Below are positions 1-56,998 of a DNA stretch of 56,998 nucleotides, one piece after another (position 1 is the stretch's first letter; each line of letters opens with the position of its first letter). Under the pieces are notes generated by a model. The model saw nothing but the letters and a program-made list of their open reading frames with translations. It did no database searches and was not told where the DNA came from. The stretch spans positions 555,607-612,604 of the forward strand of contig KE561209.1 in NCBI GenBank assembly GCA_000442015.1. The letters are read 5' to 3'. Origin of the DNA: Rozella allomycis CSF55. Taxonomy: Eukaryota. A program made the translations under genes and the position numbers.

Positions 1-876
1 TTGTGTATTTGAGATTTACTGACGTTAACCGAAGGTATTTCTTTTCCAAATCTTGACTTGTGCCGACGATCGTGTAAATATCCCAATCAATGACTTCGTT
101 CATCTTTTTTAATTTGACTAGAGTATTCTACTTGTTCTTTAACAGGAGCTATTCTCGAATTCCGTATTCTCATTTCATCCAATCTTTCTTGTTCGTCTTT
201 CTGAAATCGTTTTGCCCTTTCCGCCTTTCTTTGTTCCTCTTCGTTTTGTTTTACACTAAAAGTTAAATTAAATGAATTATCTGAAAAACTCTATTAAAAG
301 GATTTTAGATTTACTTTTTCCTTTTCTTTAGCATGTCTTGCATGGAATTAGTTTTGTTTTCCACATTTTCTATTTGATTCTTTGCTTTATTTTTATTCTT
401 CTTTTTCTTTTTGCTTTCGTTTCGCTCTGGATATTGTCCAACATTTGGTATAGGAAAAATAGTCCAGTCCTTTAAATGTAATTCGCCGGATTTCGTTGCG
501 TCTCCAATAATTTTCTTTAATACTTTTTCCATTTCGTCTTTTTGTTGATTAACTTTGCAGGATTCGAAGCATCTTTCCACAAATAGTCTAAAATAAAATT
601 TGAAAGACCTCCTACTTTAAAGTGGGCGGAAATTTGGACCCAGCATTTGACTCTTTCGAAGCGCTTTTTCCACTATTTTTTTAAATATACACCGCATTAC
701 GGTTTTGTAGCTTCTGAGTATGATTTACCAGCGGGTGCAGATTTTGATGAAATCAGGCCATTATTATGCCCTGGAGTTGGTATCGGCGCAGGAATATTGT
801 AATTTGATGTTATTGTATTAGGCCTGACAGCTTTTGGAAGCGGTGGTGGTGCATAACTATACTGAAACGGTTTCAT
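1..876 (-). CDS. LENG8: LENG8/THP3 (SAC3/GANP family) protein, 5' part; runs off the window edge
   Basis: Spliced translation gives KFPPTL..LFVERCFESC...DWTIFPIP and IDWDIYTIVGTSQDLEKKYLRLTS, matching the Thp3/LENG8 motif IVGTxQxLEKxYLRLT. Confidence 0.85.
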
Positions 877-1159
877 CACTTTCAGTCGGAAATTTCAAGC
901 TATTTTACATAAATCTTTAAAAAAAGATGTCGCTTTTTTATTATATTTGAAACAATCTTATTTTATTTATAAATAGAACTTCATATTAATTTATACATTA
1001 ATATATGACCTATGATTGCACTGACTAAAGGTAACAAAGAAAATGCCGGCAAAATCTGACATAAAGATTAAAAACATTCATTAAAAGTCATATTTATTTA
1101 ATTATAGTGAAATCGCATCTTGCTTTAAACCGCAACCAATTTTTTGTGAAATTCTAAAA

Positions 1160-2226
1160 ATGCTTAGGGGTCAGGATGCGTTCTCTTTACTGAATTCCCT
1201 CAAAAAGCTCGAATATTTTTCACAGGACACTGATATATATAAAAATAATGTTCCGAATCTCCTTGAAGACGCCATCGTGAACAAAAAACCAGAGAGTCCT
1301 AGACTTGACAAAGATAGACATCTCTTTAATTTAGAACTAAAATATGAGTCTCTTTTAAATAGGAACGCGGAGCTAGAAAAATTGATTCAAATAATGAATG
1401 AATCTCAACAGCAAAAACAACAGGAATATGTTAAATTGCAAAGTGAATGCAAAATACTGAAATCAGAAAAGGAGAAATTAATTTCAAAGGAGGGACAAAC
1501 TGAAAATACCTTAAACCAACTAAAAGTAAGCAACATTCGATATTTCAAGCTAGGACGATTTAAAAAAAGCAAAACTTGAAATAGAACGCCATAAAGAAGA
1601 AAATTCAGATCTAAAGAAACTACTAATGTACTTTTAATTATTAATTATTTGTAGAAATGAAGAACTAGCACATGAAAAACTCAGAATACACTTGGAGGAG
1701 TTAGATTTATACAAAAAGAGATGTGAAGAACTCTTTAGAGAAAATTATGAATTAAAAATAAAGTTTGACAAACTTAATCGTTCCAGGTCTTCCAATGAAT
1801 ACGGAAAACACTTAAAGCTTCAACCTGAACCGACAACATTGGACCAGAGAGTAAAAAGCCAAACTGTTTCTACAAATGAAAATAAAGAAAATAATAATAT
1901 GGAAACAGAAAGTGATTCAAGCAAAAAGCAAGTAAAGGCAAAAACCTATGACTTGTCGGACATTCCATTGACTGAAATTAAGGAACAGCTAAAGGAGACA
2001 CAGTTAAAAATGCTTAAAGTAAATACTATCCTTTGTTAAAATCAAGTTAAACAATGAGTATTCTAAACTTCCATCATCCAATTCACCCATATCCGCAAAA
2101 ATGCGATATGGTTTCAAAGATATGCAAAAAAGGAAAAAGGAATTGGACGAAGAATTAGATGTGACAGAAAAAAGACTTCATAGATTGAAACTTGAAATAA
2201 AGCAGAGATCGGCTTGGCTTGAATAA
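1160..2226 (+). CDS. Coiled-coil protein with weak MPHOSPH9-like C-terminus
   Basis: ORFs 1160 and 1692 joined by short introns; heptad-rich; C-terminus EYSKLPSS...KKELDEELDVTEKRLHRLKLEIK. Confidence 0.5.
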
Positions 2227-2265
2227 ATTTTGTTGCTATTTACTGTTTTAGCTCTTGGTGATCAG

Positions 2266-3457
2266 ATGCACCAACATTTTCTAATTTTCTATAGGACTTT
2301 AGTAATACAAAACTAGCCGATTAACAGTTGCTCGTGTCGATTATTGTCTGTGTTGTTGGATTGGTTTTATTGTCACAAGCAACTTTTCTAGCTTTACAAT
2401 ACGTTGACAATTATGATAAAATATCTGACATGCAATCCGTACATGTTATTCTATATTAATTAAAAGTCGTGGAACTTATTTGGATATCAGAAAATGAAGT
2501 TTGGAATTGAAAAAGTACTGTGGAATGAACTTAAGATGAGACCTGTTGAAAATTCATTTCAATTTGGAAGAAATTTAAATTTTACACCACCATCAGATCA
2601 AATCCCAGGTTATTCAAACATAAAAGGAATGTTCTCTTTCATTTTAACTTTGCCCTTTTCTACCAACTTTATAAACTCGAATATCACTATAGTAGATAAT
2701 CTTGGATCGATTTCTATCATACCCTTAGGTACAAATAATAATCAATACCATAGATGAAACATTCCCGATTGTGACGAAAACATCCTATAGCATGAATAGA
2801 GACATAAAAAACGCAAGAAACGGTAACATATAAACAAACTATAATGATAGAATGTTTCAAAGACTACGGTGTATTTAATGCGTCAGAATCAAGATGTTAC
2901 AAGACGTTTTATGCACAGAATTTTTGTGTTCGAGTTACCGACACAAAGAAACTTTGGCAATTAACAGACCGACTACCATTATATATTGATCAAGAGTATT
3001 CAATTATTTAAATTAGTTTACAAAGTGATACTAATTATGTTGATTATATCAATGTCCCCAATGTTAACTACGGATGTTACTATACAAAGAAAATTGGTCC
3101 CGGTGATCCAAATTACATTCTTTCTATGGCGAACTATTCTATAGTCGCACAGAAAGAGCTCATTTTTGAAGTAAGGTATGAATCGGATCCCATAGTAATT
3201 GCCAATATCGCCAGTCAGGGGGACATGAAACTTTTGTTGAAACAAAGCATTGAAAAGGATGCATACAAGAGCACAGTAAATTTTAAAACAGGCTATATCA
3301 GGTTGCGATTGTTCTTTTTGGATTGGGCGTAGGTGGAACCTTTATGTCTTTGTTATTGATCTACATGTGGGGTCGTAAGCAACAAGTGAAAGGGCTGAAC
3401 AATCACTTATTGGTCAAAAACGGTTACCGAGGAACAGCTGGAAATGATTTTTTATAA
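2266..3457 (+). CDS. Hypothetical membrane protein with N- and C-terminal TM helices and a Cys-containing loop
   Basis: Spliced N-terminus LLVSIIVCVVGLVLLSQATFLAL; C-terminus VAIVLFGLGVGGTFMSLLLIYMW; several short introns. Confidence 0.55.
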
Positions 3458-3472
3458 ATACTTTTATTAGAT

Positions 3473-5127
3473 TTAAATTACAATTTCTTGCAAATAAGTA
3501 GATGGAACGTAACCCTTTTGAGTGCCGCCATTGGGTCGTAACTTTGAGGCCGTCCACCATCCTCCCTCATCTTTGCTGATAATATTGATAGTTTCTCCTG
3601 CTTTCAAAGATATTTCATTTAGCTCTGCTGACCCTTCAAAATCATCAGTCACAATAGCCCTAGAAATAAAATTATCTTCTTCATTAATGGGAGGGTCATC
3701 AATGGGTGTGTCATGGTTAGATAATGTCTCGGAGATATCATCACTAAAGCTAGCAATTATTGAAACCTTTTCAACTAATTAATAGTCTTGGGAAATTACT
3801 TACCTGTAATAGATCCTCTTCCACTATTGCTTCTGACTGGCTTCGTCGTATTCACATCATTCAAAAAATCCAAGATTCCATTTTTTCTTCTAATCAATTC
3901 CTTTTTCTTATTTTCCAAATCTTGCAATTCTGATTCAGTTTCGTGTTTCGTCTGGCGATCTGAAAAGGTTGGCTGTAAAGAATATGCACTCAATAACTTT
4001 TTAACTCCTTCAATTTTTTTCAGAATCATCCTTGTCTCTTCCTCTATTTGATGGATTCGTTTAGTGGCTCTCTTGCTTCGTTTTTCCTCTGGTGAATTAT
4101 AGATATCCTCATCATTTAAAGGAATTTGTGGAATTGTATTAATCAAGACACTATTGGCATTCCGAGTCTTTTCCTTTCTCCGGATTACAGTGGCTTGTAG
4201 AACAGGCGGAACATTAGACGTACTGATATCTGGAATTTTGCTTGAAGGGTTTGATTTATTAGCATTAACAAAATGGTTTATTTGGGATCTATTATCAAGA
4301 TTGGATATCTGGGAATTCAAAGATTCCAAGACTTCTTTGTCTCGATTAGCATTAGTCTGAAGCCTCGCCAAAAAGCCTTTAAAAATTCTCATAAACTCAG
4401 ATAGTCTTTCTTCTTCCATTTTTTGAAGCTCTCTGAGCGAATTAGGTAAAGTTTCATGGTAGTATTGTTTTTCAGTTAACGACATCTTTTCAAATGAAGT
4501 TTCCAAATCTTCTAGTGCTTCATGCGCATGAACTGTCTTTAAATTCAATGCCTTTTTAAGCTGACTAACTTGTGCTTTTGTAGCATTCAAATCACCGTCT
4601 GCTTTTTCATAAGCGATCTTAGCCTCTTCGGCTATTCTGCAGGTACTATCTTGAATTCTTTTATGTCTTTCATAAGCCTCGTATTCATATCTGAGCTCTT
4701 CATAATTGGTCTTGTATTCAGAAAACCACTACTCAAACTTTGAATTGTAAAACAATACCTTTTTCATATCTTTGTCAGTAGATTTAATAAAGGATTTTAA
4801 AGTTGTGCAAACGTCATGGTCCAATAAAGAGGTCATTTCAGTAACAAATTTTGATTTTTCTTCACAATCGTCTAGAAACTTCATCCAAATCTTCATGGTT
4901 GGCGAGAACTCCTTAATATCAATACCTTTTTTCTTTTTTAAAATCATATTTGAAAAGTTCTTATTTAATTTCATAATACTTTTCGAGTATTCGTTCTCGA
5001 CTGCAATTCTCTTTTTGGAGTAGTCTGCCATTTGATTCATCATCTCAATCGAATCAGTAAAGTACTTTTCTATCACATACGCCTTATCACACAAAGTATT
5101 GAATTCCTCATTTTCTTCCTTAGTCAT
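3473..5127 (-). CDS. F-BAR + HR1 + SH3 protein (CIP4/FBP17/Toca family)
   Basis: FCH motif KKRIAVENEYSKSIMKL; HR1-like IEGVKKLLSAYSLQPTFSD; SH3 NEISLKAGETINIISKDEGGWW...GYVPSTYL; two short introns. Confidence 0.85.
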
Positions 5128-5230
5128 ATAATTTAATTAGTGGCTAGGCCATGAGCGCCATGCAAAATAGTGTTTATTGTTTACATTTTAATTTAATAAA
5201 TAAAGTACGTAGCTTTAAACTTTTATTGTT

Positions 5231-5745
5231 TTATTTATCTATTCTTTCGCAATAAGCCCTGGGAAATTCTCCCGCATTTCCCGTTCGTTTGTTCAAGCCA
5301 TATAGATACCATGAGCCATCAGGATCGTTATCTATTTTTTCCTGGAGTACTGAAATAATATCACCTTCTAAAAAAGGTGATTTCATCACCGTTATGTTTA
5401 TCATACGAATACAATGCACGGACTTCAAAGTCGGAATTTTTTGTGCGGTAGTTTTCTCCTTTCCACCACAACTCAGTATCCACAATCACGTTAACGAGAA
5501 AATCACTCTCTTCGAGATCTTTCATCAGCGTCATTAGCCGAATATTTAAATAATTAAATAAAACTTTACATTTTTTAGTTGTATCAAGTATTCCACTTTT
5601 AGTGTTTGCGTTTGGATTTTTCAAGTGCAGAGTAAATAATTGAATCGCAAAGTTGGCTGGAAAGTCTGAGTCTCCAATTCGACCCGATCGTCCATCCCAC
5701 CATTCTTCATCTTGTGCCGATCTAAACTTGATTATATCTCTGCTT
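5231..5745 (-). pseudogene. Decayed tandem-SH3 gene fragment (three SH3 remnants)
   Basis: DEEWWDGR...FPANF; CKVLFNY...ELWWKG (truncated); VRALYSYD..DEITF then a frameshift in a T run near 5370 to EGDIISV...GSWY...GEFPRAYC; no clear start. Confidence 0.6.
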
Positions 5746-5966
5746 TCAGCGGTGATTCAGAATCATGTAATACATGATACATCGTAGTCATACATGATAC
5801 AAATCATATTTCTCGACATTATTTAATTCTACATGAATCTCACCAACATCTGAGTGTAATTGTTCCTTTTCGTGTTATTCTTTAAAGCCTTTCCCAGACT
5901 CCCAGTATGCATTTCTAGTCTTGTTTACCAAAATCTAAAAATGGTTGGTAACCCTGGTTATTTTTC

Positions 5967-8249
5967 ATGGAGATGGAGCATGATGAATCGGATCTATTTT
6001 CTGAGGAAGCACAGGCAGACCTTCTTTACTTTGTTGAACAATTTCATAAACAAGCGCTAACAAGAATGAAGGTTTTCGTTGACAAGAATAGAGGAAATAA
6101 ATGGACAGATATTAAGTCTGACTTAAAAAGAGACTTTCCTAGGATCTTTAATGAATTTCAAATATACATGAAAATATATAGTGCTATAAGAAAAAAGTTT
6201 GGTAGTGCTGCGCTTTCTTGTTTGGAGTTTTTTCCTTTTTCTCCTTGCAGCGAGTGGGATGAAAAAACAGTTAAGGATATTAAGAATCTAATGATATCAA
6301 AGCTTTCAGTTTCAAAAGAACGTGTGGATGATTTTTTTATAGCTCTTCTAGGAGAAAAGATTCACAAAAGGAACAAGAAAAAAACGTTCAGAATTCTACG
6401 ATTTTCAGATAAAGAGATAATGCTGGTGTCTCATAACATATGCGACACAGTTTGTTCATTGCGTAAATGGATTACTCTGAGTTTGCCTGATATAAGGGTT
6501 GACAAAATTTTCGGGGTTGGGGGGAGTGGAGAATTCAAAGAGCTGAATGATGAAAATATCACCCATTTTCAAAAGTATTTTGTTGGCTTGGAAGGATTTG
6601 AGGAGCAGAGTGTCAGTCCAGCCGATCAAACTAATTCCGTGAATCTATTTATCGATGATGAAGAAATAAATTACACACCTAGATTTCATGGGGAAGGGGG
6701 GACAACATTTCCTCTAAAGACTATGTCCTCATTACGCCATGAGGGTGTTGGCTTACAAGAGCCATGGATAACAAAGAGAAGAGAAACATGTGAAGAGATT
6801 TACAATAAGATGAAGCATACTTTTGCTCTTTTAATAAGATCACCGCCTGGATCAGGAAAGTCATCTTTGGCAGTTTTACTGGAGGATTATTATCTGCAGA
6901 AGAATGTTCGAGTGATTCGGATATCGATGCTGTGGTCTATGCGAAGAAAATATATTAAGCCATATAATTTTGAGGAACTTTTCTTTAATGCAATTGGTAT
7001 AACATTTCAAGAATGGATTGAAGAGTGTGAAACAGTTGAATCGGTACTAATATTGGATGAAGTGAATACAATTTATGGTGAAGATAATGCAAATTTTTGG
7101 GGTACTTTGAAGTCTTCGAAACAGGACCGTTTAAAGTTAAAGGTTGTGCTCTTCTCAGCCTACGGCTATAAAGATGGCAGAAGTAATACTGCGACACCTA
7201 TTGACTTTGTTAAAGGAGATACTCTCAGTCTAAGTACTCTATTATTGAAACAAGTAGAAACTGATGAATATGTCAATAACTTTATCAATTACAATGGAAT
7301 TAAAGTACGACAATTGGAGTTGATTTGCAATGAAATTCAAATACGCACAAATGGACATGTTTTGTTGATCACTTTTTTATTGGAAAGTCTTAATGAAGAA
7401 TTCAGAAACAATATTAGCGCGAATCCAGGCTATCATTTAAACCTCGATGTATTTATTGGACTCTTAATTAAAAAGAAAGCAATATCAGCAATCAGTAATT
7501 CCAGAGCTTGTCTTAATTATCATAAAATAAATGATAATTTGGTTCCAACAATCAAGTTGATGTGCTATGGAGCAAAGATAGAATATGAGAACAGTGTTGT
7601 ACATTCAATGATTTTGAATCAAGGTTTGGCTATGATATCTGGAGATTACCTTGAATTCGTATGTCCCATTATGCAAAGATTGGTTTTCCGAAGTGTATTT
7701 GGCGATTCTTCTGAATCATTGTACAAACCATCAAACATACAAGAACTTATAGTTTGCTGTGTTAAGAGCTTTAACAAACGTAACTTGATAACTAATAGAG
7801 GATTTGATACAAAAAATAGACTAATGGAATCCTGTTGGCAAAACGAGCTTTATTGTGCTCTTATCAGAATATATGGTCCTAATGCCACAATATCACCTGA
7901 TGTTGGCACCCAGTTCAAAACTGATAGCTCAACAAACGGATATATTGATTTTGTTGTCGAATACAATAGATCTACTTGGGGTATTGAACTATGTCGTGAA
8001 GGTTCGACATCAACTTTATCTGAACATTTGAACAGATTTGATCCTGATACCGGTAAATATAGAAATATGGTTAATATTCTTTTGGATGACTACGTCGTGG
8101 TTCACTTTTGTTCTCAAGATGCATATTCTATAATACCTTCTCAATGGCATAATCCCCGCATAATGTTTATAAGATACAGTCCTGACTTTTCTTCTTTCAC
8201 TGTTTATTGCAATGGGAGTCAACTTGTTGTGAATCTTGATAATGTGTGA
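5967..8249 (+). CDS. Crinkler-like effector: header domain + P-loop NTPase + PD-(D/E)xK restriction-endonuclease-like domain
   Basis: Intronless 760 aa; Walker A SPPGSGKS; Walker B LILDEVN; C-terminal ESCWQNELY...GYIDFVV...WGIELCREG...EHLNRF..GKY typical of CR-NTPase/CR-REase proteins. Confidence 0.8.
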   Translation: MEMEHDESDLFSEEAQADLLYFVEQFHKQALTRMKVFVDKNRGNKWTDIKSDLKRDFPRIFNEFQIYMKIYSAIRKKFGSAALSCLEFFPFSPCSEWDEKTVKDIKNLMISKLSVSKERVDDFFIALLGEKIHKRNKKKTFRILRFSDKEIMLVSHNICDTVCSLRKWITLSLPDIRVDKIFGVGGSGEFKELNDENITHFQKYFVGLEGFEEQSVSPADQTNSVNLFIDDEEINYTPRFHGEGGTTFPLKTMSSLRHEGVGLQEPWITKRRETCEEIYNKMKHTFALLIRSPPGSGKSSLAVLLEDYYLQKNVRVIRISMLWSMRRKYIKPYNFEELFFNAIGITFQEWIEECETVESVLILDEVNTIYGEDNANFWGTLKSSKQDRLKLKVVLFSAYGYKDGRSNTATPIDFVKGDTLSLSTLLLKQVETDEYVNNFINYNGIKVRQLELICNEIQIRTNGHVLLITFLLESLNEEFRNNISANPGYHLNLDVFIGLLIKKKAISAISNSRACLNYHKINDNLVPTIKLMCYGAKIEYENSVVHSMILNQGLAMISGDYLEFVCPIMQRLVFRSVFGDSSESLYKPSNIQELIVCCVKSFNKRNLITNRGFDTKNRLMESCWQNELYCALIRIYGPNATISPDVGTQFKTDSSTNGYIDFVVEYNRSTWGIELCREGSTSTLSEHLNRFDPDTGKYRNMVNILLDDYVVVHFCSQDAYSIIPSQWHNPRIMFIRYSPDFSSFTVYCNGSQLVVNLDNV

Positions 8250-8556
8250 TAAATAAAATTGCAAGTTGATTTGACTTTCATTTTTAAATATATTTTGATT
8301 CCTCGATTGCAAACTTTCTTTTTTCCAGTCGGGTGATGGTGAGAATGGTTTAACATTTCATGATTGTTTAGTTGGTAACAGTAGTCTTTGTTGAAGTACA
8401 CGGAACGTATTTTAAAGTGTTCACGTCATCAAATTAGCAATATATTTAAGTTGGATAATATGCAGTTCAGATATCAAGGCAAAGCAAATTAATATTAAAT
8501 GATATGACTTTATTTAATATCGTAAAGATTTCAAAGTAAGGTCATCATCTTCCTTA

Positions 8557-9090
8557 TCAATTTGAAAACATGATAGTGGCTTGTCGATTAGGCGGAACAT
8601 TAGACGCACTGATATCTGGAATGTTGCTTGAACTGTTTGATTTATTAGAACTAGCAGAATGATTTATTTGGGATCTATTATCAGGATTGGATATCTGGGA
8701 ATTCAAAGATTCCAAGACCTCTTTGTTAGACTGAAGCCTAGCCATTGCCACAAAGCCTTTGAAAATTCTCATTAACTGAGATAGTCTTTCTTCTTCCATT
8801 TTTTGAATAAAGTTTCATGGTTACCTTTTTTTCCTTTTTAAAATCATATTTGAAAAGTTCTTATTTAGTTTCATAATACTTTTCGAGTATTCGTTCTCGA
8901 CTGCAATTCTCTTTTTGGAGTAGTCTGCCATTTGATTCATCATCTCAATCGAATCAGTAAAGTACTTTTCTATCACATACGCCTTATCACACAAAGTATT
9001 GAATTCCTCATTTTCTTCCTTAGTCAATAGTCACATAATCTAATTAGTGGCTAGGCAATGAGCGGCATGTAATATGATGTCTATTGTTTT
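8557..9090 (-). pseudogene. Internally deleted duplicate of the 5' part and upstream region of the F-BAR gene
   Basis: 8822-9090 matches about 4923-5180; 8575-8820 matches about 4188-4460; about 460 bp plus smaller segments deleted; start ATG lost (TTG). Confidence 0.9.
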
Positions 9091-9224
9091 TTTAATTATG
9101 AAAAAAATTATTAATAGATAACAAATGTAAAGCCAGAGTAATATTTCTAAGTTGGTTCAGGGGCTCTTGAAACAATCATAAAGCCAAGAAATGTTGTTGA
9201 AATGAAATTCCTGATTTTTCAGAA

Positions 9225-12200
9225 ATGGATATTTTGAGACAAGAGTTGAGAACTTTGAATAAAACTTTGAGCTATCCAGGTAATAACTTATTTATTGAAA
9301 CAATAAAGGTAAATTTGAAATTAAACAAGGAATAGAACAATCAGTTATTGACAAGTTGGATGCTAGTTTAAAAAGAAATACAGGCTTTATCAAGAAATGC
9401 AAATCTATCCAAGAGGACAATCGGTACTGTAAATATTTTTGTTGGAATAGACTTTTGCTTGTCCAGGAATTCCAGCAGTTGAAATTGTCAAAGTATCTTT
9501 CTGAAGTGTCGAGTGCGATATTTGAAAATAAGTTTAAGAATTCCCAGGATGTGTTGGCTGCTGCGCATATTATAACGTTGATGCATCAACGCTATAAAGA
9601 GTTTTATGCGATGATTAGAGAAGGGTTTTTGAAAGTTTTTTCGTCATTTGGAGATTCGACAATGATAGTCAAGCAACGATCATTTTTAAGGTTATTTGCA
9701 GAGTTGGTTATTATTGGGACTGAGAAGAATACAAAATCGTTGTTGCAGCTGTTGAAGAAAATGGTATGTGTGAATGAAAGGTGTGATTTAGACGACAAAT
9801 GATGAAAAGGAGTTTCTTTATTTGACTACGATTGTTACGTTTGTGAAGCATTATGGGAATGAAGTGTTGCCATGTGTTGAAAAGATCGAGTCTTGTTTGT
9901 CTGATGAAACTAGAGCTGAAATATTTAATTGTGTGAATCAATATTTTGATAAAGTTTGTGCGTGTCTTGTTTCATCCCAAAAAGTATAAAAACATAATAT
10001 TCATCATCAAGGCGTTATTTAAGATGGAACGCTACAATAACGATTTCATTCATACTAAAGGAGAGTTGACAGAAAAGATGAAAGCAAATCATGAAGAATT
10101 GGTTAAAAAAGTTGATAAATTGCAAACTAATGGTCAAATGTAAATTTAATGATTTATTTTAAATGTTCAGATTAGCTGAAGGATTGAAAAGGGAATTGCC
10201 AGTTGTAAAGGAAGCTGAAGAGCAATCTAAAGTGGTTCCAATTATTTCTGAAAACCAGCCATTAAAGGAACAAAAAGAAGATTTAGATTCAATCTTTGAA
10301 GATGAAGATGCCAGAATATTTTATGAAAAACTTTTAGATTTAAAATTGGCAGTCCCTTCATCACTTCTTGGACAATCTGAAGAAGAAATAAATTCTGATG
10401 AAATGAAGCCTGAAACAACTTCAATAGATGAATTTATAGAAAAATTGCCTAGTCTTGTTAATAGAGATTTAATAGATCAAGCTGCTGTAAACTTTTGTTA
10501 TTTAAATTCAAAATCTAATAGATCTAAACTTGTCAAAGTATTTTTATTAATTTCTTTTGTTAGGCTATTATTAATGTACCGAGAACTCGGTTAGATCTAC
10601 TTCCATATTATTCTAGATTGATAGCCACTTTAAATCCATATTTTCCTGAAATTGGACAAGAAATTATTACATATTTAGATGATACAAGCCGTGGAATAAT
10701 GAGAAAGAATCATCCAAACATTTTAGAGACTAAGATAAAGGTAAATAGATTAACTCTATTAGATGAGATTGTGAGATTTCAGGGTGAATTGATAAAGTTT
10801 AAAATATTGCCAACTTATGCAGCGTTTAATGATTTGAAATATTTGTTGGATGATTTTGTTGGAATCAATGTTGACGTTGTAGCAAACTTGATTGAAGTTT
10901 GTGGTCGTTATTTATGCTTAAAGCAAGAAACAAGCGAAAAGTTTAATTCTTTATTGGATATTATGATGAAAAAGAAACAAAGTGGGCATTTTGATAATAG
11001 ACAAACAATGCTAATTGATAATTCATTTTTTCTTTGTCATCCACCTGAAAGAAATGTTTATAAATTAAAGGAAAAAGATCCTTTGCAATTATATCTGTTT
11101 AAACTTTTCTATCACGACTTGAGTGAGTCTACAGCTTCATCCGTTTTAAAGAAATTGTTAATGTTCCCTCCAGAGTATTACAATCAAATCAAAAAGAAAT
11201 TTCTAAAGATTTGGAAGTTTAAATATTCCAACATTGAAGCTTTGGCATCTCTAGCAGCTGGATTCGCTCAACATTACACTGACTTTGGTGTTTGGCTCAT
11301 TGATGCTTTATTTGAACAAATAATAATGGATTTAGAATCAAATAATTTTAAAAATAATCAAAAAAGAGTCGCTTGTATGAAATATTTGGGTGAACTTTAC
11401 AACTATCAACTAATTGATGCTGAAGTCATTCTAACGTGTTTAAACTTTGTTATTTGCTTTGGTCATCAAAATGGACTTCCCGTAAAAGATAGTTTATGCC
11501 AATTTGATTCTCCAAATGACCTTTTCAGAATTAGATTGTGTTGTACCCTGCTACAAACTTGTGGTATCTATTTAGAAGGCCCTGGCATAAGAAAAAAGTT
11601 GGATTCATTTTTAATATTTCTTCAATATTATTGTTTCACCAAATCTCAAATTTCAATGGACGTTGAATTTTTACTTCAAGATGTTTTACAAGAAATAAGA
11701 CCAAATTCCAAATTAATCTCTTCACATGAGGAAGCAATCCAAGCTTTAATTTCTTTACAAAGTTCAAACAACAATTCGCCAAGACAATCAATCGCTTTTC
11801 AAAAATCTGAGCCGTCACCTTCCAATCCACTCAAGCACAAAAAAGAGGATGAATCCGAAGAAGAAAACGAAGAAGACTTTGAAAAAATGTTTTCTCAAAT
11901 GATGAACGACTCGTCTGATAAAAGAGACCGCAAAAGCCAATTCGATGCACCCGTTCCAAGAGTTAAAGCGTCAAAAGATTCGTCAAATGGCAATCTTTCC
12001 TTTTCTCTAATGACAAAAAAGGGAACCAGACAGCAAGTATGATTGATTTTTCATGTTTATTTAGACTAGGAAAATTCTCGTTCCAATGGACTCGAGTCTG
12101 GCTAAAGAGGCGATCAAACATCAGGAAAAGGAAAGAAAGGAACAAATGGAAATGAAAAAACTTGTTTTGAATTCTCAACAGCATGATGATTCTAATAATG

Positions 12201-12253
12201 ATAGTGGGAAAACTTTATTTGCTAATTTAAACAAGAGCAATATTTACGAATAA
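9225..12253 (+). CDS. UPF2: Nonsense-mediated decay protein UPF2/NMD2
   Basis: LDASLKRNTGFIKK, NRDLIDQAAVNFCYLNSK, MKYLGELYNY, DLFRIRLCCTLLQTCG, FSLMTKKGTRQQ; several introns of about 28 nt. Confidence 0.95.
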
Positions 12254-12316
12254 AATATTTAATTTATATCAATCTAATTTATAATTCTTACATTGTATTT
12301 TTTTCTAGAGATTTGA

Positions 12317-15202
12317 ATGATTGATGTACATATGCTTTCGAGTCTTCGACTTTATCAGGTTGGTCTAAGCCCTATCGGCTACCGCATTTTATCCTTTAAT
12401 GAAGAGACAAATATTTCATTGGAAAGCTTTAAAACAAGATTGCAATACCCAAATAAGTTACATGCATGTAGAAGGACCATATTTTTACGTTTGTTCAAAG
12501 ACTGGCGAATTGCAAATATTCCAGTCGACTCAAAATCCCGAGAATCCCGACAATGGTAATTAGTTATCAAATATAATCAAAGAAAGCTTAATTTTGATTG
12601 AAACACGAAATGCATTTTGCAGAAAATGGATCAAACAATTATCCGTCCTGAAAGATTTGCGCGTGATCGTTTGTTTGAGCGATGGTATTGTGCAATTGTT
12701 TGATATGGACAGTTACAACCTGATAACCAATGTAACAATAACTAAAACTGCGCAGAGATTTGATATCTATACGAGCATAGAGTTGGTTAATTCGCTGCCT
12801 GTTTTGATATCCCGATTGTGTATTTCGTCAAAGCATCATTTGTATTTCTACGAATGGCGAGATGATAGTTTTGTGTTTGTCAAAGTAATAAAGTTTGGTG
12901 GATTGTAAAGGAATATTTTCCAAGAGAGAAAATCAAGTGTATTAAATGGTGTCCCAATGGAAAGATATGTGTTGCAGCTGGAAGGGAATATTTTCTGTAT
13001 AATCCAATGAATGAGGATAGAAAGAATATTTGTTTGATTGGAAAGAAACCGAATATTATATTGATATCGAATAATGATTTGCTGGTTTTTGGAGATAATG
13101 AAGCGACTTGTGTCAATTTTGAATTGGATACTTTTAGAAATTCGAATCTTGGTTTGCAATCACCTCCTGATAAAGTAATTGAGATGAAGGGGTTTATAAA
13201 GGTTGAATATATTTTTCCGTACATTGCGGTTTCATACGCTGGTTTCATTAATATAATAAACATTGAAACGCTTCAAAATGTACAGAGAATAGATACCATT
13301 GGAGACATAAATTTTACAATTTACAAGGATATTTTTTATGCATATTCTGAGAAAGATATTTATTCATTTAAAACAAAGCCAATTTTGTCTCAAATAGATG
13401 AACTTGTTGAATTGGAATTATTTGAAGAAGCAATCTCAATGCTTGAGAATTATGAAAAGATTCCAAAGGAAAATAAAGTACAATAAAAGATATAAATTGA
13501 ATAGGATGAAAAACTTCAATTTATAAGAACTAAATTTGGTTTCTATCTCTTTTCAAAAGAAAGATACGAGGAAGCAATTCATGAATTCACATTGGGTGAA
13601 TCGTCAGTTGATCAAGTTTTTTCATTGTATCCCCAATNAAGTTCTTTTATTGTATCCCCAATTGAATGATTTAGAAATAAACGAAATTAATAAAACGTCT
13701 TTTGAACCATTAATACCATATTTGACTCAAATCAGAACTCAATTACGAAGAAAGGCTAATGAATGTAAAAGAAATAAAATTAAAGATGAAACTCTGCAAA
13801 CTAGACAATTAATTGATACAAGTCTTTTAAAATTATATTTTCTGGTTAATGAATCAATGATTGGGCCCCTTGTTAGAATTGCCAATGATTGTCTGATAGA
13901 AGAGACTGAAAAACTTTTCAAAAAGTATAAAAAGTTTGATGAATTGGTTTTGTTTTATAAAGAAAAGAAGATGCATCAAAAATCAATAGATTTGTTACAA
14001 GAATTGTCAATTAGTGATTCATCATATTTAAAATCATTGACGAGCTATTTAACATCATTTGATATAAATGAAACTGATCTGTTACTTCCTTCAATTGAAT
14101 TTTTACTTCAAAGAGGCCACGAGGATGCTTTTAAAGTGCTCTTGCAACACAGCGCTTCAGTCGACACGCAAAGAAAGATACAAGACTTTCTATCGTCAAA
14201 ATTCAAAGATAAATGTCTGAAATATTTGAATTATTTAATTACTTCTGGTTCACAAGTTAAATTCATCCANTCTGGTTCACAAGATAAATTCATCCACAAT
14301 TCTTACGCACTCAGCTTAATGGATTTACTTAAACAAATGTACAAAAATGGCACTGATTCAAGCAAAGTCGACGAATCAAGAAATCAATTCAAACTCTTCT
14401 TGACAAGCTCAAAATATTATGAACCAGAAAAAGTAATTTCATTCATACCATCCAATCGTACATTTATTTAATTATTCAAATTTTAGATTTCTTTGAAGAG
14501 AAAAGTATTTTATTAGGGAAAATGGGTGAATATGAAAGGGCTTTAAAGATTCTTGCCTTTGACTGTAAATCATTTGACAGCTGTACAAAGTAATTACTTC
14601 ATTTCAAAATATATTAGATTTTGCTCTGAATATTACACAAAAGATAACCAATTGTTCTTAACTCTGTACAATTTATACCTTGAGAACCAATTGCAGTCAA
14701 ATGCATTCAAAGTACTTGAAAAATTTGGGGCGTATTTGGATCCTCTGAAAGTTATCGAAAAGCTACCAGATGATTCCAGTTTAAGTTTATTTTCATCCTT
14801 TTTCACATCAGTCTTTACTAAATCTAAAAAGGATAACTTGATCATTTTGAAAAATGTTGCTGAATCTAATTTGCTTCAGGTAATTACACAATTCATTAAT
14901 AACAGACTAAATACAATCATTTATTAGCTCAACGATGCAAATTTCATGTATTGGAGGAAACAAATTGCATTCTATGTCATCGCAGGATTGGAACAAGGTA
15001 AATTTTAATATAAGTATCAAAATAGTATTTGCACGTTCATTCCCAAATCTAATGTGACGGTTCATTATTCATGTATTCAATCAGCNAATTGGAACAAGGT
15101 AAATTTAAATGTAAGTATGAAAATAGTATTTGCACATTCATTCCCAAATCTAATGTGACGGTTCATTATTCATGTATTCAATCAGCAGAGCTACGGAAGT
15201 AA
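12317..15202 (+). CDS. VPS39: HOPS subunit VPS39/VAM6 (CNH domain, Vps39 repeats, C-terminal zinc finger)
   Basis: IDTSLLKLY...GPLVRIANDC...LVLFYKEKKMHQKSIDLL; C-terminal CxxC...VHYSC; three N-joined allelic duplications inside. Confidence 0.88.
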
Positions 15203-15644
15203 ACATTCACTAGTATTTAACTAAACTGATGACATTAATTATATGATATGAAAATAAACTATAATGGTTAATATGTATTTTAATCTTAATTCAGTTGTAA
15301 TGGTTAATTAATTTCCATGTAATCATTTTGTGGATGTGGCTTAATGGGATCTAATTGTAGTAATTGCAACAATCATAATAAAAAACTGGAAATCGAGCGC
15401 TGGAAAAGAATTAAACAAATTTTAATATTCTCCATACATTCATATAACCTGTGACATATGAATTAATCTGGCAATTCAAAGTAAAAAGAGTCATATGTCC
15501 GCAATTGCATATGTTTTCCAAACTAGACATTAAAATGACATATTTATTCATTCTATTAATCCAAATGACTGAATAAACACTCGTTTAAAAAATTCGCCAT
15601 TTCTTATTTAATCGAAATTGGTGATACGCCACCCTTGTACAAAG

Positions 15645-16053
15645 ATGTCTTGGCAAGCTTACGTTGATTCACAACTCTTGGCCACCAAAAAAGTTACAAA
15701 AGCAGCAATCCATGGACACGACGGGAATGTCTGGGCCACTAGTGCCGGTTTTTCTGTCAATAACACTGAAATGGCAACTCTTATTGCCGCTTTCAAGGAT
15801 CCATCGGGTATTCGCGCGAACGGCTTGCGCATCGGCAGTGTAAAGGTATATATTGACTATTGCAATCATTTAGTATATAGCACTCAGAGCAGATGATCGC
15901 AGTATTTACGGGAAAAGTGGAAGCTCCGGTGTTGTTTGTGTCAAGACTAAGCAGACTATTCTCATTGGAACTTATGATGATCCTATCCAGCCTGGTGAAG
16001 CTACTAAAGTTGTGGAAAATCTTGCAGATTTTCTGATCAACAGTGCCTATTAA
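15645..16053 (+). CDS. PFY1: Profilin
   Basis: [12 protein letters not shown]...[12 protein letters not shown]; intron 15846-15873; ADDRSIYGK...[10 protein letters not shown]. Confidence 0.97.
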
Positions 16054-16125
16054 AAATAAAATTCGTTTTATAATTCTACTCCTACGTATGCTATAATGCT
16101 ACTATGCAGTTACTAAAAAGTGTCA

Positions 16126-17441
16126 ATGCGATGGTCTAGAATATTTAAAATTTTGCCACATTCCTATCAAGGCATGACAATTTTTCTGATATTTTTTCTT
16201 GGTTTTTGCAAAGCTTTTAAACTAGGCGAGGCTTTTCTTACTCCTTTTTTGCTTAGATATCTCAGCAAGAGCCAAGTATTAAAACTAAAAGAGTTTAACA
16301 AAGATCGACAATGAAGTGTACATCATATGGCCTATAACCTACGCTATAGGTCTTTTATGTTTCCCTTTCTTTAGAGCAAAACTGCCAGAGAAATTTTTTA
16401 TAATTCTAGAGGTGTTTCTCGAAGCTGTCACTTATGCCATTCTAAGTTTTTTCTCAACTTTGCCGGCAATGATGTCGACGCAAGTTACATACGGGATAGC
16501 ATCAGCAGTAGCCGTTAGTTATTCGTCTATCGTTTATAGACTAGTCAATAAAGACGATTATCAAAAGGTGGTAACTTTAATCATGTGATTTAGAATAGAC
16601 AAGTTACTTAAAGGCTACCACATTGTTTGGACATGTTATTGCATCGCTGTCGGGTCAATTAATGTATGATAACAAGGTGGATTTGTCAATTTTGTTTTAC
16701 TCTACATTTGTGATTCTTTGCTTTTCATTTGCACTCTCACTTTTTATTTCATACCCCAAATCAGAACAAGTAGAAAAAACACAACTTACTTCGAGTGTTT
16801 TCCAATCTTTGGTAATTTTATGTGTGTTACATTATAGACTCTATTTAAAGATCCTCGAGTATTTTCACTTTGCAGTGGATGGATACTAATATACTCAATG
16901 CTTTCGTTTTTCGAATCCTATTCTTCTTCACTGTGGGTGGAATTCGCGAAAGCCAGATTGCAAAGCGGTTATATGGATGCCATCGCCCGTGTTTCCTCAA
17001 CCCTCGGTGCCCTAGTCCCGGTCATTATACCAAGAAACAATACAAGCATGCTCCTAGTCCAACTATTTGCATTAATATGCTTGTGTATACCGATGTATTT
17101 GTTTCGAATCTCTACATGCTATTTTTTGATACTTTTTATTTCTTATTCCCTGACTTCTCAATTTAACGCAATGATTGCAGAAGAAATAGATGACATTGCT
17201 ATAGAAAAAGTCTCAAGTCTCTTTGCCATGAATTGCTTGCTTTCCACTGCACTGATCAATTTGGTCACACTTTTGTTTTCGTACATTGATCTGAAAATTT
17301 TGCTTCGATATTTTGTTACAGGAATAGTAATTTAAATTAAATTTTTAAATCAAGGTCCTATCATCCTCTGCGTTTCTATTTGTTGGAGTGGTGTGCATTC
17401 ATGACAAGGCTTTGAGATACAGGACAAGCACTTTTAATTAA
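16126..17441 (+). CDS. SLC19 / reduced folate-thiamine carrier family MFS transporter
   Basis: GFCKAFKLGEAFLTPFL, EVYIIWPITY, QVTYGIASAVAVSYSSIVY...DDYQK match SLC19 motifs (EPFLTPYL, EIYPVWTYSY, YGxAxAxEIAYxSYIY). Confidence 0.8.
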
Positions 17442-17458
17442 ATTTGAAAAATAAAAAT

Positions 17459-18196
17459 TTATTTTGCTTTTCTTTTATTCGATCTATTGAAACCCAATTC
17501 TAGTTCATAATCGTTGCTTCCGTATTGGGCGGGCGCTTCTTTTGCCTTGATTTTATACTTTTCAGCTCCTAGTTTGGTAACAGGTGCTGTTTCTGTATCC
17601 GTTTCTTTCGTTTTATTATTTACAGCCATTTTGGAATCTTCTACCAATGATGTCTAATTACCATTAGAATGCAAATTTACCAAAGCATCTTTTTCATCAT
17701 TCAAAACTTGTAGTGATTGTTCCGCTTCGGGATTTCCTGGATCTATTTTCAAAGCATTTTCATAATCTTTGATAGCTTGAGTATACAATCCTTGCTTAAC
17801 AAGAGCATTTCCACGTGCAATATATGCTTCAACACACGCAGCATCCATTTCAAGAGCAGATATATATAATTCAACGGCATGTTCCATATTTCCATTATTA
17901 AATTCAACGTTCCCCTCTTTCACACTAATAAATATCAATAGTAAAAGTTACAGGTCTTTAGCGTATAATTTGTTTTGCTGTTCTCGCAGTTCTTCATAAT
18001 CAAAATCTAGTAGACTTTCATCATCAGGAACATTTGAAACGTATTCTATTCTATCAATATTAAAATATTTCCGCACTCGCTCTAGTTCAGTTTCTATAGC
18101 CATAGGATCTCTCTTTTCTTTTCGAAGCTGGCTTCTCGGAGTTAAATCGAAACGACACCTTTCAAAATATTTTCGAACTTCTGAAGGAATGTGCAT
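17459..18196 (-). CDS. TTC14: TTC14-like TPR protein
   Basis: YEELREQQNKLYA..VKEGNVEFNNGNMEHAVELYISALEMDAACVEAYIARG resembles the TTC14 TPR region. Confidence 0.65.
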
Positions 18197-18230
18197 TTGA
18201 AGAATTTTGTAAATTTCGGAATAGCCAAAA

Positions 18231-19797
18231 ATGGATTCAATGGATATTAGATTGAATTTTATGATACTGTTGGATGAGTTTGTAGAGTCCAAGAAGAAAC
18301 CCGAGGATGTTGTTTCGTATGCTTGCCAATACGAGCAGTTTGCGTCTGATTTTGTGGAGAGTTTGTATGACAAGTTATTTGTAAGATATTTGCGATGATA
18401 GAATAGGGTGAAAATGATGTTGAAGTTGCTGAAAAGTTTTTAAATTTGATTGATATGCTGATAAGAAAATCAAAGAAGAGAGTGTTTTCGAAGAGAATAT
18501 TGAAGGATGAAGTTTTGATGAAAAAGTCTGTGGAGAAATTTTTGACGTTTAGTGGGGGAGTAAAGATTATNCATTTAGTGGGGGAGTGAAGATTATTAAA
18601 AAGGTAAATAAAATGTGATGAAGGTAGTAGATGCTTCAACATTGGAGGAGAAAAGATGTGTTGACTAATGATCAAATTGTATATTTTGAAGCAAAGTTTC
18701 CATCCTTAAAGCCGATTAACCCTGTTATGGATGGTCGAACAAGTCATTCTGATGCAATGAAGATGATTGAGAAGGATAGAGAACAAGTATGGAGATGGTT
18801 TTGAAATAGTGGTAGCATAAAAGAGCAAGACAGCAATGGTTTTCATATGACAATGAGATTGATTTATTTGAGGAAGTGTGGGAGAGTCCACCAAAAGAAA
18901 TTTATCTTCCAAAGAAAACAACTAAACGAGTTTATATCTTTGATTTGGATGAAACGTTAATTTTGTATCGATCGTTTCTGTCTGGCGAGGCTGCAAGAAA
19001 ATTTAAAGGCGACATAAAGTACTTTAAGAAATTGGGGCAGGATATGGAATATTTAATATCTCGTGTTTCTGAGCGTTATTTATTTGGAAAACAATTGGAA
19101 GTTGATTATGATCAAACAAATGTTCGAGATTTAGAGATTTACGATGATAAAAGAAATTTGGCGTAATTTAATTAATGTTAAGATAAAAGTTATTATAAAT
19201 TTGATTCTGATGACTTGTCTATGAGAAAAAACCCACAATTGGAATATTTGAATACATTTACGTTGGAAAGAGCGCTTAGATGGAGAGAAATTTCATTTCA
19301 ATTTAGAAAAAAAGATTTTCTTAGAAGTAAGATTGTTTCAATTATAAAGAAAGATCGTTTGAATAGTGACGAATTGAAATTGTGGGAGGAAACATTCCAT
19401 GAGATCAACGCATGCAGTAGGGGATGGATGGATAGAGTTTTTCACATGTTAGATTACAGAAGCTCTGGGTAATATTTTTAGTTTCAGTTAAATAGTCCCC
19501 ATGAAGTAGTTCTTGTTTCATCTTGTTCATTGACTTCAACGTTGGCTAAATTGTTGTTGTTTCATTTAAAGCGCTATTTTCTTGTAGAGAACATTTACAG
19601 TGCAAACAAACATAAAAGAGAAGAATGCTTTAAAAGAATTCAAAATAGATTTGGTCTTGGCTATGAATACATTGTTGTTGCTGATGGAGATCAAGAGAAA
19701 GATTTAGCTTATGAAGTAATTTATAAAACAATTCTAAATTTAGTTTAATTTTAGTTTTATTCGAATTGAATACCCAGAAGACTTTAAGAAAGTCTAA
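18231..19797 (+). CDS. Ctk3-like (CID + CTK3_C) domain fused to an Eyes-absent HAD phosphatase domain
   Basis: Introns 18381-406, 18604-630, 18787-815, 19163-189, 19469-495, 19716-743; MDSMDIRLNFMILL..., IEKDREQHKRARQQW..FEEVWES, then RVYIFDLDETLIL...LAKLLLF...ENIYSA...CFKRIQNRFG...VVADGDQE. Confidence 0.85.
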
Positions 19798-20626
19798 AAC
19801 ATTCTTCCAATCAAAAAGGCAACTATAAAAACTATAATAAATCCAATAATTTGTGCTCTTGATGAATTATTTTGTTTAGAAACAACTTGTTTACTTTGAC
19901 CAGACGAAGAAACTGCTGGCGCTTGTTGGAATTGAGTTATTTTACGACGATACTCTTCTACAGTTGATTCTAAAAGTTTAATCTTGTTTTGAGCCTTTAT
20001 TAAGCGATATAAATTATTTTACTGCTTCCAAAGTAAGACCAGTATCTTTGGAAAGAGAGCTTATTTTAGTCTCAATAGGTGATGGACTTTGGACCAATGT
20101 ACTTTCTACCTCCTTTTCACTCTTTTCAATGTCCTTTTTTGCTTCCCTGGATATTTCATAAACACAACGAAGCTTCTTTTCAAAAATATCATTCTTTCTA
20201 GTCTTTTCTACGTTGCTCCACTACAATCTTGATCAATTCTATTCACTTACAGCATCCTGAAACGTTTCAAATTCAGATTCTGATGCCAAAAGAGCGACAG
20301 ATTGAACAAGAAACTTGTCTTTGCATTTAAAATCGGGTGACGGCTCTTCTTTCAAGGGTTGCATTACCACTAATATATGCACAATACAATCCATACCTTG
20401 AATTGAAATGGATCCATTTTCAGGAATAGTTCCAGTGTTGGGGCGCACGGAATATTGTTTTGGAGCAGTTGTTTTCAATTTAAATAAAACCTGCTGTCTT
20501 GTCAAATTGGTAATAGTGATTTGTGAGGTGCATGTTGTTGTAAATGGGCCTGGATAGCAAACACCCTACTTTGTTACCATTAAATGTCAGTTCAGCTGGT
20601 GAAACTTCAACTACGTTGTCCATCAT
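19794..20626 (-). CDS. SCS2: VAP/Scs2 (MSP domain + coiled coil + TM)
   Basis: FKLKTTAPKQYSVRPN, CKDKFLVQS; C-terminal TM IIGFIIVFIVAFLIGRMF. Confidence 0.95.
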
Positions 20627-20670
20627 TGAAATACCAAAATTTCTGAATTTTCAAAATAACCCTTGCATTT

Positions 20671-22073
20671 ATGAAAATCAACGAAGACAAAGTAAAGAAC
20701 TTTTTGTTAACAGAACTACAACCAATGTAATTTAAATGAATTAAATTTACCTAGTACTGAGGCTGATCCTGAAGTACTTGCTGACTATGTGATTGCACTT
20801 CTTAAAGCAGACCAGGACGAGCATTCGTTGAAAGACAACTGTATACAGTCTCTGGAAGACTTTTTAAGGAATGGTAAATTTATATTTTTAATTTGTTTCA
20901 GAAACTGTTGGGTTTGTTAAAAAGTTGTTTGATTTCTTAAATGGGAATGGCGAGGAAAAGAGAAAGGAAAGGGAAGACGATAGAAAAAGTAGAGAAAGAG
21001 AAGTTAGAAATAAAAAGAAGATTTGTAGAGATTATGCAGGTACCGTGGATGATTTATGCAGAGTAGAAAATGGATATTGTGTTAGAGGAAAGGATTGCTA
21101 TTTCCTACATGAAGATTCAAAATCTGGAACTGAAGAAAATTCATACCCCAAAAATAGTTTAATTGTTGATAAAATTCCAATTGAATTTTGCAGCGTGGAA
21201 AAGATTCAAGAATATTTCAATAAATTTGGAAAAGTTTTGAACGTCACAGTTGATGAAAAGCAAAGAAAAGCGACCGTTGAAATGGAATCTTTTGATGCGG
21301 CTACAAGAGCGTATCAAAGTTCTGAAGCTGTTTTTAATAATAGATTCGTCAAGGTTTATTGGCCAAATAAAAGATCAGCTAGCAAGCGAACATTTCAAAA
21401 AGATGAAGGGTTTGTTCCACAAAAGAAACGCCCAGTTCAACCTCCTGCAGCAGCTGCAAGCCCATTGGCGTCATATGCAGAGTTTCAAAAACACAAAGAA
21501 CTTTTATTACAGAAACAAATAAATCAAAAAAAGGAAATTTTAGAAAAGTTAGAAAATCCTTCTTTAAGTGACAAAGAAAAAGAATTCTTGATGCAAACAT
21601 TAAAGGCAATTGATACTGTTTTGTCTCCATCATCTGAAAAATCTTCTGAAGAAAATAAAACAGAAAAAGTATTTTTATTAATTTCTATTTATCCAAGACA
21701 AATTCTCATCCTTATTCAAGTAGAGGAAGAGGCAGAGGTCGAGGAAGAGGGACAGTTCAGATCCAAAGAAATAAACTACGTTTGGACAACAGACCGAAAA
21801 CCCTTTCAGTTTCGGGAGTCCAAGATTCATTTGAAATAATTAAAAATGTTCTTTCTGTAATTTTAAATCTTTTCTTTAAGATTTAGACTTCTGGAACAAT
21901 CACCTCTGCTGAATCAAAAGATGGCAGTTATTTATTCACTTTTGCTGAACGATATATGCTAGAAAATGTAATCGCGTGTCTTTGAAATCATTTAGGCTTG
22001 GTCTAATATTAAACGAATCGAAAGATACAAAAATGCAACACTCAACGTCGTTTCAAACGATGAAAAATTGTAA
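20671..22073 (+). CDS. RBM26: RBM26/27 (PWI, CCCH, RRM)
   Basis: EADPEVLADYVIALLK; CRDY..GYCVRGKDCYFLH; EAVFNNRFVKVYW. Confidence 0.9.
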
Positions 22074-22143
22074 AATAAAAATAATTTAACAATGCACCCT
22101 CAAAAAGATTAATTTATTGTCATCATTTTTTATACACTTAAAG

Positions 22144-22566
22144 TTAATCATTGTACAGCCATTCTTTCAACTTTTCCATCTTCTTTTGTTTCTTTTGCTT
22201 CTTCAACGACTCTATCTGCTTTTTACTCAGTTTAGGAGCGAAATTTGGTTTTCCATGTGCACATTGTTCAGCATAACTGGCATAGTCAAAATATACATTC
22301 ATTTGTCGAAACGCTCTATCATCTGCTCCGTATCCTTTTCCTGTTTTTTGTGATACTATAGGTTTATCATACTTTGCACTATTTATTGTCTGTTCAATAG
22401 CTGTCATAGGTCCTACAATAGGTCCTTCTGGTTCTGCAGGCGGTGGTGGTAGTTCATTCTTCTCATTCAAGGATGTTTTAAGGGCTTTTGTTTTAACTGG
22501 TTTAACAGTCTCAACTCGTTTTCTAAGAGCCTCCAAGCGGGAATATGACGATTTTGCACTAGACAT
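22144..22566 (-). CDS. Small conserved protein resembling the C-terminal domain of fungal WW-domain proteins
   Basis: RAFRQMNVYFD...KLSKKQIESLKKQKKQKKMEKLKEWL. Confidence 0.6.
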   Translation of the reverse strand: MSSAKSSYSRLEALRKRVETVKPVKTKALKTSLNEKNELPPPPAEPEGPIVGPMTAIEQTINSAKYDKPIVSQKTGKGYGADDRAFRQMNVYFDYASYAEQCAHGKPNFAPKLSKKQIESLKKQKKQKKMEKLKEWLYND

Positions 22567-22599
22567 GCGCAAGCCACAAAATCTAAAAACAAACAAAAT

Positions 22600-22990
22600 T
22601 CAACTTAATTTATTTTGGATATCCTGATTTTATTGCACTCTTTTTGCTTACTTTGAATAGTTCTGCTTTGGCTGCCATCTCTTGGTTTGACGATATCAAA
22701 TCGGTCATCGTATTCCATGAATACCATTCAGGGTTCTTTCCCTCATCCAAAATTCTAGTTGATAATACATATAAAATTTACTTTAGTAATTCCATGGGAA
22801 TTGTAGAATTATCACCTTGCGATACTTGATGCAACTTTTTCAATTTTTCTACAAATAATTCTCTGTTATTATACAATAGAAATAGTTACAATCCTTCTTC
22901 TAATTCATCTTCTCGTCCATTTTCAAAATAAAATGTCGAAGAAAGTAGAGACTGAATACTTTGAACAACTTCTTCAATGTCTTTCTTCAT
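22600..22990 (-). CDS. MED10: Mediator subunit 10 (Nut2)
   Basis: Spliced IPMELLK.ILDEGKNPEWYS...NQEMAAKAELFK matches the MED10 motif VPxEVxxYIDxGRNP. Confidence 0.8.
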
Positions 22991-23051
22991 CTAAAATTTC
23001 GTAAAGTTTTGGTAAATATTTATTTTACTAAATGTCAGTAAATTAAGATAA

Positions 23052-24246
23052 TGAAAAAAATAGGACAATCTTAATAAACCGCCAACCTATAGAAATGCTT
23101 CTATGCCATCAATGGCTCCACCGCGTCCATTATCTAAACCTCCATCAAAAGCGGAGTCAAAGGAAAGGTACCTTGATGAAATTTATAGTATCAAAGACTA
23201 AGATCCCAGAGCGCAGTTAATGTTTCAAATAATGATCATCGCGGATCATTGCAACATGCTGGAAAAGAAAATTACAGACATTCTCCCGAGAAAGAAATTA
23301 AAGAACCTACGGAAGTAAAAGATCTTGAAAACAAACGCCATTCAAATGTGAAGAATAAATTACAAGGTGTTAAGTTTCTCATATGCTANAGTTTCTCATA
23401 GGCTAAATTATAGTGCAAACAAATGTATCAAATCAAAATGACATACAATTCAAACCCAGTGAGACAATAAGAAACAAATTAATGTATATTCATTCTCCTT
23501 ACAATGGTAAGTCATCCTCTAATCTTTCATAGATGAAACTGTAATCGAAGTTCAAGATGAGCAGTTGAAGTCCTTAAAACACAAGACCACCCAATCTTCG
23601 GATGATGAATTGAAAGCATATCCCGAAACTAGGAAATCGTATGTCCAAAGGGGCCATGTGTTGAGACTAGAAAATCCTGCCAATTCTGATAAAACTATAA
23701 CCGAAAATATTTTTCCTTTTGATGCAAAGAAAATCAATGCTGATTTGATATGCTATATCTTGCTTTCGTTCTTAACTGGTATTCATGATNTTGAAAATAT
23801 TTTTCCTTTTGATACAAAGAAAATCAAATCTGATTTGATATGCTATATCTTGCTTTCGTTCTTAACTGGTATTCATGATCAATTGTATAAATACTAGGCC
23901 TGTCAGTATATGACTTGCTACGGTATAACGAGTCAATATCAGCAAAAACTACATTTATGGTCTTCAAAGTTAAATATTTTGCATATTTAGCATTCTTAGT
24001 ACTATCATCTCAGAAAAGGTATACAATTTTTGTAAGATATTTGCCGATCATCATCATATTCTCTTCATACATATGCCTCCTAATCGTAAATATAAGAGAT
24101 GATTTCGATCAGTAATGCTTCATAAATAGAAAGAAAAGATCGGTCAGTAGCATAATTGGCAATGAATACGACCCCCATATAATTCTGGCAGAAAACATCA
24201 TGTGCTGTTTTGCTTTACTATCATATATTCTATGTAATTTGAAATA
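23052..24246 (+). CDS. Hypothetical multi-TM protein with a disordered N-terminus (weakly TMEM237-like); boundaries approximate
   Basis: Pro/Lys-rich N-terminus; spliced ILLSFLTGLSVYDLL..KYFAYLAFLVLSSQKRY. Confidence 0.4.
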
Positions 24247-24282
24247 AATCAATCACGTATTATTTAAGCTTTATAACTTTCA

Positions 24283-24708
24283 ATGTTTACAAGAAAGGAA
24301 TTTAATCAATGTGCAATTGAAGCATCAAATTTATGCAAATATCCATCTCATATCATTGAAAGTCATTATAGCATCTGCTTGAAAATCTTCCTTACCACCC
24401 AAGGTGACCATGATATTATTCTATATATTGTTTACGATCCTTCGTTTCAGTTACCCAACGTACTTTTTACAATGTCTGATAATCTTAAATACAAATGCGA
24501 TTTGTTGGACTTTTGGAGAAACAACTTCACATGTACTGTTATACCAACTGACATAGATGGTATCCCACCCTTCGTCTATAATGTACACAATTGCATGGTT
24601 GCACAAAGAATGAACTTACTAGAGGCAAAAATGATGCAAAATTCAACTTCATCTTCATTCGAAAAGTTTAAGATGTGGTTATCAGTCTTACGACTAGGTA
24701 TTCTTTAG
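24283..24708 (+). CDS. ATG10: Autophagy E2-like enzyme ATG10
   Basis: MFTRKEF, IVYDPSFQLPNVLF, YNVHNC (family HPC), KMWLSVL. Confidence 0.75.
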   Translation: MFTRKEFNQCAIEASNLCKYPSHIIESHYSICLKIFLTTQGDHDIILYIVYDPSFQLPNVLFTMSDNLKYKCDLLDFWRNNFTCTVIPTDIDGIPPFVYNVHNCMVAQRMNLLEAKMMQNSTSSSFEKFKMWLSVLRLGIL

Positions 24709-24775
24709 TATAGAGAAAAGATCATTTGAAATTAAAAAGTTTATTTAGCCACTATGATTGCAAGCATTAAGTTAT

Positions 24776-24961
24776 TTAATAGTAATAGTAGTATCCGTGC
24801 TTGTTATGTCCGCGGTTTCCGTGGCCGTGATGTCTTCTTCCATGTCCATGATGTCCATTATTCTTGTGTCCATTTCTGTGGCCATGTCCATGATTCTTGT
24901 TTCCATATCCATATCCATAATCTTCATCGTAACTTCTCTTTCCAAAGCGGAGTGGATGACC
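24776..24961 (-). other. Allelic or paralogous copy of the 3' end of the His/Gly-rich protein gene
   Basis: Near-identical to about 24975-25160 with SNPs; separated by a single N at 24962. Confidence 0.8.
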
Positions 24962-24974
24962 NGATTTAAGTTAT

Positions 24975-25763
24975 TTAATAGTAATAGTAGTATCCGTGCT
25001 TGTTGTGTCCGCGGTTTCCGTGGCCGTGGTGTCTTCTTCCATGTCCATGATGTCCATGATTCTTGTGTCCATTTCTGTGACCATGTCCATGATTCTTGTA
25101 TCCATATCCGTATCCATAATCTTCATCGTAACTTCTCTTTCCAAAGCGGAGTGGATGACCATAAAAGTCGTAAACTCTGTATGGCACATAAAATCCGTGA
25201 TCATGGCCCTCATTTTTAAAGTTTCCATTGTTATAATTGCATTTTGCGTATGGGGTTTGCTTATCTGTCTCATCAGAATGTCCATCATAACCTTTGTTTG
25301 AATCATAGTATTCATTTCCATAGCTATCAGAGTTTTCATATCCATAATTTTCTTTTGATTTTGATTTCTTGTCTACATAGTAATCCTTTTGGTTATTCTT
25401 TTTGTTGTCATAGCTTTTGGACTTTTTCTCGTCATAGTACTCTTTTTCGTCATACTTTCTATTGTCATATCCTTTGGACTTCTTGTCACCGCGGTATTCC
25501 TTTTCATCATATTTCTTATTTTCGTAGCTTTTGGACTTTTTGTCTCCATAGTATTCGTTTTCATCATATTTCTTATTGTCGTAGTTCTTGGACTTCTTTT
25601 CACCATAGTATTCCTTTCCGATGTTCTTGGATTTCTTGTCTCCGTAGTAATCCTTTGACTTTTTGTCTTCATATGAATAATCTTTGCTTTCATCAGTGTA
25701 GTATTTTTCAGTATCATCAGAATAGTCACCGTATGATTCAGATGGATAATATTCATCTTTGTA
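24975..25763 (-). CDS. Tyr/Lys/His/Gly-rich repeat protein, C-terminal part (5' end cut at an N)
   Basis: Frame reads YYGDKKSKSYENKKYDEKE repeats, FYVPYRVYDFYGHPLRFGKRS, then a GH-rich tail ending HGYYYY. Confidence 0.75.
   Translation of the reverse strand, partial: YKDEYYPSESYGDYSDDTEKYYTDESKDYSYEDKKSKDYYGDKKSKNIGKEYYGEKKSKNYDNKKYDENEYYGDKKSKSYENKKYDEKEYRGDKKSKGYDNRKYDEKEYYDEKKSKSYDNKKNNQKDYYVDKKSKSKENYGYENSDSYGNEYYDSNKGYDGHSDETDKQTPYAKCNYNNGNFKNEGHDHGFYVPYRVYDFYGHPLRFGKRSYDEDYGYGYGYKNHGHGHRNGHKNHGHHGHGRRHHGHGNRGHNKHGYYYYY
25380..25670 (-). repeat. 57-nt (19-aa) coding tandem repeat
   Basis: Units of Y(Y/R)GDKKSK(G/S)Y(D/E)NKKYDEKE. Confidence 0.85.
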
Positions 25764-26568
25764 NTGGAAATTCTGAAATCAGGTACCCTGGCTGAAGAAA
25801 AACTTTTAAATAAACTGAGCCACAACGGCTTTTCATTCCTATTTTCAAGTTATAATGAATAGTCCATNCGATTTTCAACAATGAACGTCAGATTTATGTT
25901 AAGGACTTTGAATGGGACTCAGGGTACTAATTGTGACTTAGATCTGAGACAAAACTTCCAGGACACCCTAAGAGGTAAAGTATGACATCACCCCCTTCCA
26001 ATAGCTGGAGGCGTTGATAATATGTGAAGATTTTATACANTACGTATTGCATCTGCTTCTGTGGTAAATACTATTAGCCCCGTTAGTGAACTTGTTAGCT
26101 TTTCGTATTCTTCTCACATGTCGAAATTAGATAATGGCTTTCTAGCCTTAAAAGAGTAACTGCGTTTGGTTCTACTAGTGTTGAAGTGGACAAGTTGGTT
26201 ACCATGATGGCGTAAATTTGCCGGAAATGTTTATCATATTCGTACTTCTGTTGAAAAGCCAATTGACAATCGATGATATAGAAAGAAGAATGCCGAATGA
26301 AAGAAATACTCAGATGATACAAGTTCCAAAATCTGTCTCCGCCACTGTTTTAATGTCTTGTGCACATATAATAATGTNAAGTATTATAAGCATATTCATT
26401 GTTTTCTGGCGCCACAGCAATAGAAAAAGAAGGCAAATAGTCATCGTTCTCGTCGAGATCGATGATATAGGNATGTCGGTTTTTATTCACAGAAAATTTG
26501 ATAAAAGGAGGTTTCTCAGGTATTATACCTGACATACCGCAAAAGCCACTTTAGAAAATGGATTTCCN

Positions 26569-27908
26569 TTAAAACTTGACGCGATTTTTGAATGACAATA
26601 AAGATGACCCAAAAATTCTTTAAATTCTTCTAAATTTTTCATTGTCAAAATTCTTCTTCTTCGCTCAATTTGATTTCTTTCTAAAAATTCAGATAACCGA
26701 ATTTCTGGTTTCTGATCTTTTATTTGAAATGTAAAATCAAAATAAAACGTTATCAATTGTTCCAAATATAATAAAGATCTAACTACCATGTTCTTAGATT
26801 CAAATTTTTCTTTTTCTTTACATTTAGTTAATATGTATGAGATATCCACATTCACAACTGGAAGTGATCTATTATCAATCTTCTTCATTTGCAAATATTG
26901 TAGATCTATATCCTTTACAATCAATCTTTCACTCAAAATAAAAAATTTTCCTTCCTTTTCCCACGTGCTTTGGATCTTTTTCAAATTTTCTACTAAATTT
27001 TTTTCTTTTTTATCTGAAAGCATTTTTATTCTTTCCTCTATCAATTCCTGACTATTCAATACACTCCATATCCCAACTCCCGGGTAAAACATATTTCTTG
27101 TCAAATTCGTCTTCTTTTCTAATAAATCTACCGAATAAAATGTAGTTTGCACAAAAACACATTTCCTTTGTGGATAATGGAAATATCTCGACTGGAATCT
27201 ATCTGTCCCCAAAATATTCAACTTCAATCGAGATCCACTCTCTGCACTTGCATTACTCATAAACTCACAAAAGAGGTCAGATGACAAAACCAACTGGACA
27301 ATCGCATGAATGCCCAACAATTTACTTATAACAGGCAACTGCTCATATTCCAACGCATTCCACATTTCCATCCATTCATTTCCACTCTTCATATGTCTTA
27401 AATATCCACCAACTATAGACACCCACGACACCTCAGTCACAGGCATCGACTCCAACTTGTACTGGACTCCTATATACATCAACAAATTCTTCATAATTCC
27501 AAACAGAATCTCATTCGAACTACTGCTCTGAACTATACATTCCAAAAATTCATCTACTATCATCCTCTAAAACCCCTTACCAAAGTCAAACTCAGCAAGC
27601 CCCAAATCTTCTCTAAAACAATCCAAAAATACAAACGTTTCAATAAATTCTGAAATAACTACAAATGGAATCTCCGGTTCCGATGCAATAAACTCTCTCA
27701 AAGAGCCAGAATCCTTAAACACCTCTCCTCGCAACACTTTCAAGATTGGATCTCGTGGTGAACACAATACACTTGTTAAAAATGGCGACGATTCATTGCT
27801 CATCGTTTTACTCTTCGAAATACTTGTTTTTTGGCCCTTCTCGGCAGTGTGGAAAAAGTCTTTAAGGTTTTTTGGACGGCTGGCCGTTGGATTCAAAGGA
27901 CTTTCCAT
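26569..27908 (-). CDS. DDT + WHIM/WSD chromatin-remodelling accessory protein (Itc1/BAZ-like); 3' end cut at an N
   Basis: EFIETFVFLDCFREDLGL (DDT); ILGTDRFQSRYF (WSD); WSVLNSQE..EKNLVENL. Confidence 0.7.
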
Positions 27909-28111
27909 TAACACCTTTTACCAGGGTTGTTTGGCTATAAAAATAAATAAAACAATTTTATTGTCTCATAGGCACAGTTAGCGGATATTACTCAAGGATT
28001 TTTCATCATAGAACGGTGCGCAAAGACTTTACTAGTAATTCGTTCTCTCAAACCATTAATTATTAAACTTTTATATTCAAAATGGTTATTTATCAAACGA
28101 ATTTAATGAGT

Positions 28112-28685
28112 TCACTGAGTTCTTTGCTTTTCTCTTATGTTCAGTTTATCGTCGAAAAAGTTTCTCATCTTGTCACAATTCACATCAATCCATTCTTCTG
28201 CATCGGAAATTGCTGGATATGACTTTCTGGCACTTCTATACCACCAGTCAGTAGTATATGGATAGTACATTCTAAATGCCCATATTCCTGCAATCGATGG
28301 ATACAGCATCCGTCTAAAAACGCCATCTGATTACCAAATTTACACAACTCCTTACATTTTCTCGTATATATCATTGCAGCACCCGTAAACGCCGACACAG
28401 CAAACAATCCTGGAAACCAATGCTCCTTTGGATGCCACGTATACAAATACGCATCTATTTCACCCATTCACTAATTATACCCTTTACATGTTTCTTTATT
28501 TTCGGCACAATGTGTTTATTTGGATTGATTTCCTTTGATAAATACAATTTCGATTTAATTACGTCCCATTTATCACAAATGTATTGCCTCGTCTCGTGTA
28601 TTTTTTCTGCTAAATATTCGAATTCTTCTAGCTCCTTGAAGCCTGGATTCACCGGCGATGGTGATGGATCGTAAATATCCTTCAT
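28112..28685 (-). CDS. MICOS Mic26/Mic27 (ApoO family)
   Basis: KDIYD..LAEKIHETR; FPGLFAVSAFTGAAMIYTR...MLYPSIAGIWAFRMYYPYT. Confidence 0.6.
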
Positions 28686-28706
28686 GTCACCCCTGGCAAT
28701 ATAACG

Positions 28707-29321
28707 ATGAGCGATTCTAGCTTGTACATGAGTGATGGCGAAGATATACTAGAAAAGTCTGAAGAAAATTCGGGTAATATATGTAGCTCTAGAAGAAAGT
28801 GATCAATGAGGTAATTAAGACACCAGCTAAACGGCGAAAACTTGACGACAGTGAATTTCTAGATTTGGATATGATTAGTATGCAGAATATTTTTATTTAT
28901 TACAGCTCCTTCAAAATCTAAAAAGAAGGAATTGTCTGCTGAAGAACAGTCTTTACTTCGATCAGAAAAGATTAGGCGGAAGAGACTACAGTCACAGAAA
29001 AGAGATGAGGAAGAAAAGCAAGCAACTGTGCAAAGGCTGCTACAGAAGCAGACGCCAAAGCGGCTACCCGCAAAGCAGGTTGATCTTTCAGTTAGATTAG
29101 AAGAAGACAAAAAGCAAACATGTGTTAGATATATCACTAATATTGAAGGATCTTCTTTATCTATACCTGAAAAGTTTGTGAATGCATATACTGGATCAAG
29201 CACTATTGCTTATCCTGTAACTGAAGTTTGTGCAATTTGTAGGACGAACAATAGGAAATATGCGACGAGAAATAACACTCCCATTTGCAGTCTGAATTGT
29301 TATAAGCGGGCGGTCGTTTGA
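28707..29321 (+). CDS. INO80B: INO80 subunit B / Ies2 (PAPA-1 + zf-HIT)
   Basis: EEQSLLRSEKIRRKRLQSQKRDEEEKQATVQRLLQKQ; VRYITNIEGS; CAIC...ICSLNCYK. Confidence 0.88.
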
Positions 29322-29754
29322 ATGTTAATAAATTAAGATTTTGTTCTTAGAATAATTATCAAAGAGAGGAGTCATAATTCTCAAAGGATCTCTATTCTGA
29401 TACTAATTATAGAAAGGACCAACATATAAAACTCCAAGGAGATATCAATAAATAGAACGGAGGATAATCTATTCTCAATCGACANTTAAGATGAATGCCA
29501 AGTTCCAGTGGACATCGTTCTTCCCAGTACCATTCCTGTTTTTTCTCGTCGTACTGAGGTCGATGACGTTGTCCTCGTCTTTCTAGCCCCTTGAAGCTAC
29601 CAATCAGCTTTATGCATGTATCTTCGGATGATTGAAGTATGTTGCTTCGACAAGNTGTCGCATATAAAAATGAAGACCAAAGCGCGGAAAGTCATTCTCT
29701 CGTAGATCTATAACAATTGATCCTAGAGTTGTTGCTGTTGGAAAAGACTGTCCN

Positions 29755-30060
29755 TTTTGTCTCGTCATAGTATTCTTTTTCGTCATATTTCTTATTGTCA
29801 TATCCTTTGGATTTCTTGTCACCACGGTATTCCTTTTCATCATATTTCTTATTTTCGTAGCTTTTGGACTTTTTGTCTCCATAGTATTCCTTTTCATCAT
29901 ACTTTCTATTGTCGTATCCTTTGGATTTCTTGTCACCGCGGTATTCCTTTTCATCATATTTCTTATTGTCATATCCTTTGGACTTTTTGTCTCCATAGTA
30001 TTCCTTTCCAATGTTCTTGGATTTCTTGTCTCCGTAGTAATCCTTTGACTTTTTGTCTTC
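29755..30060 (-). repeat. Second copy (allele or paralog) of the 57-nt Tyr/Lys repeat block
   Basis: Same units as 25380-25670 with one extra unit; bounded by N bases. Confidence 0.85.
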
Positions 30061-30061
30061 N

Positions 30062-30499
30062 TTAATGTCCAGATCGGTCGCTTTATCAAATTTAATGCAT
30101 GTAAAGGATAATTACAATGAAAAGTAGTCTCTTGGGCACTTGTTTGGCAAAGGTCATGATCCTAACAATCAAGAATGTAATCCTAACGGTATTCAGTATA
30201 TAATGTCGGCAACGGGTTACAATATTGCGATAAACACAATTAACGGGCAAAAGTATTCCCCGTGTTCAAATCGAAATATACAGTCATCAGTGGGTACTAC
30301 TGGAACTTGTTGTGTGACGANATCTCCAAGCGTGAATACTACTTTGTTTGGTTCAACGACGACAGATGTGAATGTAATATCAGCTGCGTATCGAAATTCA
30401 ATAACGAATAATTTGTTTCCAGGGTTTGACAAGAACAATTTTTGCACAGTAGTTGGGTTAACTCACAATTACCTTGGTGGAGCCTTAAGTTGGTATGGC
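30062..30499 (+). CDS. Fragments of an ADAM/reprolysin (M12B) metalloprotease-like domain
   Basis: After intron 30101-30127 reads LMH|SLGHLFGKGHD..C.P...YIM...KYSPCS; adjacent contig reads NFCTVVGLTH..GGAL. Confidence 0.6.
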
Positions 30500-31432
30500 N
30501 TGAGCGAACCCACAGCTGATTCAACGTTTTCGTTAGAAGTACCGGTAGAATCTTTACCTACTGAAAGAGAGACCAACCATCCCATTGCGGACGACGCAAT
30601 GGAAACTGATAGTATCGACGAAGTCGACTATGACGAGGACGATGGGGACCTAACCCCAGAGGTAGACACCTTGAAAGTAGTTGAGAGCCTCCGGGCGTCG
30701 ATAGCTAAAATGAAAGCTAAGCTGGCTGCTCTNTAATTGATTATTAAATGTTAAGAATGTTATATGCTTATCTCAAAATGACATTGACAATCATCTATCT
30801 TTACCCCATTTTGAAATTTAAGTACTATTTTAGGAATAGTGGGATTGATATGTCTCAGGGAGACCCAACTATCAATTGCAAATTCAATATTTCAAGTCTC
30901 ATTGTAAAATCTTTTTGCTCTTTAAATATAAGGCAATATTATTGTAAACATGCAGTAGTTCTTTTATTAAATATACGTTTTTCTTTGATGGATATACTGA
31001 AATAAGATCTGATACTTCCGATGAATAGAATTAAATAGGAATAACAATTAACAAATAGCTACATTACCGGATTTATTTCTATTTAACTTGATTACAAAGT
31101 GGTTGTGAATGCGGCTCCAAGGTACATTTTAAAAATAGGTAACTTCAAAATTGAAACTGCTATGTTTGCAATATAGTCATTAAGGTCAGAAATAGTGAAT
31201 TTCTTCATGTCAGGGTACTGGGTATGAAGGATGCACTAAAATCANGGTGTTTTGTGACAAGAAACTCGGTGCCATCTTTCACATTTTGGTCGAATTACAC
31301 TACTTATTGGTATCCTCATCCTGAAGATCAATGCAAAGTAATATTATTAAAGCGCTTAAAAAAGTATACAATCGATTAACCAATTATATTAATTGAAAGA
31401 TAAAATTTATAGATGCTTATTTATGAGACATT

Positions 31433-31760
31433 AACAAGAAGATGGGGATTCGGGATTCGCAAGAGGAAACTGGAAAACGATTAATGAAGGTTACGCGGAA
31501 AATGAAGGTCACGGGTGATTGCAGAAAGCGGTAACATGAATGTTTTGAATATAGGTAGATTTTATTTTAGGTGAGTCAGACTAATGTGAAAAGATAATCA
31601 AGTAGAAAACAGTTGTTTTGTGTGAAATTTTTTTTTGATAATTATAAACTCCCCGCCCGATTTAACGAGCACTGCGAGAATTGTTTATCAGAACAAGATA
31701 ATGGGGATTCGGTATTCGCAAGAGGAAACTGGAAAAAGTTAAATGAAGGTCACAAGCGAT
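31433..31760 (+). repeat. Imperfect direct repeat pair of about 65 bp
   Basis: aacaaga..atggggattcgg.attcgcaagaggaaactggaaaa...aatgaaggt at about 31433 and 31692. Confidence 0.8.
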
Positions 31761-31911
31761 GGAACTTTGAAGAAATCGGTATAATAAATTCCTCAATGTT
31801 TTTGAAAATAGATATCGATTATTTTGAGACGAAATCACACTAATGTTCCAACACTTAACATTCAAACCATTTTTTGTTATTGCTAATCGTGATTTATTGA
31901 ATATCTTGTCA

Positions 31912-33510
31912 TCAACGCTTATGGCTTGAAGCATCCAGAACGTCTTTCATTTTAGCGGAATCAACAATAATATCAAAGCCTGTTGCGATCTCTGACTCAT
32001 CTTGAAATCTTGAGTGAACATCAGTCATGTAAATATAAAGATCGTGAGGTCCAGGATTAATTTTTGCCTTTTCTGTAGAGACGCTAGATATCACTGGCAC
32101 GAGTTGTGAAAATTTAAGTTTCTTTGCCGCGTTGCTACTCTGGGACTGAACGCACCAAACCGAAGTGAATATAGCTGAGGGTTGATGTTCTACAAAAGCT
32201 CTAAATTGAAGATAAGACTCCGCATGAGGGGCATTAGCAGCATTGATAAAGGCACAAAAATGTGATTTGAGGTTTCTTATTTCGTCGCAGCTAATAAAGT
32301 GCTTATCCAGATGCATGTATCTATAAGATGTTGGGAAATAGTAGCGATATCCATTGTCATGGACCCAGGGAAAGACATCAGAGATTTTGAAGGTTGTTTT
32401 GCTCGTGAAACTTTTCAAAAAAAACAATTTAAGCAAGATAACGGCAATAACATGTCTCTCATTGTCATTTGGACTTAAAAAGGCTGCAAACGAAGAAAGC
32501 CAAGACACGCTAGGAACAGCACTTTCACCTTCAAGATATCTTTTTAACAAGAAGAAGGGAATCCTTATGAAAGTGATATCGCCTCCAGACGAATACTCCG
32601 CCATGATGATCCCATTGTTCTGTAGATGGTTGATAGAGAAATCACCTGAGAACTCTTCTCCTTGACAAAGTGCAGGAGCCTTGCGAATTTGAGCAGCAAC
32701 AAGCTTTGGAAGAATGGAAGTCATGAAATCATCATTCTTGTAAACCTCAGTCAGTTGTTCAAAGAAACCTGACATTGACGCAGTGTATGCATTTGTCATA
32801 AGCTGATTTAATAAATCATCATTCCCAACATCCGACAAACGTTGCGCAAACACGTCAATGTCAAATGCATCATTCTGTCTCCCAATTTGAAAAAGAAAAT
32901 GTGAAAAGAATCTTATTTGCCCTGTCAACAAGTCAAATGCCTGTATCATTTTTTCACAAATAACAACGGATTTGTTTTCTTTCATTAGTAAATTATTTGT
33001 GACCTCTATAAAATTAGATGTGTTCAACAGAGGGAGTGATATCGTAAAGATGTCTGTACCAGTAACGTTACTGAGGTCTATCAATTCTTGTTGGTTAGTC
33101 CCTGCCAACATGAATATCGGAACAATTCCTTGTCTAGCACATGCCAAAGTAGCAGAGGGACATTCCTTCATGAAACGATGCAAAGGAGTTTCGTGATGTG
33201 TGAGAACTGTGTTGGTTTCATCAAGAACAATTGCAATAACAACTTCTTCTGAGATGCCAAGCGTCGTCTTGATCACTGTGCAAACATCAGCAGCAGACCT
33301 AACCCCAACAAACTGAGATTTAAAGGCCGCCCATTCAAATCTTGGTCTTCGGCCATGGATAAATGCAAACAACAACAATTCTGCCACAGATCCATCCCAG
33401 CTTCTAAGATTGGACATAGACAGATGAAACGCTAATTCGTTCTGTCTGCTTCTTATAATGATGCTTTTGATCTCCTCTGTAAGACCGTTCAATTTCCCTG
33501 CGTACAAACA
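31912..33510 (-). CDS. Second Crinkler-like NTPase + degenerate REase protein (5' end cut at an N)
   Basis: Intronless; Walker B IAIVLDETN; LAGT, ISLPLL; C-terminal FINAANAPHAES...CVQSQ...YIYMTD. Confidence 0.6.
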   Translation of the reverse strand, partial: CLYAGKLNGLTEEIKSIIIRSRQNELAFHLSMSNLRSWDGSVAELLLFAFIHGRRPRFEWAAFKSQFVGVRSAADVCTVIKTTLGISEEVVIAIVLDETNTVLTHHETPLHRFMKECPSATLACARQGIVPIFMLAGTNQQELIDLSNVTGTDIFTISLPLLNTSNFIEVTNNLLMKENKSVVICEKMIQAFDLLTGQIRFFSHFLFQIGRQNDAFDIDVFAQRLSDVGNDDLLNQLMTNAYTASMSGFFEQLTEVYKNDDFMTSILPKLVAAQIRKAPALCQGEEFSGDFSINHLQNNGIIMAEYSSGGDITFIRIPFFLLKRYLEGESAVPSVSWLSSFAAFLSPNDNERHVIAVILLKLFFLKSFTSKTTFKISDVFPWVHDNGYRYYFPTSYRYMHLDKHFISCDEIRNLKSHFCAFINAANAPHAESYLQFRAFVEHQPSAIFTSVWCVQSQSSNAAKKLKFSQLVPVISSVSTEKAKINPGPHDLYIYMTDVHSRFQDESEIATGFDIIVDSAKMKDVLDASSHKR

Positions 33511-33511
33511 N

Positions 33512-34601
33512 TTACTTTTTTCCATTGCATTCAACTGGATAAAATGTTCTGAAAACAGGCAACACCTTACATTCATTTGGAATACTAACAATACAATACC
33601 CAAATCCATTCATTTCTACAAACGACGCCTATAAACACACACACACCAAATAACTCACCTTTATCATTTCTTCTGTTTGTCCTAAATACATCTCATTCAT
33701 ACACAAAATAGTAATGCTAAACACTTTTTCTACATCCACATCCTCATCCACTCGTACCTTCGCCCCATCCCTTCAACCGGCTCAATCTATACCCACCCAA
33801 ATTCTTAAAATCTTCAACCACCAAAAGACTCACAAACCCCACAACCTTTTCTCTCCACCCATTACATCTACCTTTCTATTCACAATCCCAACAAGACACC
33901 GCGTATTCCCAGACACATTTTCAATCAACTGCGACAAATTAAAATCATCAACACCATCCCGAAACAAATTCTTTCATCATCCACAAAATACAATACCTGC
34001 GACTGCAGCAACGGCTTAATGTCGTCGCAGTCTTCAACTCTCGCCTGTCGTATCATCAATCGCGGCATTATATCACTTCTACTGCAACAATGCACTGTTA
34101 AATTCATCGAATCACGCGCCTGGTATTCGCTAAAATACTGGCTCTTCAACTGCAATTTACTATCCAGCATTTTCAATATCCCTACCTCAATATCGGCGAT
34201 GTCAGCGGATGGAATATTTTCCCACCATGTCGATATATCACATATTCAATCTCATTCACATTGCAGTACAAACTCTGCAGCGCACTATGAAACAGCCTCG
34301 CTTGATCATTAGCACCAACGGCGGAATCATAAAACACCATTGACAAAAACACCGCATTTTCAATCTAGCCATAAATAATCATCCTCATTACCGTCACATC
34401 GGCAAGCTCCCGGTACTTGGCCCTCAAAAACACATCCCACTCTTCACACTCGTCCCATCTCGCTCCAAATGAAATAAAGCCACAAATTTTCTCGTCATTC
34501 GTAAATGTCAGGCTGTATATGCTTGATAGCCTATCGTTAAATTTGGTATTCGTATTGTACATGGTGTTTTCAATGTCAAAGGGACCGAACCGCTCCTTTA
34601 A
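33512..34601 (-). CDS. CFAP61: CFAP61 N-terminal region fragment (flagellar)
   Basis: RFGPFDIE...; IRQARVEDCDDIKPLL; VVGFVSL; probable first exon on a separate contig at 35101-35180. Confidence 0.6.
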
Positions 34602-34602
34602 N

Positions 34603-34913
34603 TCTCACCTGCTGTATGTAGCTTGCTGAAAATAAATGTCCCCCAATCATCAAAGCGGTTCTCCCAATCCTCTTTGGACAACTTCTTCAATCCACTCCAA
34701 GCAGAAGTCTCAATAAACGTGTAAATGGTAGATCTCGGGCAGCGTTCTTTATTTAGCCAAGACAGGAGTTGCGCTTTGTTTTCCATGTTGTTGACAAGGG
34801 TTATTAAAGCATGGGTCCATTTTTTGCTTTGATTGGAATCAAAAGATTTCAAAAATTTTTCATAAGAAATGGCTTCATCAATAAATTGCAAAAGCAGATT
34901 TAAAAATTACCAT
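34603..34913 (-). CDS. N-terminal fragment of an unknown protein with a possible SAM-like effector header
   Basis: WSGLKKLSKEDWENRFDDWGTFIFSKLH; cut at an N. Confidence 0.35.
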
Positions 34914-35100
34914 GAGTGATACTTACTCATTTCAATTTTGGTGAGTAGACAGTACTGTGTAATAGTGTATAAAAACAATTTTTTTTGACATACAGAATGG
35001 ATTGGAGTTTATTTTTGAATTATTGACAAGTTGTGCAGAAAAGATTCAGAAATCAGAAATGTGAATATTTGTTATTCCAGAAGAGAGGGAATGTGATTGN

Positions 35101-35180
35101 ATGCCTCCTTCAGTGGGTGAGGCTACGATGGCCTCTAGTACTTCAATGTCGCTGAACTCGGACTTTCTTAATGATAGCAT
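35101..35180 (-). CDS. Probable displaced N-terminus of CFAP61
   Basis: MLSLRKSEFSDIEVLEAIV fits upstream of LKERFGPFDIE at about 34600. Confidence 0.45.
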
Positions 35181-35415
35181 GATTTGATTTTGGTTACTAG
35201 GTCGACAAGTAATCGCAAGAATATTTTTGAAAAATCAAAAGAAATTAGAAAATTTATTGGGAAAACTTCTGCCCTCCGAACAACATNTCTAAGACTCATG
35301 AAATGCTGGTTGACAATAGAAAGAATAGGTTTAAAGAGATTGTGAGTGAGATTCTTGGATACCTTGTTGCGTATATTAAAGAGTTTGATAGATTCAAGGC
35401 GATTATTAATGTCAN

Positions 35416-35694
35416 GTACTTATAATAGGGACTAATAGTTACATTGGGGAAGCCATAACCGGGTCCCCTTTTTGGGGGATTTGTGAAAAAAATTCTTTTT
35501 TTCGGGGTTTCTTTTAATATCTTGTTGATCAGGTTGTTCATCATATTTAGTATCTTGCATCTGTTCTTTGATGTGAAAAGGTGCCATAGATGCCGCCGTA
35601 ACCATAGTCCATACTGATACCTGTGCTTTTAACTGATGCAAATCACCCCTTTTCAATCCCCGAAGTTGGTTTGAATGCGGTAGGATTTTTTTTC
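35416..35694 (-). CDS. CFAP96: CFAP96/C4orf47 fragment
   Basis: FFTNPPKRGPGYGFPNVTI resembles FYTNPGKKGTGYGYANITI. Confidence 0.7.
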
Positions 35695-35695
35695 N

Positions 35696-35877
35696 GTCAC
35701 CATATCCATTATTCAAATAGCGACCATACTTCATGGCAAATTTTCCATCATTATATCCGTATCCATATCCATACCCAGCATAGTCAAAGCGAAGAGGTTC
35801 TATGTTATATATAGAGTGTGCTTCTTACCAGAAAGAGCAGTTGCAGCTAATGCACTAAGAAATAGAATTGATTTCAT
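35696..35877 (-). CDS. Signal-peptide exon and start of a Tyr/Gly-rich secreted protein
   Basis: MKSILFLSALAATALS, intron 35800-35828, then EPLRFDYAGYGYGYGYNDGKF. Confidence 0.8.
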
Positions 35878-36208
35878 GATGTATTATGGAAGCAAATGTG
35901 TTCTATTATACATGTATGACAGTGCCAGATGCAATTGATTATTAAATGTTAAGAATGTCAATATAAATGCAATATACGTTTTTCATCGCAAGATGACATC
36001 TTTTTATCAAATGTCTTATGTCAGAGGGTGCTCATATATCATAACTACTGGAAATCGGCAAGACGTAAATGTCTTGATTGCGTTTTGCCTGTGTATCTCT
36101 GTTACTTTGGAGGGTTGCTGTACATTATTTTTTCATAAATATTCAAACTTTGCTGTATTCTCTTCAAATATAAGGATTGAATTCTCGGCCATTTTTCAAA
36201 CCCCTGTT

Positions 36209-36769
36209 ATGAATGTTCAACTTTTTCTATTCGTTTCAGCAGTTAAAAGATACAAAAATATCCACGATGAATTGTTTAGAGATTGCAATACTTATGCAAA
36301 TGAAACACTGCTAATACAGTACGAGCACGATAAAACGTTTTGGCACCCTACGTTGATATCATTCGATTCTCGTTTACCTGAAAGATTTAGTACGTTTGTT
36401 AAACGTAGACGCGAAAAACTAGATTTGAAAAAATACTTACCGCTGCTTGTAACATTTTTACTTACTCATTATAAAGGCTGNCATTTTTACTTACTTATTA
36501 TAAAGGCCGTGGAAATTCAAAGAATGGAACAATCAATTGATTGCTATTTTCCTCATTCACTGTATTCTCAGTGCAGAAAAGCGATTTCAATGTTTAAAAG
36601 CCAAACGACAAGATTAAACGAACTTGTTGATACCCTCATGCAAACTAAAACAAGAGATGAAATTTTTGATTTACTCACTGAAATATTAGATTTAAAATTT
36701 ATTAGAAAGAAAATAGTGAATGATATTATTGAGATTTCGAGTTTTTTAAAGGAATGCGACGACATTTAG
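36209..36769 (+). CDS. Hypothetical protein (N join at 36481)
   Basis: Open frame, no recognised motif. Confidence 0.3.
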   Translation: MNVQLFLFVSAVKRYKNIHDELFRDCNTYANETLLIQYEHDKTFWHPTLISFDSRLPERFSTFVKRRREKLDLKKYLPLLVTFLLTHYKGXHFYLLIIKAVEIQRMEQSIDCYFPHSLYSQCRKAISMFKSQTTRLNELVDTLMQTKTRDEIFDLLTEILDLKFIRKKIVNDIIEISSFLKECDDI

Positions 36770-36771
36770 TT

Positions 36772-38417
36772 TTATTTTTGCGAAAAGATTAATCGATTGT
36801 AATATTTAATATTTCCTGCCGACATGAATTTATCCAAGGGCTCGTAACTCTTCACACCTAATAAAGTTCTATATTTTTTGATGAATGATTCTAACCGATC
36901 ATAAGATTTTGTGTATTCTATGGCTTCAAAATAAACATTTAAAGATTCGGACTTGATTGCTTCTCTATTTTTTAGAGAAATTTTGGTCTTCAAGTACAAA
37001 TCAAACAATTCAACTGCCGATAGTGGATCTTCTAACTGAAAGAACACCGTCGCCAATGTCGAACACAGAATATCATCCATGAAGACCATATTGTTTGATA
37101 GAATGTTATAAAATGCATAATCAACTGCAAATTCAAACTTTCCACTCTCTTTGCACAAGTCTAAAACTCTTTGATGAGTTAAAAGATCGGGCTCAGTCAT
37201 AACATCCACCCACACTTGCTTCTTTAATTCATTCATGCCTTAAAAAGTCTTGAACTATCTATTACCTTTCATAAAGTACATGTCTATTTCTTCTTTCTTG
37301 ATGATATCTGGTTTTGCGCTTTTCTTTAGTTTGCGAACTTCTTTCATGCAAGCAAGAAGGTAAACATTTAAAAGTTCCACTGGTGGATATTTATCAAGTA
37401 CAGAGAAAGAAAAGTTCATTATTTTTTCTTGCAATTAATTATTAAATGAAATACCTGTTAACTCAAATGAACCTTCAGGAAGATTCAAGCTAGCCTGCAT
37501 CAATATAGTTAGAGAAACTACATCAATATACTTTCTGTCAAGAGGAACAACTCCAGTCTCTTCTTTGGATGCAAGCTCTGTATCAAGCGGATTTAATGTC
37601 CGTGCAAAGTCATTAATATTCGCTACTTGCAGCATCAAATGCAGGTCTCCTATTCTCGAGAAAAACTTAATATTGCTAATCCAAATGATTACTTTGAGAA
37701 GAGAATTGATATAGTAATCCGTGATTTCTGGCTGGACTTGTTCCATGTATTTATTATGTAGACTGATAACTTTGCATCTATATTTCCTAACACTAACAAC
37801 CAAAGATTTCTTTTTTTCATCGATTTCAGGGGAGCCATTTATATAACGCAGTTTCACGAACTCTTCTACTACAGGCGACCTGCTAAATGCATCATAAATA
37901 CAAGCATAAGATGTAGCATTGGGCTTGATGCCCTTTATTTTCATCTATCTTGAAAAGTGTATTTGATTACTTTTGTAAACCAATGGTATACTTTATGCGT
38001 CTGTCCCTTTTTTGTGGCCTCGTGCATGACCAGATTAAAAAATTGAACAGTAAGAGGGTAAACCTTTTGCTCAACAATCACTCTAGCTATTGCATATATA
38101 TCTTTCATGCGATCTTTCTGGCCTAATTCTCGAATCTTCTCACAATACCATTGAATGCTTCGCTTGGTTTCCTCATTGTATTCAGCCCTTAGTATCCTTC
38201 TTTTCCAGTCTAAATAAATGGGGTCTTCTTCTTGTCTCTCTTGTTCTTCTTCAATATCTTGTTCGTCTTCGTAGTTAAGAATCTTTGGAGTTTCTTTTTT
38301 AGCCTCAATGATTCGAACGGAAACTTCAGCATTTTGGGTCACATAACATCGGCGTAATATTTGGCCCTTGGTGCCCAATCTTTTTAATTGGTGTAGGAAA
38401 GAGAAATATCTGATCAT
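36772..38417 (-). CDS. Mitochondrial pentatricopeptide-repeat-like protein
   Basis: Arg-rich presequence; FFNLVMHEATKKGQTHKVYHWFTK|MKIKGIKPNATSYACIY. Confidence 0.7.
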
Positions 38418-38462
38418 TTTGTCGTCTAAAATAGGAAGTCCAAAATTATGATTTATGAAAAT

Positions 38463-38915
38463 CTATTTATTGATCATATTCATGTTATTTGTCGGGCTTT
38501 CTGATTGCAAATGGTTTTGGTTTTTCGCTTTTAAAGCAGCGTTTGCAGCTGCATTTTCTTTTAAGTATTTGCCGATCACCGCTAGAGCTTGGTTTTGATC
38601 GGGACTCTCTTGTAAGATTTTCTTGATCATAGCTTTAACTTCGACCTTCTTATTTTCAAGATCTTTTGTTAGTCTTTCTACTTTTGTTTTCTCTTTTTCT
38701 ATTTCTTGTTGGTATTGGTTTAGGATACGAGTAAAGTGTTCTTTAGATGCTTTAGATTCACTGTATCCTTTCTTTATTAGTAATCCTCCAGTAAATCCTG
38801 CTCCCGCGCTTCCTAATCCTGCTAACACTAATTGGGGAGCTATCGGTTGAGACCAAAGGCGGGGTATGGCAATGAAGCTTAAAATGTAAATCCAGTAGTT
38901 CATTATTACTGGCAT
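38463..38915 (-). CDS. Small secreted or membrane coiled-coil protein
   Basis: Hydrophobic N-terminus, Gly-rich helix LAGLGSAGAGFTGGLLI, coiled coil. Confidence 0.5.
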   Translation of the reverse strand: MPVIMNYWIYILSFIAIPRLWSQPIAPQLVLAGLGSAGAGFTGGLLIKKGYSESKASKEHFTRILNQYQQEIEKEKTKVERLTKDLENKKVEVKAMIKKILQESPDQNQALAVIGKYLKENAAANAALKAKNQNHLQSESPTNNMNMINK

Positions 38916-39042
38916 ATGAACATTAGTCAGCTTATGTATGTAACTTGTTCACTTGCTGAACAGTGATATTTGACCAATAAAAATGTTGCCTATTAATAGC
39001 ACAAGATATAAAATTAAAAAGTCAAAAATTTATTTTTTACAA

Positions 39043-40883
39043 TTAATTAAGAGATCCTCTACATTTAGATGAACCACAACAGCAAGGGATCTTCTTTTCT
39101 TCTCTGGGAAATTTGTAGTCATACGTGATTTCTTCGCCTACCTGAATGGCCTTCTTTGCATAAAATACAATTTTCTTTTGGTTTTCGATTGTTATTATTT
39201 TCGCAACACAATTTGGCTATATTAAAGAATACAAATATCTACGTCACAAGAATGGTTTATAAATCGCGCCAGATTGCCTTTTTTCGTAGCATCTACTACG
39301 AGCTCATCATCAACACGAAAAAGGTAGCTACTTCCAATACCTTCTTTTTCATATCTTTTTTCTCTTGCTTCTGCTACTATGGCCCGAACTATTTCACCAA
39401 CATATTCAATGATCATGTCGCCTTGATCTATTTGTTCTAATGTGAATAGGCCCCAAGCATGAATCATCGATTTATCAAATTTGAGATTTTTCTTTCGCAT
39501 TCGCATGGAATTGTACTTCATTAAATCAGAATTTCCTTGTCCTGGATGCAGAAGTTGTCTATTCAGCCGTCGTTGATCTCTGCTCGAATGATTGGCATTT
39601 AAATTTTCTGATTTCTTTAAAGTCTCAACTTTTAGGCGCTGAAATTCAATTTTCTGCTTTTTCGAAAATTGGAATATCCCTTCGGTGCGCGCGCATCCAG
39701 TCTCACATTTAACATGATCTTTAACCTGATCAATAAGTGGAAGAGCTGGCTTATTTATAATATTTTCGGGTTCGCTATCAGATGATTCTTCGTATTCTTT
39801 ATTGACCTGTTTTGTTTTACTAGTTTTCGATTTGCCCAGCTTTCTGATATCAATGTTATTCTTTAACGCCTATAATTATTAGAAGATCATTTTACCAGAG
39901 GAAATTTAGAATTGTCTTGTTCTTGCTCTGGCTTTGGAAAATGTCGATTCAAAAACGAATCGATTACAGGACCACACCAATCGAAAATCAAATCTTTCAA
40001 AATAACTCTTTGCAATTGTCTTCGCAATAAATATTTTGTCTCGTCAATTAATTCATCTTCTTCTTCAAATTTGAAGGTGATTTTTTGGCAGTTTTCATGA
40101 AGGCTTCTACCGTTGTACATATTGTAGCATTGACGCATGTCATTTTTAGAGTCAAAGTATAGTAAAACACTTCTACTTGATATTACAACCATTTGCAATA
40201 AAAATATGATCTTACTTGGTAAATAGAAACATCTATAAATGCTTTTCTAATATCTTCCTTGTCAAACGATCTTGGAATACATTTCAATGAAATTTTAAGG
40301 CAAGGATATATTCTATTAATTCTCTCACCTCTTTTATTCTCTTGTCTTCTCTTGTCTTCTTTCCTAATTGAATATTCTGGTGTCTCATTTTTCATTCGAC
40401 TTAATGATTTCTTTTGCTCTTCATATATTTGACCTAAGTATGAAGAATTTATATGGTCTTTTACAATTTTTGTCATATTTAACATTAAAGTCCGATTGAG
40501 CGCAATTTACAGCTTTCCTCGCCATTGAATAATCCACATATTCTACAGATGCAAATCCCATAAAGATCCCAGTAGATAAATCTCTTAATAGCTTGACACT
40601 TTGAATCTCTCCGTAATCAGAAAATTTAGCCTTCACATATGATTCTGTCACTTGGTTATGCCTAAACCCTGTAATTAAAACTGTGTTTGGCGGTTTTTCT
40701 TGAATAGAATATTCATCCCACTATTTTAATATTAAAATTACTATCTACTANCGAGGCAGAGCAGGCGGAACAAACCGATTGCGAGGATCACGAAGAGTTT
40801 CCGAATCTATAGACTACTTTAAAAATTACTCGTTGTTTTACGAAAAGAGTGTTCTTCTTACTCAAATCTACTCGGAACTTCAT
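39043..40883 (-). CDS. SET1: SET1 H3K4 methyltransferase
   Basis: [11 protein letters not shown] (N-SET); [30 protein letters not shown]; post-SET CRGSLN. Confidence 0.95.
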
Positions 40884-41000
40884 TTGTGAAATTTAAAATT
40901 AAAAAAATGGCCTAAAAATAGAAAAAATCACGTTCACGATACATGAACATTTCAAACATATATAAAAAAGTCGGCGAGCGTGATATTTATTTTATTTTGA

Positions 41001-42326
41001 ATGGATTATGAACTTTTCATGACTTTATTAGACTCATGTCTAAGACTAATGACTTTTATCTCTATACTCTCTTCAGTTACCCTTATAGCAGTCTTCATTA
41101 TATGGAGACAGTTTCAGAACACTCAAAACAGAATAATAATGTTTATGGCGATCAGTATTCTAATTTCTACATTTGTCAATTCGTTTGGAACTTCGACCAT
41201 GTATTTAGGAAAAGCATCATTGGCGTGCCGGATTCAAACAATATTATTTCAATGGATGGGGCTATCATCTTGCTTTTGGATTCTTGCGTTTCATGTTAAC
41301 ATCTTTTTGACAGTATATACCAAACTTTCAGTTCGAGCAATAAGATACTTGGAAATTTTATACCATCTTCTATGTTGGGGCGGCCCTTTGTTACTTGCTT
41401 TGATTTCTAACAATACGGACAAGATTGAAACCGGCATTTGGTGCGAACTTAACACAACTGAAAAGTTTGGGGCCTTCTATGCGCCAATTTGGACTATTTT
41501 CATTATTCAGGTGGTAGTATATATCTCTGTTGGTAGAAGACTATGGTGGTCCCCATTAAATATCCGATATACATGGAGTAGACCTAGTATTGATGTCAAT
41601 GAATCCAAATCTCTTTTGGGAAATTCAAATACAAGAAAAATTAAAATCCTTGATACCAGCTTTACTATGATATCAGCTTATTTTTTGGTTTGGATAATTC
41701 CTACAGTTTATGACATCTCCTTCATTTTATCGAATAGCAAATCAGGAAAAATATTTAGAGATCAAAATAGGATTCTATATGGCTTAAAAGCTATCTCTAT
41801 TCTTCTTGGGGGAGGGATTTTGTGTCTTGTTTACCTTCGTTGGGCCGTAAGATCAGTGGAACAATTCAAAAGTTATTTATTCCGACAAAAATTTGGACCG
41901 TTATTTGAAAAATCTCCTGCATATGTCATGAGAGAATCAGTTCCGATATTGAAGCAAAATACTTTGAATAGTGAAAAACGACCATCAGAAGCGCATTCAC
42001 TAATGCCCGGCATGCAACAAAATCACATAGTCGTGGCATTGTATTCATACGAAGCTGAAAGGAACGATGAGTTGAATTTGTTGGAAAACGATAGAATAGT
42101 TTTGGTAGAGACGCCAAGAGGCGGCTGGTTCAAAGGTTACAAGGAGTCAGATCCAAATCAGTTGGGTTGGTTCCCCTCTCACTTTGTTTGGCCAATTGGT
42201 CCCAACAGTGCAAGACCAAGCTTTTTCATTGGCACCGATACCACGGAATCTACAGAAGATGACGAACGCACAACGTATCAAAATAAGTTGTCGTCTTTCT
42301 CTGAAAATTACAAACATTATTATTAA
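41001..42326 (+). CDS. cAMP-receptor-like 7TM GPCR with a C-terminal SH3 domain
   Basis: Seven hydrophobic helices, CRIQ..Q, YHLLCWGGP, GIWC, FYAPIW; SH3 ALYSYEAERNDEL..GGWF..GWFPSHFV. Confidence 0.85.
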   Translation: MDYELFMTLLDSCLRLMTFISILSSVTLIAVFIIWRQFQNTQNRIIMFMAISILISTFVNSFGTSTMYLGKASLACRIQTILFQWMGLSSCFWILAFHVNIFLTVYTKLSVRAIRYLEILYHLLCWGGPLLLALISNNTDKIETGIWCELNTTEKFGAFYAPIWTIFIIQVVVYISVGRRLWWSPLNIRYTWSRPSIDVNESKSLLGNSNTRKIKILDTSFTMISAYFLVWIIPTVYDISFILSNSKSGKIFRDQNRILYGLKAISILLGGGILCLVYLRWAVRSVEQFKSYLFRQKFGPLFEKSPAYVMRESVPILKQNTLNSEKRPSEAHSLMPGMQQNHIVVALYSYEAERNDELNLLENDRIVLVETPRGGWFKGYKESDPNQLGWFPSHFVWPIGPNSARPSFFIGTDTTESTEDDERTTYQNKLSSFSENYKHYY

Positions 42327-42411
42327 TTTCAAATAAACTTTAAAAGACTGGAGATTTATTGAGATAAGCTTTTTCATACTATAATAAGTTTCTTCGATGA
42401 ATATCTTTTTC

Positions 42412-43670
42412 ATGGATTGGCATAAGGTGGAGAAATATGGTGACGACTCTTCACCATCAATTAGTAACGAGTCTAGTAAATGATAAATGAAATTCTCATA
42501 TAGGCGAGGAAGAGATTTCTGCTGTTCAATTGAATGATGTTTTAGCTTCTGATGACAATTCTACGTACCTTACCTTGGTTGGATCGTCAGAACAGCCTGT
42601 GGACTCGCTTTATTTACCTGGTCTTACAGACAGAGCATTTTACTCTCAATTTGAGCTCGGGGTATTTAGAATTCAGAATTTGAATAACTTCATTGCCAAG
42701 TTAGTTAATAATGGGTTAAAGTCCGTAATCATTTTCGACACTCGAGCATGCATGTATGAATGGGTTCATAATAATCCATTATCTCTAATTAACAAATTTG
42801 TTACATTGTAATTGTTGTGGGGTTTATTTAGGCAGTTGTTGTGTTAGTAATGTTCCGAAAACATCAAGCGCAGTTTCAATTTATGTTTCGGGTATTGAGC
42901 GTCATAAGAATATTCTTCGTGTGGAATATCAAAAAAACAGTTACTTTGTCATCGCGGATGAGGGAAACAACATGGAAAACGAGGAAATGAATTTGATACA
43001 GCTTTTGAAAACATCTAAAGTCAGAAAGATTTGGAAAAACAGGACTATATTTATGGTTATTTCTTTAGCCCTAACGTTTATTTTGATATTTGCATGTTCT
43101 GAACCCGAGCCGATTTCTAACAACAGATATTCATTGACTGACAAACGGACATTTATTACGTTTGATGATTTAAAGTCCAATAATACGCGTCATTTTACCG
43201 CTACCAAATATTCAGACGAGTATCGCGGAAACACAACGACGAATACCAAAAGTTGGATTAATCATAAACTAGAAAATAATGTCTTGTCAGGCAGAAAATG
43301 GTTGGCTAGAACTGCATTGACTATAAAAACTACAGTTATGACATTTATAGCCTACATTACGAATCAATTCATTGCGCTCTATAACTTTGCCACGTATCTT
43401 GTTGAAGGCTTTTTTTCTTTCATGAAAGGGGTTTTCCTTGCTGCAAAAAATGTTTTGTTTGCAATACATGGTCAGACTAGCCATGAAAAGGTTGGTCGAC
43501 ATTATAAGCCAGATTGCTCCAGAAATAATACAATAAGTAGACGAAACTTATATTTTTTATATATAGAGGAGGGAAAAGTTGTTGATGTAGAAGTGTTTTC
43601 TGGTAGAAACCTAATAATAGGGGGATTGATTGCAGTTTTATCGCTTTCACCATTGTTATTCATGTGTTAA
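42412..43670 (+). CDS. Hypothetical membrane protein
   Basis: Spliced start MDWHKVEK; TM IFMVISLALTFILIF and a C-terminal TM; internal splice junction uncertain. Confidence 0.45.
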
Positions 43671-43708
43671 AAATGTGAATGTAAATAAATTGTTTTGAAA
43701 AGTATAAT

Positions 43709-44806
43709 TTATTTTCTTGTTTCCGGTGAAGGAGTTCTCGATAATTGTCGATCTTCACGGGAACGGCTTCGTCTTCTGTGGTTCGAACGACTTCTTTCCC
43801 TTGAATAATAATGTTTTCTAGAACGATCAGATCTTCTTCTATGCCTTGAAGTACTTCTACTGCGCTCTCGTCTGTCCCGAGAACGACGTCTATGTCTGTC
43901 CCGAGAAAGTGATCTATCGGAAGAGTAAGACCGACGACTACGGCGTCTTTCCCTGTCCGCAGATATTTCAAGATCTCTATCTCTCGAGGAATCCCTCTTT
44001 CTAACACGATCTCTAGAGCGAGACCGCCTTGTTTCCCTTGTCCTTTCAGGTATTTTATAAAATTCTTCCATGTAAAGCTTCTTAGGATTAACGAAAATGT
44101 GTAAGAAGGAACATTGAGGTCCTTTTGAGCATCGATCTTGTAAGTATTGGCCTATTATAATCAATTTCAAAAATTACGACACACTGCGTTAAACCATTTT
44201 AAAACGGGGGCGAATTCAATATACAATGGCTTTCCAGCATAAAACCTACCAGATAATGCTTGATAGGCATTCCACGACGATTCAAGCTGTGAAAATTCAA
44301 CGTATACATGCCCTCTCAAATGTACCATTTTATTTTTAGTAACCTTTACTGCATTAAATATGTATTGTTACGTATAGCCGGGTGATTGCACCAAATTTAG
44401 TCAATTCCTCATGAACATCATGGAAAAACTCCTCAAATTCTTCTTGGCTTTCTTCTTTATCCCTAGCAAGAGGATTCATTTGAATAGCTATATCATTATA
44501 CATGTGATGAATCAATAAGGTTTTCGATACTTTTGGCCTAGGGTGTTCTTTGGAGCATCTTCCCCCAAATTTGCATAATCCGGTCTTCAAGTAGAAAAAG
44601 CAGTACTTTTGATCATCGCGATATAAATCTTCGATGGGCCTAGCATCAAAATTAGAAAGATCGGGAACTGCTATGGTTGGTATTCTAACCATTGGCTCTT
44701 GGTAAATTTCATCTTCTTTCGTATCATTTTCTTTGTTTTTTTCTTCCAAAATGAGAGATTCCTATAGTTTTTAAGATAGTACATTCCTTACCCAATCTGT
44801 TTTCAT
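43709..44806 (-). CDS. ZRSR2: ZRSR2/URP (U2AF35-related) splicing factor
   Basis: CFFYLKTGLCKFGGRCSKEH; UHM HLRGHVYVEF..GRFYAGK..PVLKWFNAVC (ZRSR-type); RS tail. Confidence 0.8.
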
Positions 44807-44970
44807 GATATGGAATTTTCAGAATTGTGTTTGTTGTTTGTAGAGCCTTGCTTCGTCCCATTTCGCATCAAACTGTCATATAAAGATACCGATGCCAATT
44901 AAATCAAAATTATTTATGTCAGTATCTGCCAAACACTTACAAGTATTGCTCCGTTCGTCTCATTTTTATC

Positions 44971-45710
44971 ATGAAGTCTATTCTCTTTTTAAGTGCATTA
45001 TCCGCTACTGCTATCGCTGGTAATATAGGATATGCGTTCATATAGAATCATTCCAAGTAAATTATGCAAACTATGGATATACCCATAACAATGGGAAGTA
45101 TGGTTTAAATGGTGGACGCTATGTTGGAAATCACGCGAAATGGAAGAGCGTTTTAAAAAATGACTTTAAATCTGATAAGTATGAGAAGGAAGACTATGAA
45201 AGCACCTCCAATTTCGACTCTATCGGTTCAGCTAGGTACGATAGTGATGTTCCTTATTACCAATCAAAGTCATCCAACTATTTAGATTATAGCGACGAGT
45301 TTACTGCCCAAAAATCGTATATTGAAGACCGAAAAGATCAATATTATAGTGAAAGTGAAGGAAAACGAAAATCAAATAAGGGGAAAAACTACTATGCTAA
45401 GAAAAGCAATGGTATCAAAGAATTCGGAGATAAATTCAATGAAAAGTACAGTGAAGATGATTATGACAATGAGGATTGTTATGACTCAATCTATGGAAAG
45501 TCTTATAGTGAGAGCGAATATCCACTCGAAAATTGTGATTACGACAGTGATTTTAGCACTGACTTTTACATTCCCTATAGAGTATACGATTTTTATGGAC
45601 ATCCCTTTGAATTGAGAAAGAAATTTTCCTACGAGTATGAGCAGAATAAACGTGGCAGTAATCATGGCAGAAGAAATCACGGCCACTTGAATTATAAGCA
45701 CGGATACTAA
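44971..45710 (+). CDS. Secreted Tyr/Lys/Asp-rich protein with His tail (complete family member)
   Basis: MKSILFLSALSATAIA, intron 45020-45045, ...FYIPYRVYDFYGHP...NHGRRNHGHLNYKHGY stop. Confidence 0.8.
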
Positions 45711-45765
45711 CTAAATAAATTATTTATTCTTGCAAAGTGTCTTCTTTAAATTTTGGGATTAAATT

Positions 45766-47544
45766 AGTTAGCGATTCATTGCGATAACAAAGAACTTGTT
45801 CGTGGACTGAAAACGTGATATTGATGGATTCACAAATTCAATTTGCTATTTAAAATTTTAATTATTTTTTATTTGCTTTTTTAAATTGCTTCCTGGTAAA
45901 GAAGCTTTGATTTTTTCGAATTTAGCTGACAGAGTATTTGCCGGCTCCTTAAACTTTAAAGATCTAGTCGAGTCCACTGAGAATGTTGGTGAATTAGGCG
46001 CGGATTCATTTAGTGATGAAGATCCATCCATGATTTCAATTGGGATTTTAGGTTCGTTTTTATACACCGCTAATTTAAAGTGCTTGTATATAAAAGATAA
46101 AATCCAAAACATACCAGCAATTCCAATATTTGTGAATAATTGATATTACCTGTCAAAAGCCAGCTTAATAGAATGTAATAAACGCTCTCTAAAGATACTA
46201 AAGATTTTTTATCCTTTCTATAAAGTCCGTCATTGATAGAATCATTCTATGAAGAAAAAACCAAAGTTTTACTTGTAATTCTCTTTTGTATCCTTCTGTA
46301 AATGATGAAAAAGATTGAATTTGGTCATTGTATTCTTTGAGTTTGGCGCTCAAACTTTTCATTTTCAATAGACTTAATTACCTTCTATGAATGTCTTTTA
46401 TAGCCAGGGCCTTTAATTCCGTTGCCTTCAATTTCTGTAAATGGGATTTGGCGGTCTCGCTTAACTGTGCCAAATTGGTTTCTTGTTCGGAATAATGAGA
46501 CATGAAAAAATCTATTTTTTCATTTTTGCGCTTTAATTTGAGAATCGTTTCTTCAAGCCTTAAAATCATACTGTCATAATCTTTGAGCAAGCCTAGATAT
46601 TCGTTGTTGATTAATTCGTTATTTTGGCTATTAGAAAATACATTTAAAATCTACTTCTTGAGCTCAAATTTGTATCCCTTTATTACAAAAGGACTTGAAG
46701 GAACCAATTCTACACTCCTAAGTGTTTCATTGGAGGCCACTTTGGAGTCAAGATTTAATATATTCTATAATTTTAGTAAACATGTACGCTTTTACGCTAT
46801 TTGATTTATATTTTGATTTATTATGGAAATCTGAGGAAATATCAGAGTCATTAGATGAAACGCTTTTTAAATCTTCTAGCCGTTTTTTGAACATCCTCTT
46901 TGATCCCTCACCATGATTTGCGAAATCAGGTATTGTCCCGTTTTCATTTCTCAAATGATAAAATTCTTCTGATCCAGGGTTTTGCTATTAATTTGTTGTT
47001 TATAATTTACCAGCTTTGGGCTGAGCGTGTTTTTAAGCTTCTCTTTAATTTTCTTGATGCTTTTACTAGAATTTCGTTTCTATTGTTATTCAATTAAAAC
47101 TTTGTTTGTACAAATTGCTGTGAGATACTTCGCCCTAGATCCTTTTTCTCGCCTTCGACACGAAGGGTATGATATTTAGTTGGAGTAGAGGGAACTTCTA
47201 CTGATTTTGTATTAGCTGGCACAGAGTTTGTTCTTTTATGAGATGGAAGGTCCTAATTTTTCTTTCCTTGGATATTTACCATCAACATCACGGTACGCCG
47301 CGGTGTTTCTGGTGAGCCCATTTGACTGGTTGACTCCAATGTTTGTATTTTATTGAACAAGTCTTTATACTTTGACGCGAAATAGTTCTTCATGTCCTCT
47401 GATTTTTGTAGAGTTTCTATGTGATATTGCATATTGATAGCAGATACGCTGGCTAACTTCTTCTATTTTCGATTCAACGTCTTTATTATCATCATCTGCT
47501 TTAAGAATTGTATTCTCTTTTCCTTCGTGCACTTTGTCATCCAT
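45766..47544 (-). CDS. Hypothetical coiled-coil protein with C-terminal TM; boundaries approximate
   Basis: Chain of minus-strand exons (47365, 46748, 46378 and 45858 ORFs). Confidence 0.45.
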
Positions 47545-47579
47545 TTCATTAATGAAATTTACAACGTGAAAGCAATTAC

Positions 47580-47926
47580 TGTTGTTATTTAACATGTTAT
47601 TAACGGTTAATAACGGTTAATTAACCGTTAATTAACTTTATTAGTCGTCGCTGTGTGACTTATCGCCACCATCCCCAGATAATGTTTTTTTTCAAAATAT
47701 ATCAACTTTTTTATTGATTGGAATCTTCCGTGTCAAGAACATACAGGTAAAAGGCCTGTGGTGTATGAATTGCCGGGAAAAATATATTTTTTTTGGATTT
47801 TATCGCTTTCTATATTTAGTACCACTTGTTATTTAACAGGTTAATTATAAATCATAAAGTTAATTAACACGTTAATAACCGTTATTAACATGTTAATTAA
47901 CACTCTGTTATTAACACATAACAACA
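47580..47926. mobile_element. MITE-like element or inverted-repeat array of GTTA(A/T)TAAC palindromes
   Basis: 47589-47645 is an imperfect reverse complement of about 47851-47895; outer TGTTGTTAT pairs with ATAACAACA; no clear target-site duplication. Confidence 0.5.
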
Positions 47927-48100
47927 TTAAAAGCAATCCAATTCTTTGTACATGGGTATAATCATGATTTCTATTAGGAGACCTAATATCAAACAAATTA
48001 TCAAGTGTCAATATTAAAAAGATTATAGTTTCATTTACAGTTTTATTAAATTTGCATGAAAAGTCTCAATTTCGATTTAGGAAATTTCGTGTTTATTTCA

Positions 48101-48890
48101 ATGGCAAAAAAGAAGAAAGGAAAGATGAGACCATTTTGCTGGTATTGCGACAGAGACTTTGATGATGAAAAGGTACTTATTCAACATCAGAAAGCAAAGC
48201 ATTTTAAATGCCATGTTTGCCATAAAAAACTAAACTCTATAACAGGAATGGCTATTCACGTGGCCCAAGTCCATAAAGAAAGCATTGATAAGTATTAAAA
48301 ATTTGGATTTTAATATAATAGGGTACCAAATTCTATCAAAGGAAGAGAAAGTATAGAAATCGAAGTTCATGGCATGGAAAACATACCGCCAGAAGAACTT
48401 GCAAGAAGATATGGTGACCTTAATGCAACAAGTACACTCTCAAGGATAGCTTCAGATTCTTACCCGCCTACGGAGAGCAGTGTTATATCTCCTTATCAGA
48501 CGACCGAAAGTATTTTAACACCTTATTCAATTGATCAGTCATACAACCAGTCCAATGATTCATTGTCCATGCCTGCATATACACCAATTGACAAGACTGT
48601 AGATTTTAATTATCAAACAAACGGTACAGACACACAGTATTCTTATGGTTACGCTGCCGCTGCACTAGCAGCACCTAAAGTTGAGGAGAAGCCAGCGAAT
48701 GATAGATTTGGATTTGCAAATCCTTCTTTTCTTAAAAAAGAAATTGCTGCGATTTCAACAGTACCCAAGTCGAAAGAACCATTCATGGTCTATGCAGATG
48801 AATTATTGTCAGTGGTAAATATTATTCAATCACCATGATATCTAGGAAGAAAAAAGGGCAAGTCTTCCTGTGTACAGACATAAATCGTAG
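48101..48890 (+). CDS. ZNF207: ZNF207/BuGZ
   Basis: [46 protein letters not shown]. Confidence 0.95.
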
Positions 48891-49016
48891 AGTTCCCTTT
48901 TAATGGACTCGTTCAGATCATACATTTCATTGAATAATAAACGAATATTTTTATAAATTGCTTCATATTATCAATAATCACTGATGGATTAACCCTTGCA
49001 ATTTGTTATTTGTACC

Positions 49017-51212
49017 ATGCAGCGACTTACCCCATATAGAAAGCCAGTGTTTCCGGTTGTGTATCCCCAAAATGCTTTCGTGAACTGTATTGTAGATAAT
49101 AAATTCAGATCTGCTATCGTATTAGAAGATAAAGGGGGCTCACTAAAGATCAAATTGGAGGAATCGTACAATGACAAGGCAATATTTTTTGTATCGAAAA
49201 GGTCGGTTCTATTTTATTTTAAACCGGATGAATACCAAAAGAAACTAAAAAGATTTAATTACAAGCAGTTGCTGAAGAAGGATGAGAAATTTTATGCTGA
49301 TCTCTGGAATATCGGTATTAAAGAAAGCAGTCATTGGCTTTCACCTTACCAAATCAGTGAATATTTATGCGGATCTGAAAATTTTGAACATTCATATACA
49401 GCTTTTAAATATTTAATTGGTGAACCGCTTTATTACAATCAGTCATTGTTTTCGAAAGGTTCTTTTTATTGTAGAACAGAAGAAGATATTAAAATGATTG
49501 AAGAAACAATAAAGTTTTATGAAAATAATCCAGAAATCGTAGAATCTTTAAAGAAGAATATTAGTGCAATGTTTGGAAGGTTCATTCAAGGGAAAGAAGT
49601 TGTTTGGATCAAGTTTACGTCAGGTGAAAGATTATTAGTTGAAGCTTTATATGATTATATTTGTTCTGATGATTTGCAGCAAATAAGACACCCGTACAAG
49701 AAAATATTTAAAGAGCTGTGTTCGCCCTTGTGTAATGATCACATGTTACTTGTTTCCTTTTTCCACAAAGCAAAGGTATTTGATATTTATAGAGAACGAT
49801 ACATGGGCATTGATACTTTCTCTACCAATAAATTTCCCGTATACGAAAAACACGTACATAAAGCGATAGATAATAAAGAGTCGAATGCTGTAGCCAAATC
49901 AGATCCTCTATTTCCATTTTCAATGGATAATCTAAGGCATGACTTTGGAAATATGCCTGCTTTTGCAATTGATAGTTTGGAAGCGAGTGAAATTGATGAT
50001 TCTATTTCTATTGAAGTAACAGACGATCATTGTACTTGGATTCATGTTCACATTGCAGATCCAACTTACTTATTGTCACCTAAAAGCAAATTGACATTAT
50101 TTGGACAGCGAAGGGCTACTACAATGTACTTTCCTACTGGACATATTCCTTTGTTTCCAAAGACCTTTACCCAGATGTTTTCATTAGACTCTGGCAAAAT
50201 TAATAAATGCATAACTTTCAGCTATCAAGTTGATTCGAATGGAGAAATCATAGACAGAAAAATACGACTCTCTGTTGTCTCAAATCTAAAAAGAATAACG
50301 TATGATGAAGTTGATTCAATTTTAGAGTCATATGCTCAAAATGAAAATTATAACATATTCAAGCAAATGTTAAACGTAGCTGGAAGGTTAAAACATAGAA
50401 GGTTTCTCAATAATGCCAGAGATTATGATTTGCCTAAAATTAAACCTAAAATAAGCAAAATTGGTGAGTCTGTAGTCATTAAATTGGTTAGTGAAAAAGA
50501 TACACCTTCCAAGCTAATCGTTACAGAATTGATGATAGCAGCTAATTATTCTGCTTCTGCATTTGCCAATGAACATAAACTACCATATTTGCATCGACTT
50601 CAACCAGACAATAGCTTTGACTTTAATCAAGTCTCTTGCATCTTAAATTCTGATCAATCAATATCATGGAAATTTGTAAATATGCTAAACCTTTTCCCTT
50701 TTATTCCTCACGCCATCGATACAGTCAATTTCGCTCCACATGTTTCCCTTGGAATAGGATGTTATTCCAGAGTAACTTCACCGCTCAGAAGATTTACAGA
50801 CATTATTAATCATTTCCAAATTAAAGCATCATTATCTAACAAAGCATTAGCCTATTATAATGCGGATTTACAGCCGATTTCAGAGTATATGAATTCGATG
50901 AATCTTTACGCTAAAACTATTGAAAAACAGACAGGATTTTATTGGACAATTCATTTGTTACTTCAAAAATTAAACATTTCAAAAACTATAACGAAAACAC
51001 CTTTAATGGCAAAAGGATGGATTGTTCCCTCCAATTTAGACAATGAAGAAAAGGCTCCAAACACTATTAGAGTCTTTTTACATGAATACGGCATGGTNNN
51101 NNNNNNNNNNNNNNNNNNNNNNNNGTATGAAGCAGCCGAGGAAGTTAATGTGCAAATTCTTAAAGCTGATCCCTTTAAGATGAATGTTTTGGCGGCATTT
51201 GTAAAAAAATAA
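49017..51212 (+). CDS. DSS1: RNase II (RNB) exoribonuclease, Dss1/CYT-4-like
   Basis: AIDSLEASEIDDSIS, WIHVHIADP, ELMIAAN, YSRVTSPLRRFTDIINHFQI. Confidence 0.8.
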   Translation: MQRLTPYRKPVFPVVYPQNAFVNCIVDNKFRSAIVLEDKGGSLKIKLEESYNDKAIFFVSKRSVLFYFKPDEYQKKLKRFNYKQLLKKDEKFYADLWNIGIKESSHWLSPYQISEYLCGSENFEHSYTAFKYLIGEPLYYNQSLFSKGSFYCRTEEDIKMIEETIKFYENNPEIVESLKKNISAMFGRFIQGKEVVWIKFTSGERLLVEALYDYICSDDLQQIRHPYKKIFKELCSPLCNDHMLLVSFFHKAKVFDIYRERYMGIDTFSTNKFPVYEKHVHKAIDNKESNAVAKSDPLFPFSMDNLRHDFGNMPAFAIDSLEASEIDDSISIEVTDDHCTWIHVHIADPTYLLSPKSKLTLFGQRRATTMYFPTGHIPLFPKTFTQMFSLDSGKINKCITFSYQVDSNGEIIDRKIRLSVVSNLKRITYDEVDSILESYAQNENYNIFKQMLNVAGRLKHRRFLNNARDYDLPKIKPKISKIGESVVIKLVSEKDTPSKLIVTELMIAANYSASAFANEHKLPYLHRLQPDNSFDFNQVSCILNSDQSISWKFVNMLNLFPFIPHAIDTVNFAPHVSLGIGCYSRVTSPLRRFTDIINHFQIKASLSNKALAYYNADLQPISEYMNSMNLYAKTIEKQTGFYWTIHLLLQKLNISKTITKTPLMAKGWIVPSNLDNEEKAPNTIRVFLHEYGMXXXXXXXXXXYEAAEEVNVQILKADPFKMNVLAAFVKK

Positions 51213-51277
51213 ATTAAATAAATGTCTAATCACAATTTATTTTATATTTAATACATTTTAAACAAAATTCACTTTAA

Positions 51278-52107
51278 TCATTCAATCAAAGTTTCATCTA
51301 GATCAATGCCTTCAAGCGGCAGCATTTCACTATCGTATTTATTCACTTCTCTCTTGACTCTTACGTAAATGTAATATGTTGTAACAACCATTAATATAAA
51401 TCCAACCAAAAGTGCAATCATCGTTCTTGAATCAAAATTGGTGGCATGTAGCAAAGATTCCACCGATGATCCAATATATACATAGTATGCAGTTTTAATG
51501 GAGCTTATANTTATACATGTAGCAAGTATATAATTAGAAAATGATGTGCTTGAAATTGCTAAAATGCTATTAGTGATGCTACATTCAATAAATTTAATCC
51601 AGGTACCTAAAAGGCCATGGCGCTAACCTAATCAATAATATCATCTAAATTGTATTTGCAAAATAATTTTACCCGAAAGCCGTCATTATCTATCGCTCTT
51701 CTGGCAGCGACCATCAACTTTTTGCTTCCATACTTTCTCATTATAATACCACGACCATATCTTCTAACAAGAGTAAAAACAATAACAGCCCCAATAATAG
51801 CACCACAGTACGCAGGAATCAGTCCTAGCGGGAATCCCAATACAAATCCACACAACGTCAACGACGCAGAAAATCCAATAGTAAATGGAAAGGTGGTAAA
51901 AATAACAATAGACCCCAATGATAATATTTTTCTAAATAATTTCTTTTTTCCACTTTACGTTGGTCCGTCAAAAGATCGCAGCTTTGTTCCAAGATCTGTT
52001 AGAAATACTTTAACAGTATGGCCAATTTGCGTTGTAAGAAGGTATACTATAAATATCAGGGTAAAAAATGCGACAACCAGTGCTCCGGCTTGCAAAGGCC
52101 GAACCAT
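51278..52107 (-). CDS. TVP38: TVP38/TMEM64 (VTT/DedA) membrane protein
   Basis: FTTFPFTIGFSASLTLCGFVLGFPLG..GAVIVFTLVR; YVYIGS. Confidence 0.85.
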
Positions 52108-52155
52108 CAAAACTTGTAAATTTCAGAGTTTATTTTTGGCGGTCGAATTTTTGCA

Positions 52156-53198
52156 ATGGAAGATATCAAGAATATTTACAATTTCAAAAGACCAAAATTA
52201 ATAAAACTTTGTAAAAAGTATAACATCAAAGCTACTGGGTCGGTAAAGCATCAACGTTTTGCGGTATTTATAGAATGCAAGCTTGATTGATCTGATAAAA
52301 GGAGTGATAGTAAATGGTATAGAATCAAATCAGAAATCTGGATCGCCTGTTAGATTGGAATATACATCAACTGGCAAATCAAATAGATTGTCTTTGTATC
52401 CCAAAGTTGAGACATTCCAGAATGCTGAAGTATCTGATATTGTAACCGAAAATATCGCTGAATTGAAAACTCCAAATGTAAAAAGATCAAGAAAAGATAT
52501 GGAAGACGAATCAGATGATTATCACACTGCGGACGAAGCCAAATTAGAAAACAACAAAGCATTTGAATCACCAGTATTGAAAAAATCTCCAGCAGTCAAG
52601 GTCGATAGACTTGTTACCAAAACGCCTGTTTCCAGGAGAGAAACGCTTACAAAGTATGATCAATGTGCTTTTATTTACTGTAGAAGAAAATTGTCGTATG
52701 CAGAGAAAATGGATAGAATTCACCAAAAAGAGTTTAACAAGTATATACCATGCACCTATATTTTAGAATGACTCCTTTGAAATCTGCTGTACAAAAGAGC
52801 ATTGAGTCCACAGCAACACCACTAGCTAACACAAAGAAAATGGAAATAATTGGAACACCATTAAAATATACACCGAAAGTTAGTAAGGAAAAGTTAGAAG
52901 TAGATTCAAAATTAAAAAATACATTTACGCCTGTAAAGCCTGACGTTATTACGTCCAACATGGAGAAAATTGTACCGGCGATTAAAGAGGTTGGGACTCC
53001 ATTAAAGAAGATGAAAATAGCGATAGGTAAATTAGAGATGGTAATGAGACATAGATATCCCTGAAACGAAAAAGAAATTTGATCTTAAAGCATCACTAGC
53101 CAGACCATTGACATACAAACCACACAAAGGTAAACTTTCTTGTTTGAAACCAGAAAGGTCCATTGAAGAAATATCAAGATTCATCCCGGAAAAAATAA
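52156..53198 (+). CDS. NuSAP-like protein (SAP-like N-terminus, C-terminal FDLKASL motif)
   Basis: LIKLCKKYNIKATG; RIHQKEFNK; KKKFDLKASLARPLTYKPHKG. Confidence 0.7.
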
Positions 53199-53233
53199 AT
53201 AGAATAGTGCAAAAAGTTTATATAATTGTTAAA

Positions 53234-54060
53234 TTACCATTCGAAATCTCCAGTCATTTTGTTAAACATGTATTCCTTTTGGTTTAAATGAAGAATCCCT
53301 TCTTTAAATGCACACCTCCATCTATTTTTAGTTCTTTGAACCTTTTAAATTTAAAGGTAAAGTTTACCCTTTCAAACTGACACATGATAAAATTTTCAGT
53401 TCCAGGCTCTTCATCGTCAGAAGAATCGAGATCAGAACCAAGATCATCTCCGCCAGCATTTATTGGCGCTAGTTCATCCAATGGAACGCCATCATCGTTA
53501 TCGAATCCGAAATCATCATCCTCGTCCAACTCGCTAGCTCCATCTCTCTGAGGAATTTGTCCACTCTTATTTGCAGCCTTTTTTGATTGTTGAGCAGCGG
53601 CTTTTGTTAATCCTCTAACCCCAATTTTTACCTAAAAGTTTCGAGAGTGATGCTTGAGTTAATCCAGGAGCCATTGCGGACATTGACATGGAAGCGACAG
53701 ATGTACCACCCATCATTTCATTTAAAAGGGCAGTGTTCTATAATTTGCATGGTAATGCATTACTGGGATATAATCTGGATCTTTTGTATGCTCGGTGACT
53801 TGCTCTTGTTCAACAAAGGTCATTCCAAACGAACTTGAGGCTTGTAATACTCTTGATTCAGTTAGTTTATTTAACCAGAGCTGTTATATTAGATTATATC
53901 AACAAGTACTTGTCGCATGTCCATTAAAACTGTTTCATCTATTCCAGCATTTAAAAATGCGTCGCGTGACTTTTTAGTGACATCTTCTATAATTTCTTGA
54001 TATAAGATTTCCTATAAAACGGAAACCCTGTATTATTACAGTTTCGTGAAGGGCGTTCAT
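53234..54060 (-). CDS. TOA1: TFIIA large (alpha/beta) subunit
   Basis: LYQEIIEDV..GIDETVL..LWLNKL; LGSDLD..NFIMCQFER|VQRTKNRWRC..GDFEW. Confidence 0.95.
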
Positions 54061-54291
54061 ATCGACCGGGGTTTTNTATCGACAGGGGTTTTATAGGGTG
54101 AACCGTGAAATAGATGTGAAAGAATGAATAGAACAGTATTAATTTTTCAGTGACGATGGAATAAGTATAGACCATACAACTACCTTTTTATTGACATGGT
54201 AAGATCGTGAACAAAATGGATTTTCATCATGTATCTAGACCAAATATTTAAACATTCTATGATCATTAGATTGTATATGAAATATAGTTTA

Positions 54292-55998
54292 TTACAAAGT
54301 AAGATAATCTTGAAAGGAGATATATTCTCCATCTATTTCCTCAGTACTATCGGGTACTATTGGTTCAAAAGAAAACTTTAATTTTTTGAGGTAAACTTTC
54401 CTGATCCTTTCCGCTAACTGGCGAGATTCATCATCCAAATTTGAATTTGAATTAGTGAAACTTTCTTGGCCAAAAGATTTAAACTTCTTTTTTGGCTCTG
54501 CTTCTTGTTCTGTAGATTTTTGTGTTGTTTTATTTGATTCTGTTTCTGTTAACAATGTGTAAAAACTTTTTAATTTCTGATCTTGGAATATTGACCAAGA
54601 TTCCCAAACATTTAATACATGAATTACTTTCATCTATTTAAATGAAAACAATTTTCATTACTCTACTTAATTCTCTGGTCTTTTCGTCTGTCATTGAAAA
54701 AATATCGTTTCTAAAAGCGTTGAATATTTTATCGAGAGAATTTTCGATTCTAAATCAAAAGATCAATCAATTTAAACCTTAAACGGTATTTCCAAGCTTT
54801 TGAAATTTCTGCTCCAGCATTGTGAAGAATATCGCTAGCAACGTAGAGTCTCGCCAATCGTTTTTCAAAAGTTGAAATTTCTTTGCAGATTGAAGAAATT
54901 AAAATATCTGAAATAGAATCTGAAAATGAACTATTCTTTATACAGAAAACCATTAAATCAGAAATTGAAGTTCTATTTAAATCGACATTTCTAATCATTT
55001 CCATTAATTGTTTCAACAATCCATCATTAAATTCTGGTAGCTTTTTAGTTTCTAAAATAACTTCAATTTCATCTTCAGAATCCTCATCAAATGATTCCTT
55101 TTCCATGTCCATGTCAGGTGGATTCCAAAAAACTCCATCGTGAAACATTTTAAAACTTTCTTCTCTCCATCTATCAATTTTATCCCCTTGAAGAATAGAA
55201 TACAACTTCCATCTATAATAAACATTTTCTTTAGAATTTTGGTCACTTAAAAAGAAGTATTTCTCTGGGTTTCTTTTCATCAAAGATTGCTTTGAATAAT
55301 CATTAAACTAATTTACTTCAAATTGATGTCCATATTTCAAAACGTACTCTATCGTTCTATGAATTATTCTTCTGATTTTAATATTGGGAATTTCTACATC
55401 TACCGCTTTCAACGATTGATTAGGTAAATGAGTGGCTTTTATTCTATTCACACCAAGACTAGAATGTTCTATTAAACTATTTTAAATTCTTTACTATANT
55501 TAAACTCTTTACTATAAAGAGGTACCATAGGCACTCCAGATTGCGGTCCCCATTTCAAAGCGATTCTCTGATTATGAAACAAATGACCTTTCAATCCAAT
55601 CTATGCATGTTACCATTCATTCTATCAAACGCTTCATATGAATCCTGATTGTTCATATACACAATACACCAAATTCCATTCTCAAAAGACAAATTGCCAA
55701 TCGCACCAAATCTGCCAAACTCATCCAACAAATCATCCTTTGTAATAGATTCCGGAACGTTAAACACAAAAAATATATTCGAGGGCTCATCTATCTTTAC
55801 TCTTTTACCATTTTCTACTACACAACCAATAAACCACCTACTTGTTGCCGAAGTCTCTATCAAATCCTGCAAAGCAGCCTCCATCTCTGCATTTCGCTTT
55901 TTATAAACTTTATCATGCCTAACCTTCACCTCTTCCACATCTTCCTCATCGCTCTGTTCAAAAATGGCCCGACCTTTCATTTCAGAAATTCCAGCCAT
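54292..55998 (-). CDS. U2SURP: U2SURP/SR140 (RRM, SURP, CID)
   Basis: IIHRTIEYVLKYGHQFE; YYRWKLYSILQGD; RLARLYVASDILHN. Confidence 0.92.
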
Positions 55999-56998
55999 AT
56001 GAAGCACCTTTCCAAACGATCAATTCCAATCTTCTCCCTATGTCTCCTTTTCATCGCCTATTATCTAATATTCATTCATCCATCTCCAAACACACACGTC
56101 TCATTGCTCAGAGTGCACGACTATTCTCTCCTATCTCACGAGCCAACAGAAGAAACGATGTTCAAAATCCTGATTGAAAGAATCAAGACATACAAGACGT
56201 ACACAGCAGACATTGAAGCGTCATTCGACAACTGCCCCGTCAAATTCGGCCGCGACGCGGTATCCGACTGGTACATCCACTACTGGCGCAAACTAGAACA
56301 CAAGCTCTTCCCATGGCTGCAGCCAACTTACGCCTCTGCCGCATCTCTGCGCGACAGCTACAAAGGCTACGGCATCGTCATCTGCGTATCCGACCACCAC
56401 GTGCGGATGGCCTACACCCTTTTGCGTATCCTGCGCGAGGTTCTGCACTGCCAGCTCCCAGTCGAAATCGTCTACCTGGGCTACTACGACCTGTGGATCA
56501 CGTACCGCGAGATGTTCGAGACGATTCCCAATGTAGTCACAAAGGACCTGCAAATGTATTTCGACAATCAAATTTTGAAGCTAAAAGGCTGGGCCGTCAA
56601 GCCGTTTGCAATGCTCGTGTCGTCGTTTGAGCATGCAATGCTGGTCGACGCTGATGTGGTTTTCATGCAGGATCCAGCGAAACTGTTTGCGAGTGCAATG
56701 TACAAGGAGAGTGGGGCGCTGTTTTTTCATGACCGGACAATGTTCGTGCCGTCTAGAGAGACAAAGGAGTGGCTGGACAGGTATGTTCCGCGCAATGAGC
56801 AGACTGACGAGCTGAGGATAATGAAGGGATTGACAGCACACGAAATGGAGTCTGGCGTAGTTTTGATTGACAAGAAGCGCCATTTTCTGCCGCTGCTGAT
56901 GGTGTGTGCACTTAATGGCGATGCGGAGCGCGGTGTTTTGTATAAACTGTTTCATGGAGACAAGGAATCGTTTTGGATTGGGTTTTCGATAATGAATG
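55999..56998 (+). CDS. GT71 alpha-1,3-mannosyltransferase (MNN1/MNT family); runs off the window edge
   Basis: Type II TM N-terminus; GIVI, LPVEIVYLG, GWAVKPFAMLVSSFE..DAD, LFFHDRT, ESGVVLIDK, HGDKESFW. Confidence 0.92.
   Translation, partial: MKHLSKRSIPIFSLCLLFIAYYLIFIHPSPNTHVSLLRVHDYSLLSHEPTEETMFKILIERIKTYKTYTADIEASFDNCPVKFGRDAVSDWYIHYWRKLEHKLFPWLQPTYASAASLRDSYKGYGIVICVSDHHVRMAYTLLRILREVLHCQLPVEIVYLGYYDLWITYREMFETIPNVVTKDLQMYFDNQILKLKGWAVKPFAMLVSSFEHAMLVDADVVFMQDPAKLFASAMYKESGALFFHDRTMFVPSRETKEWLDRYVPRNEQTDELRIMKGLTAHEMESGVVLIDKKRHFLPLLMVCALNGDAERGVLYKLFHGDKESFWIGFSIMN

Follow-up and report, generated by a model that had tools for sequence, protein, structure and literature searches.

A cAMP-receptor-like seven-helix receptor fused to a predicted cytoplasmic SH3 domain in Rozella allomycis

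The gene described here, from Rozella allomycis CSF55, encodes a cAMP-receptor-like seven-transmembrane (7TM) receptor and, in its predicted cytoplasmic tail, what the sequence profiles identify as a canonical peptide-binding SH3 domain. It lies in a window of 56,998 nucleotides, which is the whole stretch of DNA that was analysed (contig KE561209.1), and its features are collected in Table 1. The gene is real and intact, and the GPCR-SH3 arrangement that it encodes is a rare fusion, known in two sequences and apparently undescribed in print. The explanation that best accounts for the results overall, and which we consider reasonably probable, is an intact and inherited 7TM-SH3 receptor gene whose SH3 domain would tether a proline-rich partner.

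Table 1. Positions in the window of the 7TM-SH3 gene and of the features of its product.
Feature	Residues	Positions	Strand	Basis or remark
Whole gene		41001..42326	+	Single 441-codon ORF plus stop, standard code
7TM core	12-283	41034..41849	+	Hydropathy, Pfam Dicty_CAR, AF2 helices, Foldseek
TM1	~12-38	41034-41114	+	Hydropathy
TM2	~44-64	41130-41192	+	Hydropathy
Cys76 (ACRIQ), top of TM3 / ECL1	76	41226..41228	+	Near-invariant alignment column
TM3	~81-106	41241-41318	+	Hydropathy
TM4	~117-135	41349-41405	+	Hydropathy
Trp147-Cys148 (GIWC), ECL2	147-148	41439..41444	+	Near-invariant; N-glycosylation sequons N137 and N151 on either side
TM5	~155-181	41463-41543	+	Hydropathy
Clade-specific motif VGRRLWWSPLNIRY	177-190	41529..41570	+	TM5 cytoplasmic end / ICL3 start
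TM6	~216-244	41646-41732	+	Hydropathy
TM7	~257-283	41769-41849	+	Hydropathy
Juxtamembrane helix and TM7-SH3 linker	284-344	41850..42032	+	AF2, P0012 alignment
Linker motif ESVPILKQN	312-320	41934-41960	+	Conserved in P0012 as ERVPLLKKN
SH3 domain	345-393	42033..42179	+	Pfam SH3_1, SH3_9, solved SH3 chains
Post-SH3 tail	394-441	42180..42323	+	Acidic, S/T-rich (TDTTESTEDDERTT), predicted disordered

The preliminary description had reported an uninterrupted 441-aa ORF without N bases, and both the translation and a base check, which found zero N bases, bore this out. An in-frame TGA at 40998-41000 lies immediately 5' of the ATG, so that the N-terminus cannot be extended without an intron. The ORF product (P0001) shares 391/395 residues (99%) with the NCBI R. 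allomycis protein ROZALSC1DRAFT_21422, whose model begins at M47 and therefore misses TM1. The M47 start was rejected, as the Dicty_CAR profile and the relatives align from about residue 9-20, placing TM1 inside the protein. With its 391 identical residues, the NCBI model represents the same protein from M47 through the stop in an independent R. allomycis assembly. The sequence is not new: it has a database entry as a hypothetical protein, to which UniRef gives the name of a G-protein coupled receptor.

Membrane segments were located by Kyte-Doolittle hydropathy using a 19-residue window, and the seven helices first claimed for the protein were recovered as seven hydropathy peaks, matched by the long helices of the AlphaFold2 (AF2) model (pTM 0.69). 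The 7TM bundle was modelled with confidence, most helices having a block-mean pLDDT of 84-98, as compared with 53-74 for ECL2, ICL3 and ECL3. The identification as a cAMP-receptor-like GPCR was likewise upheld by the Pfam scan, in which Dicty_CAR (PF05462) matched residues 12-173 at E 1.8e-9 and 37.6 bits, the cut-off being 21, over profile positions 12-175 of 305, that is, TM1-TM5 only. A Foldseek search indicated a GPCR fold: all 50 of the 50 matches listed were GPCR chains (E ~4e-7 to 5e-6), including FZD4, GLP-1R, ADGRD1 and PTH1R. The Pfam and Foldseek results together rule out a 7TM protein outside the GPCRs. When the PDB was searched by sequence for the 7TM part, it returned weak Frizzled matches alone (E 0.04 or worse), and the ESM Atlas neighbours, which serve as leads only, fell in Dicty_CAR, 7tm_2 and GPR157 clusters with scores of 0.84-0.85. 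The Rozella protein belongs, as a cAMP-receptor-like 7TM receptor, to the superfamily of Dicty_CAR / GPR157 / class-B-like proteins.

The TM3/ECL2 cysteines noted at the outset (CRIQ, GIWC) are present as C76 and C148 and are nearly invariant in the relatives; together with W147 they were conserved in at least 90% of a 49-sequence alignment. We take C76 to be a probable partner in the extracellular TM3/ECL2 disulfide, as in GPCRs generally. The odd number of helices, an acidic N-terminus of 11 residues with zero K/R, the K/R content of ICL2 (3) and ICL3 (6) and the two N-x-S/T sequons in ECL2 all place the tail in the cytoplasm. The predicted topology therefore has the short N-terminus directed outward and a cytoplasmic tail of ~158 residues.

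The ligand pocket of an SH3 domain takes its tyrosines from the ALYDY motif, its Trp from the WW dipeptide, and a Pro and a further Tyr from the 3-10 helix. The SH3 domain of the Rozella protein begins ~60 residues past TM7 and retains the pocket residues Y348 and Y350 (ALYSY), W376 (GGWFKG), and P392 and F395 (GWFPSHF), with F395 standing where the 3-10 helix usually has Tyr. Its RT loop is acidic (E351, E353, D356, E357). These pocket positions are partly supported by the available part of PMC4904012. A complete SH3 domain in the tail had been proposed beforehand, and the Pfam scan agreed: SH3_1 (PF00018) was matched over its full length (positions 1-48 of 48) at 38.2 bits, well over its cut-off of 22.9, and SH3_9 at 29 bits. 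The E-values of Dicty_CAR and SH3_1, both ~1e-9, are well beyond chance. At E<=0.01 the domain matched 256 solved SH3 chains, the best being NCK1/NCK2 (~38 bits), and the matches also included the endocytic and actin adaptors Abp1, myosin I, PACSIN2 and CD2AP. Structure prediction was of low confidence here. In the full-length AF2 model residues 305-441 had pLDDT <50, and a separate model of residues 330-408, built on a three-row alignment, was all-beta with five strands and had a low mean pLDDT of 57.4. With this low-confidence model, the Foldseek matches listed were all SH3 entries, at TM ~0.4-0.5 and rmsd ~9 Å. The SH3 call thus rests on the sequence profiles rather than on a confident fold.

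A total of 365 7TM relatives of the Rozella protein were found at E<=1e-3. Among the best 149 non-self relatives, most were Dicty_CAR-positive and one, the JGI protein P0012, carried an SH3 domain; the second Pfam batch (75 of the relatives) was scanned at E<=1e-5, a threshold that a weak SH3 could escape. Three other relatives showed fusions of a different kind, P0049 with Nnf1, P0051 with p450 and P0140 with Aa_trans, which are possible gene-model merges. P0012 is ~33% identical to the Rozella protein and collinear with it through TM3-TM7, the linker and the SH3 domain, and it also has the ICL3 motif and the linker motif in the same order. Its SH3 pocket is represented by ADYNF, GGWWKG and GWFPCNYV. 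The linker and SH3 domain of the two proteins matched with 65.5 bits (E 1e-17), as compared with ~38 bits for the best solved SH3. The P0012 gene model is without its N-terminus, and a further relative, P0006, is a fragment.

In a tree built on 7TM-only columns, P0001, P0012 and P0006 formed a clade (SH-aLRT 99), a long branch on which these two relatives are the only ones to accompany the Rozella protein. The 7TM core is from a small, deeply branching subfamily. The ICL3 motif, which can be written VGRRxWW(S/T)PxNxRY, is characteristic of this clade: Y174, V177, G178, R179, W182, W183, P185 and R189 are invariant across its three members.

The presence of the same collinear arrangement in a second, distant organism indicates that the fusion was inherited. 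The same order, conserved linker and intact SH3 pocket at ~33% identity further indicate, from sequence comparison, purifying selection on the whole 7TM-linker-SH3 arrangement. These observations also bear on whether the fusion could be an artefact or a dead gene, produced by an assembly chimera, by read-through of neighbours or by pseudogene formation. The likely gene-model merges among the relatives (P0049, P0051, P0140) show a way in which such an artefact could arise, but the uninterrupted N-free ORF in the window, the agreement of the independent assembly and the matching arrangement in P0012 all stand against it, and we therefore consider this origin highly improbable.

The rarity claimed in the preliminary description was sustained both by the single SH3-bearing protein among the best 149 relatives and by the literature. 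No description of a GPCR-SH3 fusion was found in the literature searched on GPCR fusions, GPCR-bigrams, Dicty_CAR and cAMP-receptor-like proteins, or in that searched on early-diverging fungi and chytrids, including the available part of PMC10406608. The main texts of both PMC6033456 and PMC5784254 have zero occurrences of the term 'SH3', and one supplementary file of PMC12716839 contains neither 'Rozella' nor 'SH3', while other supplementary tables of that paper may list Rozella GPCRs. The protein thus combines seven helices and a GPCR profile match with an architecture that did not prove to be common or already described in fungi within these searches.

Comparison with known systems can place the protein among other receptors. 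The cAMP receptors of Dictyostelium (cAR1-4) and the cAMP-receptor-like proteins have a homologous 7TM core, and they too combine an N-terminus that is short with paired cysteines at TM3 and ECL2, a likeness that does not imply cAMP binding by the Rozella protein. GPR157 and the plant GCR1-like proteins are neighbours of this family, and the ESM Atlas neighbours fall in these families. Members of the Dicty_CAR family are short at both the N- and the C-terminus and carry no extra domains (PMC12716839), whereas the Rozella protein joins a likewise short N-terminus (11 aa) to a C-tail of 158 aa that contains an SH3 domain. The GPCR-bigrams of oomycetes and other protists (GPCR-PIPK, -INPP, -AC, -PDE and -TKL) show the same arrangement of an N-terminal 7TM part and a C-terminal cytoplasmic domain, as set out in the available part of PMC6033456. 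The 7TM-RGS proteins of plants and Naegleria follow the same design, with the signalling domain C-terminal of the 7TM part in one polypeptide. In the available parts of the GPCR-fusion reviews the fused domains are PIPK, INPP, AC, PDE, TKL and RGS (PMC6033456; PMC5784254), and GPCR-PIPKs are seemingly absent from fungi (PMC5784254). The accessory domains of the bigrams and 7TM-RGS proteins are catalytic or act as GTPase accelerators, whereas the SH3 domain is a non-catalytic peptide-binding adaptor. The Rozella protein is therefore bigram-like in design and falls outside the definition of van den Hoogen and Govers, as worded in the available part of PMC6033456, because SH3 is not catalytic.

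Within fungi, the best functional parallel is the osmosensor Sho1, likewise a polytopic plasma-membrane sensor with a cytoplasmic C-terminal SH3 domain, which binds a proline-rich motif of Pbs2 (PMC4904012, available part). Sho1, however, is no GPCR, and its TM helices number four; the likeness is one of analogy and not of membership, and we do not claim that the membrane parts are homologous. A Sho1 homologue was ruled out by the seven helices and the GPCR homology, and Sho1 was not among the 60 matches listed of the 256 solved SH3 chains, where no specific SH3 relationship appeared.

In animals, receptor proline-rich motifs recruit SH3 proteins, as in the beta1-adrenergic receptor with endophilin and the dopamine D4 receptor with Nck/Grb2. 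These are likewise direct GPCR-SH3 interactions that serve signalling or trafficking, but there the PxxP is on the receptor and the SH3 on the partner. In the Rozella protein this polarity is inverted, with the SH3 domain on the receptor.

By analogy with Sho1, the protein would most likely serve as a receptor with a proline-rich partner tethered to it. The 7TM part would sense an extracellular cue, and the SH3 domain would keep at the receptor a partner such as an actin regulator of the WASP/Las17 type, an adaptor of endocytosis or a kinase. Coupling of receptor occupancy to this partner would then be local, beside or in place of heterotrimeric G proteins, in a manner comparable to the recruitment of Pbs2 by the 4TM-SH3 protein Sho1. 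The direct recruitment of proline-rich actin or endocytic effectors suggested in the preliminary description, for example in host sensing, is speculative.

Whether the SH3 domain would act in trans or on the receptor itself can be judged from the ligand motifs within the two SH3-bearing proteins. The Rozella protein and P0012 are both free of PxxP motifs of class I and class II, so the SH3 domain would probably work in trans and not through autoinhibition. A cis arrangement would make it a lock, autoinhibitory or conformational, that grips intracellular loops or the tail of the receptor itself and is freed upon activation. The ICL3 motif accompanies the SH3 domain in both proteins, and the post-SH3 tail of the Rozella protein has a single non-canonical PxxP (PIGP 398-401), both of which are compatible with such a lock. 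The PIGP sequence, however, is not conserved in P0012, and the ICL3 motif occurs also in P0006, a fragment without known tail; with the lack of a class I/II ligand motif in either protein, we regard the lock as very unlikely.

The linker and the tail raise a further reading, in which the SH3 domain would serve receptor trafficking, through endocytic or sorting docking or clustering that sets surface level and down-regulation, with signalling left to ordinary G proteins. This would be comparable to arrestin or adaptor binding in other GPCRs. An AF2 helix (residues 270-302) runs on from TM7 into the linker, where ESVPILKQN resembles an acidic dileucine motif. This dileucine-like motif is conserved in P0012, whose counterpart ERVPLL fits [DE]xxxL[LI], but the Rozella motif has I-L where L-L or L-I would be canonical. 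Both proteins have an S/T-rich post-SH3 tail, as is seen in GPCR tails that undergo phosphorylation for desensitisation. The SH3 matches point both ways, as endocytic and actin adaptors are among them while the best are to Nck, a signalling adaptor. A role in trafficking is not exclusive of the tethering of a partner, and the present evidence does not separate them; as the main role of the SH3 domain, we see it as possible but doubtful.

Tethering may also take a more specific form, a G-protein-independent shortcut in which ligand would expose or reposition the SH3 domain, which would directly recruit, where the stimulus acts, a proline-rich regulator of actin or endocytosis, of the WASP/Las17 type or another. 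We consider this form unlikely. If true, it would allow wall-less Rozella and an unsampled relative to connect the sensing of host cues with local remodelling of actin through one protein, with roles in zoospore targeting, invasion or intracellular phagocytosis, and would establish non-catalytic 'GPCR-adaptor' fusions as a new class.

GPCRs normally reach SH3 adaptors via proline motifs or arrestins. A receptor with a built-in adaptor domain would be a natural example of hard-wired and possibly G-protein-independent GPCR output, and a non-catalytic type would join the PIPK, INPP, AC, PDE, TKL and RGS fusions. Rozella is a key early-branching lineage for the evolution of fungal sensing and phagotrophy. 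The practical weight of a two-member, lineage-specific domain fusion known from sequence alone is limited; its small single SH3 domain offers a concrete handle for binding partners in an otherwise intractable endoparasite.

Wider sequence collections were also searched. Metagenome contigs scanned with the alignment A1 gave 332 pattern matches, of which none was confirmed. The sole metagenome-contig locus for P0012 (L001) was judged, on translations alone, to be a chance match, as the word YEADYNFE lies inside a 250-aa ORF with no receptor-like sequence. In a word-index protein search, P0001 alone as the query returned P0002 only, while alignment A1 returned P0002, P0012 and the SH3-only protein SH3RF2. 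The non-SH3 relative P0003, used as the query in the same search, returned one protein each from ENA and JGI, together with a distant GPCR of Anaeromyces robustus.

The 7TM-SH3 gene was a single ATG-to-stop ORF with an in-frame TGA directly upstream of its ATG (40998–41000). The G+C content of the window was about 30–39%, and none of its 59 N bases fell inside the ORF. Besides one longer run, the N bases included 32 isolated single positions (e.g. 40751), a pattern typical of a draft assembly. The ORF product (P0001) was identical at 391 of 395 residues (99%) to the deposited Rozella allomycis CSF55 model ROZALSC1DRAFT_21422 (P0002), which is labelled "hypothetical protein" at NCBI and carries a UniRef name beginning "G-protein coupled rec...". 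The four differences (T138M, N323T, I399V, P401T) may be allelic or single-cell assembly differences. The deposited model starts at M47 of our ORF, which omits TM1 (the 41001–41138 region) and gives a 6-TM protein. The alignment of the Dicty_CAR profile with the window ORF starts at residue 12, and those of most distant relatives start at about residue 9–20. As these alignments begin upstream of M47, the longer ORF is the better model, and its M1 start restores the full 7TM.

Features of the window discussed in the text
Feature	Position	Strand	Observation
7TM-SH3 gene	41001–42326	+	single ORF, 441 codons
Upstream neighbour	39225–39869, probably on through ORFs to about 40485	-	SET domain, 51.8 bits; weak N-SET match
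Downstream neighbour	42789–43670	+	232–293-aa ORF, hydrophobic segments
Arg/Ser-rich ORF	43709–44173	-	extreme Arg/Ser repeat content (RSRSRDR...)
Exoribonuclease ORF	48993–51209	+	739 aa; RNB domain, 203.8 bits; RNase II / Dis3 family
Run of N bases	51098–51124		27 bases

The Pfam scan placed a Dicty_CAR domain at residues 12–173 (37.6 bits against a cut-off of 21, E 1.8e-9) and gave a weak Frizzled match. Seven segments were seen in the hydropathy profile (12–38, 44–64, 81–106, 117–135, 155–181, 216–244 and 257–283). The full-length AlphaFold2 model was calculated from a 49-row alignment, whose rows were picked for coverage and moderate length from 150 listed matches. It reached a pTM of 0.69 with a confident 7TM bundle, the block-mean pLDDT being mostly 84–98 in the helices and 53–74 in ECL2, ICL3 and ECL3. 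TM7 extended as a juxtamembrane helix to residue 302, and from residue 305 the pLDDT of the tail fell below 50, since P0012, a JGI protein, was the only other alignment row reaching the tail. Foldseek comparison of this model with PDB structures gave at least 500 matches with E ≤ 0.001; all 50 matches listed were GPCRs (Frizzled-4, GLP-1R, ADGRD1, PTH1R, SMO, the ghrelin receptor and others). C76 (ACRIQ) and W147–C148 (GIWC) were near-invariant in the alignment. The acidic N-terminus of 11 residues holds no K/R, the K/R count is 3 in ICL2 and 6 in ICL3, and ECL2 carries two N-x-S/T sequons. These indicators agree with an N-out, C-in topology, which places the SH3 domain in the cytoplasm. ESM Atlas neighbours, whose scores of 0.84–0.85 serve as leads only, belonged to Dicty_CAR, 7tm_2 and GPR157-type clusters from plants, diatoms, chordates, sponges and fungi; SH3 was absent from the common Pfam families of every such cluster.

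The SH3 domain is predicted at residues 345–393, where Pfam SH3_1 matched over its whole profile (1–48) with 38.2 bits (cut-off 22.9, E 1.1e-9), accompanied by SH3_9 and SH3_2 below their cut-offs. Of the 256 different SH3 chains that a PDB sequence search with residues 335–400 retrieved at E ≤ 0.01, NCK1 and NCK2 scored best (about 38 bits), ahead of STAC3, p47phox, PLC-gamma, myosin I, vinexin/sorbin, Fyn/Src, Abp1, PACSIN2 and beta-PIX. The canonical pocket residues were kept, namely Y348 and Y350 (ALYSY), an acidic RT loop, W376 (GGWFKG), and P392 and F395 (GWFPSHF), which we take to be the positions contacting proline peptides. The accessible part of a Sho1 study partly backs these positions (PMC4904012). 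An AlphaFold2 model of residues 330–408, built on three alignment rows only, was all-beta with five strands, its pLDDT averaging only 57.4; all Foldseek matches listed for this low-confidence model were SH3 entries, but they superposed poorly (TM-score about 0.4–0.5, rmsd about 9 Å). The assignment of the domain rests on the sequence profiles. The preliminary description had proposed one 441-aa ORF without N, seven TM helices, a TM3/ECL2 cysteine pair and a complete SH3 domain in the cytoplasmic tail. The N-free ORF, the seven segments with their confident bundle, the near-invariant cysteines, and the full-profile SH3_1 match together with the topology indicators confirm these claims, and the Dicty_CAR and SH3_1 matches above their cut-offs and the GPCR fold support its structural interpretation.

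Relatives were sought by an exhaustive phmmer search with the 7TM part alone (residues 1–300), which kept SH3 similarity from biasing the result. Of 365 proteins that passed E ≤ 1e-3, 52 also passed E ≤ 1e-10, and E ≤ 1e-30 was reached by the Rozella protein alone. Among 149 listed non-self matches, scanned against Pfam at E ≤ 1e-3 (74) or E ≤ 1e-5 (75), where weak SH3 domains could escape, a single SH3 carrier was found, P0012 (SH3_1, 34.7 bits). This 409-aa "hypothetical protein" lies on a 21,150-bp contig and begins within TM3, without its own N-terminus; the rest is collinear with the Rozella protein. The two share TM3–TM7, an ICL3 motif, VGR(R/K)xWW(S/T)PxNxRYT, and a linker motif, E(S/R)VP(I/L)LK(Q/K)N, and the SH3 of P0012 reads ADYNF, GGWWKG and GWFPCNYV. 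The Rozella tail alone (linker and SH3) matched P0012 with 65.5 bits (E 1e-17), above every solved SH3 structure, which indicates that the whole tail is homologous and not a generic SH3 only. These results show that two distant lineages conserve a 7TM core with a GPCR fold, belonging to the cAMP-receptor-like superfamily, and a cytoplasmic SH3 domain with canonical pocket residues, connected by a 60-residue linker that is itself conserved. The architecture is real and conserved, and an artefactual fusion is a less likely reading. Extra domains also occurred in three Dicty_CAR-type relatives, P0049, P0051 and P0140 (Nnf1 kinetochore, N-terminal cytochrome P450 and amino-acid transporter); such proteins are more likely products of gene-model merging than genuine fusions, and they advise caution with architectures taken from predicted proteomes.

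A quick IQ-TREE analysis (LG+C20+F+G4 by PMSF; 49 rows, 292 7TM-only columns, SH3 columns left out) grouped the Rozella protein with P0012 and P0006, a fragment of 228 aa that stops after TM6 and carries the ICL3 motif. This clade had an SH-aLRT of 99 and a long stem (0.91), and the pairing of the Rozella protein with P0012 an SH-aLRT of 80, in a tree with long branches and SH-aLRT support without bootstrap. The grouping fits a single origin of the fusion, in the ancestor from which a small and divergent subfamily of receptors descends. The nearest relative of the Rozella protein lacking SH3 was P0003, from an ENA assembly (87 bits, 35% identity), near which the only named protein was a distant Anaeromyces robustus GPCR.

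Among fungal proteins, Sho1 offers the best functional analogy: through its C-terminal SH3, this polytopic membrane sensor recruits, according to the accessible text, a proline-rich motif of the MAPKK Pbs2 (PMC4904012). The membrane part of Sho1 is 4TM and no GPCR, whereas the Rozella protein has a 7TM GPCR fold. The available portion of a 2025 survey that sampled the Rozella proteome describes short termini in the cAMP receptor family and GPR157 without extra domains (PMC12716839); the accessible main text does not contain "SH3", and one supplementary file contains neither "Rozella" nor "SH3". Reviews of GPCR fusions list, in their accessible parts, PIPK, INPP, AC, PDE, TKL, N-terminal aspartic protease, DEP and plant 7TM-RGS, with no occurrence of "SH3" there (PMC6033456, PMC5784254). 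The preliminary description knew of no GPCR-SH3 fusion; likewise, none was described in the literature searched, a scope outside which most subscription journals fell, and one of the 149 listed relatives carried SH3. The architecture is apparently undescribed, while the Rozella sequence is already public and automatically named a GPCR. The finding is not categorically new: 7TM receptors fused to cytoplasmic signalling modules are a known kind, and the new variant has a non-catalytic adaptor domain as its module. The architecture is known from two sequences only, and shuffling of SH3 modules is common among eukaryotes.

The SH3 domain would act in trans, on a proline-rich partner protein. Class I ([RK]xxPxxP) and class II (PxxPx[RK]) motifs are absent from both proteins that bear the SH3, and the one PIGP that follows this domain in Rozella is not conserved; autoinhibition in cis by the SH3 domain is less likely. 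We favour a model in which the receptor acts as a scaffold, holding an effector locally with or without G proteins. The main rival is a trafficking role of the SH3-bearing receptor, hinted at by a conserved acidic dileucine-like linker motif and S/T-rich tails, which is compatible with the scaffold model. Host sensing by the receptor, which the preliminary description put forward, would be a plausible hypothesis for an obligate endoparasite.

No Pfam family was found for the downstream neighbour, nor any Pfam match for the Arg/Ser-rich ORF, which looks like an RS-domain, splicing-factor-like protein. The upstream SET neighbour resembles a Set1/COMPASS-type histone methyltransferase, split by introns over several ORFs.
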